From assembly GCF_035254525.1 (NCBI RefSeq), contig NZ_DATFAN010000137.1, forward strand, positions 23,417-87,416: DNA of 64,000 nucleotides, given 5' to 3'. The DNA comes from Ideonella sp. (GTDB taxonomy: Bacteria; Pseudomonadota; Gammaproteobacteria; Burkholderiales; Burkholderiaceae_C). Below, piece after piece: positions 1-64,000 of the stretch. Each line of letters begins with the position of its first letter. Position 1 is the stretch's first letter. A program made the position numbers and the translations under genes. The notes beneath the pieces are model-generated. The model was not told where the DNA came from and did not search any database. It saw only the letters and a list, made by a program, of their open reading frames with translations.

Positions 1-21
1 GGGTATCGAAATCGCGCCGCC

Positions 22-45
22 TAGAATCTTTGTGCAATCGCACAA
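22..45 (+). promoter_or_regulatory. phaR promoter -10 (TAGAAT, 22-27) followed by the palindrome TTGTGC-AATC-GCACAA (30-45), likely a PhaR autoregulatory operator
   Basis: Perfect 6-bp inverted repeat with TGC-N4-GCA core just downstream of a -10 hexamer, upstream of phaR. PhaR proteins are known to autoregulate through TGC/GCA inverted repeats. Confidence 0.6.
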
Positions 46-96
46 TCCCACCCACGTCCGCAGCGCACAACCCGCCTGCCCAAGGAGTCCCGCCGC

Positions 97-684
97 ATGT
101 CCACCGCCCGCCGCACTGCCGCCGACGCCGCTCCTGCCGAGGCGACGGCACCGCGGGTGCTGAAGAAGTACCCGAACCGGCGGCTGTACGACACCAGCGC
201 GAGCACCTACATCACGCTGGCCGACGTCAAGCAGATGGTGCTCGAGGGCACCGAGTTCGAGGTGCGCGACGCCAAGACCGGCGACGACCTGACCCGCAGC
301 ATCCTGCTGCAGATCATCCTCGAGGAAGAGACCGGCGGCGCGCCGATGTTCACCGCCAACATGCTGGCGCAGATCATCCGGTTCTACGGCCATGCGATGC
401 AGGGCATGATGGGTTCGTACCTCGAGAAGAACCTGCAGACCTTCGTCGAGATGCAGGCCCGGCTGGCCGACCAGGCGCGCGGCCTGTACGACCCCAAGGC
501 CTTCACGCCCGAGATGTGGGCCCAGTTCATGAGCGGCCAGGCGCCGGTGATGCAGGGCCTGATGGGCAACTACCTCGAGCAGTCGAAGAACCTGTTCATG
601 CAGATGCAGGAGCAGATGCAGAAGCAGACCGGTGGGCTGATCCCCGGGTTCCCGGGCTTTCCGCCGCCGCCCTCGCAGAAGTAG
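97..684 (+). CDS. phaR: Polyhydroxyalkanoate synthesis repressor PhaR
   Basis: N-terminal KKYPNRRLYDTSASTYITL DNA-binding motif; Gln/Met-rich PHB-accumulation domain. Confidence 0.95.
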   Translation: MSTARRTAADAAPAEATAPRVLKKYPNRRLYDTSASTYITLADVKQMVLEGTEFEVRDAKTGDDLTRSILLQIILEEETGGAPMFTANMLAQIIRFYGHAMQGMMGSYLEKNLQTFVEMQARLADQARGLYDPKAFTPEMWAQFMSGQAPVMQGLMGNYLEQSKNLFMQMQEQMQKQTGGLIPGFPGFPPPPSQK

Positions 685-729
685 CCCTCGGGCGGCTTGC
701 CCAGGAGCCGGTTTGAGACAATCCGGCCC

Positions 730-2118
730 ATGACTGCAGACTCCACCGCGCTGGCCGACAAGCCGGCGCCGACCATCGGCTTCGTCTCGCTGGGCTGCCC
801 GAAGGCGCTGACCGACTCCGAACTGATCCTGACCCAGCTCTCGGCCGAGGGTTACCGCACCGCCAAGACCTACCAGGGCGCCGACCTGGTGATCGTCAAC
901 ACCTGCGGCTTCATCGACGATGCGGTGAAGGAAAGCCTGGACACGATCGGCGAGGCCCTGGCCGAAAACGGCAAGGTCATCGTGACCGGCTGCCTGGGCG
1001 CCAAGCAGGGTGACGGCGGCGGCAACCTCGTGCAGCAGGTGCACCCCAAGGTGCTGGCCGTGACCGGCCCGCATGCCACGCAGGAGGTGATGGACGCGGT
1101 GCACGTGCACGTGCCCAAGCCGCACGACCCCTTCGTCGATCTCGTGCCGCCGGCCGGCATCAAGCTCACGCCCAAGCACTACGCGTATCTCAAGATCAGC
1201 GAGGGCTGCAACCACCGCTGCACCTTCTGCATCATCCCCAGCATGCGCGGCGATCTGGTCTCGCGGCCGGTGGGCGATGTGCTGAAGGAGGCCAGGGCGC
1301 TGTTCGAGGGCGGCGTGAAGGAGCTGCTGGTCGTCAGCCAGGACACTTCCGCCTACGGCGTCGACGTGAAATACCGCACCGGCTTCTGGGACGGCAAGCC
1401 GGTCAAGACCCGCATGCTGGACCTGGTCGAGCAACTGGGCGAGCTGGCGAAGGCGCATGGCGCCTGGGTGCGCCTGCACTACGTCTACCCGTACCCGCAC
1501 GTCGACGAGGTCATCCCGCTGATGGCTTCGGGCCTGGTGCTGCCCTACCTCGACGTGCCGTTCCAGCACTCGCACCCCGATGTGTTGAAGCGCATGAAGC
1601 GCCCGGCCAGTGGCGAGCGCAACCTCGAGCGCATCCAGCGCTGGCGCGAGATGTGCCCGGAGTTGGTGATCCGCTCGACCTTCATTGCCGGCTTTCCCGG
1701 CGAGACCGAAGACGAGTTCGCCCACCTGCTGCAGTTCATGCAGGAGGCACAGATCGACCGCGCCGGCTGCTTCGCCTACTCGCCGGTCACCGGCGCGGCG
1801 GCGAACGACCTGCCCGGCGCGCTGCCGAACGACGTGCGCGAGGAGCGCCGCGCGCGTTTCATGGCGGTGGCCGAACAGGTGTCGATCGAGCGCCTGCGCC
1901 GGCGTGTCGGCGCGACGATGCAGGTGCTGGTCGACCGCGCGCCGTCGCTCGGCCGCCAGGGCGGGGTGGGGCGCTCGTACGCCGATGCGCCGGAGATCGA
2001 CGGGACCGTGCGCCTGCTGCCGCCGACCAAGGCGTCCACCCGGCTGCGCGTGGGCGAATTCGCCAAGGCGCGCATCGTGGCCGCTGAGGGGCACGACCTG
2101 GTGGGCGAGCCCGTATGA
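730..2118 (+). CDS. rimO: Ribosomal protein S12 methylthiotransferase RimO
   Basis: UPF0004 N-terminus ([14 protein letters not shown]), radical [11 protein letters not shown] motif, C-terminal TRAM domain. Start placed at ATG 730. Confidence 0.95.
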
Positions 2119-3299
2119 GCGCGGACAAGGACAAAGCCACCGAGCTGATCCACCACGCCTACCAGCCGCCGGCCGGCTTCGAATCGCCCGTGGTCGGGGT
2201 GCACAAGGGTTCGACGGTCTTCTTCCCCAGCGTCGCGGCGCTGCGCAACCACCACTGGCTGGACAAGCAGGCCTACACCTACGGCCTGCACGGCACGCCG
2301 ACGACCTTCACGCTGGAAGCGCGGCTGGCGACGCTGGAAGGCGCGAAGCACGTGATGCTGGCGCCCAGCGGCCTGGCGGCGCTGACCAGCGTCAACATGG
2401 CCTTGCTGGCCAGCGGCGACGCGGTGCTGCTGCCCGACAACGTCTACAACCCCAGCAAGGAATTCGCCCGTCACGAACTGGCGCAATGGGGCATCGCGCA
2501 CCGGCTGTACGACCCGATGCAGCCCGCATCGTTGCGCACGGCGCTGGGGCCCGACGTGAAGCTCGTCTGGCTCGAGGCGCCGGGCTCGGTGACGCTGGAG
2601 TTCCCGGACCTGCCCGCGCTCGTCCGCACGGTGCGCGAGGCGGCGCCGCAGGCAGTGATCGCGCTCGACAACACCTGGGGCGCTGGGCTCGCTTTCGACG
2701 CCTTCGCGCTGGGGGTGGACCTGACGATCCACGCGCTGACGAAGTACCCATCCGGCGGTGGCGACGTGCTGATGGGCTCGGTCGCCTGCCGCGACGAGAC
2801 CCTGTACCGGCGCCTGGCCATGACCCACAGCCGGCTCGGCCTGGGCATCGCGGCCAACGATGCCGAGGCCTTGCTGCGCTCGCTGCCGAGCCTGCCGCTG
2901 CGTTATGCCGCGCAGGATGCTTCGGGCCGGCGCGTGGCCGAATGGGCCGCCCGGCAGGGGCCGGTGGTCCGCCGCGTGCTGCACCCGGCGCTGCCCGGCT
3001 CACCCGGCCACGCGCATTGGGCGGCGACCTGCCGCGCCGCCGCCGGCCTGCTGACGCTCGAGTTCGACCCGGCAATCGAGCCGGAGAAGATCGATGCCTT
3101 CGTCGAGGGCCTGTCGCTGTTCCGCATCGGCTGGAGCTGGGGCGGGCCGGTGAGCCTGGCCGTGCCGTACCGCGCGTCCTTCATCCGCCAGCTCGGCAAC
3201 GCCTACGCCGGCACGCTGGTGCGCCTGTCGATCGGCCTGGAATCGACCGACGACCTGATCGCCGACCTGGCGGCCGGCATCGAGCGACTGAAGGCCTAG
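2115..3299 (+). CDS. metC: Cystathionine beta-lyase (Cys/Met metabolism PLP enzyme)
   Basis: [19 protein letters not shown] and HALTKYPSG (PLP lysine) motifs; ATGA overlap with rimO. Confidence 0.85.
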
Positions 3300-4255
3300 A
3301 AGCGGCCGTCGCGCGCGAAGCGGTTCGTCGCGTCGACCAGCGCGGCGGCGATGCCGGGTTCGTAGGACGAGTGGCCGGCGTCCGGCACGATGCGCAGGTC
3401 CACGCCGGGCCACGCATCGGCAAGCGCGTGGGCGTAGCGCACCGGGCAGATCACGTCGTAGCGCCCGTGCACGATGAAGCCGGGCAGGTGGCGGATGCGC
3501 GCCATGTTGTCCAGCAACTGGTTCGGCCGCAGGAAGGCCTTGTGGCGGAAGTAGTGGGCCTCGAGCCGGCCGATGCCCAGCGCGATCGCGTCTTCGGTGA
3601 AGGCGTCGGCCGTCTCCGGATTCGGCAGCAGGTGCAGGCAGGAGCCCTCGTAGCGGCTCCAGGCGCGCGCCGCCGGGGTGTAGACCGCCGGGTCGGCGGA
3701 TTCGAGCCGGCGGCTGTAGGCCGCGAGCAGGTCGCCTCGCTCGGCCTCGGGCAGGTGGCCGGCGAAGGCCTCCCACTCGCGTGGGAAGAAGTTGCGCACG
3801 CCGTGGAGCCACCAGTCGATTTCCTCGTCGCTGACCAGCCAGATGCCGCGCAGCACCAGGCCCAGGCAGCGCTCGGGGTGGGCCTGGGCATAGGCCAGCG
3901 ACAGCGTCGAGCCCCACGAGCCGCCGAAGACCAACCAGCGCTCGATGCCGAGCATCTCGCGCAGGTGCTCGATGTCCTGGATCAGCAGCTCCGTCGTGTT
4001 CTCGCGCGTTTCGCCCAGCGGGGTCGACTGCCCGGCGCCGCGCTGGTCGAACAGCACGACGTGGTAACGCGCCGGGTCGAAGTAGCGGCGGCTCTTCGGC
4101 GAGATGCCGGCACCGGGGCCGCCGTGCAGGAAGAGGGCCGGGATGCCCTGCGGGTGGCCGCAGGTCTCCCAGTAGAGATCGTGCAGGCCGCTCACCGCGA
4201 GGCGGCCGCTGCGCAGCGGCTCGACCGCCGGGTAGAGAACTTCGTCCAGCGTCAT
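3296..4255 (-). CDS. pip: Proline iminopeptidase
   Basis: LHGGPG, DQRGAGQSTP, GGSWGS nucleophile elbow and GRYDVIC motifs. Confidence 0.92.
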   Translation of the reverse strand: MTLDEVLYPAVEPLRSGRLAVSGLHDLYWETCGHPQGIPALFLHGGPGAGISPKSRRYFDPARYHVVLFDQRGAGQSTPLGETRENTTELLIQDIEHLREMLGIERWLVFGGSWGSTLSLAYAQAHPERCLGLVLRGIWLVSDEEIDWWLHGVRNFFPREWEAFAGHLPEAERGDLLAAYSRRLESADPAVYTPAARAWSRYEGSCLHLLPNPETADAFTEDAIALGIGRLEAHYFRHKAFLRPNQLLDNMARIRHLPGFIVHGRYDVICPVRYAHALADAWPGVDLRIVPDAGHSSYEPGIAAALVDATNRFARDGRF

Positions 4256-4262
4256 GGCGTGT

Positions 4263-4733
4263 TCATTCCTTCGGACCGGATGAGACCTTGTGTCTCATCA
4301 GGCGTCCCTTTTCACGTTCCCAATCGCGTTTCTTCTCGGTCTCGCGCTTGTCGTGCTGGGCCTTGCCCTTGGCCAGCGCGATCTCGCATTTCACGCGGCC
4401 GCCCTTGTAGTGCAGGTTCAGCGGCACCAGCGTGAAGCCGCGCTGCTCGACCTTGCCGATCAGGCGGCGGATCTCGTCCTTGCCCATCAGCAGCTTCTTG
4501 GTCCGGTCGGCCTCGGGGTGCACGTGGGTCGACGCGCTGCGCAGCGCGTTGATGCGGCAGCCGATCAGGTACAGCTCGCCGCCCTTGATCACCACATAAC
4601 CATCGGTCAGCTGGACCTGCCCGGCGCGGATGGCCTTGACCTCCCAGCCTTCCAGCACCATGCCTGCTTCGAACTGTTCCTCGATGTGGTATTCGAAACG
4701 GGCGCGGCGGTTTTCGGCGATGAAGGCGGACAT
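4263..4733 (-). CDS. smpB: SsrA-binding protein SmpB
   Basis: [32 protein letters not shown] and [10 protein letters not shown] motifs. Confidence 0.97.
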
Positions 4734-4793
4734 GGAGGGCTTGGCGGCGGCACCTTCGGTTCGGAAGAGGGGTGCCTAGAATCGAGCCATTGT

Positions 4794-5249
4794 ATGAAGC
4801 ACGTGAAGAAGTCCGTCCTGCTGTGGTACTCGCCGGCCGAGATGTACCGCCTCGTCACCGATGTGCCGCGCTACCCGGAGTTCCTGCCCTGGTGCGAGCG
4901 CGGCGAGGTGCTGGAGCAGCACGACAACGGCATGACGGCGCGCATCAGCCTGGCCTACGCCGGCGTGCGCCACGCCTTCACGACCCGCAACGAGCATGAG
5001 CCGGACCGCCAGGTGCTGATCAAGCTCGTCGACGGTCCCTTTTCGTTGCTCGAAGGTTGCTGGGCGTTCGCGCCACTGGGCCGGCCGGGCGCCGACACGC
5101 CGACGGCCTGCCGCATCGAGTTCGACTTGCGCTACGCGTTCTCGAGCCGGCCGCTGGAGGCCGTGCTGAGCCCGGTGTTCGACCGCGTGGCCAACACCTT
5201 CGTCGATTCCTTCGTCACCCGGGCGGAGCAGGTCTATGGACAGCGATAG
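4794..5249 (+). CDS. ratA: RatA/PasT (Coq10-like START-domain) protein
   Basis: YSPAEMYRLVTDVPRYPEFLPWC and LVDGPFSLLEGCW.F motifs; divergent from smpB. True start is ATG 4794 inside the longer track ORF. Confidence 0.9.
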   Translation: MKHVKKSVLLWYSPAEMYRLVTDVPRYPEFLPWCERGEVLEQHDNGMTARISLAYAGVRHAFTTRNEHEPDRQVLIKLVDGPFSLLEGCWAFAPLGRPGADTPTACRIEFDLRYAFSSRPLEAVLSPVFDRVANTFVDSFVTRAEQVYGQR

Positions 5250-5553
5250 CGCCGCCGCCCTGGGCCCCCTGTCGGTGCAGGTCAGCTACAGCCCGGCGCC
5301 GCGGGAAGTCGACAGCGTGGCGCTGAAGATGCCGGCCGGCAGCACGGTGGCCGATGCCCTGCGCGCCAGCGGCCTGCTGGAGCGCCACGGCCTGGCACTC
5401 GATGCCGGCCTGAGCGTGGGTGTGTGGATGAAGGCCAAGCCGCTGGACACGCCGCTGCGCGAAGCGGACCGCGTCGAGATCTACCGCGGCTTGAAAGTCG
5501 ACCCGAAGGAAGCCCGGCGACTGCGCTACCGCAAACAGCCGAAGTCCCGCTGA
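5236..5553 (+). CDS. ratB: RnfH-family ubiquitin-like protein (RatB/PasI)
   Basis: GVW...[29 protein letters not shown] motif; overlaps ratA. Confidence 0.88.
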
Positions 5554-5554
5554 G

Positions 5555-6076
5555 TCAGTTGCAGTTCGCGTCGGCGACTTGGCGCGTGCGCGCAATTTCA
5601 GCCGCGCGGCCCTGGTCGTCGAGGATCTCGCGCTCGCCCTTGTCGTTCATGCGCCCGATGCGCTGGCCGCCTTCGAGCGCGGCCAGCTGGTTGCGGGCGC
5701 GCTGGCAGGTCTCGGCCCGGGCCTGGTCGCGCTTGGCCTTCTCGGCGGCCTGCTTGGCCTTCTCGGCCGCGGCCTGCTCGGTCTGGGCCTTGTTGCGCTT
5801 GGCCTCGAGGGCCGGGTCGACGCCCGACACGGCCGTCGATGCGGCCTCGCTGGCAGCGGGGCCCGGCATCGGCGCGCGCGCGGCGTGAGGCCGCTGCAGG
5901 ATGTCCTTCTCCGGCACCTCCATCGGCGGCGGCCGGTCGCTGACCTGCACACGGCCGTCCTTGTCGCGCCACTTCCAGATGCTTTGCGCGGTCGCTGCCC
6001 CGGCGCCGACGGCCAGGATCAGTACGAGGAGGCCGAAACGCCCGATGCTGGCGAACGTGGGAGCGTTGTACTTCAT
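5555..6076 (-). CDS. DUF4124-type exported protein
   Basis: Signal peptide, [18 protein letters not shown] motif, coiled-coil C-terminus ending in Cys. Confidence 0.8.
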
Positions 6077-6177
6077 GAAGTGGTGGCAGGTCGCCCGGGC
6101 CGGTGGGCGCTGAGGGTTGCAACGAGTCGTCAGTGTACGGCGTCGGCCCGTAACGAGGGGTTGCGCCGGCGCATCCG

Positions 6178-6183
6178 TATAAT
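6178..6183 (+). promoter_or_regulatory. -10 element TATAAT of the guaB operon
   Basis: Perfect TATAAT 25 nt upstream of the guaB ATG; no clear -35 at canonical spacing. Confidence 0.55.
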
Positions 6184-6208
6184 CCGCTTTTGCGTCTGGA
6201 GCTTTCCC

Positions 6209-7681
6209 ATGCGCCTTCTAGGCAAAGCGCTCACCTTCGACGATGTGTTGTTGGTGCCGGCGTATTCCCAGGTGTTGCCTCGAGATACCTCGCTGGCCAC
6301 CCGCGTTTCACGCAACATCCTCCTGAACCTGCCGCTCGTGTCCGCCGCGATGGACACGGTCACCGAAGCGCGCCTGGCGATCGCCATCGCGCAAGAGGGC
6401 GGCATGGGCATCGTCCACAAGAACCTGAGCCCGAAGCAGCAGGCGGCCGAAGTGGCGCGCGTCAAGCGCTACGAATCGGGCCTGCTGAAGGATCCGATCA
6501 CGATCGCCCCCGGCGCCCGGGTGCGTGACGTGATCGAGCTGTCGCGCCAGCACGGCATCTCCGGCTTCCCGGTGGTCGAAGACGGCCGCGTCGTCGGCAT
6601 CGTCACCAACCGGGACCTGCGCTTCGAGTCGCGTTTCGACGCCCCGGTGCGCGAGATCATGACGCCGCGCGAACGGCTCGTGACCGTGAAGGAAGGCGCG
6701 TCGCTGGCCGAGGCCAAGGCACTGATGCACCAGCACAAGCTGGAGCGCGTGCTGGTCGTCAACGACGCCTTCGAACTGCGCGGCCTGTTCACGGTGAAGG
6801 ACATCACCAAGCAGACCACCTTCCCGAACGCCGCGCGCGACGCCAACGGCAAGCTGCGCGTCGGCGCCGCGGTCGGCGTCGGCGAGGGCACCGAAGAGCG
6901 CGTCGAGTTGCTCGCGCGCGCCGGCGTCGACGCGCTGGTCGTCGACACGGCCCACGGCCACTCGCATGGGGTTCTCGACCGGGTTCGCTGGGTCAAGAAG
7001 AACTTCCCCGAGGTCGATGTGATCGGCGGCAACATCGCCACTGGCGCGGCCGCGCTGGCGCTGGTCGAGGCGGGCGCCGACGGTGTCAAGGTCGGCATCG
7101 GCCCGGGTTCGATCTGCACGACCCGCATCGTCGCCGGTGTCGGCGTGCCGCAGATCACCGCCATCGACAACGTGGCCACCGCCTTGCGCGGTACCGGCGT
7201 GCCGTTGATCGCCGACGGCGGCATCCGCTACTCGGGCGACATCGCCAAGGCCATCGCCGCCGGCGCCAGCACGGTGATGATGGGCGGCATGTTCGCCGGC
7301 ACCGAAGAGGCGCCGGGCGAGGTCATCCTGTACCAGGGCCGCAGCTACAAGGGCTACCGCGGCATGGGCTCGATCGGCGCGATGAAGGCCGGCTCGGCGG
7401 ACCGCTACTTCCAGGAAAACGACGAGACGACCAACCCGAACGCCGACAAGCTGGTGCCGGAGGGCATCGAGGGCCGGGTGCCCTACAAGGGCTCGATGGT
7501 CTCGATCATCTTCCAGATGGCCGGCGGCCTGCGCGCGGCGATGGGCTACTGCGGCTGTGCGACGGTCGACGAGATGCGCGAACGCGCCGAGTTCGTCGAG
7601 ATCACGTCGGCGGGCATCCGCGAGAGCCACGTGCACGACGTGCAGATCACCAAGGAAGCGCCCAACTACCGCCTGGAATGA
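6209..7681 (+). CDS. guaB: IMP dehydrogenase
   Basis: [14 protein letters not shown] pair, [11 protein letters not shown] catalytic Cys, GYRGMGS. Start at ATG 6209. Confidence 0.98.
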
Positions 7682-7689
7682 AGCGCTAG

Positions 7690-8952
7690 ATGGTGAACGA
7701 AGCGAGCGGGCCGAGCGCCGGAGGGGCTGGCAGGGCGGCGGCCATGCCATTCATCTTGATCACGGTGCTGATCGACATGGTGTCGATCGGCCTGATCATT
7801 CCCGTGCTTCCGCTGATCGTCGGCAGCTTCACCAGCTCGCCGACCGAGCAGACCTGGTGGTACGGGGTGGTGACGATCACCTTCGGCATCGCGAACTTCT
7901 TCGGCTCGCCGGTGCTGGGTGCGCTGTCCGACGCCCACGGCCGCCGCCCGGTGCTGCTGCTGGGGTTCTGCGGCCTGGCGCTCAGCTTCATCGTGACGGG
8001 CCTGGCCACGGCGCTGTGGATGTTGGTCGCCGTGCGGGTCTTCTCGGGCGCGATGCAGGCCAATGCGGCCGTCGCCAATGCCTACGTGGCCGACATCACC
8101 CCGCCCGAAGAACGCGCCCGCCGCTTCGGCATGCTGGGCGCGATGTTCGGCATCGGCTTCATCCTGGGGCCCATGCTGGGCGGCATCCTGGGCCGCTTCG
8201 ACATCCACCTGCCGTTCTTCGCGGCCGGTGGCCTGGCGGTGCTGAACTGGCTTTACGGCTTCTTCGTGCTGCCCGAGTCGCTGCCGCCGGAGCGCCGCCA
8301 GGCGTTCAGCTGGAAGCGGGTCCACCCGTTCGCGGCGCTGGCCGGGCTCACCCGTCTCGAAGGCGTGGGGCCGCTGGTGGCCGTGATCGGCCTGGCCTCG
8401 CTGGCCCAGTTCACGCTGCACACGAGCTGGGTGCTCTACACCCACTTCAAGTTCGGCTGGGGTCCGTGGGAGGTGGGGTGCTCGCTCTTCGCGGTGGGCG
8501 CGATCGCCGCGGTGGTGCAGGGCGTGCTGCTCAAGCACATGCTGGCCCGCTTCTCGGCCCGCACGCTGGCGACGGTCGGCCTCGCTTCCAGCGCACTGAC
8601 CTACCTCGGCTTCGGCCTGGCCACCGAGGGCTGGATGATGTACGTGATCATCGTCATCGGCGGCATCATCGGCGGTGGCGCCCAGGCGGCGATCCAGAGC
8701 ATGGTCGCCAACGCGGCGCAGTCGCACGCGCAGGGCGCGACCATGGGTTCGGTGGCCTCGCTGAACAGCCTGATGGCCGTGCTCGCGCCGATGGCTGCCA
8801 CGCCGCTGCTGGGCCTCGTGTCCCACCGCCCGCCGGGCGACTGGCTGATGGGCCTCCCGTTTTTCTTCTGCGCCGCCCTGCAGGCCGCGGGCGCGGTGAT
8901 CGCGATTCGATTCTTCCGCCGGCGCGCGCGCCTTGCCGCGGCACCGGCCTGA
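7690..8952 (+). CDS. MFS transporter, DHA1/TetA-like family
   Basis: About 12 hydrophobic segments; motif [15 protein letters not shown]; antiporter motif [11 protein letters not shown]. Confidence 0.88.
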
Positions 8953-8956
8953 TGCC

Positions 8957-12047
<3,091 letters not shown>

Positions 12048-12180
12048 CGGGGTGACCCTCAACTGGTGGAATTCGCTGCCGCTGCTGAAGTTTGTTGAGG
12101 ATGCTTCGCCGCTTGGCGGCCTGAGCTTGCGGAAACCCTAACCCGGGCCCCTTGCGGGCGGGCATAGAATCTGCTCGACA

Positions 12181-12235
12181 CGCCTCGCCGCATCCCCGGG
12201 CACAAGCCGGGGGTTGCCGCAGGCGGTTTTGTTTT
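12181..12235 (+). terminator. GC-rich hairpin followed by TTTTGTTTT; terminator or attenuator between ldcA and the ABC operon
   Basis: GCATCCCCGG/CCGGGGGTTGC inner stem, CGCCT/AGGCG outer stem, then a T-rich tract. Confidence 0.5.
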
Positions 12236-12289
12236 GTCCGCTGGCTGCGCCTATCCGCGCGGCGGCCAGCACTTCTTGGGAGTCTCCGC

Positions 12290-14533
12290 ATGGGCGGTGT
12301 GATGTCGGCTTTCGGCCGGGTGTGGCGACCCGGCGCGTGGCTGTGGGCCGGTGGTCTGGCGCTGCTGAGCGCGCTGACCGGCTGCGACAACAGCCCGTGG
12401 CCCAAGGGCGCTGCCGAGTCCCAGATGATCCACTCGGCGATGATCGAGAACACGCCGCGCCACCTGGATCCGACGGCGTCGTACTGGTCGAACGACACGC
12501 TGGTCACCTACCAGGTCTACGAGCCGCCCTACGGCTACCACTACCTGAAGCGCCCGTTCGAGCTCGTGCCGAAGTCGGCCGAGCAGGTCGTCGCGCCGAT
12601 GTACTTCGACAAGAACGGCCAGCGCCTGCCCGACGACGCCCCCGGCGACCAGGTCGCCGAGAGCGTGTACGAGGTGCCCATCAAGCGCGGCATCATGTTC
12701 CAGCCGCACCCGGCCTTTGCCAAGGACGAGCAAGGGCAGTACCGCTACCACCACATGAAGCCGGGCGAGGTCGGCGACCGCCGCTCGCCGATGCAATTCG
12801 AGCAGGGCACTCGCGAGCTGGTGGCCGACGACTTCGTCTACGCGCTCAAGCGCCACGCGACGACCCGCATCACGACTCCGATCTTCGGCATCTTCTCCGA
12901 GTACGTCGTGGGCCTGAAGGAATACGGCGAGATGGTCAAGAAGGAGGATGCGAAGCTGCGCCAGGGGACGGACCCGGCCAGCCTGGACAAGCCCTTCCTC
13001 GACTTCCGCAAATGGCCGCTGGCCGGCGCCACGGCACCCGAGAAGTATCTGTTGCGCATTCGCCTGAATGGCAAGTACCCGCAGTGGAAGTACTGGATGC
13101 AGATGACCTTCATGGCGCCGGTGCCCTGGGAGGCCGATGCCTTCTACGCCCAGCCCGGCATGGCCGAGCGCAGCATGACGCTGGACAACTGGCCGGTGGG
13201 CACGGGCCCCTTCATGGTCACCGAGTTCGTCAAGGACCGGCGCATCGTGATGAAGCGCAACCCGAACTACCGGGGCGAGCCGTATCCCTGCGAGGGCATG
13301 CCCGGCGACAAGGAGAAGGGCCTGCTCGACGATTGCGGCAAGAAGACGCCGTTCGTCGACGGCATCATCGCGACCGTCGAACGCGAATCCACGCCCCAGC
13401 GCAACAAGTTCCGCGACGGCTACTACGACCTGGAGGTTTTCGAGCGCACGGACACCGGCATCTACTACCTGACCGAAGCCGTCGATTCCGAAGAGGTGCG
13501 CGAGGCCTACGCGAAGAAGGGTTTCACGTTCCCGAAATACAGCGACGTCAACAGCTATTTCATCGCCTTCAACATGATCGACCCGGTGATCGGCTGGGGT
13601 GAGAACGACGCGCAGCGCGAGCGCAATCGAAAGTTGCGCCAGGCGATCACGATTGCGCTCGACTGGGACGAGTACTCCAAGGTCTTCCCGAAGAAGGCCG
13701 GTGTCACCGCGATGAGCCTGCTGCCCGAGGGCATTCCCGGCTCGCGTGAGGGCACCCCGGAGGGGGTCAACCCCGTGACCCACCGCCTGGTCGACGGCAA
13801 GTACGTGCGCCGCCCGATCGAGGACGCGAAGAAGTTGATGGTCGAGGCCGGCTACCCCGACGGGCGCGAAGCCACGAGCGGCAAGCCGCTGGTCCTCAAC
13901 TACGACTTCTATGCGCCGCCTACGCCCGAGCGCAAGCCCGAGATCGACTGGGTTGTCAAGCAGTTCGCCAAGCTGGGCATCCAGCTCGAGGTGCGCGCGA
14001 CCGACAACAACCAGTTCCAGGACAAGGTACGCAAGGGCAAGCACCAGGTGTTCTGGCTGGGTTGGAATGCCGACTACCCGGATGCCGAGAACTTCCTGTT
14101 CCTGTTCTACGGCCCGAACGCAAAGAGCGTTTCCGATGGCGAGAACACGTCCAACTACATGAACCCCGAGTTCGACAAGCTGTTCGCCCAGTTGAAGACG
14201 ATGGACGATGGCCCCGCCAAGCAGGTGATCATCGACAAGATGAACGACATCCTGCGCCGCGATGCGCCGCTGAGCTTCGGTTTCTACCCGTACGCTTCGG
14301 CGGCGGTGCAGCAGTGGGTGACGAACTCGAAGCCGGCGATCCTGATCCGCGACCACGGCCGCTACCTCAAGCTCGACAGTGCCAAGCGTGCCTCGATGCT
14401 GGCCGAATGGAACCGGCCGGTCTGGTGGCCGGTGACGCTCATCATTGCGGTGATCGCCGCGGGCGTGCTGATCGCTCGCAACAGCTTGCGCCGCCGCGAG
14501 CGCATGAACGCGCGCGGCGAGATCCTGGTCTGA
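12290..14533 (+). CDS. ABC transporter substrate-binding lipoprotein, family 5 (peptide/Opp-like), with C-terminal TM helix
   Basis: Lipobox LTG-C-D, PVGTGPF, GWNADYPDAENFL; hydrophobic C-terminal segment. Start at 12290 (GGGAG upstream) or 12302. Confidence 0.88.
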   Translation: MGGVMSAFGRVWRPGAWLWAGGLALLSALTGCDNSPWPKGAAESQMIHSAMIENTPRHLDPTASYWSNDTLVTYQVYEPPYGYHYLKRPFELVPKSAEQVVAPMYFDKNGQRLPDDAPGDQVAESVYEVPIKRGIMFQPHPAFAKDEQGQYRYHHMKPGEVGDRRSPMQFEQGTRELVADDFVYALKRHATTRITTPIFGIFSEYVVGLKEYGEMVKKEDAKLRQGTDPASLDKPFLDFRKWPLAGATAPEKYLLRIRLNGKYPQWKYWMQMTFMAPVPWEADAFYAQPGMAERSMTLDNWPVGTGPFMVTEFVKDRRIVMKRNPNYRGEPYPCEGMPGDKEKGLLDDCGKKTPFVDGIIATVERESTPQRNKFRDGYYDLEVFERTDTGIYYLTEAVDSEEVREAYAKKGFTFPKYSDVNSYFIAFNMIDPVIGWGENDAQRERNRKLRQAITIALDWDEYSKVFPKKAGVTAMSLLPEGIPGSREGTPEGVNPVTHRLVDGKYVRRPIEDAKKLMVEAGYPDGREATSGKPLVLNYDFYAPPTPERKPEIDWVVKQFAKLGIQLEVRATDNNQFQDKVRKGKHQVFWLGWNADYPDAENFLFLFYGPNAKSVSDGENTSNYMNPEFDKLFAQLKTMDDGPAKQVIIDKMNDILRRDAPLSFGFYPYASAAVQQWVTNSKPAILIRDHGRYLKLDSAKRASMLAEWNRPVWWPVTLIIAVIAAGVLIARNSLRRRERMNARGEILV

Positions 14534-14558
14534 CTCGGGCTGCGGCCCAGCTTCCAAC

Positions 14559-15542
14559 ATGCTGTCCTATACCTTGCGCCGCCTGCTCTATGGCGTGCTG
14601 ATCCTGCTGGGCGTGAACCTGGCGACCTTCTTCCTCTTCTTCACCGTCAACACGCCCGACGACATGGCCCGCCTGAACATCGGCGGCAAACGGGTCACCC
14701 AGCAACTGATCGAGAAGTGGAAGACCGAGCGTGGCTACGACAAGCCGTTGTACTGGAACGAGAAAGAGCAGGGCAGCGGGAAGCTGACCGACACGATCTT
14801 CTGGGAGCGATCGGTCTCGCTGTTCACACTGAACTTCGGCCGGGCCGACAGCGAGGCCGGTGGCGACCTGGGCCATGAGGTCGCCACGCGCATGTGGGTC
14901 AGCATCCAGCTGGCCCTGCCGATCTTTCTCTTGCAGGTGATATCAAGCACCAGCTTCGCCCTGCTGCTCGTGATGTTCAGGCACACCAAGCTCGACCTGT
15001 GGGGGGTGGTGCTGTGTGTGCTGATGCTGTCGATCTCGAGCCTGTTCTACATCATCGTCGGGCAGTACCTGTTCTCTCGGGTGCTGAAGCTGGTGCCGAT
15101 CTCGGGTTACGCAGGTGGCCTCGATCTGGTTCGTTTCCTGATCCTTCCAGTGATGCTGTCGGCACTGGCGCGGTTGGGCACCGAGGCTCGGCTGTACCGG
15201 GCGATGTTCCTCGAGGAGATCGGCAAGGACTACGTTCGCACGGCGCGCGCCAAGGGCCTGCGTGAAACGGTCGTGCTGTTCCGCCACGTGCTGCGCAATG
15301 CGCTGATCCCGATCATCACCAGCATGGGCGGCTACTTGCCGTACGTCTTCATGGGCAGCCTGGTGTTCGAGAGCTTCTTCGGCATCCCGGGGCTCGGCGC
15401 CTACGTGATCGAGGCGATCGGCAAGCAGGATTTCGCGATCGTTCGCACGATGGTCTTCGTGGGTTCGCTGCTCTACATCGCGACCTACATCCTGATCGAC
15501 ATTGCCTACTCGTGGGCCGATCCCCGCGTGCGCCTGGCCTGA
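14559..15542 (+). CDS. Peptide ABC transporter permease (OppB/DppB-like)
   Basis: EAA loop DYVRTARAKGL...VLFRHVLRNA and ESFFGIPGLG motifs. Confidence 0.92.
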   Translation: MLSYTLRRLLYGVLILLGVNLATFFLFFTVNTPDDMARLNIGGKRVTQQLIEKWKTERGYDKPLYWNEKEQGSGKLTDTIFWERSVSLFTLNFGRADSEAGGDLGHEVATRMWVSIQLALPIFLLQVISSTSFALLLVMFRHTKLDLWGVVLCVLMLSISSLFYIIVGQYLFSRVLKLVPISGYAGGLDLVRFLILPVMLSALARLGTEARLYRAMFLEEIGKDYVRTARAKGLRETVVLFRHVLRNALIPIITSMGGYLPYVFMGSLVFESFFGIPGLGAYVIEAIGKQDFAIVRTMVFVGSLLYIATYILIDIAYSWADPRVRLA

Positions 15543-15550
15543 CGGAGTTC

Positions 15551-17005
15551 ATGGTGATGCCGAAGTTTGTGATGTTGTGGACCGACGTGGCCATCTGGCT
15601 GCTGGTCATTGCGATGGTGGCTTATGGCTGGGCGGTCTCGCGCAAGGCCAATCTGGCTGCCAACTGGGGCAAGGTGTTCCGCAGTGCGCCGGCGCTTGCG
15701 TCGTCGCTGGTGCTGCTGGCCTGCCTGCTGGTCACGCTGTTCGACAGCGTGCACTTTCGCGCGATGCTGCCGCCGGCTGCGGGTGCCCCGGCGGGCAGCG
15801 TGGCCTACGACGTGCGCGTGCAGTCGCTGCTCGACAGGGCCCTGGCGCGAGTCGTGCAATCGCGCGAATCCACCTACTCGCGGCCGTTGGACTACGTCAG
15901 TTTCACCAAGGAATCCCAAGAGATCAACGGTGAGGTGCAGCGCGTGGCGCCGCGCCTGAATTTCGGCGGGGCACACCTGAAGGACCCGGCCAGCCAGTGG
16001 GCCGGCGATGTAGCGAAACGCATCGTCATGGGACTGGCCGGCGGAGCCGCCGGGGCGGCCGTGCTGAGCGCGCTGCTGCTGCTGGCTGTCGCGCGCGGCC
16101 GGCGCGAGGCCATGTCGGTCACCCTGGCCAAGGTTCGGCGCGCCGAAACCCCCGTGCCGTGGATGACGGCGGTCTGGACGCTCTTCGGGCTCGGGCTGGC
16201 CATCGGCGTGCTGGTTTCCCTGATGGGCCACTACCACGTGTTCGGCACCGACATCACGGGCAACGACGTGATGTACCAGACGCTCAAGAGCATCCGCACC
16301 GCGTTCGTGATCGGCACCTTGGCCACGCTGGCCACGCTGCCGCTGGCGGTGGTGCTGGGCATCATGGCCGGCTACCTGAAGGGCTGGGTCGACGAAGTGA
16401 TCCAGTACCTCTACACGGTGCTGTCGTCGATCCCGAACATCCTGTTGATCGCGGCTTGCGTGCTGATGGTGCAGGTGTTCCTCGACAAGCACCCCGAGCT
16501 GTTCGAAACCGGCGTCGAGCGTGCCGACCTGAAGCTGTTCCTGCTGTGTGCGGTGCTGGGGCTCACCGGCTGGGCGGGCCTGTGCCGGCTGCTGCGCGGC
16601 GAGACCCTGAAGCTGCGCGAGCTCGAATTCGTGCAGGCGGCCAATGCATTCGGCGTTGGCCCGGGGCGGATCATGATCCGCCACATCTTCCCGAACGTCG
16701 CGCACCTGATGCTGATCGTGACGGTGCTCGAGTTCTCGGCGCTCATCCTCTACGAAGCCGTGCTGTCCTACGTCGGGGTCGGCGTGGACCCGTCGATGAA
16801 CAGCTTTGGCGGAATGATCAATTTCGCGCGCAACGAGATGAGCCGCGACCCGGTGGTCTGGTGGCCGTTCGCCGCTGCGTTCATCTTCATGGTCACGCTG
16901 GTGCTGGCCGCCAACCTGTTTGCCGACGGGGTGCGCGACGCTTTCGATCCGCGCGCGCGCATCTTCCGCCCGCGGCCGATCACCCACCAGAAGAAGCCCG
17001 CCTGA
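15551..17005 (+). CDS. Peptide ABC transporter permease (OppC/DppC-like, long form)
   Basis: FGTDITGNDV, EFVQAANAFG...IMIRHIFPN and NLFADGVRDAFDPR motifs. Confidence 0.9.
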   Translation: MVMPKFVMLWTDVAIWLLVIAMVAYGWAVSRKANLAANWGKVFRSAPALASSLVLLACLLVTLFDSVHFRAMLPPAAGAPAGSVAYDVRVQSLLDRALARVVQSRESTYSRPLDYVSFTKESQEINGEVQRVAPRLNFGGAHLKDPASQWAGDVAKRIVMGLAGGAAGAAVLSALLLLAVARGRREAMSVTLAKVRRAETPVPWMTAVWTLFGLGLAIGVLVSLMGHYHVFGTDITGNDVMYQTLKSIRTAFVIGTLATLATLPLAVVLGIMAGYLKGWVDEVIQYLYTVLSSIPNILLIAACVLMVQVFLDKHPELFETGVERADLKLFLLCAVLGLTGWAGLCRLLRGETLKLRELEFVQAANAFGVGPGRIMIRHIFPNVAHLMLIVTVLEFSALILYEAVLSYVGVGVDPSMNSFGGMINFARNEMSRDPVVWWPFAAAFIFMVTLVLAANLFADGVRDAFDPRARIFRPRPITHQKKPA

Positions 17006-17018
17006 GGCCCTGCCCGCC

Positions 17019-18875
<1,857 letters not shown>

Positions 18876-18928
18876 TTGATTATCTAGGGAAGGGTTAACG
18901 CTAGATTTTACTGACCTAACAGGCGAGT

Positions 18929-18970
18929 GAAGCGGTCCGGCGCGCGAGCGTACGGGCCGCTTCGTTTTTT
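18929..18970 (+). terminator. Rho-independent terminator of the ABC operon
   Basis: GAAGCGGTCCG...CGGGCCGCTTC stem followed by GTTTTTT. Confidence 0.8.
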
Positions 18971-19158
18971 GGCGCCCGGAGCATCGGTCGAGCTATTGAC
19001 TAGACAAGTTGATCTTCGCTGACGAAGTTGCTGCGTAAACACAACAGACTCCCCTCCAAAACGGGCCTAGAGGGTTTCCCGGGAGCGGGGCCAGAAAAGG
19101 GTTCAGTGACAATCCGGACACATGTTTTTGAGGTGAGTACATCCTGGCTTCACAAGAC

Positions 19159-19174
19159 CGGCATGTGACTTGCT
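19159..19174 (+). promoter_or_regulatory. Candidate sigma-54 (-24/-12) promoter of the TonB-dependent receptor
   Basis: CGGCATG-TGAC-TTGCT versus consensus TGGCACG-N4-TTGCW; exact GG-N10-GC spacing; AGGAG RBS at 19211-19215. Confidence 0.55.
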
Positions 19175-19223
19175 TCGAAGCAGGGTCTATCGATCAACCT
19201 TCCCTTACTCAGGAGTGGTACGT

Positions 19224-22142
19224 ATGTTCCAGAAAACAAAGCTCTGCACGAGCTTGCTGCTCGCCTTCAGTGGCGGGATGATCCTGGCGTCCGGCTCGGC
19301 CTCCGCGCAAGAGCGCGTCGAGATCACGGGTTCGCGCATCAAGACCGTTCAGACCGAAGGCACGTCGCCGGTGGTCGTGCTGGGCAAGGAAGCAATTCAG
19401 CTCGAGGGCGTGCGCAACGCCGAGCAACTGCTGAACAACCTGCCGCAGGTCTTCGCCGATCAGGGCGGCAGCGTGTCGAACGGCGCAACGGGTACTGCGA
19501 CCGTCAACCTGCGCAACCTCGGCTCGAACCGGACTCTGGTCCTGGTCAACGGCCGCCGCCTGCCTGGCGGGAGCCCGCGCGATATTTCCACTGACTTGAA
19601 CCAGATTCCGGTTTCGCTGATCAAGCGCGTCGAAATCCTGACCGGTGGTGCCTCGGCCATTTACGGTTCTGACGCCGTGGCGGGTGTGGTGAACTTCATC
19701 CTCGACGACAAGTTCGAGGGCGTTCAGATCGACCTGAACCATGAGTTCTACAACCACCAGCAGCACGCGTCCCAGGGCATCAAGGACGCCAACGCGGCCC
19801 GCCAATTCGCGCTGCCGGGCGACAAGGGCGCCGATGGCAAGGTCACCGACTTCAACTTGACCTTGGGCGGGAACTTCGCCGACGGCAAGGGCAATGCGGT
19901 CCTGTTCTTCGCCCACAAGACGGAAGACGCGTTGCGTGAGGACCAGCGGGACTTCTCGAACTGCGCGCTGCTCGCCGTTGGCGGGCAATGGACGTGCGGC
20001 GGTTCGTCAACTGCCTACCCCGGCCGGTTCATCGACCTTGCCGAAGACGGTGGTGACTGGAACCTGGGCCCCGACGGCGCTCCCCGTCCCTGGGTGGGCT
20101 CGCGCGATCAATACAACTACGCACCGTCCAACTACTTCCAGCGACCGTCTGATCGCTACAGTGTCCAGGCGCTGGCGCACTATGATCTAGCCGATTACGC
20201 GCGTGTCTACGGTGAGTTCTCGTTCCACGACGATCACACCGTGGCTCAAATTGCCCCGAGCGGCATCTTCCTCGGTGGCTTCGTGACCACGGTCGACTAC
20301 GACAACCCACTGTTGTCCGATGCCTGGAAGGCTGCGCTGAATCTGACCGCTTCGGGCGACACCGCTGATCTGTTCATCGGTCGACGCAACGTCGAAGGCG
20401 GCGGTCGGCAGGACGACATTCGCCACAGTTCCTACCGCGGCGTGATCGGCGTCAAGGGCGACATCAATGACGCATGGAGCTATGACGTGTCGGCCCTGGT
20501 CGGCAAGGTGCTCTACCAGGAAACCTACAAGAACGACTTCTCCAACACGCGCCTGCTGCGCGCCTTGGACGTGGTCGACGACGGCGCGGGCAACGCGGTC
20601 TGCCGCTCGGCCCTCGATGGCACCGACCCGAACTGTGTGCCGTACAACATCTGGTCGATCGGCGGCGTGACGCCGCAGGCGCTAGCCTACCTGCAGACGC
20701 CGGGGTTCCAAAAGGGCTTCACGTCGACCGAAGTGATTTCGGCTTCCGTCAACGGTGACCTGACGGGTTATGGTGTGAAGACGCCGTGGGCCAAGTCCGG
20801 TCTCGGCGTGGCGCTCGGTGTCGAGCACCGCACCGAAGAGATGGACCTCAGCACCGACACCGCGTTCACCACCGGCGACCTGGCCGGCCAAGGTGGCCCG
20901 ACGATCGGCGTGGGCGGCGCGTTTGACGTGACCGACGTCTTCACCGAAATGCGCATGCCGCTGATCGAGAAGGCTCCGTTCGCCGAACTGCTGGCGCTCA
21001 ATGCGAGCTACCGCTATTCGGACTACAGCACTGGCAAGAAGACGAGCACCTGGGGTGTGGGCGTCGAATGGGCTCCGATGAACGAGTTCAAGGTTCGTGC
21101 CAGCGCCCAGCGCGCTTCGCGCGCCGCCAACATCATCGAACTGTTCTCGCAGGCGGCTCTGGGTCTTTATGACAACGAGACAGGTGATCCTTGTGCCGGT
21201 GACTTCGACGCCGGGACGTCCACTCCGCCACCAACCGCGACAGCTGAACAGTGCGCCCGCACCGGGGTGTCAGCGGCGCAGTACGGTCACATTCGTGGAA
21301 ACCCGGCCGGTCAGTACAACGCCATCTTTGGTGGCAACGCGAACCTTTCGCCGGAAACCTCGAAGAGCTGGACCGTCGGCTTCGTGGTCAATCCGATCAG
21401 GGACATGAACCTGACCCTGGATTGGTTCCACATCCGTGTCGATGACATCATCGGCAACATCCCGGCCACGAGCATCCTGAACCAGTGTCTGGAGACCGGC
21501 GATTCGTTCTACTGCAACTTGGTGCACCGCAGCAGCCTGACCGGTGATCTGTGGACGGGTACGCCGCCGGATGGTGGCTTCATCGTTGCCACGAACAGCA
21601 ACCTGTCGTTCAAAGAGACCGAAGGCTTCGACGTCGGCGCCGACTACCAGCTCCGGCTGGAAGGTATGGGGCGCATTGACTTCACCTTCAAGGGCACGTT
21701 GCTGAGCAAATTCGAGGCGGAGGACGCCCCGGGATTCGGCTCCTACGACTGCGCTGGCTACTACGGCGGCACCTGCGGAACGCCGGCACCCAAGTGGCGG
21801 CACTCGCTGCGCACGACCTGGCGCTCGCCGTGGAACCTGGACCTGTCTCTGAACTGGCGCTACATCGATTCGGTGAAGAACGAAGGGATGAGTTCGAACC
21901 CGTTGCTGAACGGCGAAGTCGACCCGCTGGTCGCGAAACTGAAGTCCATCAGCTATTTCGACGTGGGTGCTTCGTACAAGGCGACGAAGAACATCACGTT
22001 GTCTGCCGCGATCAACAACATCCTCGACACCGACCCGCCGATCCGCAACAACGGTGCTGGCTTCACGAACGGCAACACCTACCCGGTGGTGTACGACGCC
22101 CTGGGTCGTCGCGTTTCGCTGACGCTGAACGCAAAGTTCTGA
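19224..22142 (+). CDS. Large TonB-dependent outer-membrane receptor with five cysteine pairs
   Basis: Signal peptide, TonB box (ERVEITGS), plug motifs (VNLRNLGSNRTLVLVNGRR, RVEILTGGASAIYGSDAVAGVVNFI), C-terminal Phe (LNAKF). Confidence 0.95.
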   Translation: MFQKTKLCTSLLLAFSGGMILASGSASAQERVEITGSRIKTVQTEGTSPVVVLGKEAIQLEGVRNAEQLLNNLPQVFADQGGSVSNGATGTATVNLRNLGSNRTLVLVNGRRLPGGSPRDISTDLNQIPVSLIKRVEILTGGASAIYGSDAVAGVVNFILDDKFEGVQIDLNHEFYNHQQHASQGIKDANAARQFALPGDKGADGKVTDFNLTLGGNFADGKGNAVLFFAHKTEDALREDQRDFSNCALLAVGGQWTCGGSSTAYPGRFIDLAEDGGDWNLGPDGAPRPWVGSRDQYNYAPSNYFQRPSDRYSVQALAHYDLADYARVYGEFSFHDDHTVAQIAPSGIFLGGFVTTVDYDNPLLSDAWKAALNLTASGDTADLFIGRRNVEGGGRQDDIRHSSYRGVIGVKGDINDAWSYDVSALVGKVLYQETYKNDFSNTRLLRALDVVDDGAGNAVCRSALDGTDPNCVPYNIWSIGGVTPQALAYLQTPGFQKGFTSTEVISASVNGDLTGYGVKTPWAKSGLGVALGVEHRTEEMDLSTDTAFTTGDLAGQGGPTIGVGGAFDVTDVFTEMRMPLIEKAPFAELLALNASYRYSDYSTGKKTSTWGVGVEWAPMNEFKVRASAQRASRAANIIELFSQAALGLYDNETGDPCAGDFDAGTSTPPPTATAEQCARTGVSAAQYGHIRGNPAGQYNAIFGGNANLSPETSKSWTVGFVVNPIRDMNLTLDWFHIRVDDIIGNIPATSILNQCLETGDSFYCNLVHRSSLTGDLWTGTPPDGGFIVATNSNLSFKETEGFDVGADYQLRLEGMGRIDFTFKGTLLSKFEAEDAPGFGSYDCAGYYGGTCGTPAPKWRHSLRTTWRSPWNLDLSLNWRYIDSVKNEGMSSNPLLNGEVDPLVAKLKSISYFDVGASYKATKNITLSAAINNILDTDPPIRNNGAGFTNGNTYPVVYDALGRRVSLTLNAKF

Positions 22143-22170
22143 TCTGAACCGGCGGTTACCGGTCACAAGG

Positions 22171-22204
22171 AAAAGGGGACGCCATGGGCGCCCCCTTTTT
22201 TTTT
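22171..22204. terminator. Bidirectional intrinsic terminator between the receptor and the sulfotransferase-like gene
   Basis: AAAAGGGGACGCC-ATG-GGCGCCCCC-T9, with an A-tract on the left and a T-tract on the right. Confidence 0.85.
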
Positions 22205-22219
22205 GCGGGGCATGGCCCC

Positions 22220-23176
22220 TCAGGCCGTGGGCGACATTCTGTCAATCAGCCGGGCGTATGCCGGCCTGGCGATCTCGTCAATGGCCCGGCGCAGTTCGGG
22301 CGTGGCCTCGGCACGCTTGCGTTCACCGTCCGGAACGAACACGTCGGTTGGCCGACCGACCTGCGACTTCGAGTGGTGTCGAGACGCGATCATCATGGTT
22401 TGCCTGGAAGCATCGGCAACAGGCAAACCAAAGTGAGCTGCCAGGCGGTTCCACACCGCATCCGGCAGCGATTCATAAGGCATCAGTACGCCTCGTGTCG
22501 GATCGAGTCGGCCTGCGGCATCGCAGAACGCCGCGAAGACGCTGGCCAATTCGTGTTCGGCAGTTCGTGGCTCGACGCCGGGAGCGACGAATCCCGAGAA
22601 CAACGCCGCGTACCGGTCGCGCAACCAACCTGGCTGGCGCTGCTGCAGCGATACACAGACTTCGAGCGGATCACGGATGCACAGTGCCCATGGCGTTCGA
22701 GGGAAGGCCTCAGCCACGATGTCGCAGAAGAGCGTGTTCCAGCTCGAGAGCTTGAGCACATAGGGCGACCCTGCGTGCACGGCAAAGTGATGACCGACGG
22801 TGCGTAATGCCGCCACCAATTCATCGCGTGTTCCGGCGTGTGGAGGAACGAGCAGTTCGCTGACCGCCAGGGGCTCGGAGTAGACGACCGACTCTCCCCG
22901 CAGTTTCAGCAACTGGGAAACGAGCGTCGATCCGCAGCGTGCAACGTGGAAGATCACGCCCGCCGGGGCGGTGGAGGAGAGCGGCCGACCCAGTTGCGAC
23001 TTCGGCACATGGATCACAGAGTGCGTGGCTCGCAGGCGGAGTACCGTGTCCTGCAGGAAAGGGTCGCGCAGTTCATCGCGCGCAATATCGACAAGCGCAA
23101 GGTGCAGGCCTGTCGCATCGAGTGCCGATCGTGCGGGCAGGCCCGGCGAGTCGGGGGCAGGCATCAGCGGGGCCAT
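22220..23176 (-). CDS. Sulfotransferase-fold (PAPS-binding) protein of unknown specificity
   Basis: 5'-PSB-like FHVARCGSTLVSQLL, SEP, LKLSSW and 3'-PB-like IRDPLEVCVS; no signal peptide. Confidence 0.7.
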   Translation of the reverse strand: MAPLMPAPDSPGLPARSALDATGLHLALVDIARDELRDPFLQDTVLRLRATHSVIHVPKSQLGRPLSSTAPAGVIFHVARCGSTLVSQLLKLRGESVVYSEPLAVSELLVPPHAGTRDELVAALRTVGHHFAVHAGSPYVLKLSSWNTLFCDIVAEAFPRTPWALCIRDPLEVCVSLQQRQPGWLRDRYAALFSGFVAPGVEPRTAEHELASVFAAFCDAAGRLDPTRGVLMPYESLPDAVWNRLAAHFGLPVADASRQTMMIASRHHSKSQVGRPTDVFVPDGERKRAEATPELRRAIDEIARPAYARLIDRMSPTA

Positions 23177-23179
23177 CGG

Positions 23180-24358
23180 TCAGCGCATCTCGGTTTCGAC
23201 GATGGCGCCAACCTGAAGGAGCTGCTGCAACACGGCTTGCAGCTCGCGTTCGTCGATGAACGGAAAACGCGCAATCAAGTCGTCGCCCGAGAAGAGCTTC
23301 TGTTGCAGCAACCAGCTGACCGCCTGGTAGCAGGCGCCGACGTCGATCCGCGCATGGTCGATCTGCACGCTGAAGCCTTCGTGACGGCGTTCAACCCGGC
23401 CCCTCTTGGTGGTCGAGTAGTACTGCGCCCGCGTTCGTGCCGGTAACTCGAACGTGGCAGATGACGTCGCGAGCGATCGTTGATGGTTGCGGACCTCGAC
23501 GGCAAACGAGGGCGAGGTCATCAAGCGTTCGAGTTGTTGCGCCAATCGAGCAAGGTGCCTGCCGAGTTCGGCGGCGTTACTCGCATCCGGCAGGTATGCC
23601 CTGAATTCGCTGTCCAGGGCAGCGTCTGCTTCAAGCAACTTGAAGAGCGACAGCCCGGTAGCGGGTTTGACCCAGAACGTCACGTGCAGCGATGCATCGG
23701 CGCCGGTGACTGCGTCGTGATACTGCCCCCGCGGCAGGTACAACAAGTCGCCGGGCTTCATCAGAACTTCCTGCAGGACCCTGCCTCGGCTGGCGACGAG
23801 CCACTTCTCCGCCTCGTCGCCAGGCGGCAGGCTCGCCATCGGGTTGTCCGCACGCGCCTCGTAGATGCGCCAGAGCTTTTCGCCCTCGGTTTGGAGGGCG
23901 AACACGTCGTGCAAGTCGTAGTGCGTATTGAACGCCTGCACGCCCTGAAACGAGCAGTACACGTTCGCACCGGCACTGGCTGCGAACTCCCGCTGCAGCA
24001 TTTGCACCAGATGAGCCGCATCAGGCGACACGCGCTGGATCTGATTGGCCACGAGGCTGGCACCAAACCCAAGCAGCGCCTTGACCTTGCGCGGATTGGC
24101 GGGTGCCTTCTCGCCGGGCGCGATCTCGCCGACATCACAGTAGTTGTCGCGCAGGGCGAGCCTGTTTTGATAGAAGACCTTCAGCGTGTCTTCATTCCAA
24201 AAGGCGGTGAGTTCGAGTATGTCGTTGAGGCGTCGCCAAGTCAGTGGATTGTCGAGGGTGCGCCCGCGAGCATCGAGGTGCAGCGGCTTCTTGCCGTAAT
24301 AGTGGCTCTTGAACTCGACTGGGTCGAACGGCGCGAGAAACTCGGCGAAATTAGGCAT
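23180..24358 (-). CDS. JmjC/cupin-4 2-oxoglutarate Fe(II) oxygenase (YcfD/ROX-like)
   Basis: F...YYGKKPLHL N-terminus, HYD facial-triad motif, DVFALQTEGEKLWRIY, MKPGDLLYLPRGQYH distal His. Confidence 0.88.
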   Translation of the reverse strand: MPNFAEFLAPFDPVEFKSHYYGKKPLHLDARGRTLDNPLTWRRLNDILELTAFWNEDTLKVFYQNRLALRDNYCDVGEIAPGEKAPANPRKVKALLGFGASLVANQIQRVSPDAAHLVQMLQREFAASAGANVYCSFQGVQAFNTHYDLHDVFALQTEGEKLWRIYEARADNPMASLPPGDEAEKWLVASRGRVLQEVLMKPGDLLYLPRGQYHDAVTGADASLHVTFWVKPATGLSLFKLLEADAALDSEFRAYLPDASNAAELGRHLARLAQQLERLMTSPSFAVEVRNHQRSLATSSATFELPARTRAQYYSTTKRGRVERRHEGFSVQIDHARIDVGACYQAVSWLLQQKLFSGDDLIARFPFIDERELQAVLQQLLQVGAIVETEMR

Positions 24359-24463
24359 ACGACTCAGGCATCATAGCGTGTCGGCCTGCCGCAGCTGACC
24401 TGTGCACGGCTCGTCACGCGGGCAGTTGGCGGTCATTGTCCAATCGCCATCGAAGTCTTCGCA

Positions 24464-25372
24464 ATGACACCACTTCCCTCCACCGATTTGCCGGCCACCG
24501 ACCAGCAGGCTTGGTCGCGATACTGGGCGGCGGTTGCACCCGAAGCTGCTGGCTGCCTGCCGGGTCTGCCCGGGTCGATTGCAGGGCTTTTCGAATCGCG
24601 CTGGAGCGCGTACTTTCGCAGCCTGCCGCGTGGGGCGCTGGTATTGGACCTGGGCACCGGCGGCGGCGCAGTGCCGCGATTGGCAGCAAGCCTGGATCTG
24701 GGGTTGAAGCTCGTGGGCGTCGATTACGCCGATGTCGTGCCGGTCAACGACGACCCAGGAATCGAGTACAGGGGGCGGGTGGACATGAGGGCGCTGCCCT
24801 TTGTCGATGGCCACTTCGATGCAGTGACGAGCCAGTTCTCGATCGAATACGTTGGCATGGAGGCCGTGGACGAACTGCTGCGGGTTCTGTCAGATCGGGG
24901 CTCCTTCATGATCATCGCCCACCACGCGGACAGTGTGGTGCTGGACCAGAACAGGAAGCGCCTGTTGGCATTGGAGGGCCTGCTCGCCGAGGGGGGGATA
25001 GTGCAGTCCGCGCGGATTGCAGTCGATGCGGGCCGAGAAAGAGACCAAGCGACGCGCCACGACCTGGCCGGCCAATTGAAGGCGCTCAGGCTCCAACACG
25101 AGGGTCAGGGGGTCGTCGAGGAGATTTCAGGCTTGGTGGCGCGCATGATGCTGGAGCCTGATGCGCGCGCTGGTCTGCAGTGGCTGCATTCGCAGGCCCG
25201 AATGGAACAGGTTCGCCTTCGTGCGCTCTCGGCAGCCGCGTTGGACGAATCCTCGGTTGCCGCCTTGAGGGCCAGGCTCGCGCGACCGGGTCGGGCCGTC
25301 AGCTGCAATGTGATGTCGGCGCCGGAACTGGGGATGCCGATCGCCTGGCATCTCCAATCGCCGGCCTGGTGA
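24464..25372 (+). CDS. Class I SAM-dependent methyltransferase with helical C-terminal extension
   Basis: Motif I VLDLGTGGG, GVD, LPFVDGHFDAVTSQFSIEY. Confidence 0.85.
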   Translation: MTPLPSTDLPATDQQAWSRYWAAVAPEAAGCLPGLPGSIAGLFESRWSAYFRSLPRGALVLDLGTGGGAVPRLAASLDLGLKLVGVDYADVVPVNDDPGIEYRGRVDMRALPFVDGHFDAVTSQFSIEYVGMEAVDELLRVLSDRGSFMIIAHHADSVVLDQNRKRLLALEGLLAEGGIVQSARIAVDAGRERDQATRHDLAGQLKALRLQHEGQGVVEEISGLVARMMLEPDARAGLQWLHSQARMEQVRLRALSAAALDESSVAALRARLARPGRAVSCNVMSAPELGMPIAWHLQSPAW

Positions 25373-25408
25373 GCATCCATGCAGGGTCCGGTCCAACCGA
25401 TCCGCTGA

Positions 25409-26167
25409 TCACTTCGGCGCCAACCGGATCGCCCCATCCAGCCGGATCACCTCGCCATTGAGCATGTCGTTGGTGATGATCTGGTGCACCAGCTTGGCGT
25501 AGTCCTCTGGCTTGCCGAGGCGGCTGGGGAAGGGGACGCTGGCGGCCAGCGCGTTCTGCACTTCCTTGGGCATCGAGAAGAGCATCGGCGTGCCGAAGAT
25601 GCCCGGGGCGATGGTCATGTTGCGGATGCCGTTGCGGGCGAGGTCGCGGGCGATGGGCAGCGTCATGCCGACCACGCCGCCCTTGCTCGCCGAATAGGCG
25701 GCCTGGCCGATCTGGCCGTCGTAGGCGGCGACGCTGGCGGTGCTGATCATCACGCCGCGCTCGCCGGTGGATTCCGGCTCGTTCTTGCACATGGCCTCGG
25801 CGGCCAGGCGGATCATGTTGAAGCTGCCGATCAGGTTTACCGTGACCACCTTGGTGAAGGTGTTCAGCGGGTGGGCGCCGTCCTTGCCGACGGTCTTCAC
25901 CGCCGGGGCGATGCCGGCACAGTTGACCAGGCCCATCAGCTTGCCCAGGCCCGTCGCGGCAGCGACGACGGCGCGGCCGTCGGCTTCCTGGCTCACGTCG
26001 CAGCGCACGAACACGCCGCCGAGTTCCTTCGCCAGCGCTTCGCCCTTGTCAGCCTGAAGGTCGGCGATGACGACCTTGCCGCCGTTGGCCGCCAGCATGC
26101 GCGCCGTGCCTTCGCCCAGGCCCGATGCCCCGCCGGTGACGATGAAGACCTTGCCGGAGATGTCCAT
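25409..26167 (-). CDS. 3-hydroxyacyl-CoA dehydrogenase, HSD10-type SDR (IvdG-like)
   Basis: [35 protein letters not shown] and [13 protein letters not shown] motifs. Confidence 0.9.
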
Positions 26168-26209
26168 GAATGCTCCTGATGTTCGAGGGGGCCGAGGGCC
26201 CGATTGACG

Positions 26210-26225
26210 TTGACGTAAACGTCAA
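26210..26225. promoter_or_regulatory. LiuR-type operator TTGACGT-AA-ACGTCAA
   Basis: Perfect palindrome 42 nt upstream of the SDR start; matches the LiuR (MerR family) consensus TTKACGTwwACGTMAA. Confidence 0.7.
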
Positions 26226-26234
26226 TTGTGCGTC

Positions 26235-26265
26235 AAAAGAAAAGGCGGCCGAGATGCGGCCGCCT
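26235..26265 (-). terminator. Intrinsic terminator downstream of adk
   Basis: AGGCGGCCG/CGGCCGCCT 9-bp stem followed by TTTTCTTTT on the minus strand. Confidence 0.8.
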
Positions 26266-26302
26266 CTGATCAACGGGTCCGCGGCGGCGCGCCGCGGTGC
26301 AC

Positions 26303-27866
<1,564 letters not shown>

Positions 27867-27870
<4 letters not shown>

Positions 27871-28055
27871 TCCTCTTCAGGCGCCAGGTGGCGAGCTTCG
27901 CTGTCGAGCATCACCGGAATGCCGTCGCGTATCGGGTAGGCCACCCGGTCGGCCGGGCAGAGCAATTCGACCGGGCGCGCGGTCTCGTCGCGCCGCAATT
28001 GCAGCGGGCCTTTGCAGACCGGGCAGACCAGCATCTCGATCAGGCGGTGATCCAT
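27867..28055 (-). CDS. ycaR: Trm112-like protein (YcaR)
   Basis: [18 protein letters not shown]...[12 protein letters not shown]; lies between lpxK and kdsB. Confidence 0.9.
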
Positions 28056-28057
28056 GT

Positions 28058-29119
28058 TCATCGTGGCAGTGAGGGGGTGGCGCGGTCGGCCGGATCGGGC
28101 AGGCGCTGGCGCAGCGCCGCCGTGAACTCGGGAGGGAGCGCGAAGTCTAGCGCCACCACCCACACGCGGGTGGCACCCACGCGCTCCGGCGGCAGCTTGA
28201 CGGCGTCTTTCTCCGTCACCAGCACCTCGGACGTGTCGGCGGGCCAGGGCAGGGGCGCGAAGCTGGCGTGGTCGGGCAGCGGCAGCCGCTGGATGGTCAG
28301 CCCAGCTGCCTCGAGCATGCCGAAGAAGCGCTCGGGGTCGCCCATGCCGGCCGCCGCCAGCAACAGGCGGCCTTGCAGCGCATCCAGCGGCTGCACGGCC
28401 TCGCGGCGGCCCTGCCACCACGCGTCCAGCGGCATCGCGCCGGCGAGTGCGCGGCGGGCCACCGTGCCGGGCAGTCGCGTGCTGGGCCGCGTGGCGTTGT
28501 ACAGCACCTGCATCTGGGCCGGCAAGTGAGCGGGCAGCGGCTGGCGCAGCGGTCCGGCCGGCAGCATCAGGCCATTGCCGGCGCCGCGGTCGTCGAACAC
28601 GACGATCTCCACGTCACGAGGCAAGCGGTGGTGTTGCAAACCGTCGTCGGACAGCAGGATGTCGACCTCGCGGTGATGATCGAGCAGCGCTCGCGCGGCG
28701 GCGATGCGGTCGCGACCCACGACCACCGGCACGCCGGTGCGGCGGTGGATCAGCAGCGGTTCATCGCCGGCTGCAGCGGCGGGGGTGTCGGCGCCAAGAT
28801 CCACGATGGCGTCCCCATCGATCCGGCCGTAGCCCCGCGAAACCACCCCAGGCCGCCAGCCTTCACGGCGCAGCCACTCGGCCAGTGCGATCACGGTCGG
28901 CGTCTTGCCGGCGCCGCCGACGACCAGGTTGCCCACCACGATGACGGGGCAGCCGCCGAGCGGCGCGGCCCGATGGCGTGCGCGCCATCGCTGCCATGCG
29001 CGGTGGCCGGCGGCCAGCGCGCCATACAGCATCGACAAGGGTTGAAGCAAGCGCATCGCCAGGCTCGCCCGTGGGCGCCACCAGTGCGCCTGCAGGGCCT
29101 CGGCCCAGCGGTGGCTCAA
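28058..29119 (-). CDS. lpxK: Tetraacyldisaccharide 4'-kinase
   Basis: [35 protein letters not shown] and TEKDAVK motifs. Confidence 0.96.
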
Positions 29120-29553
29120 GGCGAGGTGCCGGCCTGCGCCGAGCTCTGGGCGGCGAAGGTCACGCGCACCAAGCCGGCGCGGCGGGCGGCATCCAGCACG
29201 TTGATCACCGACTGGTGCGCCGCGGTGGCGTCGGCCGAGATGATGAGGAAAGGGTCCTGGCGTTGGCCGGCCGCGGCGCGCAATGCGGCGGCGAGCAGCT
29301 CGACGCTGCGGCCTTCCACCGGCTGCCGGTCGACGAGGTAGCGCCCGTCTGCGGCCACGGCCACGATGATCTCGGCCGGCCTGTCGCGCGCCGCGTCGGC
29401 GTCGGCAGCCGGCAGCGTCAACTGCAACTCGGTGAACTTCGAGTACGTCGTCGACAGCATCAGGAAGATCAGGATCACCAGCAACACGTCGATGAACGGG
29501 ATCAGGTTGATCTCGGGCTCGTCGTGGCGGTCGCCGCGGAAATTCATCGCCAT
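29116..29553 (-). CDS. exbD: ExbD/TolR-family biopolymer transport protein
   Basis: EINLIPFIDVLLVILIFLM transmembrane motif with the conserved Asp. Confidence 0.9.
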   Translation of the reverse strand: MAMNFRGDRHDEPEINLIPFIDVLLVILIFLMLSTTYSKFTELQLTLPAADADAARDRPAEIIVAVAADGRYLVDRQPVEGRSVELLAAALRAAAGQRQDPFLIISADATAAHQSVINVLDAARRAGLVRVTFAAQSSAQAGTSP

Positions 29554-29569
29554 CGCCGGTCTCCTGCGC

Positions 29570-30199
29570 TCAACTGCGCGCCGCCAGGCGCAACAGCATG
29601 TGGTGCAGCACGCGCTCGGCGCCTTGCTCCATGTCGTGCAGGTAGTCGTTGACGCGCCCGCGGAAGTAGCGGTGGCACATCAGCGACGGAATGGCGACCA
29701 TCAGGCCAAAGGCCGTGTTGTAGAGCGCCACCGAGATGCCATGTGCCAGTTGCGCCGGGTTGCTGCCCGAGCCGGGCGACTGCGAGCCGAAGATCTCGAT
29801 CATGCCGATCACCGTGCCGAGCAAGCCGAGCAGGGGCGCCGCGGAGGCGATGGTCGCGAGCGCGTTCAGATAGCGCTCCAGGTGGTGCGCAGCGTTGCGG
29901 CCGGCGGCCTCGAACGCGTCACGCAGCAGCGTCTCGCTGCAACGCGGGTCCTGCGCGACAACCCGGATGCCGCTCGCCAGCAACAGGCCGAGCGTGGAGT
30001 TTGACGCCAGCTTGCCGAGCACATCCGCCGAGGGCACGCCCTGGCGCAGCACCTGCAGCACCTCGTCGACCAGCCCCGGGGGGGCGACGCGCGCGCGGCG
30101 CAGCGCGACAGCCCGTTCGATGATGAGGGCCAGCGCGGCCACGGAACACAGTAGCAGGGGCCAGATCGGCCAGCCGGCGGCTTGTATGATCGACAGCAA
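29570..30199 (-). CDS. exbB: MotA/TolQ/ExbB proton channel protein
   Basis: APLLGLLGTVIGMI and GISVALYNTAFGLMVAIP motifs. TTG start at 30199 inferred. Confidence 0.88.
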   Translation of the reverse strand: MLSIIQAAGWPIWPLLLCSVAALALIIERAVALRRARVAPPGLVDEVLQVLRQGVPSADVLGKLASNSTLGLLLASGIRVVAQDPRCSETLLRDAFEAAGRNAAHHLERYLNALATIASAAPLLGLLGTVIGMIEIFGSQSPGSGSNPAQLAHGISVALYNTAFGLMVAIPSLMCHRYFRGRVNDYLHDMEQGAERVLHHMLLRLAARS

Positions 30200-30286
30200 G
30201 ATGCCTGTAGGCGCCAAGGCCCGAAACGAAAGACGCGCGATTATGAACTGATCGTTCGTCGCGGCCTTCGCCCCGGGGCCACTCAG

Positions 30287-30321
30287 CTTTCCACAGCGTG
30301 TGTGGAAAACACTGTGGGCAA
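30287..30321. promoter_or_regulatory. Cluster of three DnaA-box-like 9-mers (CTTTCCACA; TGTGGAAAA; TGTGGGCAA)
   Basis: Box II is a perfect TTWTNCACA in reverse, box I has 1 mismatch and box III has 2; spacers are 5 and 3 bp. Confidence 0.55.
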
Positions 30322-30411
30322 GCGGCGCGCAACCTTCACGAAGCCTGCAACGGCGCGGCCTGCCGACGCGTTGCACAAAAAACAGGCGCTCCGGCGCCGG
30401 TGAACAACCCG

Positions 30412-31719
30412 ATGGAACCCAACGCAGTACCCGGCCTTCGGGTCTGGGATGTGGCCGGCCTCCTGCTGGCCGTTTCGGACGCGCTGGCGGCGCGCTTTGC
30501 CGCCGTCGCGGTGCGCGGTGAGCTGTCGGGCTTCAGCCGCGCCGGCAGCGGGCACTGCTATTTCACGCTGAAGGACGGCTCCGGCGCCAACGCCGGCCTG
30601 CGCTGCGCGATGTTCCGTCGCGCCGCACTGATGCTGCCCTTCAACCCGCAGGACGGGCAGCAGGTGGAATTGCGTGGCCGCCTCGCGGTGTATGAGGCGC
30701 GCGGCGAGCTGCAGATGATCGTCGAGTCAATGCAGCGGGTCGGCGTCGGCTCCCTGTACGAGGAGTTCCTGCGCCTGAAGGCCCGGCTCGAGGCGCAGGG
30801 CGTGTTCGACATGGCGTACAAGCGGCCGCTGCCGGCTTTTCCGCGTCGGCTGGCCGTCGTCACCTCGCCCAGCGGCGCGGCGATCCACGATGTGCTGACC
30901 ACGCTGGCGCGCCGGGCGCCGCAGGTCGGTGTGGTGCTCGTCCCCACGTTGGTGCAGGGCGTTCAGGCGCCCGAAGCGATCGTGCAGGCGCTCGCGCAGG
31001 CGAACGGGCTTGCCGATGTCGAGTTGATCCTGCTGTGCCGCGGTGGCGGCTCGCTGGAAGACTTGTGGGCGTTCAACGACGAGCGGGTCGTGCGGGCGGT
31101 GCGGGCGTCGCACCTGCCGGTGGTCTGCGGCGTGGGCCACGAGACCGACGTGACGCTGGCCGACCTCGCCGCCGACCTGCGCGCGCCGACACCGACCGCG
31201 GCGGCCGAGCTCGCTGCGCCCGAGCGCGAGGCCCTGTTGCAGGCCTTGCAGGCGAGGGCGCAGACACTGTCGCGCCGGGTGCGCCAGCGGCTCGATGGTG
31301 CGTCGCAGGGCCTCGACACACTGGCCCTGCGCCTGCAGCGCCCGGCGCAGCGCCTGGGCACCGAGCAGGCCCGGCTGGCCGCCCTCGCGCAGCGGCACGG
31401 CGCCACCCTCAGTCGCTCGCTGGAGGCGCAGCGCGTGGCGCTCGCCCATCGCAGCCAGCGCCTCGTGCAGGCGGCGCGCAGCGCGCAGGCTCGCCAGGCC
31501 GACCGGCTGCGGGCCGAGGCGGCCCGCCTGGCGGCGCTGGACCCGCGGCGGGTGTTGTCGCGCGGCTACGCCTGGGTCGAAGCGGAGGATGGACGGGCCA
31601 TCGTCTCGGCACACAGCTTGCAAGCCGGGCAGACGCTGAGGGCTGTGTGGTCCGACGGCACCGCGCGCGCGACCGTCGATGAAGTGAACCTTGGCGCCCC
31701 GGCCGCCGATCACCCTTAG
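30412..31719 (+). CDS. xseA: Exodeoxyribonuclease VII large subunit
   Basis: GELSGF...[12 protein letters not shown] fold; [22 protein letters not shown] and APTPTAAAE motifs. Confidence 0.96.
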
Positions 31720-31817
31720 CCCCGTGTCAGGCGGCAAGCGCTGCCTACAATGCCGCCGCTCAACCTCACTGCCGTGCGCTGGACAAGGCGCCGCGCCCAC
31801 CTCGAAAGGAAAAAAGC

Positions 31818-32399
31818 ATGGAACACACCCTGCCGCCGCTGCCGTTCGGCCTGGACGATCTCGCCCCGCACATGAGCCGCGAAACGCTCGAGTACCACCA
31901 CGGCAAGCACCACAACGCCTATGTGGTGAACCTGAACAACCTGCAGAAAGGCACCGAGTTCGAATCGATGCCGCTCGAAGACATCGTCAAGAAGTCCAGT
32001 GGCGGCATCTACAACAACGCCGCCCAGATCTGGAACCACACCTTCTTCTGGAGCTGCCTGAAGAAGGGCGGCGGTGGCGAGCCCGGCGGTGCGCTGGCCG
32101 CTGCGATCAACGCCAAGTGGGGCTCGTACGCGGCCTTCAAGGAAGCCTTCGCCAAGAGCGCCGTCGGCAACTTCGGTTCGGGCTGGACCTGGCTGGTGAA
32201 GAAGGCCGACGGCTCGGTCGACATCGTCAACATGGGCGCCGCCGGCACCCCGCTGACCACCGGCGACAAGCCGCTGCTGACGATTGACGTGTGGGAGCAT
32301 GCCTACTACATCGACTACCGCAACCTGCGCCCGAAGTTCGTCGAGACCTTCCTGAACTCGCTCGTGAACTGGTCGTTCGCGGAGAAGAATTTCGGCTGA
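31818..32399 (+). CDS. sodB: Fe superoxide dismutase
   Basis: [15 protein letters not shown] (Fe-type AAQ) and DVWEHAYY motifs. Confidence 0.95.
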
Positions 32400-32421
32400 C
32401 CCGAGGACGCATCGACCACCG

Positions 32422-32449
32422 AGCCGGCCCCGCGCCGGCTTTTGTTTTT
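32422..32449 (+). terminator. Intrinsic terminator after sodB
   Basis: AGCCGG/CCGGCT stem followed by TTTGTTTTT. Confidence 0.7.
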
Positions 32450-32496
32450 GTTACGCTCGCGCCCCACGGACGACGACAAGATCGACGAGGAGACAG

Positions 32497-33186
32497 ATGC
32501 GGATCCTGCTGGTGGAAGACGACCCGGCGCTCAGCCTGGGCGTGGCGCGGGGCCTCGAGCGCGAGGGCTGGCAGGTGGACGTGCTGCACGATGGCGAGCA
32601 GGCGATGACCGAGGGCGTGATGGGCCAGTACGATCTGGGCATCCTCGACCTCGGCCTGCCGCGGCGCGACGGCATGGAGGTGCTGCGCCACTGGCGCGCC
32701 AAGGGCATCCGCATGCCGGTGCTGCTGCTGACCGCGCGCGACGAGTTGCACGACCGCGTGCAGGGCCTGGACGCCGGTGCCGACGACTACCTCGTCAAGC
32801 CCTTCGACCTGCCCGAGCTGCTGGCCCGCATCCGGGCCTTGAAGCGCCGCGCCCAGGGCCGGATCGACGAGGTGCTGCAGTGCGGCGAACTGAAGCTCGA
32901 CCTTGCCCACCGTGAGCTGACCCACCAGGGCCAGCGAATCGCGCTGAGCCCGCGCGAACTGGCGCTGACCGAGTTGCTGATGCAGAAGGCCGGCCGCGTC
33001 GTTCCCAAGGACTCGATCGTCGCCCGCATGTCGAGCTGGGAAGCCGATTTCAGCGAGAACTCGGTCGAGGTCTACGTCCACCGCCTGCGCAAGCGCTTCG
33101 CCGACCTTGGCGTCGTGATCCGCACCGTGCGCGGCTTCGGCTACCTGATGGAGGCCGCCTCCGGCAGCCATGGCTCGCCCGCCTGA
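32497..33186 (+). CDS. OmpR-family response regulator (TctD/QseB-like)
   Basis: ILLVEDD, ILDLGLP (phospho-Asp), GADDYLVKPF and IRTVRGFGY motifs. Confidence 0.92.
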   Translation: MRILLVEDDPALSLGVARGLEREGWQVDVLHDGEQAMTEGVMGQYDLGILDLGLPRRDGMEVLRHWRAKGIRMPVLLLTARDELHDRVQGLDAGADDYLVKPFDLPELLARIRALKRRAQGRIDEVLQCGELKLDLAHRELTHQGQRIALSPRELALTELLMQKAGRVVPKDSIVARMSSWEADFSENSVEVYVHRLRKRFADLGVVIRTVRGFGYLMEAASGSHGSPA

Positions 33187-34594
33187 GCCGGCCGTTGCCG
33201 GCCCGAGCGTGCGGCGGGCGCTCCTGCGCCCGTTGCTGTGGAGTTGGGGCATCGGCCTGCTCGCCGCGGTCATCGGGGCCTATTGGCTGGCGCGCACCAG
33301 CGCCAACGTCGCCTTCGACCGCGGCCTGCAGGACGAGGTCAGCGCGCTGGCCGCCAAGGTGACCTGGTCCGACCGCGGGCCGCTGCTCGATCTGTCGCGC
33401 CAGGCGATGGAGATCGTCACCTGGGACCGCGACGATCGCAACGGCTATGCGATGGTCGACGTCGAGGGCAACACGCTTGCCGGCGATTCGCACGTGCCGG
33501 TGCCGAACGCGCGGCTGCGCCAGGCCGGCTTCGCGCAGCCGCGCCTGTTCGACGCCGAGTTCGACGGCGAGCCCGTGCGCGGCGCGGTGTTCTCGCTCAA
33601 GTCGCCGATGCTGGACCGCTCGGTCTCGGTGATCGTCGTGGAGACCAAGAACAAGCGCACGGTGCTGATGCGCGACCTGCAGCTGTCGATCGTGTTGCCG
33701 GCGCTCGCCCTGGGCGCCGTGACCTTCGCGATGATCGGCTGGGGCATCCGCCGCGGCCTGCAGCCGCTGCGCGACGTGGCCACCGAGGTGTCTCTGCGCG
33801 ACGCGCAGGACTGGCGCCCCTTGCCGCTGCAGAACGTGCCGCGCGAGGCGGTGCCGCTGATCGAGCGCATCAACAGCCTGCTCGCCAACGTCGAGTCGTC
33901 CGTCCAGCTGCAACGGCGCTTCGTGGCCGATGCGGCGCACCAGTTGCGCACGCCGGTGGCCGGCATTCGCGTGCTGGCGCAGAACCTGGCCGAGGAACTG
34001 GCTGCAGCGCCCGGCGACCAAGCCTCCTGGCGCCCGATGCTGGCCCAGCTCGAACGCTCGACCGACCGGCTGTCGCGCCTGATCGGGCAACTCCTGAGCC
34101 TGGCGCGCTCCGAGACCGCACTGTCGATGGACGGCGAGCACCAGACCATGGACCTCGTGCCGCTGTTGCGCGAGTCGGCCGAGCCGCTGGTGCTGCAGGC
34201 GCTGCGCCAGGGGCGCAGCATCGTGCTCGAGGCGCCCGAGGCGCCGGTGCCGGCGCGGGCCCATCCGATCTGGCTGGGCGAGGTGGTCAACAACCTGCTG
34301 GACAACGCGTTGCGCTACGGCGGCCCCCGAGTCACGCTGCGCGTGGCGCCTCGGGCCGAAGGCGGGGCGGTGGTAGAGGTCGAGGACGACGGCCCCGGCG
34401 TGCCGGCCGATCAGCTGTCGCGGCTGTTCGAGCCCTTCTGGCGCGGCGAGCGGGCCGACCTGCGCAACGACGGCGGCACCGGGCTCGGGCTCACCATCGC
34501 CCGCGAGGTCGTGCTGCGGCTGGGCGGCCGGATCGACGCCGCGTCGCGGCCCGATGTTGCCGGCCTGCGCTTCACGATCACGCTGGCCGCATAG
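33170..34594 (+). CDS. Sensor histidine kinase (TctE-like)
   Basis: Two TM segments, H-box FVADAAHQLRTP, N-box NLLDNALRY, G-boxes DDGPG and GTGLGL. Confidence 0.92.
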   Translation: MARPPEPAVAGPSVRRALLRPLLWSWGIGLLAAVIGAYWLARTSANVAFDRGLQDEVSALAAKVTWSDRGPLLDLSRQAMEIVTWDRDDRNGYAMVDVEGNTLAGDSHVPVPNARLRQAGFAQPRLFDAEFDGEPVRGAVFSLKSPMLDRSVSVIVVETKNKRTVLMRDLQLSIVLPALALGAVTFAMIGWGIRRGLQPLRDVATEVSLRDAQDWRPLPLQNVPREAVPLIERINSLLANVESSVQLQRRFVADAAHQLRTPVAGIRVLAQNLAEELAAAPGDQASWRPMLAQLERSTDRLSRLIGQLLSLARSETALSMDGEHQTMDLVPLLRESAEPLVLQALRQGRSIVLEAPEAPVPARAHPIWLGEVVNNLLDNALRYGGPRVTLRVAPRAEGGAVVEVEDDGPGVPADQLSRLFEPFWRGERADLRNDGGTGLGLTIAREVVLRLGGRIDAASRPDVAGLRFTITLAA

Positions 34595-34609
34595 GCCGGC
34601 CGAGGGGGG

Positions 34610-35080
34610 TCAGTTGAACAGCGGCCCCGTCAGGCGCGAGCCTGTCTTCAGGCCGCGTTTGGCGAACCAGCCCTGATTCATCTCGAGCACGAAACGCACC
34701 GGCTGTCTGGAGCAGTGCGATTCGTCCGACAGCGGCTTCATGTCCTCGATGTTGACGATGCTGCCGTCGTCGGCCACGAAGGCTGCCGACAGCGGGATCA
34801 GCGTGTTGCGCATCCAGAAGCACTGGGTGGCCGGGCTCTCGAACACGAAGATCATGCCCTCGTGGCCGGCCATCTGCTGGCGGTACATCAGCCCGGTCTG
34901 GCGCTGCTCGCCGGTCTTGGCCACCTGGGCGACGATGTTGTGCATGCCGGCGTGCAGCGTCACGGTCGGAAGTTGCTGCGGCTGGCCATCCGGCGCGGCC
35001 GGCGCGGAATGGCTGAGCGCGAGGGCGGCCAGGCCGGCCAACAAGGCAGCAGGAACACGGCGTGTCTTGATCAATGTCAT
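34610..35080 (-). CDS. DUF192-family exported protein
   Basis: Signal peptide; GLMYRQ..GHEGMIFVF, FWMRNTLIPL and VLEMNQGWF motifs. Start at ATG 35080. Confidence 0.88.
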   Translation of the reverse strand: MTLIKTRRVPAALLAGLAALALSHSAPAAPDGQPQQLPTVTLHAGMHNIVAQVAKTGEQRQTGLMYRQQMAGHEGMIFVFESPATQCFWMRNTLIPLSAAFVADDGSIVNIEDMKPLSDESHCSRQPVRFVLEMNQGWFAKRGLKTGSRLTGPLFN

Positions 35081-35108
35081 GTCGGGGGTGGGGGTCGATC
35101 GGTAGATT
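35067..35108 (+). promoter_or_regulatory. Class II FNR-dependent promoter for ccoI: box TTGAT-CAAT-GTCAT (35067-35080) plus -10 TAGATT (35103-35108)
   Basis: One perfect half-site; the box centre lies 41.5 bp upstream of the start site implied by the -10. Confidence 0.55.
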
Positions 35109-35183
35109 ATCGAACGCAGCAGGAGGCATGGCGCCGACAGGCTGCGTCCGAACATCTCGCCGCCAAACCGCTCCGCCGTTCCA

Positions 35184-37526
35184 ATGAACCAGCCCGCCGC
35201 CTCCTTCGCCCCGGCGCTGGACGCGGCCGCCATGCCCACCCCGGCCGCCAACGACGACCTGGCGGTGCTCGACGACCCGATCGAACAGCAGGCCAGCACC
35301 CGCTGGGAGACAGACAGCGCCGGCCGGCGCGTGGCCGAGACCAGCCTGCTGCTGGAGGGCATGCACTGCGCCGCCTGCGCCGGCATCATCGAATCGGCGC
35401 TGATCCAGGTGGCCGGCGTCGAGCGCGCCGAGGTCAGCGCCGCCGGGCAGCGCGCGCAGGTCCGCTGGTGCCCCGAGCACACCCGGCTGTCGACCGTGAT
35501 CCAGGCGGTGCGCGCTGCCGGCTACGACGCCTTGCCCGATGCGGCCGCACCGGCCCGCGCACTGCGCCAGCGCGAGCGCCGCACGGCGCTGTGGCGCCTG
35601 TTCGTGGCGAGCTTCTGCGCGATGCAGATCATGATGTTCGCCACACCCAGCTACGTGGCGGGCGCGGGTGAGCTGGCGCCGGACCTGCGGCAGTTGCTCA
35701 ACTGGGGCAGCTGGCTGCTGAGCATGCCGGTCCTGCTGTTCTCGGCCGGCCCCTTCTTCCAGGGCGCCTGGCGTGCGGTGCGGCAGCGACGCATGGGCAT
35801 GGACGTGCCGGTGGCGCTGGGCATCGCGGTGAGCTTCGTCGCCAGCAGCGGCGCCACCTTCGATCCGGGCGGCGTTTTCGGCCACGAGGTGTACTTCGAC
35901 TCGCTGGCGATGTTCGTCAGCTTCCTGCTGGGCGCGCGCTATCTCGAAACACTGGCGCGCCACCGCGCGGCGGAAAGCCTGGAACAGGCGCTGGCGGCGA
36001 TGCCGGAAACGGCCCAACGGCTGAGCGAAACCGGCGCGGCCGAGACCATCAGCGTGCACCGCCTGCGTCCAGGCGACCGGGTGCAGGTTGCGCTGGGTGC
36101 CAGCTTCCCGGCCGATGGCCGGCTGGAAAGCGGCTGCACCCAGGTCGACGAAAGCCTGCTGACCGGCGAGTCGCTGCCCGTGCCGCGCGGCGAGGGCGAC
36201 GAGGTCGTCGGTGGCAGCGTCAACCTGGGCGCGCCGGTGCTGGTGCGGGTCGAGCGGGTGGGCGCCGACACGCGACACGGCGCGATCGTCAGCCTGATGC
36301 GCCAGGCGCTGACCCAGCGACCGGCGCTGGCACGCCAGGCCGATGCCTGGGCGGGGCCGTTCCTCTGGGCGGTGCTGGTGTCGGCGGCCGTCGCCGCCGT
36401 GGCGTGGAGCTGGATCGAGCCGTCGCGCGCGATCGGGGTGGCTGTCGCCGTGCTGATCGTCACCTGCCCATGCGCGCTGTCGCTGGCCGTGCCGTCCTCG
36501 CTGGTGGCCGCGGCCGGGGCACTGGCGCGCCGTGGCGTGATGTTGCAGCGCCTCGATGCGTTGGAGGCGCTGGCACGCATCGACCGCCTGTTCATCGACA
36601 AGACCGGTACCTTGACGGAGGACCAGCCGACCTGGGTCGGCACGCAGCTTGTCGACTCGAGCAATGCGCCGCTGGGCGACGTGGCGCCACCGACCCAGGT
36701 GGCCGCGGCCATCGCGCTGGCACGCTGGTCGAGCCACCCGCTGGCGCAGGCGCTGGCGGCGGCTCCGCCGCCCGCAGCCGCATCACCCGGCTGGGCGCAG
36801 GTGCACGAGCTGGCGGGCCAGGGCCTGCAAGCGCGCGATGCGAGCGGCCGCGCCTGGCGGCTGGGCAGCCGGCAGTGGGTCTGTGGCGATCGGGCCGGGG
36901 CGGGCGAGGGCGCGAGCCCCCTGCCGGCCGTCTGGTTCGGTGCGGCGGGCGCCGAGTTGTGCCTGCGCTTCGATTTCGACGAGCGTCTGCGCGCCGATGC
37001 CGCCGGAGCGGTGCAGGCGCTGCAGCAAGAGGGCGTGAAGCTGACGCTGCTGTCGGGCGACAGCCAGGCCCGTGCCGAGCGACTGGCGGCGCGCCTGGGC
37101 CTGACCGATGCGCGCGGCGATTCGACCCCGCAGGCCAAGCTGGCAGCGCTGGCTGCGGCGCAGGCGGCCGGCGAGCGCGCCGGCATGGTGGGTGATGGCG
37201 TCAACGATGCGCCGGTGCTGGCCCAGGCGGACGTGTCGTTCGCGATGGGCCGCGGCGCGATGGTGACGCGGGTGCATGCCGATGCGGTGATCGTCTCGAA
37301 CCGGTTGGCCGACCTCGTGGCCGCACGGCGGCTCGCCCGACGCATGCTGCAGATCACGCGGCAGAACCTCGGCTGGGCCGCCGCCTACAACCTCGCCTGC
37401 GTGCCGCTTGCGCTCGCAGGCTACCTGCCGCCCTGGGCTGCGGGCCTGGGCATGGCCTGCAGCTCGCTGCTGGTGGTCATGAATTCGCTGCGCCTTTCGG
37501 GGAACCGCGAGCCTTCACGCAACTGA
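35184..37526 (+). CDS. ccoI: Cu-transporting P1B-type ATPase for cbb3 assembly (CcoI/FixI)
   Basis: MHCAAC, LTGES, VTCPCAL, DKTGT and GDGVND motifs; heads the cco cluster. Confidence 0.93.
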   Translation: MNQPAASFAPALDAAAMPTPAANDDLAVLDDPIEQQASTRWETDSAGRRVAETSLLLEGMHCAACAGIIESALIQVAGVERAEVSAAGQRAQVRWCPEHTRLSTVIQAVRAAGYDALPDAAAPARALRQRERRTALWRLFVASFCAMQIMMFATPSYVAGAGELAPDLRQLLNWGSWLLSMPVLLFSAGPFFQGAWRAVRQRRMGMDVPVALGIAVSFVASSGATFDPGGVFGHEVYFDSLAMFVSFLLGARYLETLARHRAAESLEQALAAMPETAQRLSETGAAETISVHRLRPGDRVQVALGASFPADGRLESGCTQVDESLLTGESLPVPRGEGDEVVGGSVNLGAPVLVRVERVGADTRHGAIVSLMRQALTQRPALARQADAWAGPFLWAVLVSAAVAAVAWSWIEPSRAIGVAVAVLIVTCPCALSLAVPSSLVAAAGALARRGVMLQRLDALEALARIDRLFIDKTGTLTEDQPTWVGTQLVDSSNAPLGDVAPPTQVAAAIALARWSSHPLAQALAAAPPPAAASPGWAQVHELAGQGLQARDASGRAWRLGSRQWVCGDRAGAGEGASPLPAVWFGAAGAELCLRFDFDERLRADAAGAVQALQQEGVKLTLLSGDSQARAERLAARLGLTDARGDSTPQAKLAALAAAQAAGERAGMVGDGVNDAPVLAQADVSFAMGRGAMVTRVHADAVIVSNRLADLVAARRLARRMLQITRQNLGWAAAYNLACVPLALAGYLPPWAAGLGMACSSLLVVMNSLRLSGNREPSRN

Positions 37527-37541
37527 CAACCGAGCAAATCG

Positions 37542-37688
37542 ATGGACATCCTGTACCTGCTGATCCCTCTGTCCGCCGTGCTCGTGCTCGCGATCATCGG
37601 CCTGTTCGGCTGGGCCTTGCACAGAGGGCAGTTCGACGATCTGCAACGCGAAGGCGAGCGAATCTTCGACGAGCCCGACAACGGTTGA
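37542..37688 (+). CDS. ccoS: cbb3 oxidase assembly protein CcoS/FixS (48 aa, not in ORF track)
   Basis: [48 protein letters not shown], translated by hand. Confidence 0.92.
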
Positions 37689-37698
37689 TACCGATCAA
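37685..37698. promoter_or_regulatory. Consensus FNR box TTGAT-ACCG-ATCAA upstream of ccoN
   Basis: Perfect consensus; -10-like AACAAT at 37721-37726 gives class II spacing; GAGGAG RBS at 37755-37760. Confidence 0.9.
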
Positions 37699-37767
37699 GT
37701 GGTTTCAGGTTACCTCGCCGAACAATCCCGCAGGGCCTGCAAAGACGCGGGCATGAGGAGTCAATCG

Positions 37768-39207
37768 ATGGCAATTGCTTCAGCGCCGGTGCGTCCGGCC
37801 TACAACGACACCGTCGTGCGCGGGTTCGCGCTGGCGGCGGTGATCTACGGCATCGTCGGCATGCTGGTGGGGGTGATCGTCGCCTCGCAGCTGGCGTGGC
37901 CCGAACTGAATTTCGGGATACCGTTCCTCAGCTACGGCCGCTTGCGCCCGTTGCACACCAACGCAGTGATCTTCGCCTTCGGCGGCAGCGTGCTGTTCGC
38001 CACCAGCTACCACGTGGTCCAGCGCACCTGCCAGACCACGCTGTTCCTGCCGAAGCTGGCAATGTTCACCTTCCTCGGCTGGAACCTCGTCATCGTGCTC
38101 GCGGTGATCACCTTGCCCCTGGGGCTGACGACCGGCAAGGAATACGCCGAGCTCGAATGGCCGATCGATCTGCTGATCGCGGTCGTCTGGGTGGCCTACG
38201 CAATCGTGTTCTTCGGCACCGTCGGCACGCGCAAGGTCAAGCACATCTACGTCGCCAACTGGTTCTTCGGCGCCTTCATCATCGCCGTGGCCCTGCTGCA
38301 CATCGTCAACAGCGCCGAGATCCCGGTCAGCCTGACGAAGAGCTACTCGGCCTACGCGGGCGTGCAGGATGCGATGGTCCAGTGGTGGTACGGCCACAAC
38401 GCGGTGGGCTTCTTCCTGACCGCGGGCTTCCTCGGGATCATGTACTACTACATCCCGAAGCAGGCCGAGCGCCCGGTGTACTCGTATCGCCTGTCGATCG
38501 TTCACTTCTGGGCCCTGATCTTCACGTACATGTGGGCGGGCCCCCACCACCTGCACTACACCGCGCTGCCGGACTGGGCGCAGTCGATCGGCATGCTGTT
38601 CTCGCTGGTGCTGCTGGCTCCTTCCTGGGGCGGCATGATCAACGGGATCATGACCCTGTCGGGTGCGTGGCACAAACTGCGTGACGACCCGATCCTGAAG
38701 TTCCTGATCGTCTCGCTGTCGTTCTACGGCATGTCGACCTTCGAAGGGCCGATGATGTCGATCAAGACGGTCAACGCGCTGTCGCACTACACGGACTGGA
38801 CCGTCGGCCACGTGCACTCCGGCGCGCTCGGCTGGGTCGGCCTGGTGTCGATCGGTGCCCTGTACTTCCTGATCCCGCGCATGTGGGGCCGCAAGACGAT
38901 GTACAGCACCCGTGCGATCGAGCTGCACTTCTGGATTGCCACTATCGGCATCGTGCTCTACATCGCCGCGATGTGGATTGCCGGCGTGATGCAGGGCCTG
39001 ATGTGGCGCGCGGTCAACCCCGACGGCACGCTGGTCTACAGCTTCGTCGAGAGCGTGAAGGCGACCTATCCGTTCTACGTGATCCGCGTGCTCGGCGGCC
39101 TGCTGTACCTGACCGGCATGCTGATCATGGGCTGGAACACGGTGATGACCATCCGCAGCGGCAAGGTGCAACCGGCGACCATCCCCGCCGTGGCCGCCGC
39201 CGCCTGA
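37768..39207 (+). CDS. ccoN: cbb3-type cytochrome c oxidase subunit I
   Basis: [28 protein letters not shown] and [13 protein letters not shown] motifs. Confidence 0.98.
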
Positions 39208-39227
39208 GGAAACAAGGAGAACACCAC

Positions 39228-39848
39228 ATGGCACATGCCCACAACGTTGGCGGTCACGAAAAGATCGAGACCAGCAACTTCCTGATGATCGTGCTGATCC
39301 TGGCCGCGGTCGCCTTCGGCGGCCTGGTCGAGATCGTCCCGCTGTTCTTCCAGCGCTCGACGACGCAGCCGGTCGAGGGCCTCAAGCCCTACACCTCGCT
39401 GCAATTGGCCGGCCGCGACATCTACCTGCGCGAGGGCTGCTACAACTGCCACTCGCAGATGGTGCGCCCGTTCCGCGCCGAGACGTTGCGCTACGGCCCG
39501 TACTCGGTGGCCGGCGAGTTCGTCTACGACCACCCCTTCCAGTGGGGCTCGAAGCGAACCGGGCCGGATCTGCAACGGGTCGGCGGCCGCTACAGCGACG
39601 AGTGGCACAAGGTTCACCTGAACAACCCGCGTGACGTGGTGCCGGAGTCGAACATGCCCGCCTACCCGTGGCTGGCACAAGGCACGATCAACCCGTCCGA
39701 CATGGCGCCCAAGATGAAGGCGCTGCGCGTGGTCGGCGTGCCTTACAGCGACGACGAGATCGCCAAGGCCGGCGACGAAGTCAAGGGCAAGACCGAACTC
39801 GACGCCCTGATCGCCTACCTGCAGGTGCTGGGCACTGCCCGCAAGTGA
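39228..39848 (+). CDS. ccoO: cbb3-type cytochrome c oxidase subunit II
   Basis: [20 protein letters not shown] and [10 protein letters not shown] motifs. Confidence 0.97.
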
Positions 39849-39861
39849 CGGGAGCCGAAGC

Positions 39862-40062
39862 ATGGAATTCGATGTCAACACCTGGCGCAGTCTGATCACT
39901 GTGCTGTCGTTGGTGCTGTTCCTGGGCCTGATCGCCTGGACGATGAATCGGCGGCGCCTGCCGGCCTTCGAGGAAGCGGCGCATCTGCCGTTTGCCGACG
40001 AAGGGCCGGCATGGGCTGGCGACGACACCACTGACGACTCGCAACGGAGCAACAAGCAATGA
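39862..40062 (+). CDS. ccoQ: cbb3-type cytochrome c oxidase subunit CcoQ
   Basis: Single TM segment followed by FEEAAHLPF; lies between ccoO and ccoP. Confidence 0.9.
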   Translation: MEFDVNTWRSLITVLSLVLFLGLIAWTMNRRRLPAFEEAAHLPFADEGPAWAGDDTTDDSQRSNKQ

Positions 40063-40973
40063 GCGACTTCTTCAACGCCGGCTGGTCCGTGTATGTCGGC
40101 GGCATCACCATCGCGGGTCTGGTCTTCTGCCTGATCCTGTTGATGGTGGCCAGCCGCCGCCGCGTGATGGCCAATGACAACACCACCGGGCACGTCTGGG
40201 ACGAGGACCTGCGTGAAATGAACAACCCGCTGCCACGCTGGTGGATGGGCCTGTTCGTCGTGACGGTCATCTTCTCGGCCATCTACCTGGCGCTGTACCC
40301 CGGCCTGGGCAGCATGGCAGGCAGCCTCGGCTGGTCGAGCGCCGGCCAGTGGCAGGCCGAGCAGGACAAGGCGCGTGCCGCGATGGCGCCGGTCTATGCC
40401 GCGTTCGCCAACCAGAGCGCCGAGCAACTGGCCAAGAGCCCGCAGGCGATGGCGATCGGTGAGCGGCTGTTCGTCAACAACTGCGCCCAGTGCCACGGTG
40501 CCGACGCGCGCGGCAGCAAGTCCTTCCCGAACCTGACCGACGGCGACTGGCTGGGCGGCACCGGCGAGGAGTACATCCACAAGACCATACTGGATGGCCG
40601 CACCGGCATGATGCCGCCGATGGCTGCCGCAGTTGGCACCTCGGACGACGTGAAGAACGTGGCCAACTATGTGCTGAGTCTGTCGGGCAGCCCGCACAAC
40701 GCGGTGGCCGCCCAGCTGGGCAAGCCGAAGTTCGCTGCTTGCGCCGCCTGCCACGGACCCGACGGCAAGGGCAATCAAGCGATCGGCGCGCCCAACCTGA
40801 CGGACAAGGTTTGGCTGCACGGCTGGGGTGAGGCCGCGATCATCGCGATGGTCAACAACGGCAAGACCAACGTGATGCCGCCGCAGGGCCCGCGCTTCAC
40901 GCCCGAGCAGGTGAAGGTGCTGACCGCCTACGTCTGGAACTTGTCGCACCCGACCCAGGTCGCCGAGAAGTAA
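40059..40973 (+). CDS. ccoP: cbb3-type cytochrome c oxidase subunit III
   Basis: TTGHVWDEDLREMNNPLPRWW and two CxxCH motifs (CAQCH, CAACH). Confidence 0.97.
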   Translation: MSDFFNAGWSVYVGGITIAGLVFCLILLMVASRRRVMANDNTTGHVWDEDLREMNNPLPRWWMGLFVVTVIFSAIYLALYPGLGSMAGSLGWSSAGQWQAEQDKARAAMAPVYAAFANQSAEQLAKSPQAMAIGERLFVNNCAQCHGADARGSKSFPNLTDGDWLGGTGEEYIHKTILDGRTGMMPPMAAAVGTSDDVKNVANYVLSLSGSPHNAVAAQLGKPKFAACAACHGPDGKGNQAIGAPNLTDKVWLHGWGEAAIIAMVNNGKTNVMPPQGPRFTPEQVKVLTAYVWNLSHPTQVAEK

Positions 40974-42443
40974 GTGAGCGGCGTGAGCGAAACGGCCACC
41001 ACTGCCACGCCAGCGCCTGCGGCCCCCGCCGCAGGCGACGATGGATCAGAAGCGGTCGTTTCGCTCTACCAGAAGCAGCGCAAGATCTACACCCGGGCCG
41101 TCTCGGGCACCTTCGCCACCTGGCGCTGGGCGCTGGTCTGGTTCACGCAGCTGCTGTTCTACGGCCTTCCCTGGCTGACCTGGAACGAGCGGCAGGCCGT
41201 GCTGCTGGACCTGGCCTCGCGCCGGTTCTACATCTTCGGCCTGGTCCTGTACCCGCAGGACTTCATCTACCTGACGGGCCTGCTCGTCATCTCGGCTTAC
41301 TCGCTGTTCCTGTTCACTGCGGTCGCCGGGCGCCTTTGGTGCGGCTATGCCTGTCCGCAGACGGTCTACACCGAGATCTTCATGTGGGTCGAGGAGAAGA
41401 TCGAAGGCGACCGCAACCGGCGCATGAAGCTCGACGCGGGCCCGTGGACCCTGGAGCGCGTGTGGCGCAAGACAGCCAAGCAGGGTGCCTGGATCGCCAT
41501 CGGCCTGTGGACGGGCTTCACCTTCGTCGGCTACTTCACGCCGATTCGCACACTCGTCAATGAGGCGCTGACGCTCGGCTTCGGCCCGTGGGAGTGGTTC
41601 TGGGTGCTGTTCTACGGCTTTGCCACCTATGGCAACGCCGGCTACATGCGCGAGCAGGTCTGCAAGTACATGTGCCCGTATGCGCGCTTCCAGAGCGCGA
41701 TGTTCGACCACGACACGCTGATCATCAGCTACGACACCGAGCGCGGCGAGCCGCGCGGTTCGCGCCCGCGCAAGGCCGACATCAAGCAGCTTGGCCTGGG
41801 CACCTGCATCGACTGCAGCCTGTGCGTGCAGGTCTGCCCGACTGGCATCGACATCCGCAAGGGCCTGCAGTACGAGTGCATCGGCTGCGCCGCGTGCATC
41901 GACGCCTGCGACGGCATCATGGACAAGATGAACTACCCACGGGGGCTCATCCGCTACGCCACGCAGAACAGCCTGAAGGAACACCTGCGGTGGCGGCAGA
42001 TCGTGCAGCGGATCGTCCGACCGCGGGTGCTGGTCTACACCTCGATCCTCGTGCTGATCTGCGCTGCTTTCGTGGCCAGCATCGCGCTGCGCAGCCCCTT
42101 CCGGGTCGACGTGGTGCGCGATCGCGCCACGCTGGCGCGGCTGGTGGATGAAGGCCGGATCGAGAACGTCTACCGTCTGCAGATCATGAACGCGACCGAG
42201 CAGCCGCAGCGCTACCGGGTCGGCGTCAGCGGCCTGCCGGGCATCGCAGTAGCCGGCGAGGCGGAACTCAGCGTGCAGCCGGCCGAAGCCCGCTGGCTGA
42301 CGCTGGGCGTGCAGATTCCGCCCGAGGCGGCGATGCAGGCCGGCGACGGCGCCCACGCGATCCAGTTCCACGTCGACCGCCTCGGCGATGACGGCAGCGT
42401 CGTTCAGGTCACCGAGAAATCCACCTTCATCGTGCCGCGCTGA
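40974..42443 (+). CDS. ccoG: Cytochrome oxidase accessory protein CcoG/FixG
   Basis: GRLWCGYACPQT, CKYMCPY, CIDCSLCVQVCP and CIGCAACIDAC motifs. Confidence 0.96.
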   Translation: MSGVSETATTATPAPAAPAAGDDGSEAVVSLYQKQRKIYTRAVSGTFATWRWALVWFTQLLFYGLPWLTWNERQAVLLDLASRRFYIFGLVLYPQDFIYLTGLLVISAYSLFLFTAVAGRLWCGYACPQTVYTEIFMWVEEKIEGDRNRRMKLDAGPWTLERVWRKTAKQGAWIAIGLWTGFTFVGYFTPIRTLVNEALTLGFGPWEWFWVLFYGFATYGNAGYMREQVCKYMCPYARFQSAMFDHDTLIISYDTERGEPRGSRPRKADIKQLGLGTCIDCSLCVQVCPTGIDIRKGLQYECIGCAACIDACDGIMDKMNYPRGLIRYATQNSLKEHLRWRQIVQRIVRPRVLVYTSILVLICAAFVASIALRSPFRVDVVRDRATLARLVDEGRIENVYRLQIMNATEQPQRYRVGVSGLPGIAVAGEAELSVQPAEARWLTLGVQIPPEAAMQAGDGAHAIQFHVDRLGDDGSVVQVTEKSTFIVPR

Positions 42444-42478
42444 TGCGGCGATACTCAGACGGAAGCAGGACAGACATC

Positions 42479-42751
42479 ATGCAAGCCATCGAACGACTCC
42501 CCGCCACCCCGGCAGATGCCGGGAAGGAAAAGCCCACCTCGTGGTGGCGCGTGCCGATGGTGTGGCTGGTCATCGGCGGGCCGTTGACGGTCGTGGTGGC
42601 CAGCCTGGCCACCGCTGTGATTGCGGTGCGCGGAGCCGACCCGGTGCTCGGGCCGGGCGAGCGAGGCAGTGTGAGCGAACGTACGTCGACGCCCGACGCG
42701 ATGACGCCGGCACTGCAGGCTCGCAATCACGCCGCCACGCCCAAGCGCTGA
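42479..42751 (+). CDS. Short FixH/CcoH-like membrane protein
   Basis: WWRVPMVWLVIGGPLTVVVASLAT TM segment resembles the FixH N-terminus; lies directly after ccoG. Confidence 0.65.
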   Translation: MQAIERLPATPADAGKEKPTSWWRVPMVWLVIGGPLTVVVASLATAVIAVRGADPVLGPGERGSVSERTSTPDAMTPALQARNHAATPKR

Positions 42752-42791
42752 CGCATCCCCACGCCGCCATCACCGCCGCCGGACGCTCCAC

Positions 42792-43040
42792 ATGACGACA
42801 CCGCCGACCGAGAAATCGACCCGAGCGTTGTGCATCCTCTGGCCCGCCTTCGTGATGGCCGGCGTGCTGGAGACCGTGGTCTTCGCGGTGGTCGACCCGC
42901 ACCACCTGCAGTGGTTCGGCAGCACGCCGATCGAGTGGCAGCCGACGACGCTCTATTCCGTGGCCTTCCTGCTTTTCTGGGTCGTGATCTCACTGGCGTC
43001 ATCGATCACCCAGTTCCTCGTGCATCCCGATGCACGGTGA
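42792..43040 (+). CDS. Small two-TM hypothetical protein of the cco cluster
   Basis: ILWPAFVMAGVLETVVFAVVDP...YSVAFLLFW; co-directional with cco, typical codon usage. Confidence 0.7.
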   Translation: MTTPPTEKSTRALCILWPAFVMAGVLETVVFAVVDPHHLQWFGSTPIEWQPTTLYSVAFLLFWVVISLASSITQFLVHPDAR

Positions 43041-43131
43041 CTGAAGGCAGGGTGCTTGCGCGGATCCGGCTCAGCCGGTCCGCCGCAAGAGCCCCCCGGC
43101 GGGCAGCGACCGGAAGGGAGCGTGGGGGCCT

Positions 43132-43887
43132 TCAGCAAGCCGCGCCGTTGATCAACTGCTGCAGGCCGGCCTGGTTGATGATTCGGATCTGACGCTGCTT
43201 CACTTCCAGCAGGCCCTCGTCCTGAAACTTCGAGAAGGTGCGGCTCACCGTTTCGAGCTTCAGGCCCAGGTAGCTGCCGATCTCTTCGCGCGTCATGCGC
43301 AGGATCAGCGACGAGGGGGAGAAGCCCCGTGCCTGCAAACGCTGGGTGAGATTCAGCAGGAACGCTGCCAGTCGCTCCTCGGCGCGCATGCTCCCCAGCA
43401 GCAGCATCACGCCATGGTCGCGCACGATCTCGCGGCTCATGATCTTGTTGAACTGGCGCTGCAGGTCGGTGAATTCGCGCGACAGGTTTTCCAGCTGCTC
43501 GAAGGGGATCACGCAGACCTGCGAATCCTCGAGCGCGACCGCGTCGCACGAGTGGTGGTCGTTGCTGATGCCGTCCAGCCCCAGCAACTCACCCGCCATC
43601 TGGAAGCCGGTAACCTGGTCGCGCCCATCTTCCGAGGACACACAGGTCTTGAAGAAACCGGTGCGCACCGCATAGAGCGACTCGAATTCGTCTCCGGCAC
43701 GAAACAGCGTTTCGCCCCGCGGCACGCCGCGGCGCGTGGCCACCAGCGTGTCCATCCGTTCCAGGTCTTCCCGGCTCAACCCGACGGGCAAGCAGAGCTC
43801 GCGCAGGTTGCAGCTGGAGCAGGCGACCTTGAAGGCCTGGGTTTTCGCGCGGGCGGTGGCTTCTGTCATGGGGTCGTGCAAGGACAT
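43132..43887 (-). CDS. fnr: Fumarate/nitrate reduction regulator FNR (O2-sensing 4Fe-4S)
   Basis: CSSCNLRELC plus QVC Fe-S ligands, GLDGI, and HTH EEIGSYLGLKLETVSR. Start at 43887 or 43869. Confidence 0.96.
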   Translation of the reverse strand: MSLHDPMTEATARAKTQAFKVACSSCNLRELCLPVGLSREDLERMDTLVATRRGVPRGETLFRAGDEFESLYAVRTGFFKTCVSSEDGRDQVTGFQMAGELLGLDGISNDHHSCDAVALEDSQVCVIPFEQLENLSREFTDLQRQFNKIMSREIVRDHGVMLLLGSMRAEERLAAFLLNLTQRLQARGFSPSSLILRMTREEIGSYLGLKLETVSRTFSKFQDEGLLEVKQRQIRIINQAGLQQLINGAAC

Positions 43888-43937
43888 GATCCTTCTCAAG
43901 GGTCGGGGTATTCTTGGCCCTTGCGGCTGGATAGGGC

Positions 43938-43951
43938 TTGAGCCAGATCAA
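43938..43951. promoter_or_regulatory. FNR box TTGAG-CCAG-ATCAA between divergent fnr and hemN
   Basis: 9 of 10 consensus positions match; -10-like CACCAT at 43975-43980 gives class II spacing towards hemN. Confidence 0.8.
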
Positions 43952-43987
43952 GGTCCACCCCCTGCCTTCGAAGGCACCATCGGCCCC

Positions 43988-45433
43988 ATGCTGACCATGC
44001 CTGACGATGTACGCGCCGCCACACCGGGCGGAGCCCGGCCGGAAAACGCCACGGGGTTGCCGATCGAGTTGCTGCGCCGGTTCGATGTGCCGGGCCCGCG
44101 CTACACCTCCTACCCGACTGCCGACCGATTTGTCGAAGCCTTCGGCCCGGCCGACTATCTGCGTGCGCTGCGCCAGCGTGCCGAGGGGGCCACGGTCGGC
44201 GGTAAGACGCCACTGTCGTTGTACGTGCACATCCCGTTCTGCGAATCGGTCTGCTACTACTGCGCCTGCAACAAGGTCATCACCCGCCAGCACGGCAGGG
44301 CCGTCGAGTACCTCGAGGCCCTGCGCGCCGAGATCCAGCTGCACGCCGACGCGTTTGGGGCACCGCAAGTCGTTTCCCAGCTGCACTTCGGCGGCGGCAC
44401 GCCGACCTTCCTGAGCGACGAGGAGCTCGGCGGGCTGATGGCCGACATCGGCAAGGCGTTCCGCATCGCGCCGGGCGCTGAAGTGTCGATCGAGGTCGAT
44501 CCCCGCACGGTCTCGGCCGCCCGGTTGGAGGCATTGCGCCGCATGGGCTTCAACCGTGTCAGCTTCGGAGTCCAGGACTTCGACCCCGAGGTTCAGAAGG
44601 CCGTCCACCGCGTGCAGTCGTTTGAGATGGTGCGCGACCTGATGCTGGACGCACGGCGGCTCGGCTTCGAGTCGATCAACGTCGACCTGATCTACGGCCT
44701 GCCCAAGCAGACGCCGTCGTCGTTCGCCCGCACCGTGGCACAGGTTAGCGAACTGCGCCCCGACCGCATCGCGCTGTACGCCTACGCGCACTTGCCGCAG
44801 CGCTTCAAGCCGCAACGGCGCATCGACGCCGAGCAACTGCCGCCCCCGGAAGACCGGGTGGCGATGCTGTCGGGCGCGATCGACGGGTTCCTGGCGCACG
44901 GCTACACCTACATCGGCATGGACCATTTCGCGCTGGCCGGCGACTCGCTCGCCGCGGCCAAGCGCCAGGGCCGCCTGCACCGCAATTTCCAGGGCTACAG
45001 CACCCAGCCGGACTGCGACCTGGTCGGTCTGGGCGTGTCGGCGATCGGCCGCATGGGTGCGACCTACAGCCAGAACGCCAAGACGCTGCCGGAGTATTAC
45101 GACGCGATCCGCCAAGGCCAGTTTCCGGTCGTGCGCGGGCTCGCGCTGACCCGCGACGACCTGCTGCGTCGCGCTGTCATCATGGCGCTGATGTGCCAGG
45201 GCCGACTCGAGTTCGAATCGGTCGAGTTGGCTTACTTGGTCAACGTGCGGGAGTACTTCCGCACCGAGCTGGCCGAGCTCGAGCCGTTCGCCGAGCAAGG
45301 GCTGGTCACGATCGAGCCCGCAGCGGTGCAGGTGACCGCGCCCGGCTGGTTCTTCGTGCGCGCGATCGCGATGGTCTTCGACAAGCACCTGCGAGCGGAC
45401 AAGGTGCGCGAGCGCTTCTCGCGCATCATCTAG
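43988..45433 (+). CDS. hemN: Oxygen-independent coproporphyrinogen III oxidase
   Basis: GPRYTSYPTA, YVHIPFCESVCYYCAC, HFGGGTP and LHRNFQGYST motifs. Confidence 0.96.
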   Translation: MLTMPDDVRAATPGGARPENATGLPIELLRRFDVPGPRYTSYPTADRFVEAFGPADYLRALRQRAEGATVGGKTPLSLYVHIPFCESVCYYCACNKVITRQHGRAVEYLEALRAEIQLHADAFGAPQVVSQLHFGGGTPTFLSDEELGGLMADIGKAFRIAPGAEVSIEVDPRTVSAARLEALRRMGFNRVSFGVQDFDPEVQKAVHRVQSFEMVRDLMLDARRLGFESINVDLIYGLPKQTPSSFARTVAQVSELRPDRIALYAYAHLPQRFKPQRRIDAEQLPPPEDRVAMLSGAIDGFLAHGYTYIGMDHFALAGDSLAAAKRQGRLHRNFQGYSTQPDCDLVGLGVSAIGRMGATYSQNAKTLPEYYDAIRQGQFPVVRGLALTRDDLLRRAVIMALMCQGRLEFESVELAYLVNVREYFRTELAELEPFAEQGLVTIEPAAVQVTAPGWFFVRAIAMVFDKHLRADKVRERFSRII

Positions 45434-45434
45434 C

Positions 45435-46157
45435 GTGGACCTGGCGCTGGCATTCACGGCGTTGTTGCTGGGCTTGGCCGGCTCGGTTCACTGCGTCGCG
45501 ATGTGTGCGGCACCGAGCGCCGCGGCGGTTCGCGCTTGCACCGGTGCCGGCCGCGGGCGGGATGCCTGGTCAGCCTTTCATGTCGGGCGGCTGGTCGGCT
45601 ACGCGCTGGCCGGGGCGGTCGCCGCCGCAAGCGTCGGGGCACTCGCCCGCTGGAGCGCATGGAGCCCGGCGCTGCGTCCGCTATGGACACTGCTGCACAT
45701 TGCCGCGCTGGCACTCGGCCTTTGGCTGCTGGTGCGTGGCCGACAGCCCGAGTGGCTGGAGCGGATCGGCCGGGGCGCGCAGCGCTCGGCCGCGCCGGCC
45801 GGTAGCGGCTGGCAGCGCGTGCACGGGCCGGCGAAGGCGGGCGCCGCGGGTCTGGCCTGGGTGGCCTGGCCCTGCGGCCTGCTGCAATCGGCGTTGATGG
45901 TCGCGGCACTGGCCAACAGTGCCGCCGGCGGGGCGGCGGTGATGGGGGTCTTTGCGGTGGCCTCGGCCCCGGCCTTGGGCCTGGCGCCCTGGCTCTGGGG
46001 CCGCTGGGCGAGCGGGCAGGGCGCGTCGGCGCAGGTCCTGTCGGCCCGGGTCACCGGTGGGGCCGTTCGCGTGGCCGGCGGGCTGCTCGCCGCCGCCTCG
46101 GCCTGGGCGCTCGGCCATGACCTGATCCGTCAAGCCATCGCCTTTTGCGTCTCGTAG
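45435..46157 (+). CDS. DsbD_2/TauE-SafE-like membrane protein
   Basis: GLAGSVHCVAMC, FHVGRLVGY and WPCGLL motifs. Confidence 0.8.
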   Translation: MDLALAFTALLLGLAGSVHCVAMCAAPSAAAVRACTGAGRGRDAWSAFHVGRLVGYALAGAVAAASVGALARWSAWSPALRPLWTLLHIAALALGLWLLVRGRQPEWLERIGRGAQRSAAPAGSGWQRVHGPAKAGAAGLAWVAWPCGLLQSALMVAALANSAAGGAAVMGVFAVASAPALGLAPWLWGRWASGQGASAQVLSARVTGGAVRVAGGLLAAASAWALGHDLIRQAIAFCVS

Positions 46158-46267
46158 GCCCGCCTGCGTCAGGGTGGTCAGCCGACTGACAGGTGGGCTG
46201 CACTAGAATTTCAGTTTCCGAAATCCCTTTTCACAACCTACCACCACGAAGCGCGGAGCCAAGCGAC

Positions 46268-47521
<1,254 letters not shown>

Positions 47522-47552
47522 GGCAACGCGGCGGTGCCGCGTGACCTGATGT

Positions 47553-47590
47553 AAGCCCCCGGTCTCGCCAAGCGAACCAGGGGCTTTTTA
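47553..47590 (+). terminator. Intrinsic terminator after icd
   Basis: AAGCCCCCGGT...ACCAGGGGCTT stem followed by TTT. Confidence 0.75.
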
Positions 47591-47711
47591 CCGGGTATCG
47601 GGCGCCCAGACGCCCTCTGGCCGCCTGCATCCGGCGGCGAGAATCATTTCTGACGAAGCGGCGCCAGAACCCGCGGTGCAAGCTTCCGCCCGGCGGACCG
47701 GGGCGCTGCGC

Positions 47712-47957
47712 TCAGCCGGCCGAACGCTCTGACGACCCCGCGACTGCGCCGGCAACAGCCCGAATGTTCTGCGCGAGGTGCCCCTTCGGGCCCTGCACCA
47801 GTTCGAACATCACCTGACTGCCCTGCTTGAGGGTGCGAAAGCCATCCATCTGGATGGCTGAGAAGTGCGCGAAGACGTCGTCTCCGCCTCCCTGCGGTTC
47901 GATGAAGCCGAAACCCTTGGCGTCATTGAACCATTTGACGGTGCCCACCAGATCCAT
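47712..47957 (-). CDS. cspD: Cold-shock domain protein CspD
   Basis: [15 protein letters not shown] and [17 protein letters not shown] motifs; divergent from clpS. Confidence 0.9.
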
Positions 47958-48191
47958 GTCGAATTCCTCCTGACGCCCTTTTTGGGAGGGCTTATGCGGC
48001 TATTTTTGAGGCCCGGCTCCGAGCCTGTCAATGGCAAGCGGGCCGGTATGGCGACACGAGCGCAACGGCAGGCGGGCGGGCCGGCGCATTAGGGCTTGCG
48101 GATGGCGGTTTTTCGCTCAATGGCCCGCCTCTTGCTCCGGCGAACATCGAGGCCTCCTGTGCCGTCGCGGCCAACTGGCTATACTGAATTC

Positions 48192-48544
48192 ATGCCCTCG
48201 AAAGCGCCCAAGCCACCTGCTTCGCCGCCCTTGGTCTCACGGCCAGACGAGGGCGACGGGTCGGTCGTTGCCGAGCGCAAGGCGGCCAAGACAAAGCCGC
48301 CTCGCATGTACCAGGTCGTCATGCTCAATGACGACTTCACACCGATGGAATTCGTCGTGATGGTGCTGCAGGAATACTTCAGGCTTGATCTTGAAGCCGC
48401 CACCCTCATCATGTTAAAGATTCACCATGAGGGTCGGGCCGTCTGCGGCGTCTTTTCGAAGGACGTTGCGGCCACCAAGGTCGAGCTGGTGCTCGCCGCC
48501 GCGCGTCGCTCAGGGCACCCGCTTCAATGCATTATGGAGGCCGC

Positions 48545-48548
<4 letters not shown>
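48192..48548 (+). CDS. clpS: ATP-dependent Clp protease adaptor ClpS
   Basis: [17 protein letters not shown] and HPLQCIME motifs. Confidence 0.95.
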
Positions 48549-50857
<2,309 letters not shown>

Positions 50858-50887
50858 GGGACCGGCTGCTGAACGACTGAAACCACC

Positions 50888-50911
50888 AAGGCGCCGCGCG
50901 AGCGGCGCCTT
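50888..50911. terminator. GC hairpin with GCGA loop between convergent clpA and eutC
   Basis: AAGGCGCCGC-GCGA-GCGGCGCCTT perfect 10-bp stem; weak U-tracts. Confidence 0.6.
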
Positions 50912-50917
50912 CGCATT

Positions 50918-51730
50918 TCAGCGGCGGGATTCGCCAACCAGCGCGAATGGCGCGGAGCCGCCAGCGGATAGCGGCTGTTGCACGACGCTCTCGTCCTTCA
51001 ATCCCACGCCGGTGATGGCGCGAGCGCGTGCAGCGCGCAGCAGCCACGCGGTGCGCCCCGCCGCTTCCGAAATGGCCAAGCCCTCGGGCCGCACGTTCGA
51101 GATGCAGTTGCGCTCGGCATCGGTGCGCCCGGGTTGCGGCGCCCAGGTGAGGTACAGCCCCATGCTGTCGGGCGAACTCAAGCCTGGCCGTTCGCCGATC
51201 AGCACCAGCACGAGGCGGGCGCCGAGCAGCGCGCCAACCTCGTCCCCAATCGCGACGCGCCCCTGGTGCACGATCGCAGCCGGCGCCAGGCGCCACGCCG
51301 CCGGATCGTCACGCAGAAGCTCGCGAAGGCGAGCCAGGAACGGCACGGCATGCCGCTCGACCGCCAGCGCCGACAGCCCATCGGCCACGACGACGGCGAG
51401 GTCGTTTGGTGTGGCGTCGCCATTGCGCCGGAGCAGGGCAGCGGACTTGTCGGACAGCCGCCGCCCCAGGTCGGGCCGCTGAAGATAGGCGCCTCGGTCC
51501 GGCGCGGCGCTGTGCAGGGTCAGGCTTGGCCAATCGATCTCGCTGAGCGCCGACGCCACCGCTGCTGCATCGAACGGCCGGTGGACCGCGTCGCGAGCCT
51601 GCGCATGGGCAAGCTGGAAGGCGAGGTGCGGCTCGGTGGGAAGGCTGACACCGGCACGGCCCAGCGCGATCCGAGCCGGGGTGTGGCGGCGCAGCGCGGC
51701 CCAGCCGTTGTCGACGACGTTCGACTTCAT
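50918..51730 (-). CDS. eutC: Ethanolamine ammonia-lyase light chain
   Basis: [37 protein letters not shown] and RNCISN motifs. Confidence 0.95.
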
Positions 51731-53133
51731 GGCGCCGGCAACCGGTTTGCGAAACGTTCCGGCATTGCCTCGGCCAGGCGAGCCGTGCCGCCCGGCTCGA
51801 AGATGCGCATGCGCTCGAGCCAGGCCTCGAATTCAGGCGCGGGCCGCAGCCCGAGCACGCGCCGCGCGTACAGCGCGTCATGGAACGAGGTGGTCTGGTA
51901 GTTCAGCATCACGTCGTCCGAGCCGGGAATGCCCATGATGAAGGTGCAGCCGGCGACTCCCAGCAACGTCAACAGCACGTCCATGTCGTTCTGATCGGCC
52001 TCGGCGTGGTTGGTGTAGCAGATGTCGCACCCCATCGGCAGCCCGAGCAGCTTGGCGCAGAAATGGTCTTCCAGCCCGGCACGGATGATCTGCTTGCCGT
52101 CGTACAGGTATTCAGGCCCGATGAAGCCGACCACCGTGTTGACCAGCAGCGGCTCGAAGTGGCGCGCCACCGCATAGGCCCGGGCCTCGATCGTCTGTTG
52201 ATCGCAGCCATGGTGGGCGTTGGCCGAGAGTGCGCTGCCTTGGCCGGTTTCGAAGTACATGACGTTGCGACCGCGCTGGCCGTCGGCGAAGACGCTGCCG
52301 CGCTGGAGGGCCAGCGCCGCTGCGCGCGCCTCGGCCAGCAGCGCAAGGTCGATGCCGAAGCTGCGGTTGGTTGCTTCGGTGCCGCCGACGGACTGGAACA
52401 CCAGATCGACCGGCGCGCCGCGCTCGATGGCCTGCATGGTGTTGGTCACATGGGTCAGCACGCAGGATTGGGTGGGGATCTCGTACTGGCCGATCACCGC
52501 GTCGAGCATCCGCAGCAGCTGGATGACCTGCGGGACGCTGTCGGTGGCCGGGTTGATGCCGATGACCGCGTCGCCGCTGCCGTAGAGCAGGCCGTCGAGC
52601 ACGCTGGCGGCGATGCCGGCGGCATCGTCGGTCGGGTGATTCGGTTGCAGCCGGGTGGACAACCGGCCCGGCAGACCGATGGTGCCGCGGAACCGGGTCG
52701 TGACCTCGCACTTGCGGGCGACCAGGATCAGGTCCTGGTTGCGCATCAGTTTCGAAACGGCCGCCACCATTTCCGGTGTCAGGCCGGGCGCCAGGGCGCG
52801 CAGGCCAGGGCCGTCCGCGTCATCCGAGAGCAGCCAGTTGCGGAACTCGCCCACGGTCTGCGACGAGACCGGGGCAAAGGCAAGGCCATCGTGGCCGTCG
52901 ATGATCAGCCGCGTGACCTCGTCGGTTTCATACGGCACGACCGCCTCCTGCAGGAAATGGGCGAGAGGCACCTCCGCCAACGCCATCTGCGCGGCGACCC
53001 GCTCTTCGGCAGACGCGGCCACCACCCCGGCCAGGTGGTCACCCGATCGTTCGGGCGAGGCGCGGGCCAACAGCGCAGCCAGGCCGTCAAAGCGGTAGCT
53101 GCGGGCGCCGATGCGGTGATGAAAGCTGGCCAT
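51727..53133 (-). CDS. eutB: Ethanolamine ammonia-lyase heavy chain
   Basis: [30 protein letters not shown] and [20 protein letters not shown] motifs. Confidence 0.96.
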
Positions 53134-53172
53134 GGCGCGACAACAGGGCAGGGTGGCCGCACTCTAGCGTTC

Positions 53173-54549
53173 TCAGGCGCTTGCTGCCTTGGCTGGCACC
53201 GAAACCGTGCGTCGCCGCGTGGCGAAGGTGAACCAGGCATAGCCGAGCAGGCCCAGAACCACGAACAGTGCGCCCACCAGGCGGTTGTAATAGAACATCG
53301 TCGCCAGGCAGACCAGCGCTGCGGCAAGCGCGAACGCCGGGAAGGCGGGGAACATCGGCGCCCGGAACGGCCGCTCCAGGCCCGGCTCGGTGCGCCGCAG
53401 CTTGAACAGGCTCGCCATGCTGACGATGTACATCACGATCGCTCCGAAGACGCTCATCGTCACGATGTTCGCGGTCAGCGTCTGCCCGCCGAAGGTGATC
53501 AATTCGTCACTGAAGATCGCCGCGATGCCGACCACGCCGCCGGCCAGGATGGCCCAGTGCGGGGTATGGAAGCGCGGATGGACGCGGCCCAGCACGCCGG
53601 GCAACACGCCGGCGCGGGCCAAGGCATAGATCTGGCGCGAGTAGCCGAGGATGATGCCGTGGAATGACGCGATCAGCCCGAACAGGCCCAGCCAGACCAG
53701 CATGTGCAGCCAGCCGCTCTGCGCGCCGACGATCAGCTTCATCGCCTGCGGCAGCGGGTCGTTGATGTTGGCAAGCTGCGCCCAGTCGCCCGCGCCGCCG
53801 GCGAAGACCATCACGCCAGCGGCCAACACCACCAGCGTCAGGATGCCGGCCACGTACGCGATGGGGATCGAGCGGCGTGGGTTCTTGGCTTCTTCCGCCG
53901 CCATGGCCACGCCTTCGATCGCGAGGAAGAACCAGATCGCGAAGGGAATCGCGGCAAACATGCCGGGGACCGCCGCGGCACTGAAGCCATCCTGGCCTGC
54001 CCAGCCGCCCTTGACGAAATGGGCGATGGAGAAGCCCGGCGCCACGACCCCCATGAACACCAGCAGCTCGAAGATGGCCAGCAGGGTGATGAAGAGCTCG
54101 AAGGTGGCGGCGATCTGCACACCGACGATGTTCAGGGCCATGAACGCCGCATAGGCGCCGACGGCCGCCAGCTTGGGTGACAGTGCCGGGAACTGCACGT
54201 TGAGGTAGGCGCCGATCGCCAGCGCGATGGCCGGCGGCGCGAAGACGAATTCGACCAGCGTCGCGTAGCCCGCCAGGTAGCCGCCCGTCGGGCCGAAGGC
54301 GCGGCGGCTGTACTCGAACGGGCCGCCGGCATGCGGAATGGCGGTGGTCAGCTCGGTGAAGCTGAAGATGAAGGTGGCGTACATCAGCGCGACGAAGCTC
54401 GCGGTGACGAGAAAGCCCAGCGTGCCTGCCGAGGCCCAGCCATAGCTCCAGCCGAAGTACTCGCCAGAAATGACGAGACCCACAGCGATGCCCCACAACT
54501 GCAGGGTGCTCAGGGATTTGTTCAGCGACGGGCTGGCGGTATGTTCCAT
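53173..54549 (-). CDS. eat: Ethanolamine permease (APC family)
   Basis: LWGIAVGLVISGEYFGW and FFLAIEGVAMAAEE motifs. Start at ATG 54549. Confidence 0.92.
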   Translation of the reverse strand: MEHTASPSLNKSLSTLQLWGIAVGLVISGEYFGWSYGWASAGTLGFLVTASFVALMYATFIFSFTELTTAIPHAGGPFEYSRRAFGPTGGYLAGYATLVEFVFAPPAIALAIGAYLNVQFPALSPKLAAVGAYAAFMALNIVGVQIAATFELFITLLAIFELLVFMGVVAPGFSIAHFVKGGWAGQDGFSAAAVPGMFAAIPFAIWFFLAIEGVAMAAEEAKNPRRSIPIAYVAGILTLVVLAAGVMVFAGGAGDWAQLANINDPLPQAMKLIVGAQSGWLHMLVWLGLFGLIASFHGIILGYSRQIYALARAGVLPGVLGRVHPRFHTPHWAILAGGVVGIAAIFSDELITFGGQTLTANIVTMSVFGAIVMYIVSMASLFKLRRTEPGLERPFRAPMFPAFPAFALAAALVCLATMFYYNRLVGALFVVLGLLGYAWFTFATRRRTVSVPAKAASA

Positions 54550-54683
54550 GCGGTTCTCCGGGAGAGCGGGTCGTCCGGCCGGGCGGGTCAGTGGCCCGGC
54601 GATTGCTCCGACAAGGTCGCCGGCGCTGGCCGCAAGCGTATGAGCGGCGGCGGCGAGCCTGATAGCGGGAATCGGCAAAGTTC

Positions 54684-55694
54684 ATGGACACGATGTCAGG
54701 TCTAGATGCACCGTCTTGGCGCCCGGGCTGGCAAGTCCAGGCCTTGCTCGCCCGCGATGTGGACGAGCATGCCGAACGCTTGAGCGGCTGGCGCCAGCGT
54801 TACGACCAGCTCACGCCAGGCGCCTTCAGCGGCCAGCTCGACGAGGTGGCCACCGGCACCGCACAGGTCTACCGCGAGAGGACGAGCCAGGCGCTGCACC
54901 AGCAGTGCGAGGTCTGGGCCGACTCGGTGTGGTGCGGCCTCACGGCGGTGCACGACGGCTCGCGCATCGACGGCCGCCAGGTCGGCCCGAGTGGCGTGAT
55001 GGTCTGCGGCCGCGCGGGCCGGTTCGAACTCGTGAGCCCGGCGGGCCACGACCTTCTCGGCGTGGTCGTCGGCCGCGGGGAACTGGAGCGTCAGGCCATG
55101 GCGCAGCGCCTGCCGCTGGCGTGGCCGCTGGTGGATGGTTCCCCGTGGCTCGAGGTGGCGGCCGAACGCCGCCGCCTGGCGTTGTCTCGCCTGCGCGCCA
55201 TCCTTGCCTTGGCGGCCTCGGCCGGCGAGGCGCACCATCGGGCCGCGGCGGCGCGAGAGACGCTGCAGCAGGCGATGCTCGATGTCGTGCTCGACCTGCT
55301 GGCTGCGCCACAAGCGCCGCACGACGCGCGCAGCAACGCGACCGAACGGCGGCGCGTCGTGCGGCAGGTGTACGAAATGGTGGCCGCGCAGCCGGAGACG
55401 GTACCCAGCGTGGCCGCACTGTGCGAGCGCCTGCACGTCAGCCGCCGCACGCTGCAGTACGCCTTCGAGGCCGAGACCGCCTTGGGGCCGAACGCCTACC
55501 TGCGCAGCCTTCGGCTCAACGGCGCCCGGCGGGCGCTGCGCAGCGGCGGGGCCCGCAATGTGCGGGAGGCTGCCGCGGCCTGGGGCTTCTGGAACCTGAG
55601 CCAGTTCGCGCACGATTACCGCCACCAGTTCGGCGAACGGCCCTCCGACACGCTGGCGCGCGCCGTTCAGGCGGCTGGGTCCTGCCTGAAGTAG
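54684..55694 (+). CDS. eutR: AraC-family regulator EutR
   Basis: YDQLTPGAFSG N-terminal domain; HTH LHVSRRTLQYAF...WGFWNLSQFAHDY; divergent from eat-eutBC. Confidence 0.85.
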   Translation: MDTMSGLDAPSWRPGWQVQALLARDVDEHAERLSGWRQRYDQLTPGAFSGQLDEVATGTAQVYRERTSQALHQQCEVWADSVWCGLTAVHDGSRIDGRQVGPSGVMVCGRAGRFELVSPAGHDLLGVVVGRGELERQAMAQRLPLAWPLVDGSPWLEVAAERRRLALSRLRAILALAASAGEAHHRAAAARETLQQAMLDVVLDLLAAPQAPHDARSNATERRRVVRQVYEMVAAQPETVPSVAALCERLHVSRRTLQYAFEAETALGPNAYLRSLRLNGARRALRSGGARNVREAAAAWGFWNLSQFAHDYRHQFGERPSDTLARAVQAAGSCLK

Positions 55695-56449
55695 CCGGCG
55701 AAGAGTTCGTAAAGCGCCGGGTGCTCGCGGCGCATGCCATCCGGGGCGACGAAAAAGGCCTCGACGGCCACCGCGAAGAACTCTTCGACGCCCTCCGCAC
55801 CGTAGGGGTCGAGCGCGGTGTCCTCGGCGCCGGCATCGATGCGGTCCGTGAAACGCTCGTACTCGGTGTCGATGCAGTCGATCCAGCTGTCTCGGGCCCG
55901 CGCGTTCGGCAACAGCGGCACGCCGTCGGCCTCGCCGTCGGCCATGTCCAGCACGTGGGCGAACTCGTGGATCACCACGTTGTAGGCCAGCTCGGCCGTC
56001 TCGCCCGCGGTGAGCACATCGGCCCAGGCCAGCATCACCGGGCCACCGCCCATCGCCTCGCCAGACAGCACCTCGTCGTACTGGTGGACGACACCGTCCT
56101 CGTCCATCACCTCGCGCGGGGCGACCACCTCGTCCGGGTGGACGACGATGCCGACGAAGCCGTCATAGGCCTGAATGCCCAGCCGCAGGACGGGAAGGCA
56201 GGCCTGCGCGGCGATCGCCACCGCCATCTCGTCAGTCACCACCAGACCCTGCGCACCATGGAACTCCTTGCGTGACAGGAACAGGCTGGTGAGCGTGCGC
56301 AGGGCCTCGAGGTCGGCCGCCGGCCGCGTGGCAATGAAGGGGTAGGCGGCGAGCACCGTGGCCCACAGCGCGTCGGGGATCGCGTGCCGTTGCAGGGCCC
56401 GGGCCTCGCGCCAGCCGCTGACGCGACGCCACAGCCGTGGGAGCACCAT
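55667..56449 (-). CDS. M90-family zinc metallopeptidase (MtfA-like)
   Basis: NVVIHEFAHVLD zincin motif, IAAQACLP, EFFAVAVEAFF. Confidence 0.88.
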   Translation of the reverse strand: MVLPRLWRRVSGWREARALQRHAIPDALWATVLAAYPFIATRPAADLEALRTLTSLFLSRKEFHGAQGLVVTDEMAVAIAAQACLPVLRLGIQAYDGFVGIVVHPDEVVAPREVMDEDGVVHQYDEVLSGEAMGGGPVMLAWADVLTAGETAELAYNVVIHEFAHVLDMADGEADGVPLLPNARARDSWIDCIDTEYERFTDRIDAGAEDTALDPYGAEGVEEFFAVAVEAFFVAPDGMRREHPALYELFAGYFRQDPAA

Positions 56450-56454
56450 GACGG

Positions 56455-57327
56455 TCAACCCGCCTGAGCAGGATCCAGCCGCGTGAAGCCCTGCGCCGTC
56501 CAGCGCAGCACCTCGGCGCGGGGCGGCGTGGCGTGGTCGAGGTCCCAGTCGCTGAGCACGTGGCGCTGCCAGCCGCCGTCGCGGCGCTCGGACTGCGGGC
56601 GGTGGGTGTGGCCATGGACCAGGACACGGGCGTCGGCAGCCATCAGCCACTGCCGCGCAAGCGTCGGATCGGCGTCGGCGTAGGTGACCGGCTCGGCACG
56701 CTGCTGGTGCTCGCGGCTCGCGGCGCGCATCTGTGCGCCTATGGCCTGGCGTTCGGCCAATGACTTGGCAAGAAACGCGGCTTGCCAGGCAGGCTGGCGC
56801 ACCTGCGCGCGGAACTGCTGGTAGGCCGTGTCGTCGATGCACAGCGCGTCGCCGTGGCTCAGCAGCACCGGCGCGGGGGCGATGCCGGGCGCGTGCAACG
56901 CCACCGGGTCGGGCAGATCGACCGCCCCGGTGGCTTCGAAGAAAGCTGCGCCGAACAGAAAATCGCGGTTGCCGCGCATCACGTACAGCGGGTGCCGGCG
57001 CCCGGCGGCCGCCAGCATGTCGCCGCAGCGGCGTTCGAAGGGCAGGGTGATCGAATCGTCACCCACCCAGGCCTCGAACAGGTCACCGAGGATGAAGACG
57101 GCGTCAGCGCAGGTCGAGGCCAAGTAGGCCTCGAGCGCTGCCAGCGTGCGCGGCAACTCGGGGCTCAGGTGCAGGTCGGAGATGAAATCCACGACCCGTG
57201 CGGATGGTGCCAGGTCGACTCGTGCCGGGGCCGGCTCGCGGCCAGCGTACGGCCGCTCCGAAGCGGCCGCGGTGCCCCCGTGGGGGGCGGGCGCAGTGCC
57301 CTGCGCCCGGGGGCGCCACTCAGGCAA
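56455..57327 (-). CDS. lpxH: UDP-2,3-diacylglucosamine hydrolase
   Basis: [29 protein letters not shown] and HGHTHRP motifs; start codon uncertain. Confidence 0.9.
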
Positions 57328-57823
57328 TCTCAGTGACCTTCTCGATCGTCACAGCTTCCAGCGGGACATCGTCGTGGAAGCCCTTGTTGCCGGTGCGCAC
57401 CTTCTCGATCGTGTCGACCACGTCCTGGCCGGCAACGACCTTGCCGAAGACCGCGTAGCCCCAGCCGCTGGGCGATTCGGCGGTGAAGTTCAGGAAGCCG
57501 TTGTCCTTGGTGTTGATGAAGAACTGCGCGGTCGCCGAATGCGGCGCGTTCGTGCGCGCCATGGCGACGGTGTACTTGTCGTTCTTCAGGCCGTTGTTCG
57601 CCTCGTTCTGGATCGGTGCGTCGGTCGGCTTTTGCTTCATGTCGGCCGTCATGCCGCCGCCCTGGATCATGAAGCCCTTGATCACCCGGTGGAACACGGT
57701 GCCGTCGTAGTGGCCCTTGTTCGCGTAGGCCAGGAAGTTGGCCACGCTCTGCGGCGCCTTGGCCTCGTCGAGCTCGAGGCGGATCACGCCGGCGCTGGTG
57801 GTCAGTTCAACGGTCTTGGTCAT
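57320..57823 (-). CDS. ppiB: Cyclophilin-type peptidyl-prolyl isomerase (cytoplasmic)
   Basis: [20 protein letters not shown] and QFFIN motifs; no signal peptide. Confidence 0.92.
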
Positions 57824-57828
57824 GCTTG

Positions 57829-58404
57829 TTACTCCAACGTCGCTTTCTTGATGAGGACGGGCTGCACCGGCACGTTCTGGTGCGGCCCCTTGTTGCCGGT
57901 GGGGACGGCCTTGATCTTGTCGACGACATCCATGCCGTCGATCACCTTGCCGAACACCGCGTAGCCCTCGCCATCGCGGGCGTTGGGCTGGTCGAGGAAG
58001 CTGTTGTCCTTCAGGTTGATGAAGAACTGCGCGGTGGCCGAATTGGGCACCATCGTGCGCGCCATCGCCACAGTGCCTCGCACGTTGCTCAGGCCATTGC
58101 GGCTTTCGAGCGGAATGGGCGGGCGCGTGGGCTTTTCGCTCATGTCGGGCTTCATGCCGCCACCCTGGACCATGAAATCCGGGATGACGCGGTGGAAGAT
58201 CGTGCCGTCATAGTGGCCGGCCCTGACGTACTGGACGAAGTTGTCGACCGTCTTCGGCGCTTTGTCCTTGTCGAGCTCCAGCACGATGTCGCCCACGCTC
58301 GTGGCCAGTCGCACCTTCTGCGCCAGCGCCGGCGAGGCGGCGAGCGCGCCGATGGCCACGCCCACGCCAAGCTGCGCGGCGTATCGAGCGAATCGGCGGA
58401 CCAT
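57829..58404 (-). CDS. ppiA: Cyclophilin-type peptidyl-prolyl isomerase (periplasmic)
   Basis: Signal peptide ([10 protein letters not shown]) followed by [14 protein letters not shown]. Confidence 0.88.
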
Positions 58405-58568
58405 GGTAGTTGCCCCGGTGGCGGTCGCTGTCACGTCAAAAGTCTCCTTGGCTATACTCAGACGATTCTACCGACCCCCCGCACAACGGGCGCACGGCCG
58501 AGCCCCTACCAGCTTGCAGCCACCGCTTCCTCAAGCGACGCCACCGCGCCCGTTGAAGCCTTTCGTTG

Positions 58569-59945
58569 ATGGCCCTGCGCATCTATAACACCCTGACCCG
58601 CCGGGTCGAAGACTTCGTTCCGATCGAACCCGGGCATGTCCGCATGTACGTCTGCGGCATGACCATCTACGACCTGTGCCACATGGGCCATGCGCGCATG
58701 ATGATGGCCTTCGACGTCGTCTATCGCTGGCTGCTGGCCAGCGGCTTGCGCGTCACCTACGTGCGCAACATCACCGACATCGAAGACAAGATCATCAAGC
58801 GCGCGGTGGAGCGCGGCATCAGCATCCGGGCGTTGACCGATGAGATGATCGCGGCGATGCGGGCCGACATCGGCGCCATCGGCGTGTCGGCGCCCACGCA
58901 TGAGCCGCGCGCCACCGACTACGTGCCGCAGATGCTGTCGATGATCGGCACGCTGGAACAAAAGGGCCTCGCCTATCGCGCGAGCAACGGCGACGTGAAC
59001 TACGCGGTGCGCAAGTTCCCGGGCTACGGCAAGCTCAGCGGCAAGTCGATCGACGAATTGCGCGCCGGCGAACGTGTCGCCGTGGCTGAAGGCAAGGAGG
59101 ACCCGCTGGACTTCGTGCTGTGGAAATCGGCCAAGCCCGAAGAGCCGGTCGACGCCAAGTACGACGGCCCCTATGGCCCGGGCCGCCCGGGCTGGCACAT
59201 CGAATGCTCGGCGATGAGCTGCGCGCTGCTGGGTGAGCGCTTCGACATCCACGGCGGCGGCATGGACCTGCAGTTTCCGCACCACGAGAACGAGATCGCG
59301 CAAAGCGAGGGCGCGCTCGGCCACCCGTTCGTCAACGTCTGGGTGCACAACGGCTTCCTGAATGTCGACAACGAGAAGATGTCGAAGTCGCTCGGCAACT
59401 TCTTCACCATCCGCGACGTGCTGAAGCGCTACGACGGTGAGACGCTGCGCTTCTTCATGCTGCGCACGCACTACCGCAGCCCGTTCAATTTCAGCGACGC
59501 TCACCTCGATGATGCGCGCAGCGCGCTGCGCCGGCTCTACACCGCGCTGGAGGCCGCCGGCTCGCCGCAAGCCACCAAGATCGACTGGTCCACCGGCCGC
59601 GCCGCCGAGTTCAAGGCGGCGATGGACGACGACTTCAACACGCCCGGTGCGATGGCCGTGCTGTTCGAGCTGGCCACCGAGGTCAACCGTGGCGGCTCGC
59701 GCGAAGCCGCGGGCCTGTTGCGCGCGCTGGGCGGCACGCTCGGCGTGCTGCAACAGCAGCCCACCGCTTTCCTGCGTGCCGGCTCGGGCCTGGACGAAAC
59801 GTCGATCAACGAGCGCATCGAGGCGCGCAACGCAGCCAAGAAGGCGCGCGACTTCGCGGCAGCCGATCGGATTCGCGACGAGCTGCTGTCCGCCGGCGTG
59901 ATGTTGAAAGACACGCCACAAGGCACCACCTGGATCAAATCCTGA
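58569..59945 (+). CDS. cysS: Cysteinyl-tRNA synthetase
   Basis: [14 protein letters not shown] (HIGH), [12 protein letters not shown] and KMSKS motifs. Confidence 0.97.
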
Positions 59946-59946
59946 G

Positions 59947-60603
59947 ATGGCGGCCAAGGGCAACATGGCCGGCGTGACGCCGGACTACTGGGACGATGCC
60001 TGCAAGCACCTGGCCAAGCGCGACCGGGTGATGAAGAAACTGATCCCCCAGTTCGGCGAGGCGCGGCTGCAAAGCCGTGGCGATGCGTTCACGACACTGG
60101 CACGCTCGATCGTCGGGCAGCAGATCTCGGTGAAGGCCGCGCAGTCGGTGTGGGACAAGTTCGCCGCGGCCGTCGGCGGGCCGCCGACGCGCCTCACGCC
60201 CGACGACGTGCTGGCGCTCGACGCGCCAACGCTGCGCGGCGCCGGCCTGTCAGCGCGCAAGGCCGAGTACCTGACCGACCTGGCGCATCATTTCGCCGAC
60301 GGGACCGTGCACGTCAGGCAATGGCAGCAGATGGACGATGAGGCCATCATTGACGAACTGGTGGCCATTCGCGGCATTGGTCGCTGGACGGCCGAGATGT
60401 TCCTGATCTTTCACCTGATGCGCCCGAACGTCCTGCCGCTGGATGATCTGGGCCTGCTCAAGGGCATCTCCGTGAGCTATTTCAGCGGCGAGCCGGTGTC
60501 GCGTGCCGAGGCGCGCGAGCTGGGCGAAGGCTGGGCACCGTTCCGTTCGGTGGCCACCTGGTACCTGTGGCGCAGCCTCGATCCGCTGCCCGTTGAATAC
60601 TGA
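59947..60603 (+). CDS. HhH-GPD DNA-3-methyladenine glycosylase (AlkA-like)
   Basis: [27 protein letters not shown] and LPLDDLGL motifs. Confidence 0.88.
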
Positions 60604-60628
60604 TCTGCAACCATCGCGAGGGAACCCG

Positions 60629-61600
<972 letters not shown>

Positions 61601-61628
61601 GCGCCGAGGCGGCCCGCTCGCTTCGCCG

Positions 61629-62957
61629 ATGCGCCGCGCGGGTGCCACACCCATCGTCGCGGTGGCGGCGAGCGGCGGGCGCGATTCGACCGCCTTGCTG
61701 CACGCCACGGTGCACGCAGCCCGTGGAACCGCGCTCCTGGTCATCGCGCTTCACGTCCACCATGGCCTGAACCCTGCGGCGGACAGCTGGCAGCAGCATC
61801 TGCAGCGTCAGTGCGCGCGCTGGGCCCGAGCGGGCTTGCCCGTCGCGCTACTAACGCATCGGTTGAACGGCTCGCCAGCACGCGGCGAGAGTGTCGAGGC
61901 CTGGGCCCGCCGCGAGCGCTACCGGGCGCTGGCCGCGATGGCGCGGGAGGCTGGCGCCGGCGTCGTTATGCTGGCCCATCACCGGCGGGATCAGGCTGAA
62001 ACCTTCCTGCTGCAGGCGCTGCGCGGTGCCGGGCCGGCCGGCTTGGCGGCCATGCCGCGCGAGGTGATCCGCGACGGGCTGCTCTGGTGCCGCCCGTGGC
62101 TGGACCAGCCGGCCGAGGCGATCCGGGCCTACGTGGCCCGCCACCGCCTGAGCCACATCGACGACGACAGCAACCGGGACCGCCGCTTCGACCGCAATCG
62201 CCTGCGGCACGACGTCTGGCCCGCGCTGCTCGCCGCGTTTCCACATGCCGAGGCCACGCTGGCCCTGGCCGCGCACCAGGCACAGTGGGCGATCGAGCTG
62301 ATCGACGACGTCGCCGAGACCGATCTCGCAGCCGTGCGGGCGGCGGCACCTAGCGGGCTGGGGGACCGAGTTATCGACGTAGCGGCCTGGCAAGCGCTGC
62401 CAGCACCACGTCGCGTGGCGGTCTTGCGGCGCTGGCTGGCACCGCTGGTGAGCGATGGCGTCCGCGACAGCCTGATCGACCGGCTTGGCCACGAACTGGC
62501 CGCCAGCCGCACCGCGCGCTGGCCGCTGGACGGCGTGCGCGAGCTGCGCCTCTACCGAGGGCGGCTGACGGTGGGCCCGGTGGCCACCCGGCACGCGCGT
62601 TCGCCGGCGCCGACCCCGATGCGCCTCGATCGACCCGGCGTCATGGACCTGCCTGACTGGGGCGGACGACTGGAACTCGAAGCGGTGGAGCAGGGCGGCG
62701 TCGCTGCCGGCCTGCTCGCCCGGGCGGCGCTGCGCGCGCGGGCGCCGGGCGACACCTTTCAGTTCAGCGCCCGCAGCACCGCGCGCAGCCTGAAGAAGCA
62801 ATACCAGGCGCGGGCCGTGCCGGCCTGGCTGCGCGGAGGCCCGGTGATCGCTTGCGAGGCGCACCCCGTGTTCGTCCCCGGTTTGGGTATCGACGCGCGC
62901 GCACTCGCCGTGCCGGGCGAGCCGCAATTACTGATCCGCTGGCATCCGGCGTCTTGA
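61629..62957 (+). CDS. tilS: tRNA(Ile)-lysidine synthetase
   Basis: PP-loop SGGRDS, HVHHGL, AHHRRDQAET, RPWL and RNRLRH motifs. Confidence 0.93.
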   Translation: MRRAGATPIVAVAASGGRDSTALLHATVHAARGTALLVIALHVHHGLNPAADSWQQHLQRQCARWARAGLPVALLTHRLNGSPARGESVEAWARRERYRALAAMAREAGAGVVMLAHHRRDQAETFLLQALRGAGPAGLAAMPREVIRDGLLWCRPWLDQPAEAIRAYVARHRLSHIDDDSNRDRRFDRNRLRHDVWPALLAAFPHAEATLALAAHQAQWAIELIDDVAETDLAAVRAAAPSGLGDRVIDVAAWQALPAPRRVAVLRRWLAPLVSDGVRDSLIDRLGHELAASRTARWPLDGVRELRLYRGRLTVGPVATRHARSPAPTPMRLDRPGVMDLPDWGGRLELEAVEQGGVAAGLLARAALRARAPGDTFQFSARSTARSLKKQYQARAVPAWLRGGPVIACEAHPVFVPGLGIDARALAVPGEPQLLIRWHPAS

Positions 62958-62980
62958 GCGGTGTCAGCCTCGGTTGGGCG

Positions 62981-63003
62981 TGCTGCACCGCAGCAGCTAA
63001 AAT
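62981..63003 (+). promoter_or_regulatory. Palindrome TGCTGC-ACC-GCAGCA abutting -10 TAAAAT of the lysC promoter
   Basis: Perfect 6-bp inverted repeat (CTGC-N3-GCAG core) 2 bp upstream of the -10 hexamer. Confidence 0.45.
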
Positions 63004-63094
63004 TCGTCGGTTTGCGCTGGCCGTTCCCTAGCCGGCAGCGCCCGTGCAGCCACCGCAAGACCACACTGAAACACACACCGAAGAGCCCGAGCCC

Positions 63095-64000
63095 ATGGCA
63101 CTGATCGTTCACAAGTATGGCGGCACCTCGATGGGGTCCACCGAGCGCATTCGCAACGTCGCGAAGCGGGTGGCCAAATGGGCCCGCGCCGGCCACCAGA
63201 TGGTGGTCGTGCCCTCGGCCATGAGCGGCGAGACGAACCGCCTGCTCGGCCTGGCCAAGGAGGTGGCCCCGGCCAGCCACAGCCCGTCGGTGCTGCGCGA
63301 GATGGACATGATCGCTTGTACCGGCGAGCAGGTTTCGGTCGGCCTGCTGTCGCTCGCGCTGCAGGCCGAAGGCATGGAAGCCGTCAGCTACAACGGCTGG
63401 CAGGTGCCGATCAAGACCGACTCGGCCTACACCAAGGCCCGCATCCAGAGCATCGACGATGCGCGCGTGCGCGCCGACCTCGCCGCCGGCAAGGTCGTGA
63501 TCATCACGGGCTTCCAGGGTGTCGACGAAGACCTCAACATCACGACGCTGGGTCGCGGCGGCTCCGACACCTCGGCGGTGGCCGTGGCCGCCGCAATGAA
63601 GGCCGACGAATGCCTGATCTACACCGATGTCGACGGCGTCTACACGACCGACCCGCGTGTCGTGCCCGAGGCGCGCCGCCTGCACACCATCACCTTCGAG
63701 GAGATGCTGGAGATGGCCAGCCTCGGCTCGAAGGTACTCCAGATCCGCTCGGTGGAATTCGCCGGCAAGTACCGTGTGCCGCTGCGCGTGCTGTCCAGCT
63801 TCACGCCCTGGGACATCGACATCAACGAGGAAGCCAAGTCGGGCACCCTGATCACTTTCGAGGAAGACGAAAAGATGGAACAAGCCGTTGTCTCGGGCAT
63901 CGCCTTCAACCGCGATGAAGCCAAGGTCACCGTGATGGGCGTGCCCGACAAGCCGGGCATCGCCTACCAGATCCTCGGCGAAGTGGCCGACGCGAACATC
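63095..64000 (+). CDS. lysC: Aspartate kinase (5' part, runs off the window; not in ORF track)
   Basis: Hand translation: MALIVHKYGGTSMG...TTLGRGGSDTSAVA...YTDVDGVYTTDPR. Confidence 0.96.
   Translation, partial: MALIVHKYGGTSMGSTERIRNVAKRVAKWARAGHQMVVVPSAMSGETNRLLGLAKEVAPASHSPSVLREMDMIACTGEQVSVGLLSLALQAEGMEAVSYNGWQVPIKTDSAYTKARIQSIDDARVRADLAAGKVVIITGFQGVDEDLNITTLGRGGSDTSAVAVAAAMKADECLIYTDVDGVYTTDPRVVPEARRLHTITFEEMLEMASLGSKVLQIRSVEFAGKYRVPLRVLSSFTPWDIDINEEAKSGTLITFEEDEKMEQAVVSGIAFNRDEAKVTVMGVPDKPGIAYQILGEVADANI

Follow-up and report, generated by a model that had tools for sequence, protein, structure and literature searches.

Pairings of a TonB-dependent receptor (TBDR) with a cytoplasmic oxygenase are widespread, linked to siderophore-antibiotic uptake, and mechanistically unexplained. 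In Fiu-YbiX (E. coli), PiuA-PiuC (Pseudomonas), and CciT-CciO, as at the locus described here, a TBDR gene is co-conserved with one for a cytoplasmic Fe(II)/2OG-type oxygenase. CciT of Caulobacter crescentus has been shown genetically to be strictly dependent on the cytoplasmic dioxygenase CciO (PMC12004947); by analogy, the receptor considered here may depend on its oxygenase as well. A second set of precedents is computational: Iyer, Abhiman, de Souza, and Aravind (2010; PMC2938197) found JOR/JmjC genes with TBDRs, and beta-hydroxylases with sulfotransferases, in neighborhoods that share with ours a combination of unrelated dioxygenases, sulfotransferases and/or methyltransferases, and a TonB-type receptor. 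They proposed hydroxylation followed by sulfation or methylation, noted a sporadic, HGT-like distribution such as is seen here, and reported 2OG-oxygenase/sulfotransferase fusions. Methanobactin operons, which produce a modified peptide metallophore that is re-imported, likewise have a TBDR (MbnT) and a sulfotransferase (MbnS) in one locus (PMC3621798). With in silico neighborhoods published in 2010 and CciT-CciO genetics since, the preliminary description of the present locus as “undescribed” was too strong.

The enzymes have known relatives as well. The JmjC protein shares its JmjC_2 domain and HxD…H triad with YcfD/RoxA, NO66, and MINA53, among which are its closest PDB sequences; the sulfotransferase shares 5′-PSB and 3′-PB-like motifs and a P-loop Arg with TPST1/2, its best structural matches, and with RaxST, which acts on RaxX.

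Gene families and layout of the locus

The locus was found in a 64,000-nucleotide stretch of Ideonella sp. DNA (the window). The ORF map bears out the layout first proposed for it, with four genes, gaps of 3 nt and 105 bp, and a bidirectional terminator (Table 1). The terminator hairpin is GC-rich, with an A-run on its 5′ and a T-run on its 3′ side; the 77-nt region containing it folds strongly on both strands (−37.3 and −43.5 kcal/mol, z −2.7 and −4.6). The promoters of the JmjC and methyltransferase genes presumably lie in the divergent region that separates the two; this region was searched for a sigma-70 consensus and a Fur box, and neither was found.

Table 1. Features of the receptor locus, in window coordinates.
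Feature	Position	Strand	Comment
Region upstream of receptor gene, non-coding	18990..19223	+	Sigma-54-like element, conserved block, RBS
TBDR ORF	19170-22142	+	Likely true start ATG 19224, giving 19224..22142
Bidirectional intrinsic terminator	22170..22206	.	Common to receptor gene and JmjC-sulfotransferase operon
Sulfotransferase-like gene	22220-23176	-	318 aa
JmjC gene	23180-24358	-	392 aa; first gene of operon, sulfotransferase start 3 nt downstream
JmjC/methyltransferase divergent intergenic region	24359..24463	.	105 bp; presumed promoters of both genes
Methyltransferase gene	24464-25372	+	302 aa; 105 bp from JmjC start
SDR gene	25409-26167	-	Downstream flank of locus

On the upstream side, Pfam and NCBIfam profile searches agree with the earlier assignment of a peptide ABC operon, which is of the Yej/Opp type. 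It adjoins the receptor locus in the window and its relatives, is a conserved flank in the window's lineage only, and is absent from distant clusters. The chromosomal site between the ABC operon and the SDR gene is hypervariable among the genomes compared: in a same-genus genome it holds a different TBDR and a different AspH, and the methyltransferase in the window stands where relatives have a TPR-AspH gene.

The receptor (~972 aa) has a signal peptide, a plug (Plug, PF07715, 81 bits), a large barrel (PF00593, the 22-strand barrel domain, 110.7 bits), and a C-terminal Phe, with both domains above their Pfam thresholds. By inspection, the signal peptide starting from the likely ATG ends between ASA and QE, and the terminal residue is F. 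There was no NCBIfam equivalog, and matches in the PDB (BtuB, CirA, FepA) were limited to the plug. Orthologs of the same subfamily in related clusters are 40–86% identical, paralogs in the same genome at most 28%. The Cys loops noted in the preliminary description are real: ten Cys residues, presumably forming five pairs, show conservation of 95% or more in the 20 subfamily members compared. The AspH EGF-type consensus is absent from these conserved loops; one C-x8-C loop would give a ring of the right size but lacks a conserved Asp or Asn at position 3, and it was rejected as a candidate AspH site.

Upstream of the receptor, the sequence can be aligned almost base for base to that in five Ideonella-type relatives, with receptor-protein identity of only 75–86%. 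It includes a sigma-54-like −24/−12 element (19159-19175), with GG-N10-GC kept in all five relatives, and a conserved block beginning ATTGACTAGACAAG. An Rfam search of this region gave no match. Iron (Fur) regulation of the receptor was considered and rejected, since the best Fur-box match there, at 10/19, is no better than chance.

On inspection, the translations of the three enzymes show no hydrophobic signal at the N-terminus, as had been stated. The JmjC protein matches JmjC_2 (PF08007) at 89.3 bits (cut-off 22; E 1.9e-25), NO66 and MINA53 come closest to it among PDB sequences (E ~1e-17), and a putative Fe(II) triad (H146, D148, H214) of the HxD…H form is invariant in 16 homologs; on its sequence, it is a ROX-type (NO66/MINA53/YcfD-like) Fe(II)/2OG oxygenase. 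Identities of 57–80% are kept across proteobacterial classes, with 57% between Beta- and Gammaproteobacteria. A separate, weak JmjC-like match elsewhere in the genome (contig C146) is possibly a YcfD-type gene.

The sulfotransferase scores 22.3 bits against Pfam Sulfotransfer_3 (PF13469), below the cut-off of 27, with no NCBIfam match and no PDB match by single sequence or profile. The fold that had been suggested for it was instead recovered by structure prediction: for an AlphaFold model of pLDDT 92.8, the top Foldseek matches in the PDB are the tyrosylprotein sulfotransferases (TPST1/2) of tick and human (E 7e-7 to 2e-5, TM 0.5–0.55), with other sulfotransferases next, at probability 1.0. 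The residues invariant in the family are R80-C-G-S-T84, resembling the 5′-PSB P-loop; E101; K142; and R168-D-P…S176, resembling the 3′-PB motif. The modeled fold and these motifs indicate that this is probably a cytoplasmic, PAPS-dependent TPST-like enzyme. Going by motif spacing rather than by an alignment, its putative catalytic residues may be equivalent to those of TPST. PAPS can be made in the host, since an APS-kinase domain is encoded in a 648-aa frame on contig C165.

The methyltransferase is of class I: it matches Methyltransf_11 (PF08241) at 37.1 bits (cut-off 21.2), has a DLGTGGG motif as its GxGxG loop, with D62-L-G-T-G-G66 invariant in the family, and its Rossmann-type fold matches SAM methyltransferases. 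A family-specific helical insert occupies approximately residues 158–272. Structural neighbors of the model (pLDDT 90.7) in the PDB are generic small-molecule and RiPP O-, N-, or C-methyltransferases with TM at most 0.47, and an attempt to read specificity from them was abandoned, the matches being generic class I. Only 21 proteins of this rare family were found; those at least 43% identical adjoin TBDRs.

Distribution and gene neighborhoods

Gene-order maps of the loci were made with a GC3-based gene caller (high-GC DNA). In 61 of 67 species-level loci from Beta-, Gamma-, and Alphaproteobacteria, the JmjC gene lies next to the sulfotransferase gene, the two being co-directional or divergent depending on the locus. 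A failure of the families to co-occur in other genomes, which the preliminary description had said would refute its proposal, is therefore not what is found. Its view of the four genes as one system stands in part: JmjC-sulfotransferase linkage is tight and the co-occurrence real, but there is no fixed unit, and the methyltransferase is a rare addition, present at 2 of 77 JmjC loci. A receptor of the same subfamily lies within 10 kb of JmjC at 16 of the 77, in several arrangements; in Steroidobacteraceae the pair mostly lies apart from a receptor. All four families, plus TPR-AspH, occur in one cluster in Ideonella sp. YS5, and likewise on a metagenome contig. Ideonella lacteola DXS29W, a cultured strain like YS5, has the TBDR-SULT-JmjC-TPR-AspH set.

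Receptor neighborhoods with 2OG/JmjC/AspH oxygenases and sulfotransferases recur in unrelated genomes, and the JmjC/sulfotransferase pair is often embedded in such a cluster, in several independent arrangements. TPR-AspH, the usual third enzyme of the cluster, is absent from the window locus, where none adjoins the receptor; a c4b-type AspH (54% identity) is encoded elsewhere in that genome (contig C125), unlinked. All ten non-window TPR-AspH genes in the own-family sample are a few genes from a TBDR (three or fewer in the loci read), and four of the ten also have dedicated exbB-exbD-exbD genes. Sister enzymes in the cluster carry TPR fusions, and some of the same clusters encode a secreted protein of ~165 aa. 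An AspH-domain/sulfotransferase-domain fusion protein is encoded in these clusters as well; as a Rosetta-stone fusion, it supports joint action of hydroxylase and sulfotransferase. The closest JmjC homolog (80% identity) is in a JmjC-SULT-AspH-TPR-AspH operon converging on a TBDR in another chromosomal context, which suggests that the cassette moves as a unit.

The pair itself is sporadic, occurring in 2 of 121 genomes of the window's own family and 9 of 101 Steroidobacteraceae, and its distribution is nested. All nine JmjC-positive Steroidobacteraceae fall within the 16 genomes with a close c4b-type AspH; JmjC is missing from the other 85 (hypergeometric 5e-9, the kin genomes not being independent). 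In the window's own family, the two genomes with JmjC belong to the 12 with TPR-AspH. In many genomes the pair stands alone between glnE and groESL, and all five of these that were checked have a receptor/AspH/PiuC-like/TPR-sulfotransferase cluster elsewhere. The Cys-looped receptor subfamily was present in every JmjC-pair genome checked (these five, the window, and its relatives).

Possible substrates and functions

More than 80 loci yielded no gene for a substrate, a ligase, or an exporter. The window map includes no precursor ORF, ligase, or exporter, as had been stated, nor do the relatives, and the combination of precursor, core maturation enzyme, and exporter that marks a RiPP or metallophore cluster is lacking in both. 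The preliminary description had recommended a search for small conserved ORFs at homologous loci. When ORFs of 25–110 aa outside called genes were clustered for 24 cluster loci, none was conserved; the only precursor candidates were shadow ORFs of the conserved non-coding stretch upstream of the receptor, and no peptide family emerged. A riboswitch or leader element was likewise rejected, since Rfam gave no match at gathering level for five cluster loci and no credible one for the window. Sulfotransferase- and AspH-tailored lasso clusters have been listed (PMC10040529), but a link to lasso peptides was rejected because the genome has no lasso B protein.

From the gene families, folds, and motifs, the tight linkage, and the nested co-occurrence, we infer an order of chemistry, a protein or peptide substrate, and a receptor dependent on the enzymes. 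The JmjC protein would hydroxylate a side chain of the substrate, using Fe(II) and 2OG as a ROX-type enzyme; the co-translated TPST-like sulfotransferase would then O-sulfate it from PAPS, on the new hydroxyl or a nearby Tyr; and the methyltransferase could provide a further tailoring step in place of the TPR-AspH hydroxylase of relatives. The substrate would be made by the cell, encoded outside the locus, and needed in modified form by the receptor as a ligand or partner, much as CciT, the nearest parallel that has been studied, needs the dioxygenase CciO. The NO66/MINA53-like JmjC, the TPST-like fold, and the TPR fusions in sister enzymes all point to a protein or peptide. We tentatively favor this scheme, at somewhat short of an even chance, jointly with the view that the locus represents, in reduced and lineage-specific form, a widespread cassette coupling the Cys-looped receptor subfamily to cytoplasmic enzymes of protein-modifying type. 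Points against it are the lack of a substrate gene, a pair that is mostly unlinked to the receptor, a methyltransferase at only 2 of 77 loci, and a sulfotransferase below its profile cut-off.

Alternatively, the enzymes could act on the receptor, or on some other envelope protein destined for export, adding hydroxyl, sulfate, and methyl groups while it is still in the cytoplasm and not yet exported by Sec, for example to form ligand- or metal-binding sites or to alter surface recognition. This would require neither precursor nor exporter. Apart from the ~165-aa secreted protein of some clusters, the receptor is the only recurring non-enzyme partner; its subfamily travels with the enzymes, which resemble animal protein-modifying enzymes, and at the same-genus site another TBDR comes with another AspH, as if they were exchanged together. 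We nevertheless consider it unlikely: the conserved Cys loops include no match to the AspH EGF-type consensus, the JmjC/SULT pair is mostly unlinked from the receptor, and CciT production, which is what was assessed, persists without CciO. We know of no case in which a bacterial outer-membrane protein is hydroxylated or sulfated in the cytoplasm. A broader form of the idea is that the cassette is a bacterial counterpart of secretory-pathway modification in animals, with a receptor or envelope protein hydroxylated and sulfated before export for ligand capture. This is more doubtful still; if true, pre-export decoration would explain both the missing precursor, synthetase, and exporter genes and the CciT-type need for a cytoplasmic oxygenase.

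Two further explanations were considered. Other ROX enzymes act on ribosomal and translation proteins, and the JmjC and sulfotransferase might have a cytoplasmic housekeeping substrate of this kind (a ribosomal protein or translation factor), with the receptor adjacent only through insertion into a variable island. The 57% identity of JmjC between Beta- and Gammaproteobacteria matches that of housekeeping proteins, its nearest structures are ribosomal oxygenases, the pair is found alone between glnE and groESL in many genomes, and the ABC-to-SDR site is hypervariable. Sporadic occurrence of JmjC across genomes argues against a core ribosomal role, however, and the strict nesting of the pair in genomes with a receptor/AspH cluster and its embedding in that cluster in several independent arrangements count against the explanation as a whole; we regard it as improbable. 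Least probable of all is that the enzymes process or detoxify cargo, such as an imported peptide or xenosiderophore, brought in by the receptor and the Yej/Opp-type importer. The adjoining peptide ABC operon in the window and relatives would fit, and a role in transforming imported substrates has been proposed for CciO and PiuC (PMC12004947), but that flank is confined to the window's lineage, expenditure of PAPS and SAM on an imported nutrient would be costly and unusual, and TPR fusions and slow JmjC evolution argue for a fixed macromolecular substrate.

Comparison with described systems

Compared to the receptor-oxygenase pairs, the locus differs in both partners. Its oxygenase is a ROX-type JmjC rather than a PKHD/PiuC-type enzyme and is accompanied by a sulfotransferase and a methyltransferase; its receptor is a Cys-looped protein of ~970 aa, not Fiu/PiuA-like. 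No PKHD/PiuC-type dioxygenase stands beside a Fur-regulated Fiu/PiuA-like receptor here; the genome has a TBDR-PiuC-PepSY locus of its own on another contig (C50), and larger relatives of the window cluster do include a PiuC-like oxygenase, as in PiuA-PiuC. Since there is no Fur box, unlike at cciT, the CciT parallel may not extend to iron. The TBDR-linked JmjC proteins of Iyer et al. (2010) belong to the FIH1/yW-hydroxylase clade and occur with tryptophan halogenases and SapC; ours is of the MINA/NO66 clade, with no halogenase, SapC, NRPS, or collagen-like protein, nor a tail-collar protein in the window. Relative to methanobactin operons, MbnA precursor, MbnB/C, and exporter are missing, and the oxygenase and methyltransferase are of other types.

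At the enzyme level, the sulfotransferase is only ~16% identical to TPST/RaxST, has an extra N-terminal beta-hairpin region, and is cytoplasmic; unlike RaxX/RaxST, the locus has no raxX-like precursor or raxA/raxB exporter, and the Pfam score falls below cut-off. Unlike the ribosomal oxygenases, the JmjC protein is an accessory protein of sporadic occurrence, shares an operon with a sulfotransferase, and is nested in receptor/AspH genomes.

The locus belongs to a richer branch of the receptor-oxygenase theme, with enzymes that resemble protein hydroxylases and tyrosine sulfotransferases. To this theme it adds a JmjC-sulfotransferase pair that behaves as a mobile two-gene tailoring unit, found only with a specific AspH in the sampled genomes and with the receptor subfamily in every such genome checked, and a chromosomal site whose receptor and enzyme content is exchanged even inside a genus. 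The four-gene version in the window and the five-gene version of cultured Ideonella strains are compact systems in which to find the substrate.

Gene layout and enzyme assignments

The ORF list and translations bear out the arrangement of the preliminary description: genes for a TonB-dependent receptor (TBDR), a sulfotransferase-like protein (SULT), a JmjC oxygenase and a methyltransferase lie between a peptide ABC operon and an SDR gene, with 3 nt between JmjC and SULT, both on the minus strand, and 105 bp between JmjC and the divergent methyltransferase gene. The bidirectional terminator proposed there also holds, in that a GC-rich hairpin can terminate both convergent units. Pfam assignments are supported for the TBDR, JmjC_2 and Methyltransf_11; the sulfotransferase match falls under the cut-off. 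G+C is 0.61-0.64 in the island (19000-24500) vs. 0.65-0.72 in the flanks, and the GC3-GC2 contrast is weaker than in flanking genes for SULT (0.19) and the methyltransferase (0.27), together consistent with horizontal acquisition.

Coordinates of features in the window and in comparison loci (L numbers)
Feature	Position	Strand	Remarks
Peptide ABC operon	ends 18875		SBP, two permeases, fused ATPase
Conserved region upstream of receptor gene	18990-19223		
Sigma-54-like element CGGCATGTGACTTGCTT	19159-19175		
Receptor (TBDR) ORF	19170-22142	+	Likely start ATG 19224, giving a normal signal peptide
Hairpin	22170-22206		A-run and T-run at its sides
SULT gene	22220-23176	minus	
JmjC gene	23180-24358	minus	
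Methyltransferase gene	24464-25372	+	
SDR gene	25409-26167	minus	
Loci joined to exbB-exbD-exbD	L119:9963-15667; L118:5059-10537; L120:5326-10684; L124:9388-16657		
Methyltransferase homolog and TBDR	L128:2376-8879		
c41 protein	L039:6080-7135		
c52 protein	L039:14392-14889		
GGTTGTATGCTCGACACCACGCTTGGG motif	L028:2350-2400		Also in L029, L035, L039, L041
TBDR-hydroxylase-PepSY_TM locus	L089:3613-7576		Contig C50 of the window genome

The solved structures nearest to the JmjC protein are NO66 and MINA53 (E about 1e-17), and H146, D148 and H214 are present in all aligned homologs. Since there is another, weak JmjC-like match elsewhere in the genome, the window copy looks accessory. SULT has no sequence relative detectable in the PDB; its predicted structure (pLDDT 92.8) is matched best by tyrosylprotein sulfotransferases, then by other sulfotransferases. 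Its invariant residues fall into two motifs, a P-loop (R-C-G-S-T) and R-D-P...S, whose spacing resembles that of the TPST2 catalytic residues, a tentative lead only. The window genome can make PAPS, given the APS-kinase domain within a 648-aa frame. The methyltransferase belongs to the ordinary class I enzymes and has a helical insert specific to its family; its structural neighbours are unspecific. Searches for a conserved small ORF, Rfam families and lasso-peptide machinery found none.

Recurrence of the neighbourhood

JmjC and SULT homologs are abundant in metagenomes, on common contigs. Scanning a single genome for each species yielded 80 JmjC loci, mostly from Steroidobacteraceae MAGs, the remainder from Ideonella, Aquabacterium and the alphaproteobacterial Hyphomonadaceae, Micropepsaceae and Terricaulis. 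The families had been expected beforehand to co-occur in other genomes, and by ORF and BLAST analysis they do, JmjC and SULT most strongly: a sulfotransferase lies within 400 bp of JmjC at 61 of the 67 loci with enough flank. Among 77 loci, 34 include an AspH-family hydroxylase, 17 a PiuC-like oxygenase, 16 a receptor of the same subfamily, 15 a TPR-sulfotransferase, 15 a divergent sulfotransferase-like paralog, and two a methyltransferase. The closest JmjC homolog (80% identity) is in a JmjC-SULT-AspH-TPR-AspH operon convergent on a TBDR, amid genes differing greatly from the window flanks.

In Povalibacter, other Steroidobacteraceae and some Alphaproteobacteria, the pair is inside a larger cluster. 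Its oxygenases are two or three TPR-AspH paralogs, a PiuC-like enzyme and a second 2OG oxygenase; its sulfotransferases are TPR-sulfotransferases, a divergent paralog of the small enzyme and an AspH-sulfotransferase fusion. The receptor and a secreted protein (about 165 aa) also belong to it. Proteins of cluster c41 (~350 aa, no Pfam match) share their N-terminal region with the small sulfotransferase, carry a P-loop-like motif (HTGHVGSTL), and from sequence appear to be its divergent paralog. Cluster c52, recurrent in large clusters, comprises secreted proteins (about 165-230 aa) that have a signal peptide, a Pro/Ala linker and, within an N-terminal motif, Cys-x-Cys; these are candidate periplasmic partners or substrates, and the window genome has no c52 homolog. 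Where the pair stands alone between glnE and groESL, the receptor cluster is elsewhere in the genome (5/5 examined), often at a distance of tens of kilobases on one contig. JmjC occurs in nine of 101 sampled Steroidobacteraceae genomes, all among the 16 with a close AspH of one type (c4b), and in none of the other 85 (hypergeometric probability 5e-9, its significance overstated because relatives are not independent). In the window's family, the two JmjC genomes among 121 sampled are both among the 12 with TPR-AspH. The window genome has a c4b-type AspH (54% identity) and a TPR-sulfotransferase, both unlinked to the locus.

The order in Ideonella relatives is ABC-TBDR-SULT-JmjC-TPR-AspH-SDR-adk-kdsB-lpxK-exbBD, with TPR-AspH in the place held by the methyltransferase in the window. 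At the equivalent site, a same-genus genome has a different 856-aa TBDR and a different AspH, and no JmjC, sulfotransferase or methyltransferase; an Aquabacterium-like genome has TBDR-TPR-AspH, and the JmjC-SULT pair on a separate contig. As TBDR and enzyme content differ among relatives, the site is a variable receptor-plus-enzyme island with conserved flanks. TPR-AspH genes of other family-sample genomes are a few genes from a TBDR in 10/10 cases (at most three genes away where the locus was read). In four of these ten, all from Burkholderiales genomes, the TBDR-TPR-AspH pair is joined to a dedicated exbB-exbD-exbD set and to genes for a 216-aa and a 417-453-aa protein without Pfam matches; from gene content, these loci resemble a full TonB-type energising system of their own.

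The methyltransferase family is rare (21 proteins in a large database). Relatives of at least 43% identity are beside receptors in three further settings: in Ideonella sp. YS5, and likewise on one metagenome contig, the gene is 3' of the TBDR, facing SULT-JmjC-TPR-AspH-SDR, and in L128 a 43% homolog and a gene for a 1003-aa TBDR are divergently arranged, with no JmjC. Two genes away in L128 is a phage tail-collar (PF07484) protein, a class proposed as substrates of hydroxylase/sulfotransferase operons (Iyer et al., 2010; PMC2938197). Distant homologs (36-38% identity; L129, L130) are beside rhodanese, thioredoxin and DsbD, in L130 with ArsR/ArsP-type genes as well; this suggests a different, sulfur- or arsenic-related role, and the branch is probably functionally unrelated to the window gene. 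Weaker homologs also occur within TBDR-AspH loci of the family sample.

Receptor subfamily and upstream region

Receptor matches in JmjC loci are full length and 40-46% identical in other classes, 75-86% in relatives of the Ideonella type. The next-best TBDR within the window genome itself reaches only 28%, so the receptors of JmjC loci form one subfamily. Throughout it, ten cysteines, presumably five pairs, show conservation of 95% or more. Immediately 5' of the receptor gene, ~230 nt are almost invariant across genera in comparison with the corresponding regions of the TBDR genes in L002, L007, L008, L009 and L085; this non-coding region is better conserved than the receptor protein. It includes a sigma-54-like element and, ~160 bp further upstream, a conserved block, ATTGACTAGACAAG. 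A search for a Fur box found none, and the conservation points to tight regulation that would not be Fur-dependent. Receptor genes of Steroidobacteraceae clusters are preceded by a conserved motif of ~27 nt (GGTTGTATGCTCGACACCACGCTTGGG) with a common RBS context; the motif has no Rfam match and could serve as a promoter or as a site for a regulator.

Possible function and known parallels

Because the neighbourhood recurs, the four genes are taken to be functionally linked: very strongly for JmjC and SULT, moderately for the receptor with these, weakly but really for the methyltransferase. The reading tentatively preferred, at slightly less than even confidence, is that JmjC would hydroxylate a peptide or protein made by the cell, SULT would then sulfate it, the methyltransferase would add methylation, and the receptor would depend on the modified product. 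The substrate might instead be the receptor itself, in whose loops a search for the AspH EGF-type consensus found none, or a housekeeping protein; alternatively, the enzymes might process imported cargo.

An earlier in silico survey covered related neighbourhoods, some with beta-hydroxylases near sulfotransferases and methyltransferases, others with JmjC proteins (of a different clade from the window's) near TBDRs, halogenases and SapC; its authors proposed that hydroxylation is followed by sulfation or methylation (Iyer et al., 2010; PMC2938197). The window genome separately carries, on another contig, a TBDR, a PKHD/PiuC-type hydroxylase and PepSY_TM, the classical Fiu-YbiX/PiuA-PiuC/CciT-CciO arrangement. 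In the closest studied parallel, the Caulobacter crescentus receptor CciT strictly requires the cytoplasmic dioxygenase CciO, with three models kept open (Hernandez-Ortiz et al., 2025; PMC12004947). The window locus is a variant within this known kind of neighbourhood.

Follow-up and report, generated by a model that had tools for sequence, protein, structure and literature searches.

The window, by which we mean the whole 64,000-nucleotide stretch of Ideonella sp. DNA analysed here, is bacterial chromosome and not phage: it carries adk, kdsB, lpxK and exbBD and shows synteny with Ideonella. Within it, the gene for a sulfotransferase-fold protein lies between the genes for a JmjC-type oxygenase and a TonB-dependent receptor (Table 1), and the JmjC reading frame stops 3 nt before the sulfotransferase ATG. 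Where does the sulfotransferase gene begin? An alternative start at M5 (position 23164) would give a 314-aa product and a 15-nt gap to the JmjC gene, and because the homologues in a 36-sequence alignment begin at the residue aligned with M5, the true start may lie there. The hairpin between the two convergent genes is probably a terminator common to both, and no Fur box was seen by eye in the two promoter regions. Beyond the JmjC gene, the methyltransferase gene fills a slot held in Ideonella and in a same-genus relative (G024) by a TPR-Asp/Asn beta-hydroxylase gene; a methyltransferase 44% identical to it is found inside an island of Ideonella sp. YS5 (L039). We considered a specific partnership between the sulfotransferase and this methyltransferase and rejected it, the window's methyltransferase not being detectably related to the one that stands beside a distant member of the sulfotransferase family.

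Table 1. Genes and features at the locus, in coordinates of the window
Feature	Position	Strand	Remarks
TonB-dependent receptor gene	19170-22142	plus	Pfam Plug and TonB_dep_Rec_b-barrel; likely start ATG 19224; convergent with the sulfotransferase gene
GC-rich hairpin	22171-22204		T9 run (plus strand) and T run of 4 nt (minus strand); read from the sequence; between the receptor and sulfotransferase genes
Sulfotransferase-fold gene	22220-23176	minus	ATG-initiated ORF, 318 aa
JmjC_2 (ribosomal-oxygenase/ROX-like) Fe(II)/2OG oxygenase gene	23180-24358	minus	392 aa; Pfam JmjC_2, 89 bits; same operon as the sulfotransferase gene, directly upstream
Class I SAM methyltransferase gene	24464-25372	plus	Pfam Methyltransf_11; divergent from the JmjC gene, 105-bp gap

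An earlier note, made from the DNA sequence alone, had proposed a stand-alone sulfotransferase fold with two recognisable PAPS-binding loops, FHVARCGST and RDPLEVCVS, and the present analysis bears this out. The motifs occupy residues 76-84 and 168-176; within them F76, H77, R80, C81, G82, S83, T84, R168, P170, V173, V175 and S176 are invariant in the 36-sequence alignment. Across 119 representatives that are 24-50% identical to the window protein (median 31%), conservation in the loop reaches 95% for H77, 93% for R80, 94% for C81, 99% for G82, 98% for S83 and 95% for T84, and elsewhere 95% for E101, 100% for both K142 and R168, 98% for S176, 94% for K270 and D283 and 91% for K287, which in this alignment is far beyond chance. 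An AlphaFold2 model built from the 36 sequences (mean pLDDT 93.7, pTM 0.92) predicts one sulfotransferase domain preceded by an extra N-terminal beta-beta-alpha-beta subdomain of ~65 aa (residues 1-65). As the earlier note had also stated, the window's sulfotransferase carries no TPR or oxygenase fusion, and its N-terminus, as read from the sequence, contains no hydrophobic signal-like stretch.

Structural comparison with the model points the same way. All 61 Foldseek matches listed at E<=1e-3 are PAPS-dependent sulfotransferases, led by tyrosylprotein sulfotransferases, and the best 50 matches listed by VIA-align are likewise all sulfotransferases, with human TPST1 (5wrj) at the head (Z 15.1, rmsd 3.5 Å over 219 residues, model residues 65-312). 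The 5'-PSB loop R80-C81-G82-S83-T84 comes after a strand (73-77) and before a helix (83-91) and fits the pattern (K/R)xG(S/T)(S/T); it is unusual in its near-invariant Cys and His (H77...R-C-G-S-T). R168 and S176 form the 3'-phosphate (3'-PB) motif. In profile comparisons by hhalign, the stretch K142...R168-D-P-x-E-V-x-V-S176 aligned with the RDPxDVxxS of a canonical Sulfotransfer_3 protein from the same genome at E 6e-5, over 43 columns only, and comparison with another Sulfotransfer_3 protein of that genome was not significant (probability 2%). The candidate functional residues are the loop R80-C81-G82-S83-T84, E101 as a candidate base, K142, R168, S176 and, towards the C-terminus, the conserved K270, D283 and K287. 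The spacings from R80 to E101 (21 residues) and from R168 to S176 (8) equal those from R78 to E99 and from R183 to S191 in what we take to be the numbering of human TPST2, and on such motif spacing E101 and K142 are put forward as candidate catalytic residues. In human TPST2, Arg78, Glu99 and Lys158 are catalytic (PMC10951654). The model and the alignments support the sulfotransferase fold and both PAPS-binding loops, and we predict with good confidence that the protein has PAPS-dependent sulfotransferase activity.

The standing of the protein in sequence libraries is less straightforward. Its match to Pfam Sulfotransfer_3 (PF13469) scores 22.3 bits, below the gathering cut-off of 27; no NCBIfam model matches it; Sulfotransfer_1 (PF00685) gives no match at E<=1; and searches of PDB sequences with the single protein (phmmer) and with the family profile found no sulfotransferase. 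Given the sub-threshold Pfam score and the missing NCBIfam and PDB sequence matches, 'atypical', the earlier note's label, is a fair one. Many homologues do have a precomputed PF13469 match. The family itself is large: a word-indexed search returned at least 618 homologues at 50-74% identity from Ideonella, Aquabacterium, other Betaproteobacteria and, most of all, Steroidobacteraceae, nearly all of them unnamed, and an exhaustive profile search returned 3,769 clusters (at 50% identity) at E<=1e-3, with 846 at E<=1e-30. Within the window's own genus the gene occurs in just one of the 24 other species searched, and that relative has the same island, in the order receptor, sulfotransferase, JmjC and then TPR-Asp/Asn hydroxylase. 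Judged by the model and these searches, the window protein falls in a divergent branch of the superfamily, large and without a name, and among solved structures the tyrosylprotein sulfotransferases stand nearest to that branch.

Gene order ties the sulfotransferase to a partner. We compared 80 loci drawn from named genome assemblies of Beta-, Gamma- and Alphaproteobacteria; one strain that carries the gene is Ideonella lacteola DXS29W (locus L027). In 78 a JmjC homologue (41-76% identity, ~390 aa) adjoins the sulfotransferase homologue, within about 600 bp, and in the remaining two the contig ends 74 and 108 bp from the gene, so that all 78 assessable loci are paired. The orientation of the pair varies (68 loci are divergent, in nine the JmjC gene is co-directional and upstream, and in one it is downstream), as do its surroundings, for which a crude gene call distinguished 64 different flank combinations, among them receptor islands and, in many Steroidobacteraceae, the slot between groESL and glnE. 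The best solved relatives of the partner are NO66 and MINA53 (E 1e-17), which are protein histidyl hydroxylases, with the HxD...H positions aligned; the window's JmjC is the second JmjC_2 paralogue in its genome. Distant members of the sulfotransferase family exist without any oxygenase neighbour, and the family as a whole therefore does not require a hydroxylase-made acceptor.

The two activities also occur in one polypeptide. An exhaustive search of representatives found five JmjC_2-sulfotransferase fusions of 727-762 aa, JmjC first, in Acidobacteriaceae including Granulicella aggregans (P0175, P0202, P0244, P0247 and P0257); a word-indexed search for longer homologues had found no fusions, a false negative in the light of the exhaustive result. 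The accession of the Granulicella aggregans fusion is WP_184223742.1. One of the fusions, P0247, aligns with the whole window sulfotransferase at 30% identity (E 5e-29) with the motifs kept, and with the window's JmjC at 36% (E 1e-23), its match to the genome's other JmjC_2 paralogue being much weaker (E 3e-8). JmjC precedes sulfotransferase in these proteins just as it does among the window's genes. Other domains are fused to this sulfotransferase family too: 2OG-FeII_Oxy_3 in one protein, Asp_Arg_Hydrox in another, which has a Collar-domain neighbour, and TPR in a third, in the order sulfotransferase-TPR. The adjacency, the fusions, the differing orientations and the varied flanks together argue that the two proteins function together, and we regard the functional coupling of the sulfotransferase to the JmjC enzyme, on this genomic evidence, as highly probable.

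What supplies the sulfate donor? The window contains no APS-kinase gene, in agreement with the earlier note's remark that PAPS-synthesis genes are missing there. The APS-kinase matches in the genome fall only on contigs C165 and C98, the window being on C137, and one of them is a bifunctional CysN/CysC on C165 (1063 bits against a cut-off of 715). From this gene content, PAPS is supplied by the organism's own CysN/CysC. The same note had the enzyme drawing on a host's sulfur metabolism, a term that does not apply, since the window is part of a bacterial chromosome whose cell makes its own PAPS; the genome has twelve other Sulfotransfer_3 matches. Among relatives the donor genes come closer: each of the three JmjC-sulfotransferase fusion loci examined has an APS kinase gene no more than 6 kb away, and a stand-alone family member, 32% identical over its full length, is encoded directly behind a PAPS synthase gene. 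The 68-aa ORF between that PAPS synthase and the family member has Nif11-leader matches below threshold and a tail without Ser, Thr or Tyr.

The fusion loci also bear on the substrate. At L149, a Granulicella-type locus, the fusion gene and the start of a SagD-type YcaO gene (NCBIfam 268 bits against a cut-off of 219) share 8 nt. Behind the YcaO gene come genes for a TOMM leader-peptide-binding protein (55 bits, cut-off 37) and a SagB-family dehydrogenase (120 bits, cut-off 78), and an APS kinase is encoded 3.5 kb away. By its gene content this is a canonical thiazole/oxazole peptide operon with SagD, SagC and SagB types and the fusion as its first gene; the Granulicella locus yielded no ORF resembling a precursor. 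In L153 a small ORF, cut by the contig end, lies 50 bp upstream of the fusion on the same strand; its acidic product finishes with a run of Cys-Gly repeats and then D-Y-G-S, and an APS kinase is encoded 4.5 kb downstream of the fusion. In L152 CysD and CysN/CysC are found within 6 kb of the fusion. These fusion and PAPS-synthase contexts support PAPS use and a putative ribosomal peptide substrate for the fusion clade.

How far does this carry over to the window? RiPP context was found only with the fusions of Acidobacteria, which are distant (about 30% identity), and it may not be transferable to the Proteobacteria. Near the window's pair there is no substrate gene, no precursor and no class-defining RiPP maturase; the gaps of 77, 3 and 105 bp are too short for a precursor; the window's genome, 96% complete, yielded no YcaO gene; and crude gene calling and clustering found no small ORF conserved beside the pair across the 80 loci. 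On balance we lean slightly towards a peptide or protein as the predicted acceptor.

The pair also belongs to a wider setting. Of the 80 loci, 19 have a homologue of the receptor no further than 10 kb from the pair, at 30-86% identity, or 39-86% where most of the length is compared, and these are spread over Beta-, Gamma- and Alphaproteobacteria; most of the 80 have no receptor inside 10 kb, and the receptor is thus a recurrent, non-obligatory neighbour. In a subset of loci, the pair and receptor are accompanied by one to three TPR-Asp/Asn beta-hydroxylase genes, TPR-Sulfotransfer_3 genes and a PiuC-like 2OG oxygenase gene. Five genomes in which the pair stands alone encode receptors at 40-46% identity elsewhere, and next to some of these receptors stand TPR-hydroxylase or TPR-sulfotransferase genes. 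Other cassettes, made up of different receptors and of TPR-hydroxylase-like and methyltransferase-like genes, occupy the same slot, between the peptide ABC operon and the SDR gene, in relatives of the genus without the pair.

The reading that we favour, to which as a whole we would assign a probability of about 0.5, is that the window protein is a cytoplasmic PAPS-dependent O-sulfotransferase that acts, together with the JmjC hydroxylase, on a single substrate, a peptide or a protein. The JmjC Fe(II)/2-oxoglutarate hydroxylase and the sulfotransferase would act as one unit, and their common substrate would most likely be a ribosomal product, peptide or protein, whose gene lies elsewhere in the genome. 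In the most economical order, the JmjC enzyme would install a hydroxyl, and the sulfotransferase would turn that hydroxyl into a sulfate ester with PAPS from the cell's own CysN/CysC. Such sequential chemistry had been suggested in the earlier note from the adjacency of the two genes: the coupling part has stood, with 78 of 78 assessable loci paired and the natural fusions to add, and sulfation of the JmjC-made hydroxyl is, as before, something we infer. Hydroxylation followed by sulfation is plausible because the family is fused to three different hydroxylase families, and we hold to this order tentatively, at a little under even odds. More speculatively still, the unit might install an undescribed +96 Da modification on one residue, a side-chain carbon being hydroxylated and then O-sulfated, by a single bifunctional enzyme in Acidobacterial TOMM clusters and by a free-standing pair, often receptor-linked, in Proteobacteria; this specific form of the idea we consider doubtful.

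Could the two enzymes instead work in parallel? The sulfotransferase might sulfate a Tyr, Ser or Thr already present in the shared peptide or protein while hydroxylation by the JmjC enzyme falls on another residue, the enzymes being coupled only through substrate recognition, with TPST, RaxST and MbnS as precedents for the sulfation. The nearest solved structures are tyrosylprotein sulfotransferases, the D-Y-G-S end of the small L153 ORF would offer Tyr and Ser directly, and family members without an oxygenase neighbour exist. However, differences in Z among sulfotransferase subfamilies are small (15.1 versus 13-14), and repeated fusion to three unrelated hydroxylase families is more simply explained if the hydroxylases create the acceptor; we judge this parallel arrangement unlikely. 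A comparably low probability attaches to a small-molecule pathway tied to the TonB-dependent receptor, in which the JmjC enzyme and sulfotransferase would tailor a non-ribosomal or imported compound, either a secreted, sulfated metallophore-like product that the receptor takes up again or a compound that enters through the receptor. The recurrence of a homologous receptor in three proteobacterial classes (19/80 loci within 10 kb), together with TPR-AspH, TPR-sulfotransferase and PiuC-like genes, would suit such a pathway, or some other role connected with the receptor, as would the receptors elsewhere in genomes with a lone pair and a distant family member that sits among UbiX, MqnA-like and methyltransferase genes, and in methanobactin operons a TonB-dependent transporter occurs alongside the sulfotransferase MbnS (PMC3621798). 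But methanobactin is itself a ribosomal peptide, the ROX-clade JmjC enzymes of known substrate hydroxylate proteins, the majority of loci have no receptor inside 10 kb, and the pair has no conserved association with a scaffold synthase, an exporter or an inner-membrane importer.

Two further readings weigh less. The sulfate might be activating, a leaving group placed on the JmjC-made hydroxyl whose elimination would give a dehydro residue or a cyclised product, as with CurM, olefin synthase, SgdX2, LGS1 and retinol dehydratase. The structural neighbours include the sulfotransferase domains of CurM and olefin synthase (Z 13.3-13.4) and SgdX2, an 'activating' sulfotransferase, and one fusion has a TOMM context, the kind of setting in which dehydro or heterocyclic residues arise; yet no eliminating partner enzyme is conserved with the pair and structural rank does not separate the subfamilies. 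The proposal is pure inference and quite improbable. Least probable is that the protein is no sulfotransferase at all, being instead either a P-loop kinase-like enzyme, as the earlier note had allowed, or a subunit that partners the JmjC enzyme without catalysis of its own. The score below the Pfam threshold and the unusual loop with its invariant Cys and His (H77...R-C-G-S-T) could be taken that way, but the PAPS-specific 3'-phosphate motif is 98-100% conserved and PAPS-synthesis genes neighbour four relatives. The kinase-like version we reject: the loop H-V-A-R-C-G-S-T is without the Lys of a Walker A motif, GxxxxGK[ST], and the structural neighbours listed include no kinase and are all PAPS sulfotransferases.

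Why might a JmjC-sulfotransferase pair matter? Sulfation of peptides and proteins in bacteria is rare and poorly understood, and the literature consulted here names few peptide sulfotransferases: RaxST, the uncharacterised MbnS, and SslST (PMC11143521). Here a large family without a library model is tied to Fe/2OG hydroxylases by gene order and by fusion, and the JmjC-sulfotransferase pair is a defined unit of two enzymes on which a possible hydroxylation-sulfation modification can be tested. The pair can also be seen as one fixed sub-module of islands that combine TonB receptors, hydroxylases and sulfotransferases, and the Granulicella aggregans TOMM cluster is a place where substrate and product could be found.

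Among known systems, the tyrosylprotein sulfotransferases (human TPST1 and TPST2 and a tick TPST; 5wrj, 3ap1 and 8w5z) provide the best structural match, with Z 14-15 over about 220 residues (model residues 65-312). They share with the window protein an Arg-type 5'-PSB loop and a 3'-PB Arg...Ser motif, and its acidic residue and Lys may correspond in position to TPST2 Glu99 and Lys158; in the favoured reading both kinds of enzyme would be directed at proteins or peptides. By contrast, there is no detectable sequence similarity to the TPSTs, identity in the structural alignments being 15-19%, and the window protein is bacterial and predicted to be cytoplasmic, with an N-terminal subdomain of ~65 aa, a near-invariant loop Cys and an obligate oxygenase partner; its acceptor need not be tyrosine. 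The sulfotransferases of RiPP pathways offer another comparison. RaxST (acting on a Tyr of RaxX), MbnS (a Thr of methanobactin) and SslST and SscST (lanthipeptide Tyr) are PAPS enzymes that tailor ribosomal peptides, and the closest structure to SslST is likewise TPST1, 5wrj (PMC11143521). PAPS-synthesis genes are co-located in the ssl and ssc clusters, as they are near relatives in the window protein's family. Methanobactin operons include a TonB-dependent transporter, and MbnS belongs to PF00685 (PMC3621798), whereas the window protein has no PF00685 match and no mbnA/B/C-like genes among its neighbours, and no precursor gene can be seen in the window. None of RaxST, MbnS, SslST and SscST is known to be paired with or fused to a JmjC oxygenase.

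A link between sulfotransferases and such oxygenases has been drawn before. The survey of Iyer, Abhiman, de Souza and Aravind (2010) describes sulfotransferases fused to an FIH1-type JmjC domain in Monosiga and linked in bacteria to 2OG dioxygenases, sometimes together with PAPS synthetases and tail-collar proteins, and proposes hydroxylation followed by sulfation in general terms (PMC2938197). Our AspH-sulfotransferase fusion with its Collar-domain neighbour fits the picture given in that survey (PMC2938197). The passages searched place the MINA/No66/YcfD clade in ATP-grasp, phage-dioxygenase and RNA-enzyme neighbourhoods, with no sulfotransferase pairing, and they describe neither the fixed two-gene JmjC_2-sulfotransferase unit nor the Acidobacterial fusion, nor the presence of that fusion in a TOMM operon (PMC2938197). 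The partner resembles the ribosomal oxygenases (NO66/RIOX1, MINA53/RIOX2 and E. coli YcfD/RoxA) in its JmjC_2 domain, its HxD...H residues, its similar length and its C-terminal extension. It differs from them in being a second paralogue in its genome and in standing beside a sulfotransferase in all assessable loci, and we know of no ROX enzyme with a sulfotransferase partner. Set against these systems, and on the evidence of gene order, the window protein represents a divergent sulfotransferase subfamily defined by its obligate ROX-like oxygenase partner.

The genes for the sulfotransferase and the ROX-like JmjC_2 oxygenase occupy a slot whose content is not fixed within the genus. When 18876-25408 of the window was compared with loci L137-L144 from same-genus genomes, the stretch between a peptide ABC transporter operon and an SDR gene differed among genomes, and relatives without the pair carried other cassettes there, comprising a different TonB receptor (28-29% identity), TPR-Asp/Asn beta-hydroxylase-like genes and methyltransferase-like genes. 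The G+C content of the island (0.62-0.63) is somewhat below that of the directly flanking 16-18 kb and 26-28 kb (0.68-0.69), but the window is also low at 12-16 kb (0.63-0.66).

The same genome encodes a second JmjC_2 protein, which scores better against the Pfam model than the window's copy. This second protein is likely to be the housekeeping enzyme of the YcfD/RoxA type, in which case the window's copy would be an accessory paralogue. Elsewhere in this genome, four or more Sulfotransfer_3-type genes lie no more than 15 kb apart on the contig bearing CysN/CysC (C165), and they may constitute a separate sulfation cluster.

In the acidobacterial locus L149, a JmjC_2-sulfotransferase fusion, identical to Granulicella aggregans WP_184223742.1, is the first gene of a thiazole/oxazole peptide (TOMM) operon that also encodes a SagD-type YcaO, a SagC-like leader-binding protein and a SagB-family dehydrogenase of 759 aa. 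A free-standing gene for APS kinase is located 3.5 kb upstream, and the 14 kb of locus sequence yielded no precursor peptide. Next to a second such fusion (L153), a small Asp-rich ORF closes with a run of five or six Cys-Gly repeats and then D-Y-G-S; judged by sequence, this candidate looks like a TOMM-type precursor core, the alternative being a repeat in GC-rich DNA that is not a genuine gene. At L147, where UbiX and an MqnA-like gene border a compact operon, the 68-aa ORF of that operon has below-threshold similarity to Nif11 leaders, and its tail lacks Ser, Thr and Tyr altogether.

Features at related loci and elsewhere in the window's own genome
Feature	Location	Strand	Remark
Small ORF	L153:1-231	+	truncated at contig end; 50 bp upstream of fusion
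JmjC-sulfotransferase fusion	L153:281-2464
TOMM operon with fusion	L149:7001-13552		Logan SRR12364837 contig
Compact operon	L147:3101-6685		PAPS synthase, 68-aa ORF, sulfotransferase of the family, methyltransferase
Asp_Arg_Hydrox-sulfotransferase fusion and tail-collar protein	L151:6633-11091		fusion of the same family
Second JmjC_2 gene	C146:7309-7650 (L008:1006-2148)	minus	Pfam model, 125 bits
CysN/CysC contig with Sulfotransfer_3-type genes	C165, about 10-12 kb and 65-80 kb

At L151, 2 kb separates the Asp_Arg_Hydrox-sulfotransferase fusion from a protein with a phage tail-collar domain (PF07484). Iyer et al. 2010 (PMC2938197) predicted that a hydroxylase/sulfotransferase and a tail-collar protein form an enzyme-substrate set, and the L151 neighbors are the combination predicted there.
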